A DNA stretch of 64,000 nucleotides from Vitrella brassicaformis CCMP3155 (lineage: Eukaryota > Protista > Chromerida): assembly GCA_001179505.1 (NCBI GenBank), contig CDMY01000366.1:186001-250000 (forward strand), in the 5' to 3' direction. Under the pieces are notes generated by a model, which saw only the letters and a list, made by a program, of their open reading frames with translations, was not told the origin of the DNA and searched no databases. This document shows, one piece after another, positions 1 to 64,000 of this stretch. Each line of letters begins with the position of its first letter. Position 1 is the first letter of the stretch. Both the position numbers and the translations under genes were made by a program.

Positions 1-1
1 C

Positions 2-2725
2 TATGACACCCAGCGAAAGGCATGCTTCCTCAAGCGCCTCCAGGAGCCGCGCGTTGAGGCTGCCGGCCTCGTCTCGGGCACCAAGGCCTGCGTCAAGACC
101 CACACCGCCGCAGTGCAGGAGGCCGACCTGCCCACGGGTGTCAAGCACAGGGGCGCGCTCTCAGGTGCGCTGGCGAGGCTGGCAGAGGCGGTGGCCTTTG
201 AGGAGGAGGGAGCGGTGCGGCCGGAGGGCAGCAAGCCGTACCCCTTCTGGGGCAAGGGCCACGTGAGCCGGGAGGACAGGCTGTCTTTGGAGCAGCGGCT
301 GATGGCCACCCGCGGCCCCCACCACGTCAGGGACAGGCACGTCCTGGTGGAGGTGGTGCCCTCGGCCCCACCATCTGAGGGCGAGGAGGGCGGCGGACAG
401 ATGGAGGAGCTCAAACAGGTGTTGTTGGACAAGGGGCTCAAGAATGCCACCGTCGCGCGCAGGCTGCTCACCGGGTGGCTGCCTCTCGAAGCCCTCAAGG
501 AGGTCGACTCACTCAAAACGGTCAATTCGGTCCGCCCGGCGCTCTACCGCACCAACAGAGGCCTCGTCAGCGCCCAGGGGCGCAAGTCGATGCGGGCCGA
601 TATGCTGACCAAGCGGCTGAATGTCACGGGCAAGAATGTCAAGGTCGGTGTGGTGTCCGACACGTACGACAACTTCTGCTGCGGCGAGCATCTCACCAAC
701 GCGCAGCAGGACATTGAGAACGACGATCTGCCGGCTGACGTGGACATTCTGATGGAGGGGGGGTATTCTCTTGCTGGCGGGAGCGACGAGGGCCGTGCGA
801 TGCTGCAGCTCATCTACGATATCGCCTCCGACGCCAAGCTGGGCTTCCACACGGCCGACGGAGGCACCGCTGTGTTTGCACAGGGCATCAGAGGTCGGTG
901 AGAAAGAGATAGACGGACGAGGAGTGTCCCAAAACAAGCAGGGCTCACCTGTCCTGTGGTGGTGCTTCTCTTGTTTTGTCTTTTCTTCCAGCGCTTGCCG
1001 AGTGGGGAGCCGACGTCATTGTCGATGTAAGTAACCAACGAACGCATCACCAACACAAAATGCCTCCACCCACCCACCCACGCCCTTGCATCATTCTGAC
1101 CGCTCCCGTCTTGTGTGTGTGTGTGTGTGTCAGGACATAGTCTATTTCACCGAGTCGTTCTTCCAGGACGGCGAGGTGGCGCAGGCGGCGACAGAAGTGT
1201 ACAAGCAGGGCGTGGCCTACTTCTCGGCTGCCGGCAACATGGCCGACGAGTCGTACGAGAGCGTCTTCAGGGACAGCGGCGAGGAGGGCCAGCTCGGAGT
1301 CCTCCACGACTTCGATCCAAGCGACGGCGTCACCGTTTATCAGCCCATCAAAGTGCCGGTGCGTGAGTGAGTGAGTGAGGCAATGCATGAGCGGGACGAC
1401 CTGCATCGCATCTTTCGCTGTGTATGCTATGCGTGTGCGTGTGGTTGGTGCACTCGCTGCGCGTAGGTCGGTGAGTCGTGGATGGCGATTCTCAACTGGG
1501 ACCAGGCGTGGTTCTCCGTCAGCGGGGGTGAGGGCAGTGCGAGCGATCTCGACATGATTGTCTACGACGCCAAGAAGACGCCTGTCTACTACCTGCTCGC
1601 AGGAGGTGCATTGCCCTGCAAACCAAACACGCCCACCTCACGCATTGCGGATGTTCCATGAATGTGTCCGTCTGTCTGTCTGTCTGTCTGTGGGCGGGGT
1701 GTGTTGTGTGCGCCAGGCGGCGATCCCAACATCGGTAGAGACGCATTGGAGGTCACTGCTTTCTTCAATGACGTAGGAAGCACCAACTGCAGGCACCGCA
1801 CCCACACACCCACGCCATTCACCTTTAATGTGTGTGTGCGTATGTGGATGCGTGTGTGTGTGTCGTGTGTTAGGGTACGATTGACGTGGACGGCAAGCCC
1901 GGTCCCGACACAGACTTCTTTCTGGCCATCGAGCTGCACCAGGGGCCGGCCCCCGGGCTGATGAAGTACATCATGATGGAGGGCGAGGCGCCCAAGGAGC
2001 ACTTCACCTTCTCGTCCACCATATTCGGACACTGCAACGCAGAAGGAGCCATCGCTGTGGGCGCGGCCGAATACAGCCAGGTGGGCTGCGGTGCGGTGCG
2101 GTGCGGTGGGGAGGTGGGATGCCTCGACGTGTCTTGGTTTGGTTTGTTGTGGTGTGTGTGTGTGCAGACGTCGCCATTCAATGTCACCCCAGCAGTGATT
2201 GAGCCTCACTCGTCCGTCGGGCCCACCAACATCCTTTTCTCGCCTAATGGCGATCGGATCCTCGATAAGCGGATGAAGCCTGAGGTAACATTTGCTGCTG
2301 CCTGCCTACCTGGGTGTGTGGTGTGATGGGACGTGGTGTGGTGTGGTCTCTCAGCTTGTTGGTCCCGACGGTGTCGACACGACTTTCTTCATCCCAGACA
2401 GAGACGAGGACAACACGGGATTCCCCAACTTCTACGGTAATCAATTAATCAACTCACACGGCCACACACACATACACACACACCTACACCCATGTGTGTG
2501 TTTGACGTGACGCTGCAGGCACGTCAGCGGCGGCTCCCCAGGTGGCGGCTGTGGCGGCCCTGCTGCTGGAATTGGAGCCTGGCCTGACGGTGGATGAGCT
2601 GTACGCCGCCCTCACGGAGAGCGCCCAGGACATGGACAACACCGCCACCGCCAAATTCGATGTCGGCTTTGACACACGAACAGGTACACAATCCGATCCA
2701 TCCATTCTCAGCCGACAGACACCCC

Positions 2726-2757
<32 letters not shown>

Positions 2758-3065
2758 GCCATGGCTTCATCGATGCGGAGAAGGCTGCCGACCTGGCCAA
2801 GCAGCTGATGTCGGAACGTCGTGGGGATGGCGGCTACGATGCCGTGAGCATGCAGGCAGGTGCAGGTGCAGAGGTGGCCACGCCCCCTCCTGGAGCGGCA
2901 GCCGATGTGGCAGCGGGCGATGCGTCTGGTGAGGAGCCGTCGGAGGAGCTGCTGAATGAGGTGCTGGAGGAGAAGAAGAGAGTCGACGAAAGCGTCAACA
3001 GAGAGAACAAACAGGACGACCAGAAGAGGCGGCGGCTGATGAAGAAGGCGGGCAGCCACATATAG
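2..3065 (+). CDS. PAN/Apple-domain + S8 subtilisin-like serine protease, multi-exon, 5'-partial
   Basis: Frame open from base 2: YDTQRKACFLK...GLVSGTKAC (PAN/Apple C-terminal pattern), then VGVVSD (Asp), SDEGRAM (His position = Glu), FSAAGN (oxyanion Asn) and FYG|TSAAAP (Ser codon 2524-2526). Phase-consistent GT-AG introns, e.g. 894-991 and 1027-1133. Stop TAG at 3063-3065. Confidence 0.85.
2727..2754 (+). repeat. (TG)14 intronic microsatellite directly before a CAG acceptor (representative of dozens in the window)
   Basis: Read directly: tgtg...tgtg followed by cag at 2755-2757, then the exon resumes as HGFIDAEKAA. Confidence 0.95.
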
Positions 3066-3103
3066 GTGTAGGTGTGGGTTTGGGCGGGGGGGGGGGGGGG
3101 GGG

Positions 3104-3403
3104 NNNNNNNNNNNNNNNNNNNNNNNNNNNNNNNNNNNNNNNNNNNNNNNNNNNNNNNNNNNNNNNNNNNNNNNNNNNNNNNNNNNNNNNNNNNNNNNNN
3201 NNNNNNNNNNNNNNNNNNNNNNNNNNNNNNNNNNNNNNNNNNNNNNNNNNNNNNNNNNNNNNNNNNNNNNNNNNNNNNNNNNNNNNNNNNNNNNNNNNNN
3301 NNNNNNNNNNNNNNNNNNNNNNNNNNNNNNNNNNNNNNNNNNNNNNNNNNNNNNNNNNNNNNNNNNNNNNNNNNNNNNNNNNNNNNNNNNNNNNNNNNNN
3401 NNN
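3104..3403. other. Assembly gap (300 N) flanked by poly-G runs
   Basis: Run of n characters with G homopolymers on both sides. Confidence 0.99.
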
Positions 3404-4348
3404 GGGGGGGGGGGGGGGGCTCGCTGGCTGATGTGTGATGGGTCTCTTCTCTCTCTTGTCTCGATAAATAAGAAGAATGTCAATAAGATAGATAGATTGG
3501 AAGAGGGTGTGGTGTGTGTATACGTAATGAGTGAAGGGCCCGGAAGTACCAGCTAAAGAAGCTGGAAGGGCGATGCAGCACTAACAACACTCCTGCCTGG
3601 CTGGCTGCCAGACCGGCAGCCAGGCAGGCAGGCAGGCAGTATACTAGTCACTCAGTATAGGGTGCTGCGTACATACCTTCCAGACGTCCATATGATATCT
3701 ATGTTTCTGCCTGCTGTTCATTCATTCGTGTCGTGTGTGTCCCTGGCCGGCGCGAATTCATACACACACACACATCCATGCCATGCCCCATGTGTGTGCA
3801 GTCTGTGTCGTGATGATGTGATAGCAATGGGATGTTTACTGCTCGCTCGGTATGGGCGGGTGTGGGGCGGTTGGCAGGCGTACTTCTGCTGCGTCTGCGT
3901 GTGTGTGTGTGAATGAGTTGATCATCCCTTGACTGATCGATTGTTTGGAGAAGCAGCTCCCCACCCCACCCCCCACCCCCCCCGCCCCCCCGTGGCGAGC
4001 AACCACCCGGATCGGTCATTCCATGTATGTATCCCTTCCCCTGCTGCGTTGCATGCAGACGCGTGTCTGTCGTCCGTCCCTTTTGTACGTCCATACACAT
4101 GACATATATGTGTGTGTGTCTGTCTGTGTCCATGGACTTGCTTTAAAGTATCAGATGCAATCATTGCATCCCTTCTCCCTCCCTGAGCAGCACAGCAACC
4201 ACAAGATCGACATGGAAATGAAGGAGACTGACTGGACTGGCCCAACCAGACAAACAAACAAACCCCCCACACCACACCACCCCTCCCCGGCCTGTGGGAG
4301 CAGAGCAAAGCCGCCACTCAACGCCCCCACACCCATCACACCCATCCA

Positions 4349-7300
4349 TCATCCCTTGTGCGCGCCCTTTTCGTATTTCCACGGCACGCGAACCTGCGAC
4401 CGGCTGATCGAAAGGTCCTGCAGAAACACCGACAAATCCTTCACCTCACTCTCGCCGTGGACAGCAGCCGCTGCAGCCGCTGCAGCTGGGGTGACGGTCT
4501 CGCTTTCGCACTCCTCCTCTCCCTCTCCCTCTCCCTCGCCCTCTTCCTCGATGGGCGCGGGCTGGTCAGGTGCTGGGGTAGCTTGTGTAGTATGCGGTTG
4601 TTTGGTGCTTTTGCTGAGGGCGTAGATGCTCTGCAGGTTGAAGGACAGCTGCTTGCGCTCCGACTCGGTGACGTTGCTCCACAGCTGCTCAAACAGGGTG
4701 ATCAAGGCCTTGATTCATGCGACAGAGACCATGGACCCACACCACACAAGAGACAAGAGAGAGTGTCCTTGACTGACTGACGGATGGATGGAGATGTATG
4801 TATGTGCATGTGTGTGGGTACGTTTGTACGTTTTTGGATTCCTGCTCGTTGATCAGCTGCGTCTCGACGTCTCTGTATCTGATGCGCAGCTCATACAGCT
4901 CGGGGAGCACCTCGTCCTCCTGCTGCAGCGCCTGGTACTTGTTGTCGAGCTCCTCGATCTCCTTGAGCAGCCCCTCACGCCCCTGACGCAGCGACTCCAC
5001 CTGACGGGCGGCCTCGTCCAGCTTGCCCTCCACGTCGCGCTTCTCTTTCTCCAGCCGAGACACGTGCGCGTTCATCTCTCTGTTGAAGGAAGGAAACAGG
5101 TGCGTGCGAACAGAGTCCAGGGGGCATTGTGTCTGTGTTGTGTGCTGTGAGTGTGGCGCTGGCTGACCGTATCTTGGAATTGGATGCAGTAAGGCCTGCA
5201 AGGCATCATTTACACACACAACACAAGGGCTGCAGTGCACCCATCACGTCTCTGTCTCCTTGTGGGTCTATATATACGTTGGTTGGCCTCCTCAGCGAAC
5301 TCCTGTGCCCACTCGACTCTTCTCTCGGACTCCTTGTGTGCGCCCTCCAGCTCGCTCTCCAGCTTAGACACGTGCTCCTTCAAGCGGCCGAGCGCCTCCT
5401 CCTTCTCTGCCAAAGACGCCTGATTGGTTCATGCCATGCAGCACGAGATCCATCCAATCCATTTGTGCAGTGGACATCTGTGTGCGTGTGAAGCGCACTT
5501 TGGCGTCTTTGAGGTCTTGTTCGGCGGTTGGGGATACGGTGCCTTTCTGGTCGAGGGCTGTGAGTCGGTCCTGCAGCTGGGTGATGAGCGCCTGCTGCTC
5601 GTGGTGCTTCCGCTGCACTCCACTCACACAGACAGACAGTCACCGCACCGTTCTCTGGATGCGTGTGTGTTTTTTGTTTTGCAGCCACACCCAATGTGGG
5701 TGCGCCGTGCCCCTGACTGACCTCTTCGTCAGCGAGTACGGCGGCGACTCTTTGTTTGTGTGTGGCCTCGAACGTCTCGATGGTCTCCTGCTGCGTCTTG
5801 CACGTGGCATCCAACGCTCTGACGCCATAAAATGATACATCACAACACAACACAACACAATATAACAGTGCAGGCGGCACCGTGCCGCCCACCTCATCTC
5901 ACCTCACTCACCTTGAGTACTGTTTGAGTGCCTGTATCTTGCCCTTCTTGGCGGTGATCGACCGCCGCAGCTCATCGACATACGCCCTGTCGCCCACGTC
6001 ACCACCACCAAAATCTGCAAAGCGAAACAAGCATTCATTGGGTGGCATTTGTCCCTGTGCTTGGCTTGCTGTCTGTCTGGTTGTGAGTGAGTGAGTGAGT
6101 GAGTTGCCTGGTGATGCTGTCACTGGCGACGAGGCGGTGCCCAGCGTGGTGTCCAGCAAATCCTCGCCGGCCAGCGCCCACTGCAGCGTCTCGTGCAGAC
6201 CCTATCATTCATAAGCACACAACATCCGCCGTCTGCTGTTTGTGTGTCCCTTTGTTAGTTACTGTGTCCGTCGATCTGACCTTGCAGAGGTAGAGGTGCT
6301 GTGTGTGGGAGTACAGCAGCGGCGCGTACCTGCGGGCCTTGATGGCCTCCTGAAGGAAGAACACACACACACACACACACAGCCGATTGATTAAATTCTT
6401 GTGTCTGGTCTGCCTGTGTCCCGCTGCAGCAATGAATGGCTCACGTCACGTACGTGTGGGTGTTCGTCGAGTGGGTATATGTTGTTGTTGGCCCAGTCGA
6501 TGACCGGCGTGATGCTCACACACACCATCCTCTCCTTGGCCGAGCCACCCTCAGAAAAATCAAGACTCGACAAAACTACACACACGCCCACATGACGTAT
6601 TCCCTGTCCTGTGTGTGTGTGTGTGTACACGTTTGTTTGATAGCGTGTTCCTCCGCTCCCGAGAGTCCGTTCTGCATGCCCATGCGTGACGGCAGTGGCG
6701 GGTGGGACACATCGCCGCCCGCCACGCCATATGCTGATGATGATGAAGACGAGGAGGCGCCCGCCGACGGGATGCCCGCCAGACGCAGCCTGGCAAACAA
6801 CCATATCAGCGACCGCGTTTGTGTGTGTCTCTCGTGTGGCAGTCGGTATTCCTTGCAGATTCCACTTGCCATGTGTGGTAGAGCTGGTAGCCAATGTCCT
6901 CGGTGAAGGCCCACACCGGAATCACCACCGAACCTGACCCACCACCAGGACACACACACAGAGACAGGGAGAGAGAGAGACACACACACTGGACGAGCAG
7001 GCCTTCCGTCGCGTGCACCTCTGTTGATGACAATTCTGGGCATGTATATGGACTGCGGTGAGCTCTCGTAGATGCGCCGCTCCTCCTCGCCCGACGAATC
7101 CTCATAGCTGAATACCTCCAAGGTCAACATAGAACTCTTGGCCAGATACACTTCACCTGCACACAAAACAGCCGAATTAACTAACTATCCACCAAATGGT
7201 GCTCAACAGCCATGGCAGGATCTGCCTCTCTCGGGGTCTCTTCCCTTCTCTGACTGACCGGGCAGCTTCCGAGCCAGAATGACGCGTGTCGAAGTCTGGG

Positions 7301-7559
7301 CGCTTGCCATCGCTGCTGCTGGCGCTCCCTCTTTCTGCTGCCTCACACCCATCGTCAGCACGCCAAGCCTACACACAGATAGACAAGCCAGCAGACAGAG
7401 GGCGGGTGAGATTAATGGCCCCCTCCTGCAGCAGATCTCTACAGACCATTTCTCGTTGGGCTTCAGATGCACATTTCGCACGTCATGAAGGGCAACGGCG
7501 CAGCGGAGAGTGTCACCCAGCAGAGGGTCGTGGGCCACGCTGGACGCGAATGCACCCAT
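4349..7559 (-). CDS. Multi-exon protein: MGxxxS N-terminus, beta-rich (possibly C2-like) region and long C-terminal coiled coil
   Basis: Start MGAFASSVAHDPLLGDTLRCAVALHDVRNV. E/K/Q-rich exons (EKEKRDVEGKLDEAARQVESL, EKEEALGRLKEHVSKLESEL). Last junction SKN|ALITLFEQ is phase 0. Stop at 4349-4351. Not all internal exons were phase-checked. Confidence 0.65.
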
Positions 7560-7710
7560 CGTTGGCGGTGTGAGGATGCCGTCTCAGGCCCCCACTTGCC
7601 CCCATAGCTCGCAATGTGTTTCGCAGGGAGATCTGTTGCTCGCCTTTTTGCTGTCGATCTGGAGCCTACGCCATGCACATCTCAGATCTTGGTTCATAGC
7701 TACGCTGGGG

Positions 7711-9800
7711 ATGAGTCGAGTGGCTGCACCATGCTTATCCTGTTCCCTATTGGGAAGCATCGCACCGACTGCTCTGCTGCTGCTCGCTGCCCGTGTGGAC
7801 GCCTTCATCCGCGGATCTGTCCAGGCGTTTGCTGTCGAACGGCCCCTCTTTCCCCTGCCGTCTGCACACAGACGGCAACCAGTCACTGCGCTGCACTCAG
7901 TGATGCTCCAACCAGGTGGGTACGCAGCCAAGGGCAAGCAATTAATGGTGCGTGCGAATGAATGTTGGTCTGTCTGTCTGCATGCTTCTGGTTGGTGTCA
8001 ACAGGTCGACTAAACATGGACGCCTTCTTCGCCAAGGATCTGCCGGGCAATGACGAGCCGGACATTCCGTACGAGCCGGACCCTGAGGACTATGACCCGC
8101 TGACCGACCCACGGTACCACGAGGCCCGGCAGACTCTGAGGCAGCTCAACCAACCGGCCGGACTGATCATGCCGACGCATCCCGACACCCTCACCAACTA
8201 CACTGATGCGGAGATCGACATGATGGATGCGTATCAGGTGCAGTGTGAGCTGGCCTACCGGGCATACAGGACACGAGGGCCCAACTTCACAATCAGACAA
8301 CGGTAGGTACACCCTCACACCCTCACACGCAGGAACATCCATCCATCCATCCGTCCATCGGTGCGTGCAGGCTCAAGGACGCCATGCGCAACCCCAAGCA
8401 GCTGCGCGACCCTGTTGAGCGGCCCAAGAGTGAGCTGGAGATCCAGAGCGATGAGGTCATACGTGAGCTGCGGGAGGAGCGGCAGGCCGAGCAGGCGGCG
8501 CTCGACGACAAGAGAAAGATGGAGGGGTCTGAGGGTGTCAGTCGAGATGACGTCTTGGCGGATGAGCCTATCGAGCTGAGGCTGGCCAAGAGGATGAGGG
8601 AGGTTGACGAGAAAATCGATGAGCTGGAGAGGGTGAGTGAGGACACCGCAGGATAGGATGGCACCTGTGGATCCATTCATTCGTGCCCTCTCTATCTGTC
8701 TGTGCGGGTGTGTTGTTGTGTTCGTTCGTGTCAGCGTCGTTGGATCTGCAGCTGGCAGGACGAGTGGGACCAGATGGCTGAGGAGATGAAGATGAAGGCA
8801 CTTGCGGATGATGACAAGAACCTCACAGACATCGGATACGTCGAGGGAGGACGTACGCACCACACCGACAACCAGACAACCAGACAGACAGACAGACAGA
8901 CACGCGTGGCTCATCGGGTGGTGTGGTGTGGTGTGGCAGTGTCTGGCCGCTGGCCTGCCGACCAGTGGCCTGAGATCGAGAAGTACTACAAGATCGGCAA
9001 CCAGGGGGACATGCCCGAGGGCAGCATCACTCTCGAACACAACCCGGTAGGCGGGCCGGTATGTATGGGCACAGTAAGGAACGGGACGCACTATGGATTA
9101 CAAGTGATAATGGTGACCCTGCCGCACGTGTGTGCAGGAGCTGGCTGTCCAGCAGAAGCGCAGATTCGTCGACCGGAGCCAAGGGATGGGCACCTTCACA
9201 CTCATGGTGGGTGGGTGCCTTGGCGGGGGTGGGTGGGTCGGGTGGGGGGTGGGCTGGCGGCCGCAAGGCATCAACACGCATTCGGGCCGCTCCTTTATGG
9301 ATTGATGTGTGTACGTGTGTATGTGTGTGTGCAGGAGATCCACGAGCACTACCACGTGCCGCTGCGTTTCCTGGGTGACGTGTGCTGCAAGTGGGGGGCG
9401 CCTGCACCGGTTCCACTCGATGTGCCCGTCAAGGTAGGTGGACCAGAACACGCCATTTCCGTTGCATGGATCGATGGATGGATGGATGGGTTTCAGGAGC
9501 TGATTTCTGGCGAGTTTGTGTGGCATTTGATCGAGACGGTCCACTACTTTGACCCATTTGACCTCGATGACCTGTGCGCACCACGAGCCATGCGGACACA
9601 GACTGCATATTTGTGCGTCACTCACTGTGAATGGTGTGTGGTGTGTGGTGTGTGGTGCAGTTACATTGAGCGTGACATCATCGATTTGGGTCGGAAGTTC
9701 AAGATGCGCACCTCTGACCTGGAGAAGGTCTGCGACCAACTCGACATCAGGTGGGCCCACACGGCAAGGCAAGACGACACCATCCCATCCATCCACACAC

Positions 9801-9839
<39 letters not shown>

Positions 9840-10187
9840 GACACAGGTGCTCTCCGCTTGTCTGTGTGTCATGTCATGTGTGTCAGGTTGCCATTTGGCG
9901 TGGAGACTCAGGTCTCGAGAGATGACTACATCAAAATCTGCAAAAGGATCGGCGTCGAACTCGTAAGTGGGAAAGGAAGCCAACACACACACGGAGACTG
10001 CGGTGATGTCTCATCTGCATGTATGTGTCCATCGATGGTCTTCCTGTGTGTGTGTGTGTGTGTGTGTGTGACATGTGGTCAGCCGCCCGACCCCTCCCAA
10101 GCCCCCGACAGCCCCACGCGTTTCCTCTTTGGCAAAGACACCATCCTGCCGCCAGAGGAACTCAAGGACCTGAAAGTGGACATATAG
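7711..10187 (+). CDS. Conserved hypothetical protein with bipartite (signal + transit-like) plastid-targeting N-terminus
   Basis: MSRVAAPCLSCSLLGSIAPTALLLLAARVDA-FIRG (Phe after the predicted cleavage site). Phase-1 intron gives QPG-RLNMDAFF. Acidic middle region. C-terminal block EHYHVPLRFLGDVCCKWGAPAP...LPFGVETQV resembles uncharacterised algal proteins. Stop TAG at 10185-10187. Confidence 0.75.
9797..9832 (+). repeat. (ACACAT)6 intronic hexamer repeat
   Basis: Six exact copies read directly. Confidence 0.95.
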
Positions 10188-10407
10188 CTAGCTAGGTGCG
10201 TCTTCTGTGGTGTGGGTAAAGGAAAGGTGTTTCATTGTCTCATGAGCTCGCTTGCTCGAGGTCCATGGACCACGTGCATGGTTGTGGTGGCGCGGGGACT
10301 TAGCGGTTTGTGTAAGCTAAGCACAGCCCTGAAGCACAACCCTGTAGAAAGAAGTTAGAGAGCGTCGGCGGGGTCTGGGGGTACGGTACGTCCACACAGA
10401 CGGAAGA

Positions 10408-10448
10408 TAGGGGTTAGGGTTAGGGGCAGGGTTCGGAGTTAGGGGTAG
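10408..10448 (+). repeat. Degenerate interstitial TTAGGG-like repeat / G-quadruplex-prone tract
   Basis: TAGGGG TTAGGG TTAGGGG CAGGG TTCGGAG TTAGGGG TAG. Exact TTAGGG at 10414, 10420 and 10439. Confidence 0.75.
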
Positions 10449-10497
10449 ACACGACGGGTAGATACAGAAAAGGTCTCCACCTCGACTTCTATTCGCG

Positions 10498-11210
10498 ATG
10501 CAGTGGAATGACCGACAAGCGAAGGGACCGCGCGGAGAGAAAGCTGTAGCGTTCCTCCCCGGGACGCGGGATCTGGAAGATGTGTTCGAGGACCCTTCCA
10601 AGGAGTACTACGTGAAGCTGAATGGACAGCGGAGATACCTCGACCTTCGAGCAATCCCAATCCTTCATCACTGGCTTATTTCTTTCATACTCGCGATGGG
10701 CGAGCGGCAAGTTGAGGTACCGGGGGGAGGGCGGGCGGTGGCGTTCCTCCCCGGGACGCGGGATCTGGTCCCTGTCTTCGAGAGCCTTTTCCTTCCAATG
10801 CGGTACTACGTGAAGGAGAATGGAGAGCGGAGATACTTCGAGCTTCTGCCGCCCGGAGTACGCCCGAGGAATGAGCACCGCGTCAGGTGAGATGCGCACC
10901 ACTGTTCTCATTCGTTCTCACGTGTGTGTGTGGTTGTGTGTGTGTGCGTGTGCGCGTCAGGTACGACGCGGCACCGACAGCGCAGCCCGCTGCCCAGCCA
11001 GTGGAGCGATGGTATCTGGAGCAGTTCTTTCTGGATCTCTTCCAGCCCTACCTTGACCAGAAGAAGAGAGCAGCATATGAGTCCGGTTCCTGGAGATATC
11101 TCCCTTGGGTCTTTCTGAACTTCCTTCTGACGCTGCTGGTAGTGGGAGTTTTGGGTGTTGAAATCGGTCTCGAAAGAGGTGGACTACGTCTGGCGTTGGT
11201 CGTGGTTTGA
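10498..11210 (+). CDS. Hypothetical protein with two internal ~64-aa repeats and a C-terminal transmembrane segment (2 exons)
   Basis: AVAFLPGTRDL..FE....YYVK.NG.RRY..L occurs twice. Intron 10887-10960 joins RV-R-YDAA in phase. Hydrophobic tail YLPWVFLNFLLTLLVVGVLGV. Start codon uncertain. Confidence 0.65.
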
Positions 11211-12066
11211 AGTGCGCAGAGCAGCTTGGCTGCGCACTTTATCGCCGTGAGTATTCGGCGAGACTTTTAGTCTGGGCTCAGGCAGTGGTGTTTTGTTTTG
11301 CTTTGGTTGTTTTGATTAAGTTGGTGTTCTAGGTGCGTGTGTTTGTTGACCGACTAAGTAACTAGGTTTGTAGATACAGACGGTCATACATTTGTTGTCT
11401 ATAGACTCGTTCGTTCACTCAGCGGCATGCATGCTCGGCCCCACAGCCCCACATCAGCCCCAGCCCGACAAAACTAACCCTCGACCCCACACAAACCCCA
11501 CACGCCTCATCAAGGATCTGAACCATGAAAACATGACGGATACATCAGACAGATGCACATATTCAGTATCGGAAGTTTCTCTCTCCCCTCCGTGTCCAAC
11601 CCAACCTTCCGCACCGCTACCCGCTGAGGAACGAACGACCACCGATCACAATTTTATCGGAACGGTTTCACCTGTGCATGTGATTTTGGCTTGACTAGCG
11701 TAAGTGTGGGAGTTGTCAGAGTATGAGGTGGACGAGAGGTCATCAGATTGCGGGCTACATTTTAGATCCGGATCAGAGGGACGCTACATTGTCGCGCAGT
11801 GCCTCGCCTAGCTGTCTGTCTGTCTGTCTGTCTGTCTGTGTCTTGCTGGCTGTGTCGGTGTGCATGTCGGCCATCCATCGATCGACCCAGACAGACCCCT
11901 TATATAACCGACGAGAGTCGACAGACAATCGAGTCAGTCCATCCAATACCACACAGTGAGTGACAGGCAGAGAGATAAAGGACTGAACACACAGCTTCCT
12001 TCCCCCTGCCACTCACTGTTCTGCACAGACAGACACACGCATCTCGCCGCCACACACACCCCACAG

Positions 12067-15000
12067 TCACAGCTGCTGGTAGAACTCCACTGCTGCCTGG
12101 GTGGAGCTGTTGCTCAGATACTCATACACCGCCTGAATGGACATATGGAGGGATCCACAGAAACCCGCCACACCGACCGCACCGATTAACATAAGCACGC
12201 TCGCGGCTGCCGTCATTGCGGGCAGTCAGGATCTTACTCACTCTGTGTTGTTGGGGGTTCTCCTTCAGCTTTGGGGCCAGCTGCTGCAGCAGCAACCGAA
12301 CCTGGATGTCATGTGAGTGATATATGTGGGGTGCAACACACACACACACACACACGACAATGCGCACAACGGCGGGAAGGAGTCCAGTGAGTGAGTTGGG
12401 TCCATCCATCCATCCATCTCGCACTTCACCGACTCACTTAGTTACCTGCTGTTTGGTGTTCTCATCGATGTCCGCCTTGTCATTGAACAGCTCACACACG
12501 GCGATCTGACGATCCACACACCCTCGAGCAGCCAACTATATTGCCGTGTGATGTATATATGTTCACAGACCTACTTACCTTAGCGAGGTCGTGCAGGTGC
12601 GGCTGCAGGTGGGCCTGCGTCTGGGGCGTGTGGAACAGATACAATAGGCACTGTGAGTGAGACCGACCCGCACACACGCACACACAGAGAGATGGATGGA
12701 GCCATGTGTGTCATGCACGAGATTGCCGTGTGGCCATTTTTGCCTTGAGGACGATAGAGCACTCATCCGCGTCGACTCGCAGCGGCAGCACACGGCACAG
12801 GCCAACCAGCAACTGATACACGAAAGGGAAATGGTGGGTGGACGGCACACAACTCACTCACACAACCCCACGACACATATATCTCTTTGGTCTATCTGTA
12901 GGGTCACACAGGGGGAGGGAGATAGATACAGACAGACAGACAGACCTGTGGGATGGGCAGCGCGTCGACCTTGACCCTGAGAATGATCCTGCAGACCGCC
13001 GCGGCCGCGTTGTCCACACTCGCCGCCTCCACGTCGTCATACTCCTGGTGGACTCCACTCATACACACAACATGGATGAATGGATGGGGACCCGCCTTGT
13101 CGGGGTGTGTGGTGGTGGCTGTGTGGACACGTACCTCTGCGTCAGTGTTGGTCTGTTCGTTGGCGAAGAAGGGCTGCAGCAGCTGCAGGATGGGCATGAT
13201 CTGCTGCTCCAGCGTCGCCACACCCTCCCCCACCTACATCCATCCCCCCACCCACCACCTCTCCAGCCAGACACCATACCCTCAGGCAGCCAGGTGTGTA
13301 CCGTACCTCGTAGAGGACGCCCAGCGTGAAGACGGCGTTTCTTCTGAGGTCCCAGTCCTCGTCCTGCTGCACGCCCTGCACCACATGCGGCAGCACCTGG
13401 TCCACATAACGCGCTGCCGAACCACCCATCGCCTGAATTACGTCGCCGAAGCACCCGAGACCAATCGTCCTGCAAAGTGCATCCATCATGACAGACAGAC
13501 ACCACAGCGGTACGGTGGACACAGCACAACACAGCACAGCACAGCACGCCCTCTAGCTAGTCGCCCGAGCGTGTTACTTGTAGACTTTGGATCGTTTGTG
13601 TGCGGCGAGTCTGAGGATGAGTGGGTGGAGCTGCTCGTAGAGGGGCTGGAAGGAGCTGCCGATGGCCTTGGCGATGGCGCCCACGAGTGTGGAGAGGCTC
13701 TCGAAGAGCTCCTCCTCGGCTGTGCGGGACTCCTCATCCTGCACGCAGGCAGAGAGACAGAGAGGAAGTGCAGCAACCTGAGAGTTGTGGTGTGGTGGTG
13801 GTGGTGGTGACGATGGACCTACCTGATCGAGGTCATCGTCGGAGTCCTGGCAGGGGTGCTTGCACTGGAGCAGCTCACTGCACACCGACAGCAGATCTGA
13901 ACACACACACGGAGCAACATGCGAGTCGAGTGCCGATCACCTCACCGACCCACCACACAGACAGACCTTTGTAGATGCCTTCGACCATGGCCGGCCCCAG
14001 GATCTCGCACAGCTCTGATGTCACTGCACACGACACGAATGACCGACAGACAGACACCATGGATGGATGGATGGACACCGTTCTCCGTCCGCCTACAAAC
14101 CATCCAATGCGGCAGACACAACGGCCTTCTCATCACTCTGCACACACACAGCCAACCAACCAACCAACCACACATTCACCAACAAGACAGACACCCCACC
14201 CCCACCACTCCATGTAGGCACCTCCTTGACGTTCTTCCACACGAAAGGCCACAGCTTGCTCAGCCCGTCCTGGCAGTTCTGGGTGAGCGGCGACTGGCAG
14301 GGCAGCCCCGGCTTCCACTGGGAGACCTCCGACTTCCTCACCTGCCCCTCCCCTGTGGTACCGCTCTTGGCCGGGGGGGTGAACCAGGGGGGCGGCTGGG
14401 TGCGGTGGATGTTCAGGATGATGGCCTCGGCGAGATTCAACGCCTGCGGGGTGGGGTGGGCATGAGAGAGGGGTGGCTTGGTTGGTTGGCATGGGGGCGG
14501 GGCGGGGGTGGAGTGTTTGCCTTGCCTTGCCAACCCACCCGTTGCCGTATCGATGAGTGGAAGTGGCAGTGGAGCTTCTCGACTATCAGCACCAAGCTGC
14601 ATGGCATACCATGCACACACACGAACGTACAGAAGCCAATTAAATAAGGGCACGGTGTGCACAGATGTGATCGTGTCGGGTCGCCCGCCCGCCCGCCCGC
14701 TCAGTCTGAAGGGCTGTGTGGATTGGGTCACTGGCCACCCCACCGACCGACCTATCTAGGATAAGATTATCTACTTACCTGTTGAGGTGTTGGTGCATGT
14801 GTGGCCCGAGGGCGTCAGTGAAGACCTGCAGCCCGTACACTGCCGACTCAACCTCATCCAAGTAACCTAACCCACACACACACACACAAACCCACACACC
14901 GACCGCTGTTTCCCCGCACCCCCCCACCTCCCCTCACACCGGTTCTGATGGAGATGCCGGCGATCCGTCTCTCGTCCTCCTCGTCCTCCTCATCATCAAA

Positions 15001-15173
15001 ACCTGACAATGGATCTGACACAACACCGTCCACACCACACACGGCCTGGTGGGTGTCGTTGAGCCGCTATGATATGCTGGCCGTCTGTCTGACCGTGTTC
15101 ATCTTGGTGTGTGAAGGTCTCAAACTTGTCAGACATGGCCGTCTCTACCAGAGAGGGGAAGACATCCTAAGCA

Positions 15174-15204
<31 letters not shown>

Positions 15205-18200
15205 GCATGTGTGTCGCCATGTAGCACGATTGGGTAACGTGTTTGCTCTGTTTTAAGCAGTGGGCCAACTGACGACTGACGTTAAGGTATGGTGCGAATG
15301 CTTCCCGCATTGAGAAGGCCAGACAGGCGAAGAAGCGGAAAGAGTTCTCACGCAGAGCGTGGTCGGATATCTCACTCAAACCCTGCACCACACACACACA
15401 TATCCACAACCATGCCCACCCGGCTCCCTCGTCAAACACTGCACACACCTGTTTGACGAGTGGGTAGAAGACGGGCAGAAACGGCGCGAAAGCTTCTGGC
15501 CCGATGGCCTGTGCGATGGCGCCCACACAGTCGGTGGCCTTGGCACGGAGCGCAACAAAGGGGGAGCCCTCCTCAGTCGACGCTGAGTGAGTGAGGCACG
15601 GCACGCACAGACGACGACACGATCCCTCCCTCCACGAGTGGATAGATGTTCGTTCGTTGTGCGGTCGTTGTGGTTTGTGTGGGTGTGAGAGAGTATTTAC
15701 TTGTGTTTGTGATTTTGACGACGGGCTCCAGGTGCACCAAGACCTCCTGGCTGTAGGGGGCAAACTGAGGCAGGGAGGGGGGACGAGTGATTGTGGTTAC
15801 CTTTGTTCTGGTCAGTGGTGCGTTGTGTTTACGGTTTTTTGTGCCGATCCTGCGAGAGACGAGATGACGTTGATGCAGCTCTCCTTGAGCAATGTCAGCC
15901 TGAACGAGTCGTCGGCCTTGGTCTGAGCCAGCACTGCACACACACCCCCACCCCTCCCTCAGATGGATGGATGCTCTGTCTGTCTGTCTGTCTGTGTCCT
16001 GTATTTACGTACGTGTCATGAGGGTGGCCATGATCTTGGGCAGCACGTGAGGCACATAGGCCGCAAGCTGGTCCTCCTCAAGATGGTCTATCAACACCAT
16101 CAGGGCTGAACCCACCAAACATCCCAACAGAAAGACACACAGACAGACGTGTGCTGGAGGGAGGGAGGGAGGGAGGGAGGGGGATTCCCATATATGTTTC
16201 CTTGGCACCGTATGTATTGTACCGTATAGCACTTTCTCCTGGACGACGATCGAGCCGCTGTTGGCCTCGAGTGTGTGCAGCACCACGTCCATGACCTGCT
16301 TATACCGCTTCAATATCTCCGGCTGCAGGTACTCTGAGAGCCCCTTGGTTGGTTGAACACACACACACACGGACACACACACATGGAGATGGACACCAAT
16401 CACGATAATGTGTGTGTGCAGGTGTCTGTCTGTCTGTCTGTCTGTGTCTGTGTGTATCTTTGCTCCGCACCAATGAACTGGCCGATGCACGTCGCTGCGC
16501 CCACACGAACTAGTGCCTGGGGGTCCTCAAAAGCCCTGATGATTGACACAGACGGTTGTGTGTGTGTTGATGTGTGTGTGTGTGTGTCACTTGAGGGCGA
16601 AGGGCAGCAGCTGGTCGAGCTGCCTCCTCATGGTCTCGGCACACCCCTCAGACAATATCCCAAGCAGAGTCATCGCTGACACACACACACACACACACAC
16701 AAACGGCGACTGCCCTGTCCTTCCCTGTGTCTGTCTGTCTATGTCGTCATGTCATCGATACCCACCTGCTTTTCTCTGGTTGGGGTGGGTGGACTGGCTG
16801 TACTGCCCGATGCCCTCTATGGCCACGTTGAAGACCTGCGTGCCCGGCAGCGACAGAGCCACCGTGTCCAGGGTCGACGCCGCCAACGTCGAGGGACTCT
16901 CCTCCTCTACACACACACACACATATATACCTGTGCATGTGTGTGGTTCCATTCCAGCGTGGCATAAATGCATCGAGCTTAGTTACCTTCTTCGTCATGC
17001 TCATCGGGCTCGGCTGCCATGGGTAGGATCACGTTGAGGATGGCAGGCAGCAGCTGGTTGCGCGTTACCACTGCAGACGACAGACGACCACACACACGTA
17101 CAGTACAGGACGCTGTGTGGTGTGGTGGTGTGGCCTGGCCCGCCAAGCCCTCTCACACCGCAACGCAGCGCACCTTTTGGTTTGTTCTTGCACACCCAAT
17201 GCAGGAAGGTCAGGGCCTGGCTGCGGGTGCCCGTCTGCAAATCTGACAGACAATCACAAGCAGAAAATGTTCAAAAACTGTCACGCGGATGCTGTCTGTC
17301 TGTCTGTCTATCTGTCTGTCTGCTTGTCGGTCTGTCTCTTGTTGTCGGCTCACGCGTGTTAGCGGCGATGTGGAGCATGAACTTGACAATGTCCGGCAGG
17401 TCTTGAGCCGAGAAGACCACATTGCACTCAACCTGTGTCGGGTCGACCCATCCACACACACCGCACATACAAACATACAGAGTCTGTCTGCCGGTGGCCG
17501 TGCTCACCAGATCGTCGAATATTTCGATTGCCAGCACAGCGGTGTCTTCATGGCCCTGCTGCAGAGCGGCCTCGACGACCCGCACCAGAGGGCCGATGAG
17601 TGTCTTGAAGGCCGTGGCCTGCTCCTCGGTCTCGACAATCTGCGTCAATGACGACACAGCCTTGACCGCCGCTATCCGCACCTTCATGCTGCTCGCGTCA
17701 TTCAGACCTGCGCCACATAAGGAGAGAGGGAGAGAGAGGAAGAGGAGCATCATTAAGTCCATCGTGTGTGGGTGTGGTATATGCAGGTCAGCTGACTTCT
17801 GACTGACCCTTGTTGAAGACAACCACAAATTGGTTGAAGTAGTTGGCGATGTTGGTCTCCATGTTGTCGATGACGCTGCCAAACACCATCATGGCCACCT
17901 CCCGCGGCCCCTCCTCGCCGCTCTCCATGCACTGGTTCAAAAAGTTGAGCAGCTCCGCCCCCCACTCGCCATAATCCACCCTGGCCACCGCACTCACCAC
18001 ATGCGCTATCGCCACGCGCACCAAGTGGCTGTCCTCCTTGACAATCCGCTCCAGCAACGTCGCCTTGATCTGGCTCTGCGTCGCATTGTCGAGGCGGCCC
18101 AGGTTGGTTGCGATCTTCTTGCGCATGAGCACTGCGGCCAGCTGCCGAATGTTGGGATTGGGGTGGGTGGTGACGATGCGCAGGAGGTCGACGCAGAAGG

Positions 18201-18315
18201 GTGCATGCTTCAGCCGCGCCTTGAGCTCTTCGGTGGCTTGGGCGACGCTGCGCGCATCGAGGATGCCTTGGAGCAGATCTTCCGGCGAGGCCGATGCCAG
18301 CGGGCCGGCCACCAT
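12067..18315 (-). CDS. IPO4: Importin-4 / Kap123-like karyopherin-beta (HEAT repeats), many exons
   Basis: IBN_N-like start (VAQATEELKARLK...PNPNIRQLAAVLMRKKI), HEAT motifs (LRAKATDCVGAIA, LRENSFRFFACLA, DLRRNAVFTLGVL), acidic loop GFDDEEDEEDERRIAGISIRTG and DNAAAAVCRII. Stop after AVEFYQQL at 12067-12069. Confidence 0.9.
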
Positions 18316-20641
18316 CGCACACGCGCAATCGGGCTTCGGGATGAGGAAATGAAGAAGGGGCGCGCTTCTGATTGCGAGCTGAGCTTGCAGACAACTCGAC
18401 AAATTTGGTCGAAACCATTGCTTGGAACAAAAGCTCGTCTCATCTCATGGGGTCTGTGATGGTCTTTGACACACACACATACACATACACACACACGCAG
18501 GTATGTATACGAAGGCATACTAAAAAAGGCCAGCCAAGATTGTCGATACCATGTCAGTCATGGTACCTTCCTCGCCTCCCTGAAGGATGGATGCCTCCTC
18601 GGTTGCTCACTGCACATGTCATGTCACATGTCACATGTCCCTCCCTGTTCACTCACATCACCCACCCACCCACCCAACCAACCTGCCCTGTCTGTCACTC
18701 ACTCACTGGTCAGGCATACGATAGATACGGTAGCAGTTGTGGATGGATGGATGGAGGGGTGGATGGGTGATGGCACTACTAGTGACTGAGTGATATGACA
18801 ATAATATATTGACTGACTGACTGACTGACTCACACACATCGAATCGATGGGCTCATTCACTGACTGACTGACTGACTGAAACACTCCTGCGTGCCGTGCA
18901 CGTACATGCAATGCATCGGATCCACACACATGTAAGTACATGTGTGTGTGTGTGTATACGAAGGTAGGTAGACCGACCTGAATGACGATCAACACCAGCC
19001 TCACGCACTGTCTGTCCCACTCTTCTCCACTGCCCACACACAGCACAGCAGTCAGTAAATGAGGTGTGTGTGGGTTATGTATGTTATCCAGCTGGGCATC
19101 CATGCAATCAATATAAAGTCGAGGGCGTTTGACCCAAGGCAGGCAGGCAGGCAGGCAGTTGCACGCATCCATCGACATGCATGACATCGACTAGGGGGCA
19201 TTGGTTCGTACTGTATGTATGTGTGTACGGATGAGGCGCGGCGCACCGCACACGACGCGCGTAGCCAAAAGCGGCCGGCCGACACCCTATCTATCATATG
19301 ACTGACACCAAATCATCGTGTAGACATGTCTGCCAGAAAGGCCCTCAACCGAAGAGTCAGACAGGCCTTCTCCAAAAGCACTTGATTGAGTTGGACAAAC
19401 ACGTGTACGGCCGTCGCTTCACAGTTGGCCACGTCACGAGCTGCTCGATAACAACGACACCGAGTTTTTTCGATCCCGGTGTCGTTGCAGTCAGGCAGCT
19501 CGCAACGGAAACCGACCTTGAAGCAAGCAGCGACCACGCAATATGTTCATCCGGTACATATGATGTTGGGTAGCCTCGCAGTGCCGCTGCCGTCTCCCGT
19601 CCCTCTCTTGATGGACCTTCATGCACACCTGCGTACTCTTTGTCTCACCTGGGGTGCCGGCGAGGCGATGAGTGACAAGCAGGCAGGCAGGAAAGGCCCA
19701 TCATGAGTGGAGTGGGGGAGAAAGGCGAAAATGGCAAGGCGTATGTATGTCCGTGCTACGTACGTTGCTGTAGGGTCCCTCCCTCCCCCTCCTCCCTCCA
19801 TCCCTGTTGTTCCATCTGAGCGAGCAGAGGAAAGAAGAATACGCCTTCGTAGAGTCAGTCAGCTCAGGCCTCTGCCTCCCTTGTGTGCCAGAGTGGTCCG
19901 GTGAGTGTGAGTGTGAGTGTGAGTGTGAGAGAGTGTCAGTCCGTCCGTCAGGTCTGTGAGAGTGTGAGTGTGCAAGAGGCCAGTCGGGTCAGTCAGTCAG
20001 ATCTGTGTGCGCGCATGTGTGTGTGCACGTGTGGACAGACACCAATTCTCTGCTCTGACAGCTCAGCTCAGGCAGGTGAGTGGGAAGAATAACATAGGGG
20101 GGAAGCAGGAAGACTGTGTAGTGTATGTGGCTGGCTGGCTGGCTGGCTGACAACCGTCCCTCGTGTGTGTGCGTGTGCGGATGGGATGGCTGCATGCATG
20201 ATTGAGTGCGTGCGTTGCCCTTCTCATCTCTCCCAGCGATCGATCCAATCCACAGACATGCTTGCTTGAGAAAACAGTTGGTTGCTTGTCGGTCGGTTCA
20301 CCAGAGACACACGGATCATTCCTCATCCCTCAGTATGAGAAAGGAGATACACCAAAGACAGACAGATAGACAGATAGATAGACAGACGGACGGATAGACA
20401 GACAGATGACTGACGGCATCCCGGCATGTGCGTGTGTGGTGGTGTGGTGCATCAGTGAGAGGGTGTGGTGTCTCAAAGAAGGAAGGCTCAAGGCTCATCG
20501 TATATATATCAAACAGGTCCATCTCGTGAGCGTCTTATGCTCACGAAACCAACCATCGCCCGAGCCACTTACTTGCCGATACCTCACCTGTCTGTCTGCC
20601 TGTCTGTCTGTATGTCTGTCCTTCGGAAAAAAGTAGCCACT

Positions 20642-20672
<31 letters not shown>

Positions 20673-20724
20673 CGGAAGGGTATATAATATATAGAGAGAG
20701 ATATAGGTATGTATGCAGCAGCTG

Positions 20725-20756
<32 letters not shown>

Positions 20757-21134
20757 CCATCCGGCCGCCCCGCTCATCTCCTCATTCATCATGATCGAAT
20801 CGATCGATCCATCAGCCCCAACACGCATGCACGCATGTCAGTCGGCCAACGAATTCTATCTACTAAAGCCACAAGGGAACACAACAAACCCAGCAGCAAC
20901 ACACCACAAAGCCACCACACACAGAGAGATAGATAGACAGGATGGGTAGGATAGATAAAGGCAGAGAGGGGGGAGGGGTGGGGAAGGGGGAGGGGGCCAA
21001 ACAAGCTTGCTTCGATTCGAGAAAGCCCCGCACGACACACAGTAACTAGCGGATGAAGACAGATAGACAGAACAAAGGCACATATAAACAGACATAGATA
21101 GACAGACAGACAGAATGGGATGGACAAAAATCGG

Positions 21135-24100
21135 TCAGCCTGACGAGACCCCTGCGTCGCTTTCACCACCACCAGCACCATTACCACCACCAGTATTGTC
21201 ACGACCGACAGGCGAACGAGGCGGGGGGTCATATCTACACCAACCAACCAACACATACACACAGACAGACACCCCATTCCTCACCACGCACCGAACTCCC
21301 TATCCAGTCCCTTCTCACCTGTGTGTGGCGTAATAGGCCGAAAACGGGCTCTTTTCTCCCTTCTGCAGCTGCAGCGTACTGTCGCCCTGCTGTGTGCGTC
21401 TCTGTTTTCTCTGCTGCTGCTGCCAGTCCCAGTGCCGCTTCATCATGGCCCAGTAGGGCCGCAGCCGCTGACGCTCGCGCATTGAACTGAAAGACGCCAC
21501 GGACACGTGCCCGCTCGACTGGGAAGCGCAGGGAGACGACTCATCGGGGGCGTCACGAGGCGCGTTCCGACGGGTGGTGGAATGCTGCTTGGCATCTACA
21601 CGCAGACAGAGGGACAGAAAGAGACAGACAGACAGGTATACATATGATGTGAGTTGCCGTTGGTGTTGCGCGCGTAGCGCCTGTGCGGTGCGTGTGGGGT
21701 TGCTTACTTCTGTTGGTCCTTGTGTCTGGTGGGGGTGGTCCGATGATGGCCCCGGGCTGAGGGTCCTTCTGCCGCAGCGCCTCGGGGTTGGCAATGCGGG
21801 TCTCCAGCGCCACAATCCCGCTGGCCAGCACGCCCTCACTCCTGCCGCTGGGCGTTATGGGCGTCACATGCCCATCGTCCTCACTGACCTCATCGGTCTC
21901 TCCCACACCCATGCATGGCGAGTCTCCGTCTTCCTGCTGCTGCTGGTGTTGCGCTTCTGACTGTTGGGAGGAGCCCATTCTGGCGTGGAACTGGAGGAAG
22001 TGGTGTGGGATCTCCACCCCCTCATGGACGTCGATGTCCGATAGGCCGAACACCCCCTTGCCGTGATGCGATGAGGACCCACTGGTGACACCCGCACCAT
22101 GACTGTGGCCCTGCCTCGCCGACGAGATGCTGCCATTGACCATCACAGGCGACTCCACGAAAGGCAGCCGCGTCGCCGCCGCCCGTGACCGTCTGCCCAG
22201 GTCGGTGCCGGACACACCACTGGCTGGCGACAAGTCGACAGGATCGTCGCCGGGCGGCTGTGGCGGCGCGTGGCTCTCCACCGGGGAGTCGTCTTCACCA
22301 CCCTCATCCTCTCGGGCCATGAATGGCGACTGCTCCTCCTCCTCTGCGATGGCGGAAGGCGGGCGGTGGACACTCGAGGAATGGGGGCGGCTGCGGTGCC
22401 CCTGGTGACGCTGGTGATCCGGAGGCAAGATGGTCTCCTCGATGCCGAGCTCGGCCGTGAGCCACTCCTCCAGAGGCCGCCCCTCCCTCAGGATGTCCCT
22501 GAAGCGCTCCAGCCACGGCGGCCTCTTCTGCCGCCGACAAGAGGTGGCCTTGCCGCTCCGGGCCGATTGGGATCGTGGTGGGAGCGATGTCGGCTGGTGA
22601 GACGGCCGGCGGCCTGGCGAAGAGGCCGCACGCGGAAGAGACGACTTGCGGCCAGACCTGACTTGCGTGTTCTGGGGCTCCCTGAGACCGCTCTGCTTCC
22701 GCCTGGGAAGGCCAGACGGCCAGGGGTCCTTGTCTGAGGGGTAGTAGGGGCTCTGCTTCGGGTCAAAGTGCGAGGGAGTGGCCGCCCTGCTGCGCCCGCT
22801 GCCACTGCCGTTGCCGTTGCCGGCGCTCCTGCGTCTCCTCTTGTCGGTTGCCGATGGTGCCGATGGTGCTGGTGGTTGGCGGCAAGGCAGCGTGCGTGTC
22901 CTGAAGAGCGGGGAGGACGCACTGGCACTGCTGAGGCCGCTCGGGTCATCCTCATTGTGCCTCGCGCCCGCCCGCCTGACCGTGACCTGCGATGGGGGGC
23001 TGCCCACACGCGAGAGGGGTGTCTGGCCGTGGCCGGCCGATGGCGCACGAGATAGGGGCATGAAGGGAAGGGCTGGGGCGGCGAAGAAGGATGGCTGCTG
23101 CCACGGTGGCGAGTACGGCGAAGGGCCGTCGTCGTCGTCAGCCTCGTGTCCGTGGGACGCTGTGGTGGGCGAGCCCTGTGACATCATGTCCATCTTGGCC
23201 ATGAAGTATATCGGCTCCTCGACGGGCGGCGACCACTCGACCTTCTGGAAGGCACTCCGCTGGTCGGCTGCCAGCCTCGCCGCCGCATCGGTCAACTGCC
23301 GATCCATCTCGCTCACGCCTCCTTCCTCCTCCTCCTCACTCACGGAGGGAGAGGAAGACAACTCCTGCCGAAGCGACAGCGGTGCGTCGTTGGGGCTGGT
23401 CGGCGGGGTGGAGCTGGAGCCTGCGTCGCGGTCACGTGTGCGATGATGGTGGTGGTGGTGGTGGTGTTCCTCGTTGATCGGTGAGAGGGTGCCTGGTGGT
23501 GGGATGAAGCGTGGGGGAAGGATGGGTGGCCATGCGGGAGGCGGGAAGGGGACAGCCATGGGGTAGGGGTAGGGGAAGGACGGCATCGACGGCGGGCGAC
23601 CTGACGGCCAGGGAGGATCTGACGAGAGGAGAGAGAAACACAACACAACACAACACCGGAGCGATCGATGTTTGTGCATATGAGAAAGGGAGGGACTTGC
23701 AGTGCAGTGTGCGTCTTTGTACCTTGTTTGGCCTGGAGAGCCATCTGCAGCTGCTCGATCTGGCGGTGCGCCTGAACATAGCAACAAACAAAACACACCA
23801 CCACCGTCAGTCACACGCTCGCCTCCCTCCCTCCCTCCATCTGCATGTCATGTGTGGTAAGGAATCACCTTGACGAGCTGGTCCTCCAGCGCCCTCTTCT
23901 CGCCAGAGTCTCCGACGCGGCCAACACCCGCGCCGTCGTCGTCATCCCTCACCAGCATTCCTCCCTCAGCAGCGCTCTCCACCCCGCTCACCCCGCCACC
24001 ACTCATACGCGACGATCGACAGGGGCTGTTGTCGGTGGGCGACTGATCCGGTGGATCAAGGATGATTTCGCATGACAGTGTGGGAGGGTGGTTGGGCGGG

Positions 24101-25089
24101 GAGGCCTGCACGGCCTCCTTGACCGTCGCTGAGCCGCTCGCCGTGGCTGTGGTGCTCTGCGGGGTGCCGGCGTTGAGGGTGCTCGTGCCGGCCTTGGTGC
24201 TGTTGTTGCTAGGGCTGGCCGTGCCGATGCTGTCCTTCCTCTGTCTGTGGGACCTCCTGCGCGACCGCACCGAGTGCTGGTGGTGTTGGTGATGCCTGTC
24301 ATGGGTGGTCCACATGGACCACATGGCCGCTGCCTGCGCCTGAGCGTAAGCCGCGTAGAGAGGATCGCTGTAGGGCTGATAGCCGTACCCGCCGTACCCA
24401 CACGCCCCGGGGATGGGATGGGCGTATGGAAAGCCGGGCAGCCCGGTGGCAGACACGTCAGAAGGTGGCAAGGGGGGTGAGGGGGACGTGGGCGGCCGGA
24501 GAGATGCAGACGAGGTCGACCGCACTGGCTGGAACGTCGGCAGCAGCCGGACGCGCTCACCAGAGGGCGTCCGCACGATGGTGGGCGACATGGGGTCATT
24601 CTCCCTCTCCTTGGAGACGTGCAGGTGCCTCTCGACCCCACTGCTGCCCCGCTGCAGCCCACTGGTGGTGGTTGACGACGATGGCCGGCCTCGTTTCCTT
24701 CTATCGGTAGCTGTGGTGGCTCTGCTCCTTTGGCTTGCGCGTGAGGAGGGGGAGATGGCGACGCGCGGCTCTGAGGGGATGGAGGGCGGAAATCGCTCTA
24801 TTGATGGGGCGAGGGGAGGGCCATTGGGCTCGGCGTGACGAAGAGCGTGAAGACCTGACGAACGAAACCACAGACAGGACAGACAGACAGGCACAACAAA
24901 CAGGCCACCAATTGATGGCTCCTTTCCTCTCAGCCCGCCAGCCCTTCCCTTTCTGTTGGTCTCTCACTCACCATTTCGCTTCTTGGTTCTCAGTGCGGCC
25001 CGGTCAGCTCTCCTCTCGTCGCCCCGACTCCCGCCTTGTCTCATCGCCACGCCCACCTCCTCCAGACCCCTTGCTGTCCGCAGAGGCAT
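21135..25089 (-). CDS. Large low-complexity, intrinsically disordered S/P/R-rich hypothetical protein
   Basis: Long open exons within ORFs 23848-24894 and 21553-23814. Phase-consistent junctions KRN-G-LHAL, NR-N-AKQH and TH-R-YDPP. Ends ...GVSSG* at 21135-21137. No recognisable domain. Confidence 0.6.
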
Positions 25090-25576
25090 CACCCTGTCCG
25101 CTCAGCCCCCGCTCCTCCACACAAAAGGTAACAAGGAAGAGTGTCTCACGGAAGGCGATATAGGTTCCATTGCGCTACTGCTGGGCGCATCGGTGGGCGG
25201 CCATCAGCCCTTTGGAAACGTTCGCTGCTTGGCGTGGCTCAAGCCGAGCCTCCAGAGGTGTCAGGCATCAAAATTCAGCGGTTCCACGGCCTGTCTGCAA
25301 CAAGGGTGGGATGGCGGTGCCACGAACACGTCAGGGAGGGATCATTCGTGTAATTGATGAAAAGAATGCGAGCTAAGGAGTCTCGTGAAACTCTTCGGGA
25401 AGGACGGGATTCTTCCTCTCGGATGCGTGCGTCTGCCTTTGCAGCGGCTGTCAGTTGCCGGGCTGCAGCGAAAGAGAGAGCATACGGCGGACGCAGCGCG
25501 CATGTCGGCTGAGAAGCTTTGCAAATAAGAGAACCTCACGCACACAGCAAATGCAGATCAATGGCACATGTCGCAT

Positions 25577-25879
25577 CTATCGCTTTTCAATGACATCGAT
25601 AAGGTCGGGGAAAAAATGACACAAAGCATAAACAAGTTTAGTTTTATCAAAATCGATCCAATAATTTTCGGAAGTAAGAAAATATATTTCAAAAAAAAAT
25701 GAATTTAAAAACTTTAAATGAAAATTATCCTCTATAGTTTCTACGCATTTAACTTCGTATATACGATTTCCGTCGATACAATCGATTCTGCCATTAATTC
25801 TAACTTCCTTATTGTTAAAGTATGTTTTCTTTTCTAGATTGTTCTCACGGCACGGCATTGAATGAACAACAAAGATCAT
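25577..25879 (-). pseudogene. AT-rich foreign fragment encoding a partial PD-(D/E)xK (RecB/Cas4-like) nuclease domain; candidate giant-virus-derived endogenous element
   Basis: Hand count: 55 G+C in 220 bp (25%) over 25621-25840, against a clearly GC-rich background. ORF reads NNLEKKTYFNNKEVRINGRIDCIDGNRIYEVKCVETIEDNFHL, i.e. GxxD...ExK motifs. Intronless with AT-rich codons. Confidence 0.7.
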
Positions 25880-25996
25880 TGTCTGTCACTCCACCACTCA
25901 CCCACAGCAGGACAACAAGTGCCCTCCCTCCCCTCTGACACGCACGGACCGCCCTCTGACAGACTCAGGGATCCAACCAGCTATCATATCAATTAG

Positions 25997-27633
25997 TCAA
26001 CTATAATACTCCTGTGGCGGCGGCGGCGGCCGCCCAGACGGCGGCCCATAGGCATCATAGCCACCCCTGTGATGATACGGTACCCCCCCTCTGCCTCTCC
26101 CATACGGATGGTACCCCCGGCCTCTCTGCGGCCCATAGTAGCCCACACCTTGATACCCGCCTCCCCCACGATGATAATACTGGGGCGGTGGCGGTGGCGG
26201 TGGCACCGGAGGCCCAGGCCCGTAGTCATAGTCATATCCCCGCTGGTCTCGGCTGCCGTCCCAGGGAGGCCTCTCGCCGCCATACCTGCCGTTGGACGGA
26301 TGTGCCGCTGCTGCAGCGGGGGTGGGGGTGAGGATCGGCGGCCCACGTGGTGGGGCTGCTTGTGGCAGTGGTGCCGATGGGGCCATGGGGGGCGGGGAGG
26401 GCCTCGTCATCTGGTCACCACCCGAGGGGGCTGGTGGCTCTGCTTGTGGCAGTGGGAGAGGGGGCTCTGCCTGTGGCAGTGCCGCTGGCTCGGGTGGCGG
26501 TTGGTTGAAGAAGGTGGCATGGTCGATTCTCGGCTGGTTGGCGAACTCAGTGTTCTCGAGCAGATCCACTGATGGCTGCGCTGCGAGGGCCGCGCACAGC
26601 CGCAGCGCCAGATCCCTCGGCAGCTCCTGAATGAAGCCCGCACCGGACACAACACAGGTGCAGTCATGGCATGCGATGAGTGTGTCTGTCTATCGTGCGT
26701 CGTGTACCTTACCTGTCCGTCTCGGCTTTTCTTGAGAGGTTTGTCTTCGTTCCACGGGTTCCGGAGGTCACTGACACGCTCGAAGCTCAGCTGGCACTGA
26801 TGCAGCCACTGCACGTGAAAGTTGGGCGCCAACCGGGTCGAGAAATCGCCCCAGATGCCTGCACACATAGCCACCCACAGCCACACATACAGTGAGTGAT
26901 TCGTCCTTCAACCGTCTCTCTGTTTTCTTCTGTCGGCGTCTGCCGACCAGGGTAGAGCGATGTGTCCGGCAGCGATGCCATCCGCCCAAAGCCCTGGAAG
27001 CCCCCACTCTCGTTGGCCGAGAAGATGAGCACCACGTGGTCGCACTGCCGATAGGCGTCGCAGAAGCGATTGGTGTTGTTGGGCAGCGACGCCCATATCC
27101 CACGCTGCACAGACGTCAGGATGTTCCTCAAGCTGTGCGACTTGATGATGAAACACCGAAACGTCCCCTCCTCTGGCGGCGGCAGCAGCGGGAGCCTCTC
27201 GGGCGCCTCGGCAGGCGCGGCCGACACCACTGGCGGCCGCACTCGCTGCTCGAACAGAGGCCGTGGGCCGTTTATGAAGGGGACCCTTCCACCACCCCCT
27301 CCCTCCCGGCCGATTCTGCCCCCTCTCCACCCGGGCGGGCCCATGCGGCCGCCATCGCCCCTGCCGTAGCTCATGGGTGGGGCGAGAATGCCCTCGGCGT
27401 CGGCTCCTCGGGCCTCGTTGAGTCGCCCCTGCCTCTGTGTGTAGGCCTCCATCTTCTCCTCGGGATCTTCTGGGATGGCTTCCGGGTTGGCGATGATCAT
27501 CTTGAGGAACCAGTAGGGCAGCTTCTCGGGCGCCTGAGACTGGGGGAGCCGGTCGTGCCGCTTCCGGCAAAGAGGGCCGAGCTTGCAGAAGCCATACTTG
27601 AAGGGCACACACTCCTTGCGCTCCTGAGGACCG

Positions 27634-27664
<31 letters not shown>

Positions 27665-28044
27665 CACCACACACACGGGAGTGTCATCCATCCATCGGCT
27701 GTTTGTGTGCCTTCCTTCTTCACAACACAACGCATTCAACGCACCTCCATTTTGATGTGTTGGAAGACGCAGTTTTCATCGTTGCAGGTGCCTGTTTTGA
27801 GGAATGTGGGGCACTCGGGCATCCTGGAGAGGTCGTACTGGTGTAGGAAGTCGCAGGCATCGCCCTTCATGCACATGCCCTTGAGCCAGTGCTTGCACAC
27901 GACGCTGTGGCGCCCTCTGCCGGTGCTGCTGACGACATAGGCGGATGAGTGTCCCTGCACCTCCAGCTGCCGCTGCCTCTCCTGGTCCTGACGCTCGATG
28001 GTCTCCTCGAAGTCAAACGACAGATCCTGATCTCCGTCACCCAT
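25997..28044 (-). CDS. CPSF4: CPSF30/CPSF4 with CCCH zinc fingers fused to a YTH (m6A reader) domain
   Basis: VCKHWLKGMCMKGDACDFLHQYDLSRMPEC (CPSF30 ZnF). YTH motifs RCFIIKS, GIWAS, VVLIFSANESGGFQGFGRM and NPWNEDKPLKKSRDGQELP. P/G/Y-rich tail. Confidence 0.93.
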
Positions 28045-28188
28045 CACGAGGGACTCACCTCACCGACGGGCGGATCAATCGTACGGCGGCAAGAGGGGAC
28101 ACAGATCAACTCGAAGGTATCTCGAAAATGACGGAATTGTTGGGCGCCAACCACCCTCTCCCTCCGTAAGTTTCACGTTTGCCCTGTG

Positions 28189-29457
28189 ATGGCGATGCCA
28201 TCCACGCGAATGAGTGAGATGACTGGGTGTGCGGTAGGCAACTGCCTTGTTGACTTGCCAGATTCGTATGGCACTCGCTGTTTTCAATACCCTCTACACA
28301 CACCCCTGCCATCATCCTTCTTCGCCGACACCGTCGAGCGCCTCTACGGCATCCCTGTCGAGTCGCAGCGCCTGGTCATCAACGGCCTGGAGCTCTCGAG
28401 CCACCCCTTCATCCAGCCGTCCCTCATCGACCAAGGATGCTCGTTGAAGGTGCTGTTGCGTCTGGTGGGCGGCAAGGGGGGATTCGGGTCGCTGCTGCGG
28501 GGCCAGAAGGGTCGTCAGAAGAAGACCACCAACTTCGACGCCTGCCGTGACCTCTCCGGCCGCCGCATCCGCCACGCACAGGCGGTGAAGCGCATCAAGG
28601 ACTGGCTGGAGAAGAAGAAACAGGACGACGATCTCGTCAAGGCGCTGGGTGGGGGGGAAGCGGCCGTGACCAAGCAGCCGCACCAGCCGCAGCAGCAGCA
28701 GGCAGCTCCTGCTGTCGGTCTGGACGGCACGTACATCAAGGCTTTGAAGCAGCGTGCGGGGACGATGAAGGACATCGTGCGGGAGGGGCTGACTGAGGAA
28801 AGGAAGCGCACCGCCGAGCTGGCCAAGAAGCGGCCGCAGCCGTCGGGCAACATCAAGCGCCTGTGGTTCGAAGATCCATCACTCATCGACGACGAGGATG
28901 CCGAACAAGACCAGGACACCAAGGAGGAGGAGAAGGCAAAGCCGGCGTCGTCGTCTCTCTCGCCGCCCAAGAAGATGCCACCCACCGCCTTCAAGGCGCC
29001 TCCGCCCGTCCCCGCCCGCTCCGCTCCCCCCACCCCCTCTGTCCCCTCCAAGACCCCCGACACGCCCATCGACAGACCCCCGAGCGTGAACAACGCTGGC
29101 ACGTCTGAGTCGCCGCTGCCGGCCATCGACCAGCTGAAGCTGACATCTTCTCCCTCCCCCACACCCACACCCGCACCCGATGAGAGAGAGGGCATGGAGA
29201 TCGACGAGAGGAAGAAGGAAGAGGATGCCAGGTGGGAGAGGGAGGCGGCGGCCATCGACGTGTCGGCTGCGAGCGGGGCGTGGGAGTCGGCTGAGGGGCT
29301 GCTGGAGGTGTACCATGCGGATGTGATCAAGCACAAGCTCAAGCAGCTGGGGCTCAAGTGTGGCGGCACGCCGCTGGCGCGGGCGCAGCGGCTGTTTTTG
29401 CTCAAGACCACACCGATCGACCAGCTGCCCAAGAAACTCATGGCCAAGAAGACCTAA
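28189..29457 (+). CDS. SDE2: SDE2 (ubiquitin-fold-activated splicing/replication-stress factor) with C-terminal SAP-like domain; apparently intronless
   Basis: Ubl ending LRLVGG-KGGFGSLLRGQ, then TTNFDACRDLSGRRIRH, and C-terminal LKQLGLKCGGTPLARAQRLF. Exact start uncertain. Confidence 0.92.
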   Translation: MAMPSTRMSEMTGCAVGNCLVDLPDSYGTRCFQYPLHTPLPSSFFADTVERLYGIPVESQRLVINGLELSSHPFIQPSLIDQGCSLKVLLRLVGGKGGFGSLLRGQKGRQKKTTNFDACRDLSGRRIRHAQAVKRIKDWLEKKKQDDDLVKALGGGEAAVTKQPHQPQQQQAAPAVGLDGTYIKALKQRAGTMKDIVREGLTEERKRTAELAKKRPQPSGNIKRLWFEDPSLIDDEDAEQDQDTKEEEKAKPASSSLSPPKKMPPTAFKAPPPVPARSAPPTPSVPSKTPDTPIDRPPSVNNAGTSESPLPAIDQLKLTSSPSPTPTPAPDEREGMEIDERKKEEDARWEREAAAIDVSAASGAWESAEGLLEVYHADVIKHKLKQLGLKCGGTPLARAQRLFLLKTTPIDQLPKKLMAKKT

Positions 29458-30529
29458 CAACATGGCAAGATGGCAAGATGGGATGGGATGCACGTAGCGT
29501 AGCGAGCGGCGAAGGGGGGAGGGGCGGTGTAGCTTGCGTGAGAAAGAGGGGCGGGTTGTGGTCGTTGTTGGTGCGCTGCGGTGATGGTTGTTGCGAGCCC
29601 TATTGGTGCTGGTTTGGATTGCCGTGTTTGCCGATTTCATGCGAACGTTTGTGTGACCAGATTGTGCATCGTGGGTGTGTTCGGTCGGCTGAGATCGATT
29701 ACACACGCGGTGCACGAGTCGGGCGAAGACAGACGTTCGCTTGGAGGCGGGCGGAAGACGATGCGTGTTGGATGTTTGCCAGACTGGCCATGCGTGACAG
29801 GCGTGTGTGTCAATTCTTGAAGGACTGTCTGTTGCCATGGTCCGGTCCTCTTTCAGTTACTTACTTGCACACGCCAGGTAGGGGCATGCATCGCATCGTT
29901 CATTGTTCATTGTGTGGCCCGTAACTGTCCATGGGGCGTCACTCGAGCACCCATGGTCATCAGAAAGCCGCCCGTGTCAGTTTGGCTGTCCTGTCGATGG
30001 ACATTAGCCAGCCGCCTCCCATCACACAGAGAGGTGGGGGAGGGCCGCCAGACAGCCGAGGTCGATAGAATCAGCTGAGTGGTGCGGTGCGGTGCGGTGC
30101 ACGGGTGGGAGGCATGTGTTAAGAAACACGCGCGGACTGACTGAGAAATGTGTCCTCCCTCATGCATCGGATGCATCCATGGCAGGCCACCCACAGCCAC
30201 CGCCATAGTACACACTTCCACACCAACGCACGGATCGGATGCCATGCCGCACACAAAACATAATACATAAAACACACACATATACTACACACAGGCATGG
30301 CGGATACGGGAGAGAAACGTCCTCGATGCCTGGCATGGCCGCCCCGCCCCGCACACGCACACATAACATAGACACACACGTACACACGCACTACACGTGT
30401 CTGTCTGTCTACGACAGAAAAAGACGGCTTGGCTTGGCTTGCTCGCCGCTGGGCCAGGAGATGTGAGAAAGACAAATGAGCCATGCACAACACACGCATA
30501 GCACATTGGTGGTCTGTCTGTCTGCCTGC

Positions 30530-33073
30530 CTAAGTGGGTGGTGGTGTCGTCCATCCCTCAGGGATGGGCCCATGGTCAAACACCACCTCCCTGTGGCAGG
30601 TCCACGTCTGCAGGATGGCCTCGGGCGTGCCGATACCTGCTGCCATGGGGTCGCCAGCCGGACCAAACCTGCACACACGAACCGAGCGAGGCACACAGAC
30701 AGAGAGACAGCGACACGAAGTGAGCACAAAACAAAACGAAGGAAGCAAGACAGACAGACATGGGAGCCGACCAGTGGTTTTGTGGCGCGCCGGTGGTTCT
30801 GGCCCTCAGCCCTGCGTATGTGGTGCCGTTGACGGTGCTGCCCAGGATCTTCTGAAGGAACAACATGTCACTCGACACCACGGCTGCCGTCAAGTGGTGA
30901 GACATCCTGCACACACACACACACACACACAAACACACAAACACACACACACAGACACACACATATACCCAACACACCAGTCGCCTCCTCCTCAGAGATG
31001 CATTCGTTGGCACAGTCGCTCTGTACTGTACCATTCGCACATCTCGATAAGCTTGCCTTCCTCTCCGTCTTGCCACTCAGTGACCACCTGCACCGGCCCG
31101 AACAGCTCCCTCGTGCAGGTGGGGAAGAAGTTGGGCTGCAGCAGCGTGTCCAAAGGCACCAGCACTGCAGAAGGCTCCACGGCACCATACTGCTCCGGGA
31201 TCTTGTGGTCCTCCAAAGGACGGCCGCCAAACAGCAGGCGGGCACCGGGGAGACTCGACAAGGCCTGCACCGCACCCGTGGAGGATTTGCGGTTGTGGTG
31301 GCTGCGGTGCGTGTGTGGGTGGGTGGTGACGTGAGTCACCAACCTCGATGTGGTCCATGATGTCTTTGGTGGTGTGGGAGAGCACTGGCGACAACGTCAG
31401 CTCAGCCAGGCTGCACACACGAAGCGAAAGGACACACACGTATCGTATGGATGATGGATGGAGTGCCTTGCGTTGCCTTGCATTGTGTGGTCAGACATTT
31501 GTGTCTGGCCCGGCTGGTTGACCTTCTTCTCTTGGCGAGTGCGGCGACCTTGTCGTAGAGGCCAGCACTCACCCAGTTCTTGTGCGCGGCCACCAGCGAC
31601 TGCGCAGAACACTTCTGGCCTGAATTGAATGAAACACGCAATCAGTGAAAAAGAAAGAAACCGTCTGTCGAGTCGATCGCGTTGCTTGTGTCGTGGCCGT
31701 GTTGTGTTGTGTGGTGCGGTGGGGATGGCGGTAGGTACCGCACGTACCCGACATGGCGTATGCGTCCTGGTCGCACTGCCAGGCCACGTACTCGGGGTCA
31801 CTCACATCGGGACCCAATATCTTCCTGACAGACAGACAGACAGACACAGCAGCCAGGCAGCCCACCACACACACACACACCGATACACATGCAGACACCA
31901 TAGATAGGGACGGACGGTGGCATGGCCTTGTGTCGCGATGGATGCCATATGTACCAGTCGAAGCCAGAGTCCTCTGTCTTCATGCGACCCTTGGTGAGCT
32001 TGCTGAGCTTCTCAGAGGTCTCGGACGAGCCTGTGAACTGCACCATGCGCACGGCAGCACGGCTGACCAGATCACTCATCACCGGACCCCTGAGACACAC
32101 ACACACACACACACACACAGACATGCAGAGAGAGAGAGAGAGAGAACGATATGCCTCTCTGCGCACACACATGCAGGATTCTCTTATCATGCCTGTCTGT
32201 GTGTATGAGGGTATGGTTATCTGTACCTGCAGCTGATGAAGTCGATTTCGTCCTTGGGGAGTCCGCAGAAGTGCATGAACCGGATGAACTGCTCGACGGG
32301 CATCCCCATGGTGCTCTCCGTCTTGACCACCGGCTTGTTGCCCACCATCGCCGCGCCCAACATCTACACACACACACGCACACAATGGTCCGTTGTCGCT
32401 GATGTGGACCAAAGTACTTATCCCTCCCACCCACAAACACACCTGCATGCCGCAGATCTCTAGAGGGAAGTTGAAGGGGGAGATGACGGCCACGGGGCCG
32501 TACGGCCACCTGTACCCTTGCGACTGCTGCCCGAGATGGTCCCCCGCCACGGTGAAGCCACGACACAGGAAACGTACCTGCACACATACAATACATGTAC
32601 ACACACCAATGTCAGTCAGTCAACGGGCAACAAACCACGATAGACCCCGGCTGGCTACCATTGATGTGATACGGCCTGCTCCTCTCCCTCCCTCCCTCCC
32701 TATCAATCATTCACTAGTTCCTTAGTTACCGAGTCGCCGCTGAAGTTCTCCAGGAAGGTGCGGATGATGGTCATCTCGCCCTTGCACTGCACACACACAC
32801 ACACACACAGACACACACACAGGGATGGGATGCCCCTTCCCTGCCTTGACTCGTCCCCCGTCCCGTGTGTGTTTCAAGGTTGCCTGTGCGTATGACTTGG
32901 GCATGACCCTCTGGATGCACTTGACGAAGAAGTCGAGCACCTCGGGGTCGTGCAGGTGCTCGGCAGCCTTCTGGAACACACGGCCGTACATCAGATACCT
33001 GAATGAATGGGCAATGTGCAAAGTGCATAGACGCGAAGCCACCTGACGTGTGTGTGTGTGCTCTGTGTGTGTG

Positions 33074-33115
<42 letters not shown>

Positions 33116-33562
33116 CTCTCCGGGCTTTTGAGTGGGTTGTGTCGGCCGCTCTTGGGCACCTTCTTCAGACTCGATACAAACGGACCCAACTCATCGCTCT
33201 GAGTCACACACGAATCACACACCCATCCAAAGACAGCCCATCCATTCACTCACACAGCCGTGGCACATCCATCCATCCATTTGTCCATTGCTCTCATGCC
33301 TAGTACCTACCGTCGTTTTCGGTGCCTTGATGAATGGTTCGCCATTGAGTGGGTCCACCACGCTATAGGTCTCCTTGGACTTGCGCCATTCGCCCTCGAC
33401 AAGGTTCTCGATGTGGTGGACTTCGCTGGCACTCAGCGACACGGGATCTACGGTGGCGAACTGGCTGACTGTGCTGAACAGACGGCAGGGGACGGAGCGC
33501 CAAGCCGATGGATGGACCGAGGCATGCCGCAAAAGGCTGGGACGCAGTGCTGACGTCAGCAT
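30530..33562 (-). CDS. ALDH12A1: Delta-1-pyrroline-5-carboxylate dehydrogenase, ALDH12 family, mitochondrial
   Basis: Mitochondrial presequence-like N-terminus. Motifs RWPYGPVAVISPFNFPLEI, FTGSS, EDSGFDWKILGPD, AWQCDQDAYAMSGQKCSAQS (catalytic Cys), ELFGP and TTGAPQNHWFGPAGDP. Confidence 0.95.
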
Positions 33563-33601
33563 AGCGGCTGCCTCCTCGTCACTCTTCCGCTCGACCTTTT
33601 C

Positions 33602-33636
33602 TAGGGTTTCAAACCTTCAGGGTATTAAACCCTGAA
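33602..33636. promoter_or_regulatory. Telobox-like motifs and 8-bp inverted repeat just upstream of ALDH12
   Basis: TAGGGTTTCAAACC followed by TTCAGGGT-attaa-ACCCTGAA, 40-75 bp upstream of the ATG at 33562. Regulatory function is inferred from position only. Confidence 0.4.
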
Positions 33637-34330
33637 CTTGCGCGCGCGCGAGCCTCGCGAGCGGCGAGTTGGGCAGACGATGCAATGCATCGTCGGGGGG
33701 AGCTAGGTCATGCAGGCAGGCAGGCTGCTCACATACATACATACATACATACATACATACGTACAGACAGACACACGAACAGCCACACTCACGGACAGAC
33801 ACACCCGGACAGACAGACGTTTCTACTCGTCCGTGAGAGACAGGAAGGGATACGTTAAATGAAGGGTGTGTCTCGCTTTTTCCCTGTGCCATTCATCTGT
33901 TTCTGACTGACTCTGTCTCTGTCGGTCGGTCAATCTATCGGCAACATGTATGCATGCCACACCGACAACGCCCCCTCCCTCTGTCTACTCTGCCGGCGAT
34001 GTGCGATCGTTCTCACCCAGCGCATCGTCATCGTCATCATCCTCACTATGGCCAGCCTCGTCCCGTACCCACAGCGTGCACTCACTCATCAAGATCGTCA
34101 CCATGGCCAGCCTAGCACTCATCAAGAGAGGGAGAGAGGAGAGAGATACGGAAAAACTGTGTGCGTGTATGTACAGACGACAGACGGACAGACAGACAGA
34201 CAGACCGAACCTTTCGCATCAATGCAGCGAGGCAAAAGCAAGCACTGAAGTGTAGACGGTGATGTGTCGCGCGGGGCAGCACACAGGCCAGTGGGCTACT
34301 GATTCGCCGCTCCCGCGCTCTGTCTGCCGC

Positions 34331-35126
34331 TCATGTGGCCACCTCTGCCGGGTCGAGAACTCGGATCTTCAAGCCCCAGTGGTCGGCAAACTCTTTGATG
34401 ACACAGCGGTACTCTTCGGGCAGGCTGGGGTGGACGGCCACCTCAAGGCCGAAAACCGGGTAGCCATGTATGGCTGTGCACACACATCGCACACAAACAG
34501 CCAAGTGGCACTCGTCAATTCGCTCCAACTAACTGCTTTTTCTCATACGTACGTTCCTTGAGGACGGTGTACATGTTGGTGTAGAAGGTGTGGATGTCCG
34601 TCCCGGGCGTGGTGCTGCACTTGCTGAATGCGTTCCAGAAGCGCTGCACAGTGTCCCGGTCGTCCTGCCGAGGGCCACCGTTGAGCTGGAGCTCCTTGCA
34701 GACGTATGCCAGCTTACCCGCGACGGTCTCCGGCGCCAACATAGTGGGCTGGCGAATGAGTCTGGCGTCGTGTAACGCCTTGATGAGGAGCTTCTCGAAG
34801 ACTGTGCGGGGGTTGAGAAGCCCTTCCGCCATCATCAGGCGCTTCTCGTAGTCGAGCAACAGCTTGTCCTTGTCTGCAATCCGCTTGTCCTTCTCCTGAA
34901 TGAGCATGTCCTTGCCCGCAAGCAGCTTTTCCAGCATGTCCTCCTTCGCGGCAAGCCGCCTATCCTTCTCCGCCAGCAGCTCCTTAAGCAGCTGATCCTT
35001 GGGCGGCATGCCCGTCGTCTTGGCCGCGTGGAGGCGTGTGCTGGGGTTGGGAGGGGTGCGTAGGGGGACGATGAAGGCGGCGGAGAGGGTGAGGGACAAG
35101 AGCGCGACTGTCACGCAGAGCCACAT
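34331..35126 (-). CDS. Signal-peptide protein with (E)KD-repeat coiled coil and uncharacterised C-terminal domain (2 exons)
   Basis: MWLCVTVALLSLTLSAA-FIVPLR signal, then LLAEKDRRLAAKEDMLEKLLAGKDMLIQEKDKRIADKDKLL. Intron 34474-34552 joins LKE-P-IHGYPVFGLEVAVHP...EYRCVIKEFADHWGL. Stop at 34331-34333. Confidence 0.8.
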
Positions 35127-35194
35127 CGCGGTGGATCTCAGCTAGGCGTAAGATAATTCATGACGTGTCCGTTCGGTGAAGTGAAGCATCCGAC

Positions 35195-35208
35195 AGGGTT
35201 TGAAACCC
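35195..35208. promoter_or_regulatory. Palindromic AGGGTTTGAAACCC motif in a bidirectional promoter
   Basis: GGGTTT-G-AAACCC palindrome between divergent ATGs at 35126 and 35287. Near-identical to AGGGTTTCAAACC at 33603. Confidence 0.4.
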
Positions 35209-35286
35209 GGAAACCTTGCGAGCCAAGGTGGAGGGGAGAATCCGGTTTACTTGTTGGTGCGTTGGCGCCCACCCGACACTGTCGCC

Positions 35287-38146
35287 ATGGACATAGTCGG
35301 CCTCCCACCCCCTCTGCGGACCCACGTGTTCCGCCATCTGGCCGGCGCTGAGCTGGTGCGTGGCGGCGTGTGCGAGGTGCACCCTGACGTGGCGCTGCTG
35401 CAGCTCGTGTGCCGTGAGTTCTTGGACCAGCTCAACGAGGAGGTGGAGGACTTGTTCTTCGACGAATCTGTCCCGGGGGCCGTCGACAAGGGGCGGCACC
35501 AGATTTTCAAGCAGCCATGGGCACCCACGTACCCCCGGCTGCGGCGATTCCACGGCTCCTTCGACACCCTGGACGCCTTCGAGGTGCTCATCGCATTCCC
35601 GCCCCCGCCACACATCCTCTCCGAACTCAGCCTCTCATTCGATCTGCCCCGCAAACCACTGGTGCAGCTCCTCACTCGCGCCACCGTCAAGAAACTCGAC
35701 GCCCGGCTGCGTGAGCCAAGCGCTGCCACGGCTGCTGCTGCTGCTGGTGCAGCCGGTGCTGCGGGTGCGGGTGGTGCGAGCGACGTGTCATCGCAGCAGC
35801 AGATCAGCCGGGCGGTGGTGAGTGGTCCCGGGGTGGGGCGGCCGGGGTATGCGGTGAGCGTATGGGGGCAGCCCGAGGGCGCGGAGCATCCCGGCAGTAC
35901 TGTCGTCCCGCCCGGCGCCATGCGGGCCATGCGGGACGGCTCGCCACCGCCCGCCGCTGCGGGGGCTCAGAGGGCATCTGTGGCTGGGCCGGGGACCGTC
36001 TCGCCGGTGAGCAAACGAAATGGGACCAACCAGACCAAAAGCATCATTTACCTTCACTGCGTGTGGTGCGCACGTCTGTCTGGGCTGTGTGTGCTGTGCA
36101 GTCCAGCAGCAGCCCCATGGCAAATCGTTCGTCATCGGTGAGCGATGCGGCGTCGGCACCAGCGCCCGGCCCTGCACCTGGCCCTAGCTCTGCTCCTGCC
36201 CCGGAACCGGTAGCAGCACCAGCACCAGCTCCGTCGAAGGGCAGCAGCAGCAACGGCAGCAAGAAGGGTGGCAAGAAGAAGGGCGGCAAGGAGGCGGACG
36301 AGGAGGTGGAGTTCCCCGTGTGCCAACTGGAGCTCGAGGACCTCAGATTAGCAGGTCAGCTAGTGGGGGGAGGGAGGGAGGGAGCTGCACGGTTTCATTC
36401 ATTCGTTGCGTTGCGGTGGGTATGTGATGTGATGTGATGTGTGGTCCGGTGGTCAGATTCGTTGGCTGACGAGACGTTGGGTTGGTTGCTGCGGAGCACG
36501 TCGGTGCTGCAGTCGATCCACCTGCAGACGGCGCAGGGGCTGCGGTCGCCCGAGCTGGCTCTCAAGAGCGAGAGCCTGACGACCATATCGCTCTACTCGG
36601 TCAACTTCCTCACCGACATGCAACTCAAGCAGGTCCGCACACAACCAATGCAATGAATGAGGCACACAGACAGACACACGGATATCGTGTGTGGGTCCAT
36701 CCATCCATCCATCCGTAGGTTGTGTTGTGTTGTGTGCTGTCCAGATCATGAAGGCGTGTCCTAATGTGACGTCGCTGGAGATCTCCAAGTGCAGGTCCAT
36801 CAACTTCAGGTGGGGAGGATGGCACCAACACACACGCGCGTACAACGGCGCCATTCGACTTACTTGTCTGGTGACATGTGTGTGTGTGGTCAGTTTCCTC
36901 GAGTCGAACCCGAAGCTGGTCCGTCTGGCGCTGCTCAACACGCGGCAGCTGACGGACCAGACACTCACAGAGTTCTTCAAACACAAACCATGTCCCGCAC
37001 TCAAACAGCTCGACCTGTCCGGTAGGTGCGGTACGCACATCACAGGCCAGGCCACACACACACATGAGGTGGAGTGGAGTGGATACGGAGGAGACTGTGT
37101 GTGTGTGTTTGGTGTGTGTCAGGTTGCAAGTCGTTGTTGAATCCTGTGATATCTAGCCGCAGTGTGGAAGATCTGCGGCTGCTGCACTGCCCACAGCTGC
37201 AGGACACGGCCGTGTCGGCCGCATTCAACCACTGCCCTAACCTCAGGTGGGGGAGGGACCACACAGACACACTCACACTCACGGCTGCGTACATCGTGAT
37301 GTGATGCCTCTCTGTCTCTCTGTCTCTCTCGCTGTGTGTATGTCAGGTCTGTGAATTTGCTGCAGTCGTCTGTAGAGGTGGCGCGATTCGCATCCACACA
37401 CCTGCACACACTGGTGGGCACATACATCGACTCTAAACCACGACGAAGCCAGCGAGCCGACAAAATCGACTGTGGTCTGTCTGTCTGTCTGTGTGTGTGT
37501 GTGTGTGTGGATGCAGGTGTTGGCGACGTGTCAGAAGTTGCGCGACGAGGCGGTGACAGACTTGTTCCGCCTCTGCCCCAACCTGCTAGCCCTGGACCTG
37601 GGACACTGCTGCCAACTACAGGTGCACTGAAAGACAGAGGCAGCCACCCATACCACCATGGAGGGTCTTCAAACGGTGCTGTGCTCTACTCACAACGACG
37701 TGTGTGCCTTGTCTGCTGTGGTGCGGTGTGTTGTGTTGTGCAGGAGCCCGTGATGAGCCACCCGAAGCTCGAGAAGATCTACCTCACCTTCTGTGTTAAC
37801 ATCCACGAAATGTACCTATCTATGCATATCACCTCAACCACCCACACGAGCACAGAGCCGGAGACGGCTTGTGTGTATTGTGGGTTGATTCCCTTGATCA
37901 GAGCTGTGGAGCGTTTGTTCACGTCTTGTCCCAACTTGAAGCACGTCGAGTTGGCCGTGTGCATGTTCGACATGTCCAGATTCGTCGGACTCAAGTATGT
38001 TTGTCGCCCTCCCCAACACACACACACACACACACGGTCGCCGATACTCTCTGTAATCAATCTGTGTGTCTGATGTGACGTGTGTGTGGTGCAGGGCTGA
38101 CTGTGAGGTGGTGACCAACTTCGACTTTAGCTGGAAGGGCAGCTGA
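35287..38146 (+). CDS. F-box-like / leucine-rich-repeat (FBXL-type) protein
   Basis: N-terminal LPPPLRTHVFRHL...LQLVCREF. Cys-containing LRRs: CPNVTSLEISKC, CPALKQLDLSG, CPQLQDTAV...CPNL, CPNLLALDLGHC, CPNLKHVEL. Stop TGA at 38144-38146. Confidence 0.85.
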
Positions 38147-38717
38147 ATGCCTTTACTGAGTGAGTATATTCGTTGTGGGCAGTGGGAGGGTATGTTGGCA
38201 GCGAGAACATCTTACCGCGGGCTGCTGTGGCTTGTCGTCCTCTTTCTTCTTCTCTGAGCACACTGACTCGTCACGGATGTAAGCGTGCTGAGAGAGGGGG
38301 TGGTGGAACGACGAGCGACAGCGGTTTGCGAGGGCTGAATGTCGCTTGTGATTCGTTGATGCGAACCGACCGGACCGGTGCAGTGGGGGACATACATGCC
38401 GCCATCCATCCATCCATCCATCCATGTATGCTTAAGTTGAATTGGTTTCCGTCTGCCACTTGACACAACCGTCCCGTTCCCCCCACACCGCACCATCCAC
38501 GCTGTAGATGAAGGCCCCTCTCTCTCTTAAACCACACGCACACCACACCACACCACACCACACTACACCATACCACACCACGCCACGCCATCAAGACGCC
38601 ACTCTCCCTCCCTCCCTCCCTCCCTCCACACACCAACTACAGCCCCTCCCTCTCTCCGTCCCTCTACCAGCTATGCTGTGCCAATCGGTGTGTCCGTCTG
38701 TGTGGTGCACTGACTAC

Positions 38718-39721
38718 CTACATGACGGCCAGCTGGAAGCTGCCGCCCTCGGTGTGTGGCTTGAGGATCGGCCAGGGGCCCGTGGGGGGCAGCATCTTCA
38801 TCATCTCCGTGTGCACCACAGACACAAATGCGTCCAGCTCGTCCTTGTCGCTCTTCAGCTGCTTCCGGTAGGCAGCGATGGCGGCCATGGGCACGTCCAG
38901 GCACTTGCATGCCGCATCCAGCAGTTTCTTCAAATCGTACGGCTTGATGCTCATCTCCTTGTCGGCCTGGTCCTTCTTGGCCGCTTCCAGCTGCTGGTGC
39001 TGGTCGACCAGCTTGGGCAGCAGCAGCTGCGCCACCTTCCTGCCCACACGGTCCACCATCTCGTCCTTCCGCTGCATCACGGCCTCCTTGGTCGGCTGGA
39101 TGGCCTCCTCTGTGACGTCCTCTATGCCGAAAAGCCGCAGCTCACGGACCACCTTGCGGACGTCCACCGAGCCGTCGGTGAGAATGGGCGTGCCGTGGCG
39201 ATGGTACTCGAGCACCAGGGGGAAGAGGTGCGGGTCGGCGTCGATGAAGACGGGCCGGTCCGCGCGAATGAGCTGGTACTCCGCTGTGCCCTCGTTGGTC
39301 ACGAACTGGCCCAGCCTCGTGTGAGGACGGCGGGCGAGCGTCGCGTTGGCCACCTGGAATTCGGTGCCGGCGACGTTCAGCCGGACGATTGACCCAACCT
39401 CTGTATATCAACCACACAAAAGGCGATATCATGTATGATTTGTCCACACAACCTCACTCCACGCGTGGATCTATGCTGACCTCCCTTGATCTTGCCCATT
39501 TGGTCGTCTTTTTGGCTCTCGAATGAAGATCCTGCACACATACCACGAGCATGGCCCTCATCTGCCCGTTTCATGGTCTTATCTGCCCTCCCGCCCCTCT
39601 GCTACGCACCAGCCATCGGATTGACGCATTTGTCGCCATCGCTATCACATTTTGCCTGTGACGTGTCGGCGAGGACCGTCGGGACGAGCACCAACAGGAC
39701 GGGAAGCGAAACCAACATCAT
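38718..39721 (-). CDS. BTB/POZ (KCTD/T1-type) domain protein, possibly with an N-terminal signal peptide
   Basis: IVRLNVAGTEFQVANATL...VFIDADPHLFPLVLEYHRHG...RELRLFGI is a clear BTB. Two small upstream exons join in phase (NPMA-G-SSFESQK and KG-E-VGSIVRLN). The first exon reads MMLVSLPVLLVLVPTVLA. The 5' model is less certain than the domain. Confidence 0.75.
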
Positions 39722-40853
39722 CTCCTCAGGTTTCACACGTTTACTTCGCGATCTGCGAGCTTTTTGGCCAAGATTTACTCGGCGCCTCCTCTCCCCCCTT
39801 TCCCGCCCGATATCGATGCCATTCGGGCAGCATCAACGACAGTCCACAAGATCACTTGGGACCCCCCGGTGAGATGGACGGTCCTGCCGCATCGGGTGCC
39901 GCCAGCCTGCCCCATCCTGCCCTCATCATCTTTCATCTTAACTGATGAGATCTCACCATTGTCATCCTCCCGCCCCTTCGCAGCCATCGCAGAGTCTGAC
40001 GCAAAGGCATCCACACAGACACTATCGCCGTCGTTCGTTCCGGTCTGCCCCGCTCAATTGTCTGTGTCAGTCGTTTGCCACTGACGAGCATCAACAGTCG
40101 CAGGTGTTGATGCTCTCAAGTAACACACAACTGACCGACAACTGGGGAGGACAGCACAGCCAGGTTCACCTCACCTCACCTCACTTCACCTCACTGTCTG
40201 TCTGTCTGGTGTGCACGCAACGGCGCACAGCAATATATGGGATACCTATATGGCCAGCCCACACACAACACAAAAAAGACAAAACCCGACAATCAAGATG
40301 GGCCCCATCCATCCATTCGTTCCATCCATCCACCCACCCAGCCATGCAATGCGTTGGTGTGCATCCATCGGCTGGCAAAAAAGACCAAACCACACTCACA
40401 TATGGCATGGATGGGTGGTGGGAACACCCAGTGGTCAAAAACGGTGATGTATATTATATGTACACAACATCCACACACGCCAAATGCACTCACTGCCACG
40501 TGTTGTCGTGTGTTGCTGTTCGGGGGCACGTGCACAGCGGCCGACACCATAGACGTCACGAAACGCCACACACAGCAGCGGGTGCTTCGAAGCGTCACCG
40601 GCGGGCCTTTTACAAGACGCCACCCCAACACGCAATCACGGTCACAATCGCGGACTTTCTCACCGAGACACACATAAACAGCCATACACAAACGTGGTCC
40701 ATTGTCTCTGAGACCCACCCTCACAAATGCAGTCATTGTTTGGCGGGGCGGGGGGGACACACACACACACACACACACACATTCACCCACACGCGTGCAC
40801 AAGAGAGCACGTGTCACTGTTGCCATCGTTGCAACACGTGACGGGTCGATCAC

Positions 40854-42695
40854 TCAGCCAGTTAGCATCCCCCGCGTCGCGGCACCAAATCTATCGCTCT
40901 TGAGACAGTTCCATCCCCTCCGACGGGCCTGCGCCCGGGTGCCCTGCACACACACACACACACAGGGGTTACTTACATCCGTCGGGCTGCATGGCCGGCG
41001 TGTGTGTCTGTCTTGTCTGTCTGTCCCCACCATCCAGTCGATGTAGCATCCCTCGAGGTATCTGTGGCCGCTGAAGTCCGTGCGGGCATGCAGCACTCGG
41101 TAGTTGTCCATTATCACCACCTCACCTAAACACACAACCACAACACAACACAACACAAGCCAGCCCAACACACACGCATGCACGGACCAACACACGGACA
41201 CGTGTGGAATACTTGGGTACCTTCTTGCAAGGGCATGACCACCTGGTTGGCGGGGTCGTTGACGATCTCTCGGAAGAGCCCCAGCGCCTCATACATGGCC
41301 GACAGCTCACTCGCCGGCCGACGCCAGCCCAACGAGAAACGTGAAAAGTCGGCAAAACACACCTGCAGACAGACAGACACACACAGACACAGTCGAATGG
41401 AATGCCCTGATGCGGAAGGAGTGGCTGCCGGCGCACCGCACCTGTGTGACGTCGCCTTGTTCGTTAAGGCGGAAGACCGGGTGCTCAGCGAGGCAGTCCC
41501 AGTCGTCGATGCACACGCGGTAGGGCACAGGCACGCGACACAACAACCTGACAGACAGACAGCCACGACACTCCAGATGCACCTATGCACCTTTCCCCTG
41601 CCCTCTATTCACTCACTGACTCAAATGCGTCAGGATGCTCGCGCCGGAGCTTCTCCGCAGCGAAGAGGCCGTCAGAGAAGACCGAGTGGCCGCCTCTCTC
41701 TGCCGGCGTGACGCAGTGCAGCATGATCAGCCCCGGAGGGGTCTCGAAGTAGCACGTGTCGGTGTGCGGCTTGATGGCATCGCTGGAACCGTACGCCACA
41801 TTGTTGCCCTTCCTGCGTATAGGGCCACCACAAGGAGAGAAGAGAAGTCATGCCGCCTAGAGCTCTCGGTTCTCTCTCTCTCTCACCCACGCACCCACCC
41901 ACCGTGTGTTTTGTATGTCGAAGATCGACCCCCACGGCGACTGAATGACATACCCCGAAAGGTCTGTCGAGAGGCTCGCCACCACACCCTTGGCCGTCCC
42001 GGCTGCACGCAGCTTCGCCAGCCCATGCCTCTCCAGCTCACAATACACGGCGAACAACCCCATGTCATACGCGGCCGTATCGCTGTCACGCGCCGCCATC
42101 AGTGAGGGGTAGTCGTGCCACTGGAGGGCGTCGATTGGGCCGCTCCACGGCGCCTTGGTGATGTGCAGGCCGGCCCGTGGGTCCCACGACGTTGCTGACG
42201 TGGGGAGGGGCTGCTTGTGGGTGTGGGCAGAGGGTGAGAGGGGGTGGAGGAAGGGCACCTGGCCGATGTGGCCGTCTGAGAAGTGCACGTCCAGCCACCC
42301 GCTATGCTCCTTCGAGTGGTTCAGCGACGTCACACTCACATCTGCACACACACACACACCCCACCCATCACAGACCAACCAAGAACCCGCATGGCCTTCA
42401 TCCTCCTTTGCCCGTGTGTACCAGAGAAGCGCAGAGGCCGTCGCTGATCTGCTGTCTTGATATAGCATTGCGGGCACCGGCAGTTCTCCCTAAGCTGCTC
42501 ATGTGTGAAGGTGCTGACCGTCGGCCCCATGGAGGGGTGGCTGGGAAGAGTCAGATGGACGCCCAACTTGTCGATGTGGTACTGCAGGGGCGAGGAGGGA
42601 GATGCCGATGTCGCCTCGCCGCGGGAGTGGGGATGCTTGAATGCTGCACACGCCGATCGGAGAGTGCTGTACAGCGAAGACGCGAGGCGACGCAT
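40854..42695 (-). CDS. Gamma-butyrobetaine / trimethyllysine dioxygenase family (2OG-Fe(II), TauD-like)
   Basis: LRENCRCPQC zinc motif, DVHFSDGH, NVAYG...IKPHTDTCYFETPPGLIMLHC (HxD), SDGLFAAEKLR and MDNYRVLHAR...RYLEGCYID (distal His, 2OG-binding Arg). The last exon is uncertain. Confidence 0.88.
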
Positions 42696-42893
42696 GCCAA
42701 TGCTTGTTGCAAATGGCAGATCTGACCCCCTGATATGCAGATCACTCCTCCCTCTTCCTCCTTCTCCTCTCCCGCTGTTGCGAGCTGAAAATGGCGAGCC
42801 TGAAGGTTGGCGCAATTTGAAGATCTGGTGGGAGGGATGGGCGGTTGAAGAAATGAAGGAGTCCAGGTACACGCTGCAGCCCGCAGCGACGAG

Positions 42894-42961
42894 AGAGGAT
42901 CAGAGATGCTCAGCGATCCGATGTGCTAGAGGATCAGAGATGCTCAGCGATCCGATGTGCT
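42894..42961 (+). repeat. Perfect tandem duplication, 2 x 34 bp
   Basis: agaggatcagagatgctcagcgatccgatgtgct at 42894-42927 and again at 42928-42961. Confidence 0.97.
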
Positions 42962-42994
42962 TGTGTGTCGACAGGAGCTCATTGAATTGACTGG

Positions 42995-43456
42995 ATGATG
43001 CTGATAAGACCAGAGCAGCCCAGTGACTTCACCGCCATTCGTGCAGTCGTGGCCACTGCGTTCGCCGCCTCCCAATACGGCTACAGCGGCGAGAGTGAGT
43101 CGCTTTGGTGGCCTCGGCCACGTCCTGTTCTCTTGCTTGCAGCAGCCCCTCCAGTGTGTGACACTGGCTCCCGTGGCCGTGCTGCCGGCCCATCTAGGCA
43201 CTGGCGTCGGCTCTGCTCTGATCAAGCAAGGCCTGGCCGAGCTGGAACAAGACGGCCACTGCCTGGTGGCCTTTGTGGTCGGGGCGCCTAAGTACTATCA
43301 GAGGTTCGGCTTCTCTGTGGATGCAGCCGCCCGATTCGAGACCGAGTACCAAAGGAGGTCTTCATGGCCCGGGAGCTGTCCCCAGGAGGACTTGACCGCT
43401 GCACCAGCTCGAGTGTGGTCTTTGCAAAAGCGTTCGCCTGCATTGCTGAGAGCTAG
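42995..43456 (+). pseudogene. Bacterial YhbS-type GNAT N-acetyltransferase split over frames by two frameshifts
   Basis: Frame A gives MLIRPEQPSDFTAIRAVVATAF. Frame B gives GHVLFS...LAPVAVLPAHLGTGVGSALIKQGL...VVGAPKYYQRFGF. Frame A resumes at 43355 with EVFMARELSPGGLD...FAKAF, stop TAG at 43454-43456. No introns evident. Confidence 0.8.
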
Positions 43457-43762
43457 ACGACCGATCGATGCAGCGGGACATCTGAGCTTGTGCATCAACT
43501 CAACGCCACTTTATGTATGTGTCGCAAATTGGTGTGTGTGTCTGCGTGAGAGGTCAACACACACAGAAATCGTCCGGAATGAGTCTGTGCCACACAGACA
43601 GCCAGCAAGACATCCCCAATGCCCACATACGCCATTCTGTCATCGGCCTGTCTGGCCGCCGACCGCTTAAAAGGCAAAGCGGTGGCCCCGTGTGTATCTG
43701 ACGAACTGACAAACTGACTCCGCCGCAGTTTGTATGCCCCTCTTAATATTTACACACACCCC

Positions 43763-43797
<35 letters not shown>

Positions 43798-44097
43798 GTG
43801 GCGAGAGTGGGCACATGTCGCCCATGGTATCACAGAGGGGCAACCACAATACGCACAGCCGGCCAGCGGAGACGGGAGCACAACGGACAAACAAAACGAA
43901 GAACTACCAGACAGACAGACAGACAGACAGAGAGTGGGTGAGTGAGTGAGTGAGAGGGGCGGCACTTTCCCCCTTCTCCAATCAGAACCGAAGCACACAG
44001 TCAGCCAGGCGACGAGCGAGGAGTCCCCGGCCGCACACACGAGTGTATGACACACACAGCCGCCCCCACCTGTGTGTGTGTGTGTGTGCACTCTCTC

Positions 44098-44690
44098 CTA
44101 CACTATGATGCTGATCAACCGCAGCTGATTGTAGGTGCCGTAACTGTCGTATGGCAGTATGATTTGCCTCACTTCCCCTTCCCGCATCGACAGCCACGCC
44201 TCACGCAGCCACCCACTCCGATCAGACACACGCCATTCCTCCCCACGCTCAGCGTAGGCTTTGTCCTGGCCCTCGAATCCATCACGCCACGTACTCTGGT
44301 CGTGCTTGATTCTGTCGTTGAGTGTGGGCACCCTGCCGGTCCCCTCCTGCACCACCTTGTGATACGCGCCGCTGGGATACAGCATGAAGCCCTCATGGCC
44401 GTTGCCCTCACTGGTGCTGCCGTTGGCCGTCTGAGGCTGCAATGTGGCGCCATGGCTGACACGTCCATACCGACACAGACAGATAGAGATGCATGAGAAG
44501 GCGGCGATGCATCCATCCATCCATCCAACATGGCGCTCTCTCACCTGAGGACGTCAGCGAACATGATGATTTTGTCGTTGGCGGAGGGCGGCAGCGGGCG
44601 CATCTCGCCCTCGACCTTCACAGCGTAGCCGCCGTGGCCATCAGCATAGACGTCACGGCCGTCGAGCAGGCCAACAGCACGGTCACCCAT
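44098..44690 (-). CDS. Small protein with a degenerate FKBP-type PPIase-like C-terminal domain (2 coding exons)
   Basis: MGDRAVGLLDGRDVY... spliced in phase (DVL-S-HGATLQ) to GAYHKVVQEGTGRVPTLNDRIKHDQSTW...WLREAWLSMREGEVRQIILP...QLRLISI, an FKBP-like pattern. Confidence 0.65.
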
Positions 44691-44984
44691 GCTCACAATG
44701 GGCCACTGCACACACAGATGACGTGACAGACAGATCTGACGCAATGGACGCATCATTCTCCGCTGCCTCCTTGCCTACCTGAATGTGTATGTCTGGTGCG
44801 TGATGAGCGATATGTGATGTGCTACGATGTGCCGGATGGCTCGAATGAGGCAAGGCCTGCAACACATCAAAACATCACAGACAGATCTGATGCCAGATGC
44901 ATCGCATGCTCACGTACCTGAGAGTGATAGCGTCTGATCTCTCTCTGCGCCGCCGGCTCTAGTCAGTCGTCAGTGGTTGCCACC

Positions 44985-46918
44985 ATGGCTGATCGCAACG
45001 AAAGTTGCGAGCCCCAGCCTTCATCACTGCTGCCAGCACTGCAGAGAATGGGCAATGCCGGCGAAAGCTGGGATGAGAGCATCTTGAGCCAGTGGCACCA
45101 GGCCAAGGAGGAGCCTGTGGGTGTCAACGACAAAGGCGAACCGACTTACCTCTTCCGCAGCACCGTAGAGGACAACAGAGTGCGACGAGTCGATGGCAAG
45201 CTGGGCCTCATTGCGACGGTCAACGTCAAGCGCACAAGGCAAGTGACGACAAGATGCAGAGAGGATGCCTGTGTTGCAGCAATAGATCTGCTCTCTGGCT
45301 GTGCTGTGTGTGTGTTGGTGTGCCTTGGTATGTCTGTCGGCAGGGAGAAGCGCAAGACGAAGCTGTATGAGGCGAAGCCCTTGCACAAGGGGTCTCCGCC
45401 GTCCACAGCGGCGTCCGCCCCCTCCCTGCTGCGTCCATTTGATCCCAACGACTTCAACTTCAACAAGGCCAACCCAAAAGAAACGGTATGGGCGATCGAT
45501 GCCCTGGGCAGGGCAGTGAGGCTGTGTGGATGGGATGTCTGACTGTCCCGATTGTATGTGTGTGTGGACGTCGCCAGATTGGCGAGCTGTGTGTCGATGG
45601 CGAGAAGCATCCGGTGCTCCTCAACGTCAGGTGAGCAGCAGACAGGCACACACAACACAACATATCCTTTCTTCTCGCACACACGTATCTCGTTTCGTTG
45701 TCTGTCGATACGATACAGTCCCATCTTCGAGGGTCACATCCTGGTGGTGCCGTGGTCACAGAAGTGCCTTCCCCAGTACCTCACGAGAGAGGCCCTGACC
45801 GTCGCTCTCGAGTTCTCGATGGCCTCCTCGCGCGATGACTTCAAAGTCATGTTCAACTCATCGGGTGCATGGGCATCGGTGAGCATGAGCATGACAGGAC
45901 CAGGCGGCACAGCACACTTACACATACCATCTTTTCACCGCTCTTGTGTCTGATGTGTGTGTTGCAGGTGAACCATCTCCACTTTCACGGCATGTACGTG
46001 TCGGGCGTCTGCCCGTCGGGCCTCCCGATAGAGACCGCCCCCACCGCCTCCCTCATAGCGACCCTCCCCCTCTCCCTACCCCCTGCCCCATCAGTGACCG
46101 TCAGTGCGTCGGTGCTGCAGTATCCCTCCAGCCCGATTGTCTTCACCGTCGACGGCGAGGCCGTCAGTCGCGATGTGAGGGACGGCTTAGTGGATGTGGT
46201 ATGGGGGTTGGTGGAGCTGCTGGTGGCCGAGGACTGTCCATTCAACCTGACGATGTCGCTGAGGCGCGATGGGCGGGGACGCATTTATTTCATACCCAGG
46301 AGGCCACAGGTGGGTGTTTGTGCTGGAGGGAGGCTGCGCCACATGGACGAATGATGTGTGGTGTGTGTTTTGTGTTCAGGTGATCTCCACCGTGCCGCCA
46401 TTCCGGTCGCCGGACGGAGATGACGACCCTGATGGTGACCAACAGACAGCCAGCCATGCACTTGGTCCATGGCTGGCTGGCTGTCTGCACGTGTGTGTTC
46501 AGGTCCTGGGATCCTCCGCATGGCTGTCTGTGAGTGCTCCGGAGTGCCGTAAGCAGCTCCCCCCACAGCCACCCCACTTGGACACGTACCGTGTGTACCT
46601 GTGTCCCTCTCTGTTCGTTCGTGTGTCTGTCTCTTCCTCCAGAATCCTGTACAGTGAAGAGGCCTTCGAGCAGCTTACAGAAGCGCACTTCAGACAAGTA
46701 CTTGAGGACCTTCCACACAACGATGCGCACCGCACCGCACCGCACCGCATTCACTCACTTACCCACCCATATGTACTTCTGTCGTTGTCTGTCTCTACGG
46801 TACCTACCGTCTGCAGATGGCGGAAGAAGACATCTCGATTGAGGCGGCACTGCGCGAGAAGCTCTGCGAGGGGCTGGTGCGATTGATGGGCACCAGGGGC
46901 GCTGACAAGGGGGGATAG
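44985..46918 (+). CDS. GDPGP1: GDP-D-glucose phosphorylase / VTC2-family HIT-like nucleotidyltransferase
   Basis: RPFDPNDFNFNK, VLLNVSPIFEGHILVVP, FKVMFNSSGAWASVNHLHFH (HIT-like motif at 45974-45988) and PFNL...YFIPRRPQ. Stop TAG at 46916-46918. Confidence 0.88.
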
Positions 46919-47404
46919 AATAGACCGGCCTATATCGACCGTGCTGCGTGCTGGCTTCTACACATGCACCACCCTCGGATCTTCCTTCAGTGAGCTCTCT
47001 CATTGAAGGAAGAACCGGAGGTGGTGCAGAGGGAGTGGCCAGCATGCAACGGCGAGGAGGGAGACGAGCTGTGTATAGGGGTTGTGTCTCTGGTTGTGTC
47101 GCTGGAACCTAACGCACCGCACGTGTGCATCCGCTCCACGTGAAATGCGTAAGTAATGAAAGCTGACACGTGCCAGGTAGATCGACATGTAGGTGTGTGA
47201 TACGATAGATTGTCCAAACGCACATACATACACACCGACACACGGAAGGGTACCAACGCAGAGAGAGCAAAGTGGACAACACACACTGTATGTCTTGTCC
47301 TCCTCGGGACAACGAATGCACATCGCCGAAGTGCTCACACGACAACCAATCCCCACCATCCCATACATGTCTCTCACAGCGGAAAAGTGCAATGCCCCCT
47401 TTGT

Positions 47405-50400
47405 CTACTGATCCCCAGCTCCCCCCGTCTTGTCTCCTGCTGTCCGCTTGCGAGTGCCCTCCGCCATGGCGGCCTCTCTCGCGTTACGCTTCCTGTTGGC
47501 GCAGGGTTGCGCGTAATGCGAATTTCGCCGCGTCGACTCAAAGACGACCTGCGAGTGCGCAGCGCCAATTGGGAGGGTTTTCTGACGACAGACACATCAA
47601 TCGATTGATGAGACGTGAGCACACCATGCATGATTGTGGGCATCTGTGTGGTTCCTTCCTACTTTGACGAGGCCTGCGTGCAGCCCGTACACAGCAGAGT
47701 AGCCCTTGACGTCCTCAAGTGCGTTTATGGAGCTCCTGCCCCTCTGGATGCGCGCCGTCCTGGCGCCACTGCCCCTCCTCCCTCCCTTGTCGCCACCTGC
47801 ATCGCCCGTCTGTCCCTCTTGATGTCTGCTGTCTCTCTTTTTACTGGAGTGTCTGTGTGTGGGCGGGGCGGATTTGCTGCTGGCCTGGTGTGCGGTGGGT
47901 GTCTGGAGGGGAGGGGGCCGCATGGGGCTGTATGCGGCTGTGGGGAGGGGCGGGAGGGTCTTGCGCCGACAAGACGAAGGCTGGCTTTCCTCTCTGTCTT
48001 GTGCTGGGGCGCTGGCTTGGGTGCACCTCCGCTGCTGAAGGTCGATGTCCACTCTGGTCCACCTTCTCTGGTCGTGCTTCTCGCTCAGACGTCGGCATTG
48101 CTCCTCTACCAGCCTGGCAAGCAAATAGTGAGCGAGAGACGTGTGACACGTTGGATTGGACAAGGCCAGCTCAGCTGGCGTTTGGTGGCTCTCTGACCTC
48201 TCTCTCTTCTCTTGAGCGTTCCTTTTGTCTTCTTCTTCCTGACGTCTCAGCTCCTCGCGCTCCATGTCTCTGTCAGTCAACATTTGGTGGGTGGCGCAAA
48301 CATACATGGCTCGTCTCGTCGTTGAGTGTCTTCCCCTCTGCTCTTGATTGTGTGTCTCATCTCACCCACCGTTGGTCTTTGTGTGAATGGTACTCTTCGA
48401 TCTCCCTCTTGATCCGCTCGTGGTGTTTCCTCCGCCTGTCCTCCTTGTTGCGAAGGAAGTCCTGCCACTCCTCCTCCTTCTCCTGCTGTTCCTGCAGAGC
48501 CAGGATCTTCTCGGCTGCCTTCCTCGCCTTGTACTCCTCCAGCTGAGCAAGCTTCATCAGTTGCTGCATCCAAGAGAGAGGTAGGCCAGTGGCGCTGCCT
48601 GTTATGGCTGGTTGAATGAATCATGTCTGTCTCACCTTTTCCTCCTCTTTGGCTTGGCGCAGCTTTGCTTTGATGACCTGCTCGAGGCTGTTGAGTGCCA
48701 ACAAGCACTGCATGCATAAAAGCAGCAAGCAAGGGAACCACTCGATAGGGAGTGAGTGACGGCATTCTTAAATGCCTTCGTTCTATTGTTTGTTACCTGA
48801 GGAGGCTCCTCCTTCGGCCCGATTCTGTGCACCTTGATCTTGCCGCTGCTCGACTGTACCAGCTCATACCTCCTGGGTAGCGCCTTGAGATACCCGCCAT
48901 CGAGCCGCTCATCCTGCCTCCCTCTGCCCCGGCCCCTCCTGGCCATTCTCTCCCTCACTTTGTTCCTCGGCGAAACTCGATCTTCAATGGCTCTTGCTGT
49001 CGTTGGCTGCTTGCCAACATCCTCCCACTGCCTCTCGAGGGTCTCTAGCGATCCCGTGATGTCCTTGGCAACGGCTGAGGGGCAAGCGGCGAGGGGGTGG
49101 CGGTGCTCGTCGGAGAGAGGCACTTCGGTGAGAAACGCCGATTGAGCCAGGGCGGCTGAGAAGGTCGGCTGGACTGCCTCGGTGCATATTGCCGGAGGCA
49201 GTCTCGCTTCGGGCTTGTCAGCGTACTCGACCAGCACCCTGCGAAGAGCGGAGCCAACGATGAGATCAGTGAGACATATTCATGCGAGAATCCGACACAC
49301 CTTTCGTTGATTTCTTCATGCTCCGAGAAGGCGCATGGCCTCGGCAGAGTGCAGATTGCACATCGGGGAGGCCAGCGAAAGGGCATGTCCCGCTGGACCT
49401 TCTTGGCCATCCGACGAATCTCTGATGCAATGAATCAACCAACACACCAACTCCCATATTGATGCACACACTTGCAAAGTGGGTGTCTCCCTCACCTTCT
49501 CTTCTCGCTCGATCCAGCGATTGCCTCAACTCATCCAGACTCTACAAGGACGAACAAAACGTGGTTTTCGTCAATTCATTGGGGCTCCCTTGCCGTGTCT
49601 AATACCAGAGTGGAGAACTTCCGCACTGTCGTGCTTGGTGTCTGCCGCTCTGACTCTGTAACGGCAAGAGGAGCAGCGGGTGGCTGCTCACTTCTTTCCT
49701 CAGCCGTCACCGGAGCAGGACCGGCAGCGGCTGCGCTCTGCATCGACACTGCCAGTGGGGTTGGCTGTCCCTCTGCGAGGGTCGGAGTCAACCGTGAGGG
49801 ATGGACCAGTTCCTCCTCTTCTTGCTGAACAATCGACGGGGAATGCATCACATCTTTGTTGATAGGGGATGTCTTACGTCGTTGGCAGCTCCGATCGAGA
49901 GGCTTGAGGGTAGGCGTCGGTGATCGGAGGCCCTCTTGGCTTTTCCACTGGCGCTTCGACGAGCCGCTGCAAAGGGCATGTCTCGTACAAACCAAAGGCG
50001 TGCCAACCTGATCGATGTTTACCGTGGAGGTGTTTGCTTCGCTTCTCCTCTTCCTGCGACCGCTGCACCTCAGTGTCAGTCGGTGACGGCTCGCGATGGC
50101 CCTCAAGAGGGATCGGCACAAAGCCCCGCCGACGGATGCGCTGAAGGCGCAGACGCAATCGCCTGAGGCAAGGAGCCGATCGAGACGCTTCCTTCAGGCG
50201 TCATGGCGTTGATGTCCTTAAGACTTACTTGAAGTCATCTCTGAGTCGTTCGTGCAGCTCCAGTGATGTGCCGCCCTTTCTCCTGAAGATGGACGAGTCG
50301 ATGAGGCTCATCCCAAGGGCGTCTCTCAGCCGATTGTTGCCATCTTCCAAAGCAGCCAGGTACGGCGCCAGACGCAACTCCCCAGCACTGAGAGAGAAAA

Positions 50401-52374
50401 AAGCAAAGCAGCCGCGTCTTTCTTTTGTCCAAATGTGAATCGTGCACTTGCGCTTACCGAGGGCTGCACGTGAGTGTGCGAAGCTGCTCTGCGAAGGTGA
50501 GAGCTTTCTGAGTGTCGTCCGCGCTTGCGCGTGCGGGGCTGAGAGTGATGATGCCGATCATCCGAGAAGTCCCTTCGAAAGATTCCTGAAGGATTCGAGT
50601 CAAGTGGGAGTCCTCCATCTGCATCAATCAGAGACATGTCAAAGACATGTATAGACATACACGATGACGAATTGCTCCCTGTGTCTGAATGCCTACGTTC
50701 ATGTGTACGTCTCTTCTCGATCCGGCAGCATGTGCAGCCACGCATCGCTCCAGGTGGGAGATGCCGTCGTTCAGGCGACTCAGCTCTTCGTGCGGAGAAG
50801 CACCAGCCTCACTGCATCCACATAAGACAGACACCCACACAGGTGTCTCTCATGAGCATTCCATCATTCAATTCTGTGTCTCGCTCACAGTGTGAGGTCC
50901 CATTCCTCCGACGTCCCGAGCATCACGAAGAGTATGCCGCCTCTGGTCACCTGCCAACGCCATCTCTCTTCACCAACATCGTCCACCACACGCGACTGCC
51001 GTGCCTTGTCGTTCTCGATCGACGTCGCCGAGTCCCGCCTGTCTGAGCCCCCTTGCGGTGAGGGCGTCCGCAGAGTGGCAAATTGGGGCGGCTGAGGTGA
51101 GGCGCTTCCCTGCTGCGAAGCACGCTCGCGCTCGACCAAGACCGACAGGTGGATGCATGTGTGGGAGCGGGCCGAGAGGATCTGCCGATCCCGATGCCGC
51201 TCGCGGCGATTCGAATCGCCTGATGCGGGCATATGGAAGCAGATGAGATTCCATTTTTCACTGCAAACCTCTGTTCCATATATTATTATTTCACCTTGTT
51301 GGAGAAAGGAATAGGCGTCCTCTGCTTTCTCCACAACCCAGCTCGATAGCCCCACATATTTGCCTCCCACCAGATAGCTGCTCTGTGACTGGCTGCCGGT
51401 GTTGCCGCCGCCACTGGCCTGCTGCGTGATGAAGGTCCCTTCCTCTGCCTCTTGAAATGGTGCAATAGGCTGGCAAGGGGGCGAAGAGGGCACCTGTAAG
51501 AGGTCGGTCACCGTCTCGTTGTATATCTCAAAATACGACAAGGAGAGGGTCGCCTTGAAGGAGGAGGGAGACGCAGATGCAGATGACTTGATCAGGTCCA
51601 GCAGAGCCCTGAAAAGCGCAAGACGCACGCCATTTCCTTCCTTCAACATTTTGATTGCATGCTTGTGCGCCCCCCCTCGCGGGATGCTGACCTGATAGTG
51701 CGAAAGACAAGCCCCTCGCTGTCCTTGGCAGCCCCGCCACCACTGGCAGTGTTGGGCGGCAGCAACGACGCACCCATGCTCAATCGCAGAGGCCCTTGGC
51801 CCCTCGGCGACGCACGAAAGGTGTCAGCAAGGGGCGAGGGGCTGCGTGAGGGGATGTGGGAGGACTCGTTGAGCAATTGCTTCTCGGACGAGGCGTCTCC
51901 CACTGACGTGCCGAAGAGTGTGTGTGACTTGCCGCTGCCTGACTGGCCGTAGATGACGACACTGTGTGAGAAGCCGTTGAGCGTGGGCTCGAGGCAGTCC
52001 CGCACACACATGAAGACCTCCGCATGGTTCGCACGAGGCCCAATCACGCCGTCGACCACATAGCTGAACACAACATACAAAGCTGTGAACGTACTCGGGG
52101 GGACCCTTGTCTGTTCACTCACTCTGGCATACGTACCGCTGTTTGTTGGCACCTTTGAGGAGGCAAATCTCGGCAGGTCCTGTGACTTCCACAGCGAGGG
52201 AGGCTGACAGGCCCCCGTCCTCCAGTTCGTCCTCTCGCAACGGTCGAAGCCGCACATACGAACGTGCACGCGACCGAGGGTCATCCATCCTTCACAAGGA
52301 AGGCGTGTGTGTGGGGTTGTTGGAGGGCTCGAGTGACGAGTTGCAATGGGGCTATCGCGATCGTCCTCCCACAT
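47405..52374 (-). CDS. Divergent kinesin-like protein (N-terminal motor, coiled-coil/basic tail)
   Basis: RVHVRM, YGQSGSGKSHTLFG (P-loop), GLVFRTIRALL, LSYFEIYNETVTDLL, SARSH, DSHLTRILQESFEGTSRMIGIITLSP and ALTFAEQLR appear in kinesin-motor order across exons. Tail ends ...GAGDQ* at 47405-47407. Start uncertain. Confidence 0.85.
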
Positions 52375-52425
52375 GAGCTCGCAGTAAGAGTCCTCTTCCT
52401 TTCGTAGAGGCGGAACAGAAGAGAG

Positions 52426-53994
52426 ATGTCTGGCGCCAGCAGCGGAGGGCACAATGTGTACACCAACCGGGCGTATGGCTGTAAAAACCTCTTCGTGGTA
52501 TGCGATGACGCAGATGACGAGCACACGATTGGGGGATTGGTTCGCTATGTTGCCCTGCAGGAGATTGCGGTTGTGGAGCCTGGAAGAGCGCTGCGCCCGC
52601 TGCCGTATCTCCAGCCCGCCCATGAGGTCGATTACGTGATGGCGGAGCCTGGGAAGGCCTATCAGGTGCCGTGGTGGTGGCGGTGTGGTGGCGATGGTGT
52701 GCCTCGTGAATGTGTGGCCTGCCTGTACTTGTAGGTGACTGTGCGGAACAACCGCGCGTATCCCGTGGAGGCAGAGCTGTTCATAGATGGCCAAAAGGTT
52801 GCAAGGAAGCCAACCGACTTGCGACTTTAGCGTCACCCTCATCTGCCTCTGCTTGATGGCTTGCAGATCAAGTGGCTGGCACTACAGGAGGGCACTTCCC
52901 AGACGGTCTCCACCGTGCCAGTGTCGGTGGACTCGTCATCAGATACCAATGCCTATCGCGTGCAGCACAAACAACTGGTGGGTGGGTGAGGGGGGAGAGG
53001 GGGAGGGAGCGTCTGTGCAGGTGCTGGCTGCGATTCGTGTGCTCTGCCTTCGCTCTGTGTGCTCTGTGTGCGTTTGTTACATCAGACGTTTTGCAAGCCG
53101 GACACCATTGACGCTGCTGCTTCCCAGTTCAATCCTGCGTAAGGAGGCGTGCAAGTTCTCCCCGACCGACATCCCTCTGCTATGCTACATGCTGCTCGTG
53201 AGTGAGTGAGTGTTTTTTTTGCGGTCGGTCTGCGTATCAGGTGGCTGGAGGCACAGAGGGTCATCACGGTGCCGTTCTGGAAGACGCGCATCGAGACCAA
53301 GACCAACACAGAGCATTTTGGCGAGCAGTGCGAGGCGCGCCTGCCGGAGACCGTCCAGCTATTCGACAAGGTACTCTTCCCTACAGCCATTATGCCCACA
53401 TGCACGACCACAGACGCCCTCCCTCACTGCAAACGTCTATGTGTGGCGTGGCATGCAGGCGTCGGAGAAGGTGCCCGAGAGTGCCAAGAAGACCCACTCG
53501 GCGGTCACCGAGACGGGCGCCAATGCGGAGCTGGAGATTCTGCCCAAGTTCCAGAACAAGCGCGGCACTGTGGACGTTTGGCACAAGACCAAAAAGATCG
53601 GTAACTAAGGGCTGTCGGTCGCTGCCTTTGGCGGCGATTTGTGTATACATAGCACACGACACGCGTGTGTGTGTGGCTGTGCTGTGCCAGGGGCCCGCAA
53701 GATCCATCTGGTAGACCAGCTGTCGTACGAGCAGAACCGCAAGGGCGTGATGAATGCACTCAAGATAGATGCAGCCGGCCGCACCGAGGACGGTAGGTAC
53801 CGTCACACACACAGCCAACACACACACACACATCCATGTGTGTTGGTGCGCTACAGGGTTGCGTGTCAAGGTGGAGCGCAAGCGTGAGGTCAGGGCTGCC
53901 GTGCCCCCATCGATGGCCAGTGCGGCGCCCCTGGACCTCACGGATGAGGACGACCCTGCCGTCGAAGCACTCACCACCAAACCCCATGTGTGTG

Positions 53995-54028
<34 letters not shown>

Positions 54029-54371
54029 CACACCATAACACGACCCTGGGAAACCACCACCTCCTCCTCCTGCTGCTGCTGCTGTGGTGGTGTATGGTTG
54101 GTCGATCAGGTGATTCGTGAGTTGTACGAGGAGCACCGGCGCATCCAGCACAACCGTGATGATGACGAGGACGAAGACCTGGACAGTAATGACGACGAGG
54201 CCCGCGAGGGGATCGACTCGGACTTCGCACTATTCGTCCAACAGGTACGTACATCTAACCGACCCGACACACAGGGCAATTGTGTGTGTGTTGGTGTCTG
54301 TCTGTGTTCAGCGGAAGCGCCAGCGGACGGGGGAGAGTGCGGGTGCAGCAGCTGCTGCTGGCAGCTCTTGA
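52426..54371 (+). CDS. Hypothetical multi-exon protein (beta-rich N-terminal domain, acidic/basic tail with NLS-like RKRQR)
   Basis: Exons read DYVMAEPGKAYQ|VTVRNNRAYPVEAELFIDGQK..., VITVPFWKT, LDLTDEDD, DDDEDEDLDSNDD and RKRQRTGE. Stop at 54369-54371. Internal junctions only partly checked. Confidence 0.65.
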
Positions 54372-55163
54372 GGCGTACGGATGAGACGGCCTCTCACATG
54401 TATACAATGGTGAGAGACCGTCCGGTGTTTTTTTTTCCCGCCGATGATACACACACATGTATCGGCTGTAGATTGACGTCATGTGATTGGGTGATGTGGG
54501 ATTATGGATAGTTTTGTTCCCGCCCGTTGCGTTGATGGATGTGATGTGATGTGATGTGGGGTGTGGTCTCCGTGTTGGGTCGTATGCATGCCGTCGACGT
54601 CTGGCTTGCCGCGGAATTGCTGTGTGTTGTGTGTGGCGGCGTGGCTGCCCTGCTGTTTGATGCTGTGCTTGCGCTGCTTCGATGTATCTTTCGGATGGTG
54701 CGGTTTGCCGTGTGTGTGACTCTGTTGCCAGCCTCGCTGCCAATAATCTTATATTGCCCGGAGAGCAGCAGGCGGGTCACTCAAACTCACTGATTCGTGT
54801 GTGGCGGAGACCATGCGAGCACCGCCAGGGGGACACGGCAATTCTGGCGACATCACATGCATGCATATATGGCGAAACGCATCGCGGTTCATGAGCACAG
54901 GAAGATGTTGAAGCTGAGTAAGGCAGGCGGGGTCACAAACGCACGCACAGCACCTCTGTCGATATCACATATGCCACGCACATGGGAGACAATGACTCTG
55001 CGATAGCCATTGAGCTCAACCCAGCACCGTGAACCCCAGCAAGAGAGCAGTGCAGAAGAGAGCAGAAGAAAGAGACAAGGCAGCGTAGCATCATTGCGCA
55101 CACCGAAAAAGTAGGGCAGCAAAAGAAATCAGGGCAGATCAGACAGAGGTGTGATCGATGAAG

Positions 55164-58100
55164 TCAGCGATCTCTCCTGAAATCGGCTGCGGCGGCGGCC
55201 TTCTTCATGTTTGCTCTGATGAAATTGGTGGCCCTGCCCTTGTTCTCGGCCTTGCGGAGTTCCTTGGCCACTGCTGGATCCAACTTGTTGTCGAGTCTTG
55301 ATGATGTGATCTCCGGGGCGTTGTAGTGCGGGTGGGTGCCCCTCACCAAGTAAGACCAGTACGTGTCCTCAGTCTGAACGAGGCGACACAGCATGACCAA
55401 CACCCAACAAGAACTTGTGTCTCGCGGAAGTGCATTTGCTCACCTGAATGACGAGCTTGGCAGTGACGGTTTTGCCATATTCTGTCGGCCTGTACGAGAC
55501 GATAAACATGGTGCCCGAAGAGCCGGCCGGGTCGAGGGTGCCCGAGGTGGGCGTCACAATGAAGTCATCGGACGGAGACTCCGGCGCAAAGAATGCCTGA
55601 ACGACCACATGGACAGCGGGCGTGGGGTGTAGTGCCTTGAGCATCTTTACCTCAAATTGAGAGTATGTCGGTGCGATATTGGTGAGTCTGAATGCCACAG
55701 CCGTCTGCTGGTTGATGGGCGACTCGATGGAGATCGTGTCATCGGGATCTGGCACACTAGCATACAGCCGCAGCTGGAAACGCCACCTAAGAGACAGACA
55801 GCAGCAGGCTGGCTGGCCATCACACAATCTTCTCCTTCTCTCCCTCCCCCCCCTCCCCCCTCTCTCTCCCTATTATCCACCTACCTGCCCCCCGAGCTCC
55901 GTTTAATGATGAGCGTGCAGTTGGCTGTGAAGGGCCGCATGGGTGCGAACTTGACCAGCATGACAGCTGACTGGTCGGCCTCGGTGATGAGAGTGTCTTT
56001 GAAGTCAAGGGCAAAGGTCCGATCGACCATCTCCTTCACGTCGGGAGGCACCTCCAGCTCGTACTCAAGAGGCTCCTGCAGACAGCGGAGAGATTACCAC
56101 ACGCCTCGCACGCACGGCGTGAATGCGTGTTGTGCTCTGTTCATCGCACTCTGGATGGCTGCACGCCCACGAGGCTGAAGCTGTACTCTGTGTCGAGTGG
56201 TTGCCGCGCCCTGGTGCTGAAGGGGTGCAGCTGAGGATCGATGGGCGCCTCCACCAAACCCTTCAGCCTACACCAACAAACAGAGATACAGACAGACAGG
56301 CAGTCGGGTGTGTGTGCAGGCATTGCATTCACGACATCAATGTCTCTTTCTGGCCTGAATATCCACTGGAGTCCCTGTTGGGCGGGGTCGTCAGCTCTGA
56401 CAACAATCTCGGCCACGTGCTCACGCATGCTCGCGGGGGAGAACACAAAGGGGATCGGCACCGAAGCCAAGGGAGCCACATGCAGGCGCGTCTTCTTAAG
56501 CAGCAGGGTGAAGTCCTGCGCGCCGCTGGCCTGCTGCTCCCTGGTGCTGTCTTTACCACTTCCCTTGGGCTTGGCCTCGACCACCAGAAAGACCATGACA
56601 GAGAGGGCCTTCATGAAGGGGTTCTTGAAGTGCACCGTCGACGACACCGCTCGTCCAACTGTCGTGACGACAGACACCTCCTTTGGTCGGCGGGGGAGGA
56701 GGCCCTTGCCTGTCAAGTTGTAGACCCACTCGCCGGCCAGGGGATGATCCAGCGTAATTGTGCCCTCCTGATGGAACAGAGACACTGCACTGGTGGCCAC
56801 CATGCGGGTGTCTCGATTTGAGTGTGTGGTTGGGTTACTTACTTCGACGTGGTCGATCGTCGTGGGGGAGTACTCCAGCGTGATGTCTGCGGTGTCGAAT
56901 GGGGGCAGCAGCAGGCGGGGCGTCGACACGCGGAAGTTGGAGGGATTGCTCGACCTTCACACACATAACCCAAAACACATGTACACACGCCTGTCGTGAC
57001 TGACTGACTGACCTTGGTATGAGGGCGACATCGTATCCAAGTGGGTTCTCGATAGTCACTGTGTGCTGCTTGGTGGTGCCGACCTCACACTCCATCAAAG
57101 GGATCTCTGTGGGAGGGGCAGGGTCGGCCGTCAGCTCCAAGTCATACCAAAACTCACCCAGCTTCTCACTCAGCAGCGACTGGTGGAAGGATGTGATGTG
57201 AATACGTCATGTGTGTGGGCGTATTCTGTCCGTGTGTGGTTTTGCGTCTGTCGCCTTACTGCTGATCCCCTGTATTGCCCTGGTACGAGGGGGGCGTATA
57301 TGAGCTGGTAGGTGGCGGCTTCACGTGGCGCGAGGACGAACTCGCTCTCGCCCAGCAGCCCGTCGCCGATGAGACTAACCTCCAGCGTGACAATGTCATC
57401 CAGAGGATTCGTCATTTGCAGGCTCACACACACAGCCTAAAGCGTTGCCAAGATACGATACGAGAATCCCACAAAAAAGTCGTTCGAGCATTTGCAGCAT
57501 ACAAACCTCTCTGACAACACACTGGAGCTTCAGTGTGGCCTGTGGTTTGGGCGGCGATGCGTTGATCTGCAACGTGTACCACTGGTATCGCTCGCTGTCC
57601 TGTTGTTTGAACACCACACTGCCCGTCGTCGACCCGGACAGGATGGGCAGCACGCTTAGCGGGTAGGCGCCCTTGCCGAAAGCTGGGAGGGAGAAGGAGG
57701 GCGGCCCGGATATGTTGAGGAGGTCCGACTCGACGTCATAGGTGAGAGGGCTGGATGTTGGGTTTGTGACCTCGATGCTGACGTCGGTCTTCTCGCGGGC
57801 CTGGCACTGGACGACCACATGGTCTTCTGCCAGCGGCTGCAGTGCACACATTCAGCCAGCGTACAATAGAAGAAAGAGCCGACATGCGTGTGTGCAAATA
57901 TCGGTCCGGTGGTGTGAGTGTGTGTGCGTGTGACCTCGTCAGCGGTTCCAATGAGGTCGTATTCGTAAGTCTCGTTGGTGGATGTGTTGTATATGTCGAG
58001 GTGGCCGTGCACCTCGCACACCCAGTCCGGGTTGAAGGTCAGGGGGTACACAGTGGTGGTCTTCTGCTCCCCGATCTTCTTCTTCGCAACCAACGACGAC

Positions 58101-58663
58101 GGGCCATCTGTAAAGGTGGATTGGATGAGTACAACCAACACGCATATAGTATACACATCATATATATGTTGTGATTGAAGTGGGGCTGGGCTAGTGTGCG
58201 CAGCGCACAGACCGAATACGGGGGCTTGAAGTGCACTGCCGTCTGCCTTCTTCTGCGGCGCGAATGTCGCCCGGAGGAACCAATCGGTGTCGGTCGGGTT
58301 CACAAACGGAAGCTCCTGCCAGCCAAAGAAAGGGAAAGAAATGTGTGTATTCTCGTTTGAGTCTGGCTCCGCCCGTCGTTCTGTCTGGACAGCCTACCTA
58401 CCTGCGTGATGCTCTTCCTGGCGGTGGTGTTAAATGTGAGAGTGCAATGGGTGTTCGGTGCGGTCGCGGTGCCCTCGATGGCGTACACACGGACGTCATA
58501 GGCGGAGGTGAGGGTGATGGTGGCAGGATACATGCCCGCCTCCTTCGGCGCAAACTCGATGGGAAGCTTCGCCGACCCGCCGCCATCAGCACTGTCGAGG
58601 TTAATACGCGTGCCTCTGAGGGATGGCGCAGGACATGGACATGCAGCGCAGGCGTGTGTGTCT

Positions 58664-58699
<36 letters not shown>

Positions 58700-61600
58700 G
58701 TGCGCGTACCCTGTCATGACGGAGAGGGTCTTGGGCACCTTCATGAATGGGGACGACGATGTGACCTCATAAGTGACCGCCTTGTCCGGCCGGTTCAGCA
58801 GCACTGACGGCGTCCTGCCCGTCTCCTGGTGAACACGGTCAATGAGGATCTGGCGCACGCGATCCAACTGCACACACAGCACAAACGTAGAGGCGTGAAC
58901 CGGCAGACAGACCGACGGTGGAGACATGTATTGTCTACACGCATACCTTCGGGTTTGCGCTGTGTATTGGCAAGGTGAAGGTGGTGGGTTCCTGGCATTT
59001 AGCACTGACCGGGAAGGGCCTCTCCTCCATTGGGGCCGGCAGCGTCGCCTCGCCGAGGACCTCATAGTAAAACTCACCTGCGTTTGCATCCCGGAAGGCG
59101 ATGGTGCAGAGATGGTGGCCCATCTCTATCGGCATGAAGTGAACCTAAATAAACACGACAGATAGAGAACACGCAAACTTCCATGGGCCCCCATCCCATC
59201 GTATATATCGTTCCCACCCTCACCCACCCACCTGCAGTGTGATCGTCCCGTCCTTTCTTATCCTCAGTCGGCTGGTGGCCACGTAGAAGGGATTGACCTT
59301 GTCTGGATAGGCGAGCGTCGACTTGAGGCCCTTCTTGCTGACGGGGTCGACCTTCTCGGTTGAGACCGTCATCTTGAAGTCGCCGTCTACGCCGAGGGTG
59401 TTGGCCACCTCCAGGACGAGCACGTGTAGGTTGTACAGCTTAGTGGTGATGTTGACGGTCTTGTTGGGCCGCTTGCTGGTGATCTGGGACTTGAGACGGA
59501 ACACCAGAGCTGCCGCCTGACCGGGCGATTCCCTGATATAGAAGGAAGGAGGCACCGGTATGCGAATGAAGAGACGCAACACTGGGTGGTTTTCCTTCTG
59601 TCGTATTTGTTACTTTTTGGTGAGGAATGTTAGTCTGGCGTCGACAGGTTTGAGGAAGCGTGCCTTGAAGTCGATGGGAAAGAGAGCAGTGCCACGCGGC
59701 TCCAGCGTCACCGTGTCAGACTGAGCAAGACGCAAGAAAGCTGAGTGTGGAAACCGAAGTACAACTTCATGGCGTGTCTCAACACCCACCGGCAGGGAGA
59801 AGTCAGACGATCCGTGTATTCTGCCGCGATACTCCAGTCTCTTCTTGGTGGGATTGGTCAGCTCGAGATGCTTGGTGGCACTTAAACCCTGCCAATTCAT
59901 CCAGCAACCACGTACGTGTCGTTTTCTGTTGGTTCTTGATCTGCCTGACCAACCGACCGACCAGTGGAGTAGCGAAGTGTATGGTGCTCTTGGGTATGTA
60001 GTGTGGCAGCTGCTGCACCAGCCACAAGAGGTAGAGCAGCAGGTCCCGGCTGTTGCCCTCAGCGATGTCCTGCGGCTTCAAATCCAAGTGAAGACCCATC
60101 TCCTGCATACGGATGCATGGATACATGGAGACATGTCATGATGCTATGCTTGTCTGTCCATTGTCTGTCTACCGTAAGCACACCTGACCTGCAGCACTGC
60201 GATGAGTCGCTGGGCGTTCTGTTCGTAGTGCTCTGGTGCGGTGCAAGGCTTCTTGAGATTCTGCAAGAGGGGTCCGCTCTCGGGTATGTGCGACATGACC
60301 ACATTGGCGAGGACGAGACTGTCTCTGAGGTCGCGGGACGGCTGGGTGATGGGACGGGGGTTCTGGCCCCTGTCCACCCGCTTGTAGTGATACGACAGCC
60401 ATCGCAGCAAGAGAGCCTCTGCCGGTGAGTAGAGATTGGAGTCGCTGATGTTGGAGGTGTCGAAGTGGGGAGAGGAGGGATCGGCCTCGCCTGTCTCGGA
60501 TGATGATGTGGATGACACTCCTGCCATGCTCAGAAACACCCGGGGCGTCAGCCGATTCAGCAAGAATATCTGACATGGGACACAATGAACAAAAGCCCCA
60601 CGTCAACGTGTGTGAAATGACGGAAGCCGCTGACCAACCTTGACGGTCTGCAGGACTGTGTTGGTCCATGCCTCCGGTGCCCGTTTCATGAACTGCCTCT
60701 CAAGTGGCCGACGGCTCATGTGGCTCACCAGACGACCGCTGTGTGTGCGTATGGGTTTGCAGGGGAGGCCCTGCATGTACTTGATGAAGTTCTCCATCGT
60801 CAGCAGGTACTCGGGCCGCACATGAGACAGCAATGCACCATTCTGCAGGCCAACCACAACAGAATACACATCGCCTTCCCGAGTGTCCAACAGCGCCCAT
60901 TCAATGGCCTTTGTGACCGACCTGCTTGAGGTAGTTGAGTATGTCCTCATAGGCAGCCACCGTCTTGAGCACCTTCGGGCCGGCCGTCGACCCACTCACC
61001 TCCTTGCCGCTCTTCTCAGGCGCACTGGTGGCAGGCCCGCCTGTCGTTACCGTGGGCCCCTTCTGCTTGAGCGGTCCAATCTTCTTGCCCGTCAAAATCT
61101 CGACTATCTCGTGCAGCTGGCGGCCCTGAGACGCTATCAGGTCCTGTGGGTAAGTCTCTATGACGCTTTTGAGGACAGTGCCGTTGAGCCAGCGGACGAG
61201 AAAGTCAGCAGACAAATCGATCACCCATCCGGCACTCGACCCGACGGCTGATTGGGACCGCTCGCTTCGTTGTGACGGCGCCGCCTCAGATCCCATGCGG
61301 TCCTCGGCATCCTCTGTCTACAGCGCAGAGATAGACCCATCTATTGTGAGGACACTCGCACACAACACAGACGTACCTCTGCGAGCGTGGGCGGGTCTCG
61401 TGTGTCGTCAATCTCGTAGAAGTCGGGATTGAGGTTAAGGTAGTCATACAGAGTCAGCAGACAGTTGTCGCATGTGCCGCTCACGGGCATGGAATACGAC
61501 ACTTGTGATACACACACACATGTGCACACGGATTGGGTGTCTCATTCATTGTGTGACTTCCTCCTCCCGCTCCCTCACCTCCCTCTCCATCCAGGAATTC

Positions 61601-64000
61601 GAGCCTGCATGTGAATGATATCGGTTTGGGCGAGAGGAGGGACACCTCCACAGGGATCCTTGACTTGGCCAGTCCCATCATCTGGCCCTCGGGGAACTCC
61701 ACACTACAACCGCACACAAGACAAGAGGGCCGGCAACGTGTAAATAAAATGTGTCCCCATCCCATCTCCCCGATGTACGTGATGGGTATCCTGACGGTGT
61801 CGGAGGGCAGCCTGACTTTGAGTTCAATGAGGTCGTAGCCCTCATTGTTGACGAAGAACACCTGTCGAGACTTGATGTTGAGCGGCACGGTGGGCAGGAC
61901 CACCTCACGACGATCGAAGTACAGCGTCGGCACGACTCCACTCCCCTTGAGACGGATCTCGAGATAGGCACGGGAGCGGTCGACAGGAGCAGGCTGCGAA
62001 GACGACTGCACACAGGTATCGCAAAAGATGTGGTGTGGTGTTCAGTGCCCGTCGTCCTTCATGCGTGTGTGTACCTCTGCTGCCGACTCCTCCTCTCCTT
62101 GTGGCGGGCTGATGAATATCGGGAGGGCCAGCTGGTAGTGGATGGGTTCTTTGGGGGTGAACCCAGCACGCACAGTCACCGTCTGCACCAGCATCTCATC
62201 TCTCGTGTTCACGTCTGTCTGTCTCATCCACTTATGTGCACTGACTGGTTCATCACCTCACCTGGTCGACTTGTATGCTTCGTTCCGACGGCTCCATCTG
62301 AAAGACCCCAGGGTACTTCTTCAGCGCCTCCACGTCCACAGCCCAGTTGACAGCCCTCTTGTCCGTATTGGTAAGGTCCAGTTCCAGCACTGACGCCACA
62401 GTGGGTGCTGACACCACTGATGTGGTGACCACTTTGGTCTCGAAGTCCAGCAGGGTGGCGGACAGCAGCAGACGGGGACTCACCGCCTCCGCCTTGATCT
62501 CGCGCCGCAACTCTGACAGCAACGATTGTGTGTTAGATGGAATGGACATGCGCGTGAGTCGAGTCAGGTGGTTTGTGGCTGCAGCCAGCTGACCTGGTGG
62601 GACTGTGCCGCCCACGAAGCGCACCGGGAGGCTGAATGTGTGGGCCTTGATCTCAGTGGGCTGATACTGCACCTCCAGCATGAGTGTGGACCTCTGCGGC
62701 ACCGTCACCTTCCATATGTGAGACAAACGCTCCTCTGACGTGAGACACAGGCAGGGGAGCAGAACTCACATACATGACACAACCAACACCGAGAAAGTGA
62801 CGTGACATACCTTCGTCTTCGTCTTCATCGACGTCGGCTATCTCGACCATCTTGGTGGAGCTGCGCCGATCGAGCGCCTGTTGCTGCTGCTGGTCGGGTG
62901 AGAGCCTCAACAACTCCATGGCCGGAGGCTTGGGGGGCTGCATCGCCTCCTCGTACTGACTCTGCAGATGAGACAAAGAGACACGGATTGCTTGGCCGAG
63001 TCAATCCCGGCGTTTTGTTGTGCTTGTGTCAGCAGACAGATCAGATCACCTTGGTGATTTTCTGCAGCATGTTTTCCATCATCCTCGCCGTTATGCGCTT
63101 GCCGCTTCTGTCTCCCTCCTTCTTGCCACCATCCCCCTCCCCGTTACTCCTGTCGCCCTTGTCGGCCTCCTGGCCCTCAAGCATCGCTTCAGCCACGGCC
63201 AGGGAGAACTCGGGCTTGTCGCTCAAGTCGACGTACAGCACGCAATCCACCGGCGACTCGTTGTGCAGAGTGAGCGGCCGAGACGCGAAACCGCCAAGGG
63301 TGATGGTCTCAAAATTGACCTCCGGCTCGGCGGCGCTGACCTCGGGCACCAACGCCTGATGAATAAATGGACGAGCGAGTGATGGGTGTCGCGTCTCCAG
63401 ACACGTGTGGCTTTGTCTGGCTCACGGTGAGGACGATGGGCAGCCTTGCCGGTTTGCCTCCTCTCGGTCTCACTTGCAGCACACCGTTGACCTCCCTGGG
63501 GTCGGCGAGGAGAGCCGTCACTTGCAGCTCGGTGGTACCGCCGGACGGCAGGCGTGTGCGGGTGGGTGCGACACTCATGGCATCGGGCACATCCTCGACG
63601 AACACGATGGCGTTAGTGGAGCCTGGGTTGGATATCACGGCAGACTGCTCGATGCGCTGGCCGACGGCCACACTGCCCAAGTCCATCCTCTTCGTCACGA
63701 AGTGAACCGTGCCCTCGGGAGTCACGCCCGTGCAATGGAGCCTGACCATACGCGCAACACTGTGTCTCCATCCAACATGTAAGTGAGAACGTTCCATCTT
63801 CTCACTTGACGTCCTCCCCATCCTCGATTTTGAGTGTGAGGAAGGCCTCAACGGTGTCTCCGTGCGGTGGTGGGGTGAATGTCACACTGCACGACTGCCC
63901 GCCTCCTGCCTTGACCTGCCCCTCTGACGGCACCACCCGGAACTGGCCACCCAGGGCATTGGTGGTGTCATCTGGCTCGAGCCACCTGAAGCGGGCGGTG
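55164..64000 (-). CDS. CFAP47: Cilia- and flagella-associated protein 47 (tandem ASH/PapD-like Ig domains + calponin-homology domains), 5'-partial
   Basis: CH-like blocks YSPAEALLLRWLSYHY and DLKPQDIAEGNSRDLLLYLLWLVQQLPHYIPK. Repeated ASH-type motifs (TLHNESPV, ELTNPTKKRLEY, TIENPLGYDV, FRLTN). C-terminal QTEDTYWSYLVRGTHPHY. Stop at 55164-55166. Confidence 0.88.

Follow-up and report, generated by a model that had tools for sequence, protein, structure and literature searches.

Endogenous giant-virus DNA is known from protist genomes, in which GEVEs are reported to be widespread (PMC13524828). For chromerids, Supplementary Table 7 of the same study lists at least 7 putative regions in Vitrella and at least 13 in Chromera, of 11–47 kb and with an empty marker column; these entries belong to an automated table and are low-score, marker-less calls. 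In Symbiodiniaceae, 11 transfers that resemble Pimascovirales genes have been described, with best matches to Marseilleviridae restriction endonucleases (PMC9651163), and polinton-like elements of Vitrella are mentioned in PMC12721341. Vitrella is not named in the main texts of PMC10827195, PMC5294986 and PMC10120064, and appears in PMC5371807 only as a polyubiquitin match. Among the open-access papers listed by keyword searches, none describes a chromerid nucleocytovirus, and none the family of viral helicase-nucleases considered below.

Here we analyse a 64,000-nucleotide stretch of Vitrella brassicaformis CCMP3155 (contig CDMY01000366.1; hereafter, the window) that contains a short AT-rich island. 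We put at about 0.6 the probability that the island holds a piece of a giant-virus UvrD helicase-nuclease gene that was pasted as a small fragment into the host chromosome during break repair. The island and the host sequences on either side of it are as follows.

25611–25843, no strand: AT-rich island, delimited by change-point fit, window scan and composition profile.
25884–26625, minus strand: host flank, comprising the last exon and 3′ region of a CCCH and YTH (CPSF30-like) gene with its stop at 25994–25996, from contigs and domains.
25301–25617, minus strand: host flank, assigned to the 5′ portion of the minus-strand gene that follows, from an X9 contig (X9 being an RNA-like run).

A preliminary description of this DNA had reported a sharply bounded island of about 25% GC in GC-rich surroundings, and its count is exact (55 G+C in 220 bases at 25621–25840). 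A maximum-likelihood change-point fit gives an island of 233 bp and 24.9% GC, flanked by DNA of 54% GC. The lowest 150-nucleotide GC value is 0.22, compared with a mean of 0.58 (sd 0.056) across the 64-kb window, and the window scan finds no other segment below 0.40 GC once an N gap is set aside. That gap (300 bases at 3104–3403, between poly-G runs) accounts for the other low-GC bin. The codon GC of the nuclease core described below (0.38/0.20/0.31) lies inside the range of 17 relatives and is unlike host GC3 (0.82, two host frames), which bears out the view that the base composition is unameliorated. We found neither a target-site duplication nor terminal inverted repeats at the island, and the longest words common to both junctions are 6 nucleotides (direct) and 7 nucleotides (inverted). 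The island has no match in Rfam and folds no better than its shuffles (z = +0.81).

The upstream gene (25994–28059, minus strand) encodes CCCH zinc fingers and a YTH domain, and its intron at about 26627–26712 is confirmed by a spliced contig. The best PDB match of the YTH domain is 7NG2 (85 bits versus 50 for the next), which we take to be Toxoplasma CPSF4. The combination of CCCH and YTH domains is an architecture of plants and apicomplexans. These features are consistent with a CPSF30 gene, the identity first proposed, and the best match fits an apicomplexan relative. Head-to-head with this gene is an SDE2 gene (28192–29457, plus strand) in a single long open frame. Contigs of a spliced RNA-like run extend down to 25884. 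On the other side of the island, 24855–24971 is a spliced intron of the downstream gene, and the CT..AC joint there is the basis on which we assign a strand to 25301–25617. An ATG at 24974–24972, read through this intron, gives only 19 codons; therefore, the true start may be elsewhere, and this short frame may be an upstream open reading frame (ORF). The RNA-like contigs end at 25884 and 25617, positions that bracket the island and do not map transcript ends. At 25943–26098 and 26148–26409, the sediment metagenome X11 contains two alleles: one is identical to the window, and the second differs by 10 substitutions and by 10 gap letters over 168 nucleotides. Thus, wild strains diverge at the right flank of the island and could carry an empty site.

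A rival reading is an assembly chimera or contaminant, in which the assembler joined viral DNA to host sequence. We sampled 150 words from 25000–26500, about 27 of which are expected to touch the island, and found them at shares of 1.00 in each of the sequencing runs X1–X4 and 0.97 in X5, runs that represent three samples and as many studies. The measure is reliable, as judged from its agreement with contig coverage in two RNA-like runs (0.53 versus 0.55, and 0.31 versus 0.29), and for a given junction, there is a chance of about 0.18 that none of the sampled words extends across it by at least 8 bases. Contigs were compared from 4 of the 18 word-holding runs (two spliced RNA-like runs of one study and two sediment metagenomes), a set that lies outside X1–X5. 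They cover both flanks and not the island; in these four runs, which include the sediment runs X11 and X14, no contig bridges the island, extends over the right junction or joins the flanks. No run listed as RNA is among the word-holding runs, and the lack of island coverage in the RNA-like contigs speaks neither for nor against expression. This pattern, and the possibility that one word-holding run is the source of the assembly, would fit a chimera. However, because five runs of three studies hold 97–100% of the sampled words, we regard a chimera as unlikely, and strongly so. One X14 contig matches 45 nucleotides of the island with loose ends and 9 mismatches, a match that we attribute to chance.

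The coding features at the locus are the following.

25577–25879, minus strand: 100-codon ORF of composite make-up (host-like flank, viral core and tail), defined by the reading frame (model pLDDT 49.8, pTM 0.31).
25712–25846, minus strand: remnant, 45 codons long, of a RecB/Cas4-type nuclease core, identified by profiles, pairwise comparisons, alignment A5 and a DNA profile match.
25611–25711, no strand: AT-rich tail, 19.8% GC, that continues the frame without a stop and has no significant family match.
25676–25710, plus strand: weak match, in inverted orientation, to 25798–25831 (26 of 35 columns), borderline at an uncorrected P of 0.04–0.07.

The minus-strand frame is open for 100 codons from an ATG at 25879 to a stop at 25577–25579, as had been described, and carries a family signal in only 45 of them (codons 14–58 of the stop-to-stop frame, 25846–25712). 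The ATG and roughly the first 11 codons fall in the host-like flank of 54% GC, and homology begins at most 3 bases from the composition boundary. Within the core, which has no stop and no frameshift in 45 codons, the motif II aspartate of G32-x-x-D35 (25783–25781) and the motif III E44-x-K46 (25756–25748) are intact at family spacing and invariant in alignments A1 and A5; the initial reading of these residues as a PD-(D/E)xK core was correct. The glutamate at 25846–25844, at the very edge of the island, may be the motif I acidic residue: it aligns with the F-E of L010, L049 and L116/L084 but not with that of L027 or L085. A lysine at 25714–25712 replaces the glutamine of the QxxxY motif of the relatives (alignment A5). 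That motif, suspected from the outset to be broken, is absent from the island and is kept in 59 of 64 relatives selected by their helicase part and in 132 of 138 of another set. The ORF has no N-terminal UvrD/SF1 helicase. The structural model, which covers 25592–25846 (10-row alignment), predicts that the island peptide lacks a complete alpha/beta fold; the model of an intact relative, L031, reaches a pLDDT of 90.0 and a pTM of 0.76 (18-row alignment). The product would not be active as an enzyme, because the helicase, the N-terminal helix of the domain and QxxxY are all missing.

Homology searches with the single sequence returned nothing significant: phmmer with the ORF found nothing at E ≤ 0.001 among 1.84 billion proteins, a word-indexed search for longer homologues yielded 0 of 24 candidates, Pfam and NCBIfam contained no match to the ORF, the PDB gave chance matches only and a strict motif pattern had no match. 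The whole ORF also had no match in a phage collection. Motif scans recovered relatives. A scan of viral contigs gave nine loci, eight in giant-virus bins, with UvrD domains in eight of the nine ORFs and the ninth partial. Metagenomes gave eight loci, which by sequence are four long and three partial family proteins and one stand-alone phage-like nuclease. In a further scan, 9 of 55 stretches were confirmed, all inside ORFs of 678–935 residues, and in another, 7 of 56 (five family members, one phage nuclease and one unrelated); among seven additional loci, L021 was the only family member. Because the scans were shaped on the query, relatives were re-collected through the helicase part alone. 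This gave 79 loci, 73 of which had a Walker A ORF; after 9 motif-found loci were dropped, 64 C-terminal parts remained.

The profile of these 64 C-terminal parts scores the island ORF at 36.6 bits (E = 2 × 10−10), the sole match among 1,494 window ORFs, whereas the best of 5,000 shuffles reaches 11.7 bits. A second, more distant helicase-selected set (120 proteins) gives 18.8 versus 11.7 bits; both helicase searches were seeded with motif-picked sequences, so that the independence of the profiles is partial. A DNA-level profile, built from partly motif-selected sequences, matches 25722–25806 (E = 1.8 × 10−10). The best pairwise matches, to L010, L015 and L049, score 44.3 bits with 59–65% identity over 31–34 residues (tblastn, 49-residue query); L049, which came through the helicase search, shares 20 of 31 residues with the island. 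A BLASTp/HHpred-type check had been proposed at the outset: single-sequence searches are not significant database-wide, and the profile score stands far above its shuffles. At the sequence level, the fragment is demonstrably homologous to the C-terminal RecB/Cas4-type nuclease of UvrD helicase-nucleases of about 650–1,000 residues, in agreement with the original suggestion of a nuclease attached to SF1/UvrD helicases of nucleocytoviruses, whose C-terminal PD-(D/E)xK domains are the closest matches. It is scarcely credible that the island is an AT-rich spacer or regulatory element of the host, with a merely accidental likeness to a nuclease in its antisense frame. The lack of a database-wide single-sequence match would fit such an element, as would a location where a terminator or promoter could be, but the margin of 36.6 over 11.7 bits, the 20 of 31 identities to L049 and the DNA-level match largely refute it, and no similar AT-rich spacer occurs elsewhere in the 64 kb.

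The helicase-nuclease family is large (1,845 proteins at E ≤ 1 × 10−20 for one seed), and its nuclease domain has no Pfam match in the relatives’ ORFs examined. L010 has no close relative among the viral contigs and one further protein in the database. In one giant-virus bin, the gene is split into two ORFs (L021:1194–1517 and 1624–3330), and an 899-residue member, P0080, carries an added GIY-YIG domain.

A giant-virus (Nucleocytoviricota) origin of the core is likely. An NCLDV major capsid protein (Capsid_NCLDV) is encoded in all four of the searchable close-relative records (L026, L041, L049 and L033), and the island peptide matches each of these four and not the one bacterial genome. L031 (L031:2264–4312) has an intact, Cas4/AddA-like domain, and its best viral match is the helicase/exonuclease of Harvfovirus (Mimiviridae, Klosneuvirinae; E = 4 × 10−12). 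Nucleocytoviricota is the commonest phylum in the top six Atlas clusters listed for L031. At full length, L031 matches nothing in the phage collection, and it matches plasmids through its helicase part only (20–37% identity, eight plasmids).

A prokaryote or phage donor, either an AT-rich helicase-nuclease of Mollicutes or Bacillota or a stand-alone phage Cas4-like exonuclease, is quite unlikely and has several observations in its favour. The Atlas contains sister helicase clusters labelled Bacillota, Mycoplasmatota, Uroviricota and Ascomycota, among them clusters labelled Bacteria at 56–69%, the top Atlas match of the island itself is a small, phage-dominated PDDEXK_1 cluster (0.94, 150 of 256 features), and PHROG 1706 matches at 17 bits (E = 0.006). 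Two phage nucleases, L014 and L118, have the same motif wording, and L118, a stand-alone enzyme, is 68% identical over 19 residues. Of the joint best matches, L010 and L015 are metagenome contigs that are short and unclassified. However, the best tblastn scores of the 49-residue query are only 28 bits in phages (50,697 records) and 30 bits in plasmids (72,556 records), compared with 44 for the relatives above, and L118 lacks the cysteine after E-x-K and scores less than 30 bits. Blastn of the island against phages and plasmids gave short AT-rich matches, with E values of 0.02 or worse and at most 24% of the island covered among the matches listed. A motif scan of 185,579 GTDB genomes yielded a single match, in a closed 32-codon frame; the pattern catches 10 of 147 family proteins and none of the 64 helicase-selected ones, and the blank is therefore weak evidence. 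The phylogeny that had been proposed was built (84 rows and 62 columns, without a proper bacterial outgroup); the island sits on a long, unsupported branch (length 2.27, support 81/16), and the tree does not place the donor lineage.

The last 43 or so codons of the ORF, its tail, have no significant homology. Against the family profiles, 1,300, 888 and 870 of 5,000 shuffles scored as well as the tail, and two best-of-set tests were also negative; 9% of base shuffles leave a 36-codon stretch of it without a stop. By eye, the tail recalls the later strand and helix of the family, and pairwise scores against L021 and L030 have P values of 0.002 and 0.004 among 19 comparisons. It represents either a continuation of the gene that has decayed and suffered deletion or a second captured piece. 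The first of these would suit a larger endogenous element from the same giant-virus donor, or one borne by a polinton-like virus, that later deletions reduced to an eroded stump. The in-frame position of the tail and its two pairwise scores speak for such erosion, as do the mention of polinton-like elements in Vitrella (PMC12721341) and the putative, marker-less chromerid regions in Supplementary Table 7 of PMC13524828 (at least 7 in Vitrella and at least 13 in Chromera). Nevertheless, we consider it unlikely. The profile tests of the tail are negative, no other segment of the window is below 40% GC, and no other window ORF matches the 113 fetched loci at E < 1 × 10−4, a narrow test. The uninterrupted core and its unameliorated GC fit a young insertion.

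Given a giant-virus origin, capture of a small fragment is probable, and we envisage it as follows. In the parent viral protein, an SF1 motor would unwind DNA and a metal-dependent PD-(D/E)xK site would cut it, as the fold and motifs suggest, in a working mode that may be likened to single-chain AddA/RecB. A small stretch of viral DNA that had reached the cell by infection or uptake would have been inserted, by end joining and with no integrase, into the gap of about 270 bp that separates the CPSF30-like gene from the downstream gene. The insert would have been tolerated and would have persisted because no coding exon seen at the locus is broken. Its youth on the timescale of neutral drift towards about 54% GC would explain why its base composition is still viral; the unameliorated composition and unbroken core both point to a young insertion. 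We infer the boundaries and age of the insertion, and no empty allele is seen in the contigs of the 4 of 18 runs. The proposal of a truncated, relatively recent viral insertion stands as far as viral homology and foreign composition are concerned, with a signal confined to 45 codons and a lineage that is not placed.

The fragment is likely to be a fossil, small and dead, of viral DNA that an alga related to apicomplexans acquired. Infection of a chromerid by the virus is plausible; infection and uptake of viral DNA are not told apart. More tentatively, and on balance with more doubt than confidence, it may be a scar left by a chromerid-infecting large DNA virus, young and perhaps polymorphic between strains, and may now lie at the boundary between the 3′ end of CPSF30 and the start of the next gene. 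If so, sub-gene AT-rich scars could constitute an overlooked, genome-wide record of infection. As endogenous giant-virus DNA in protists is already documented, the value of the fragment is in host range: a sharply bounded piece of DNA that is 59–65% identical to proteins of giant viruses gives a concrete hint that the chromerid lineage encounters such viruses. The fragment further points to an inexpensive method, which is to search GC-rich protist genomes for AT islands of less than 300 bp with viral profiles. The fragment alone, which is likely to be without function, cannot name the virus or prove infection.

Among known systems, the island shares with the UvrD/REP helicase-nucleases of Nucleocytoviricota the core G-x-(I/V)-D-C-I-D...(I/V)-(Y/W)-E-x-K-C and its spacing, the upstream glutamate and the low-GC codon pattern. 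Examples of these proteins are the ‘putative helicase/exonuclease’ of Harvfovirus (A0A3G5A284), a Fadolivirus protein (A0A7D3QTW5) and GVMAG proteins at L026, L041 and L049. It differs from them in that it retains 45 of about 700 codons, has no helicase, has lost QxxxY, is predicted to be unfolded and lies in a host chromosome. The fold predicted for its intact relatives is common to Cas4, AddA and RecB nucleases (SSO0001, 4IC1; ACE1, 9IAB; AddAB, 4CEH), and the TIGR00372 match to these relatives falls under its cut-off; this kinship is structural only (15–20% identity), and the island has no CRISPR or AddAB context. Like GEVEs, it is nucleocytovirus-like DNA of foreign composition in a eukaryotic chromosome; unlike them, it is 233 bp long, consists of one gene fragment and has no hallmark gene, whereas the chromerid regions listed span 11–47 kb. 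It would probably be too small for multi-ORF scanners to call. In contrast to a transposon or polinton-like insertion, it has neither terminal inverted repeats nor a target-site duplication. Small insertions in the style of NUMTs and NUPTs are captured at double-strand breaks. The donor of the island appears viral, not organellar, and its capture by the same mechanism is suggested by analogy; as in those insertions, it is a short foreign fragment with no target-site duplication, terminal inverted repeat or integrase, possibly made of two joined pieces.
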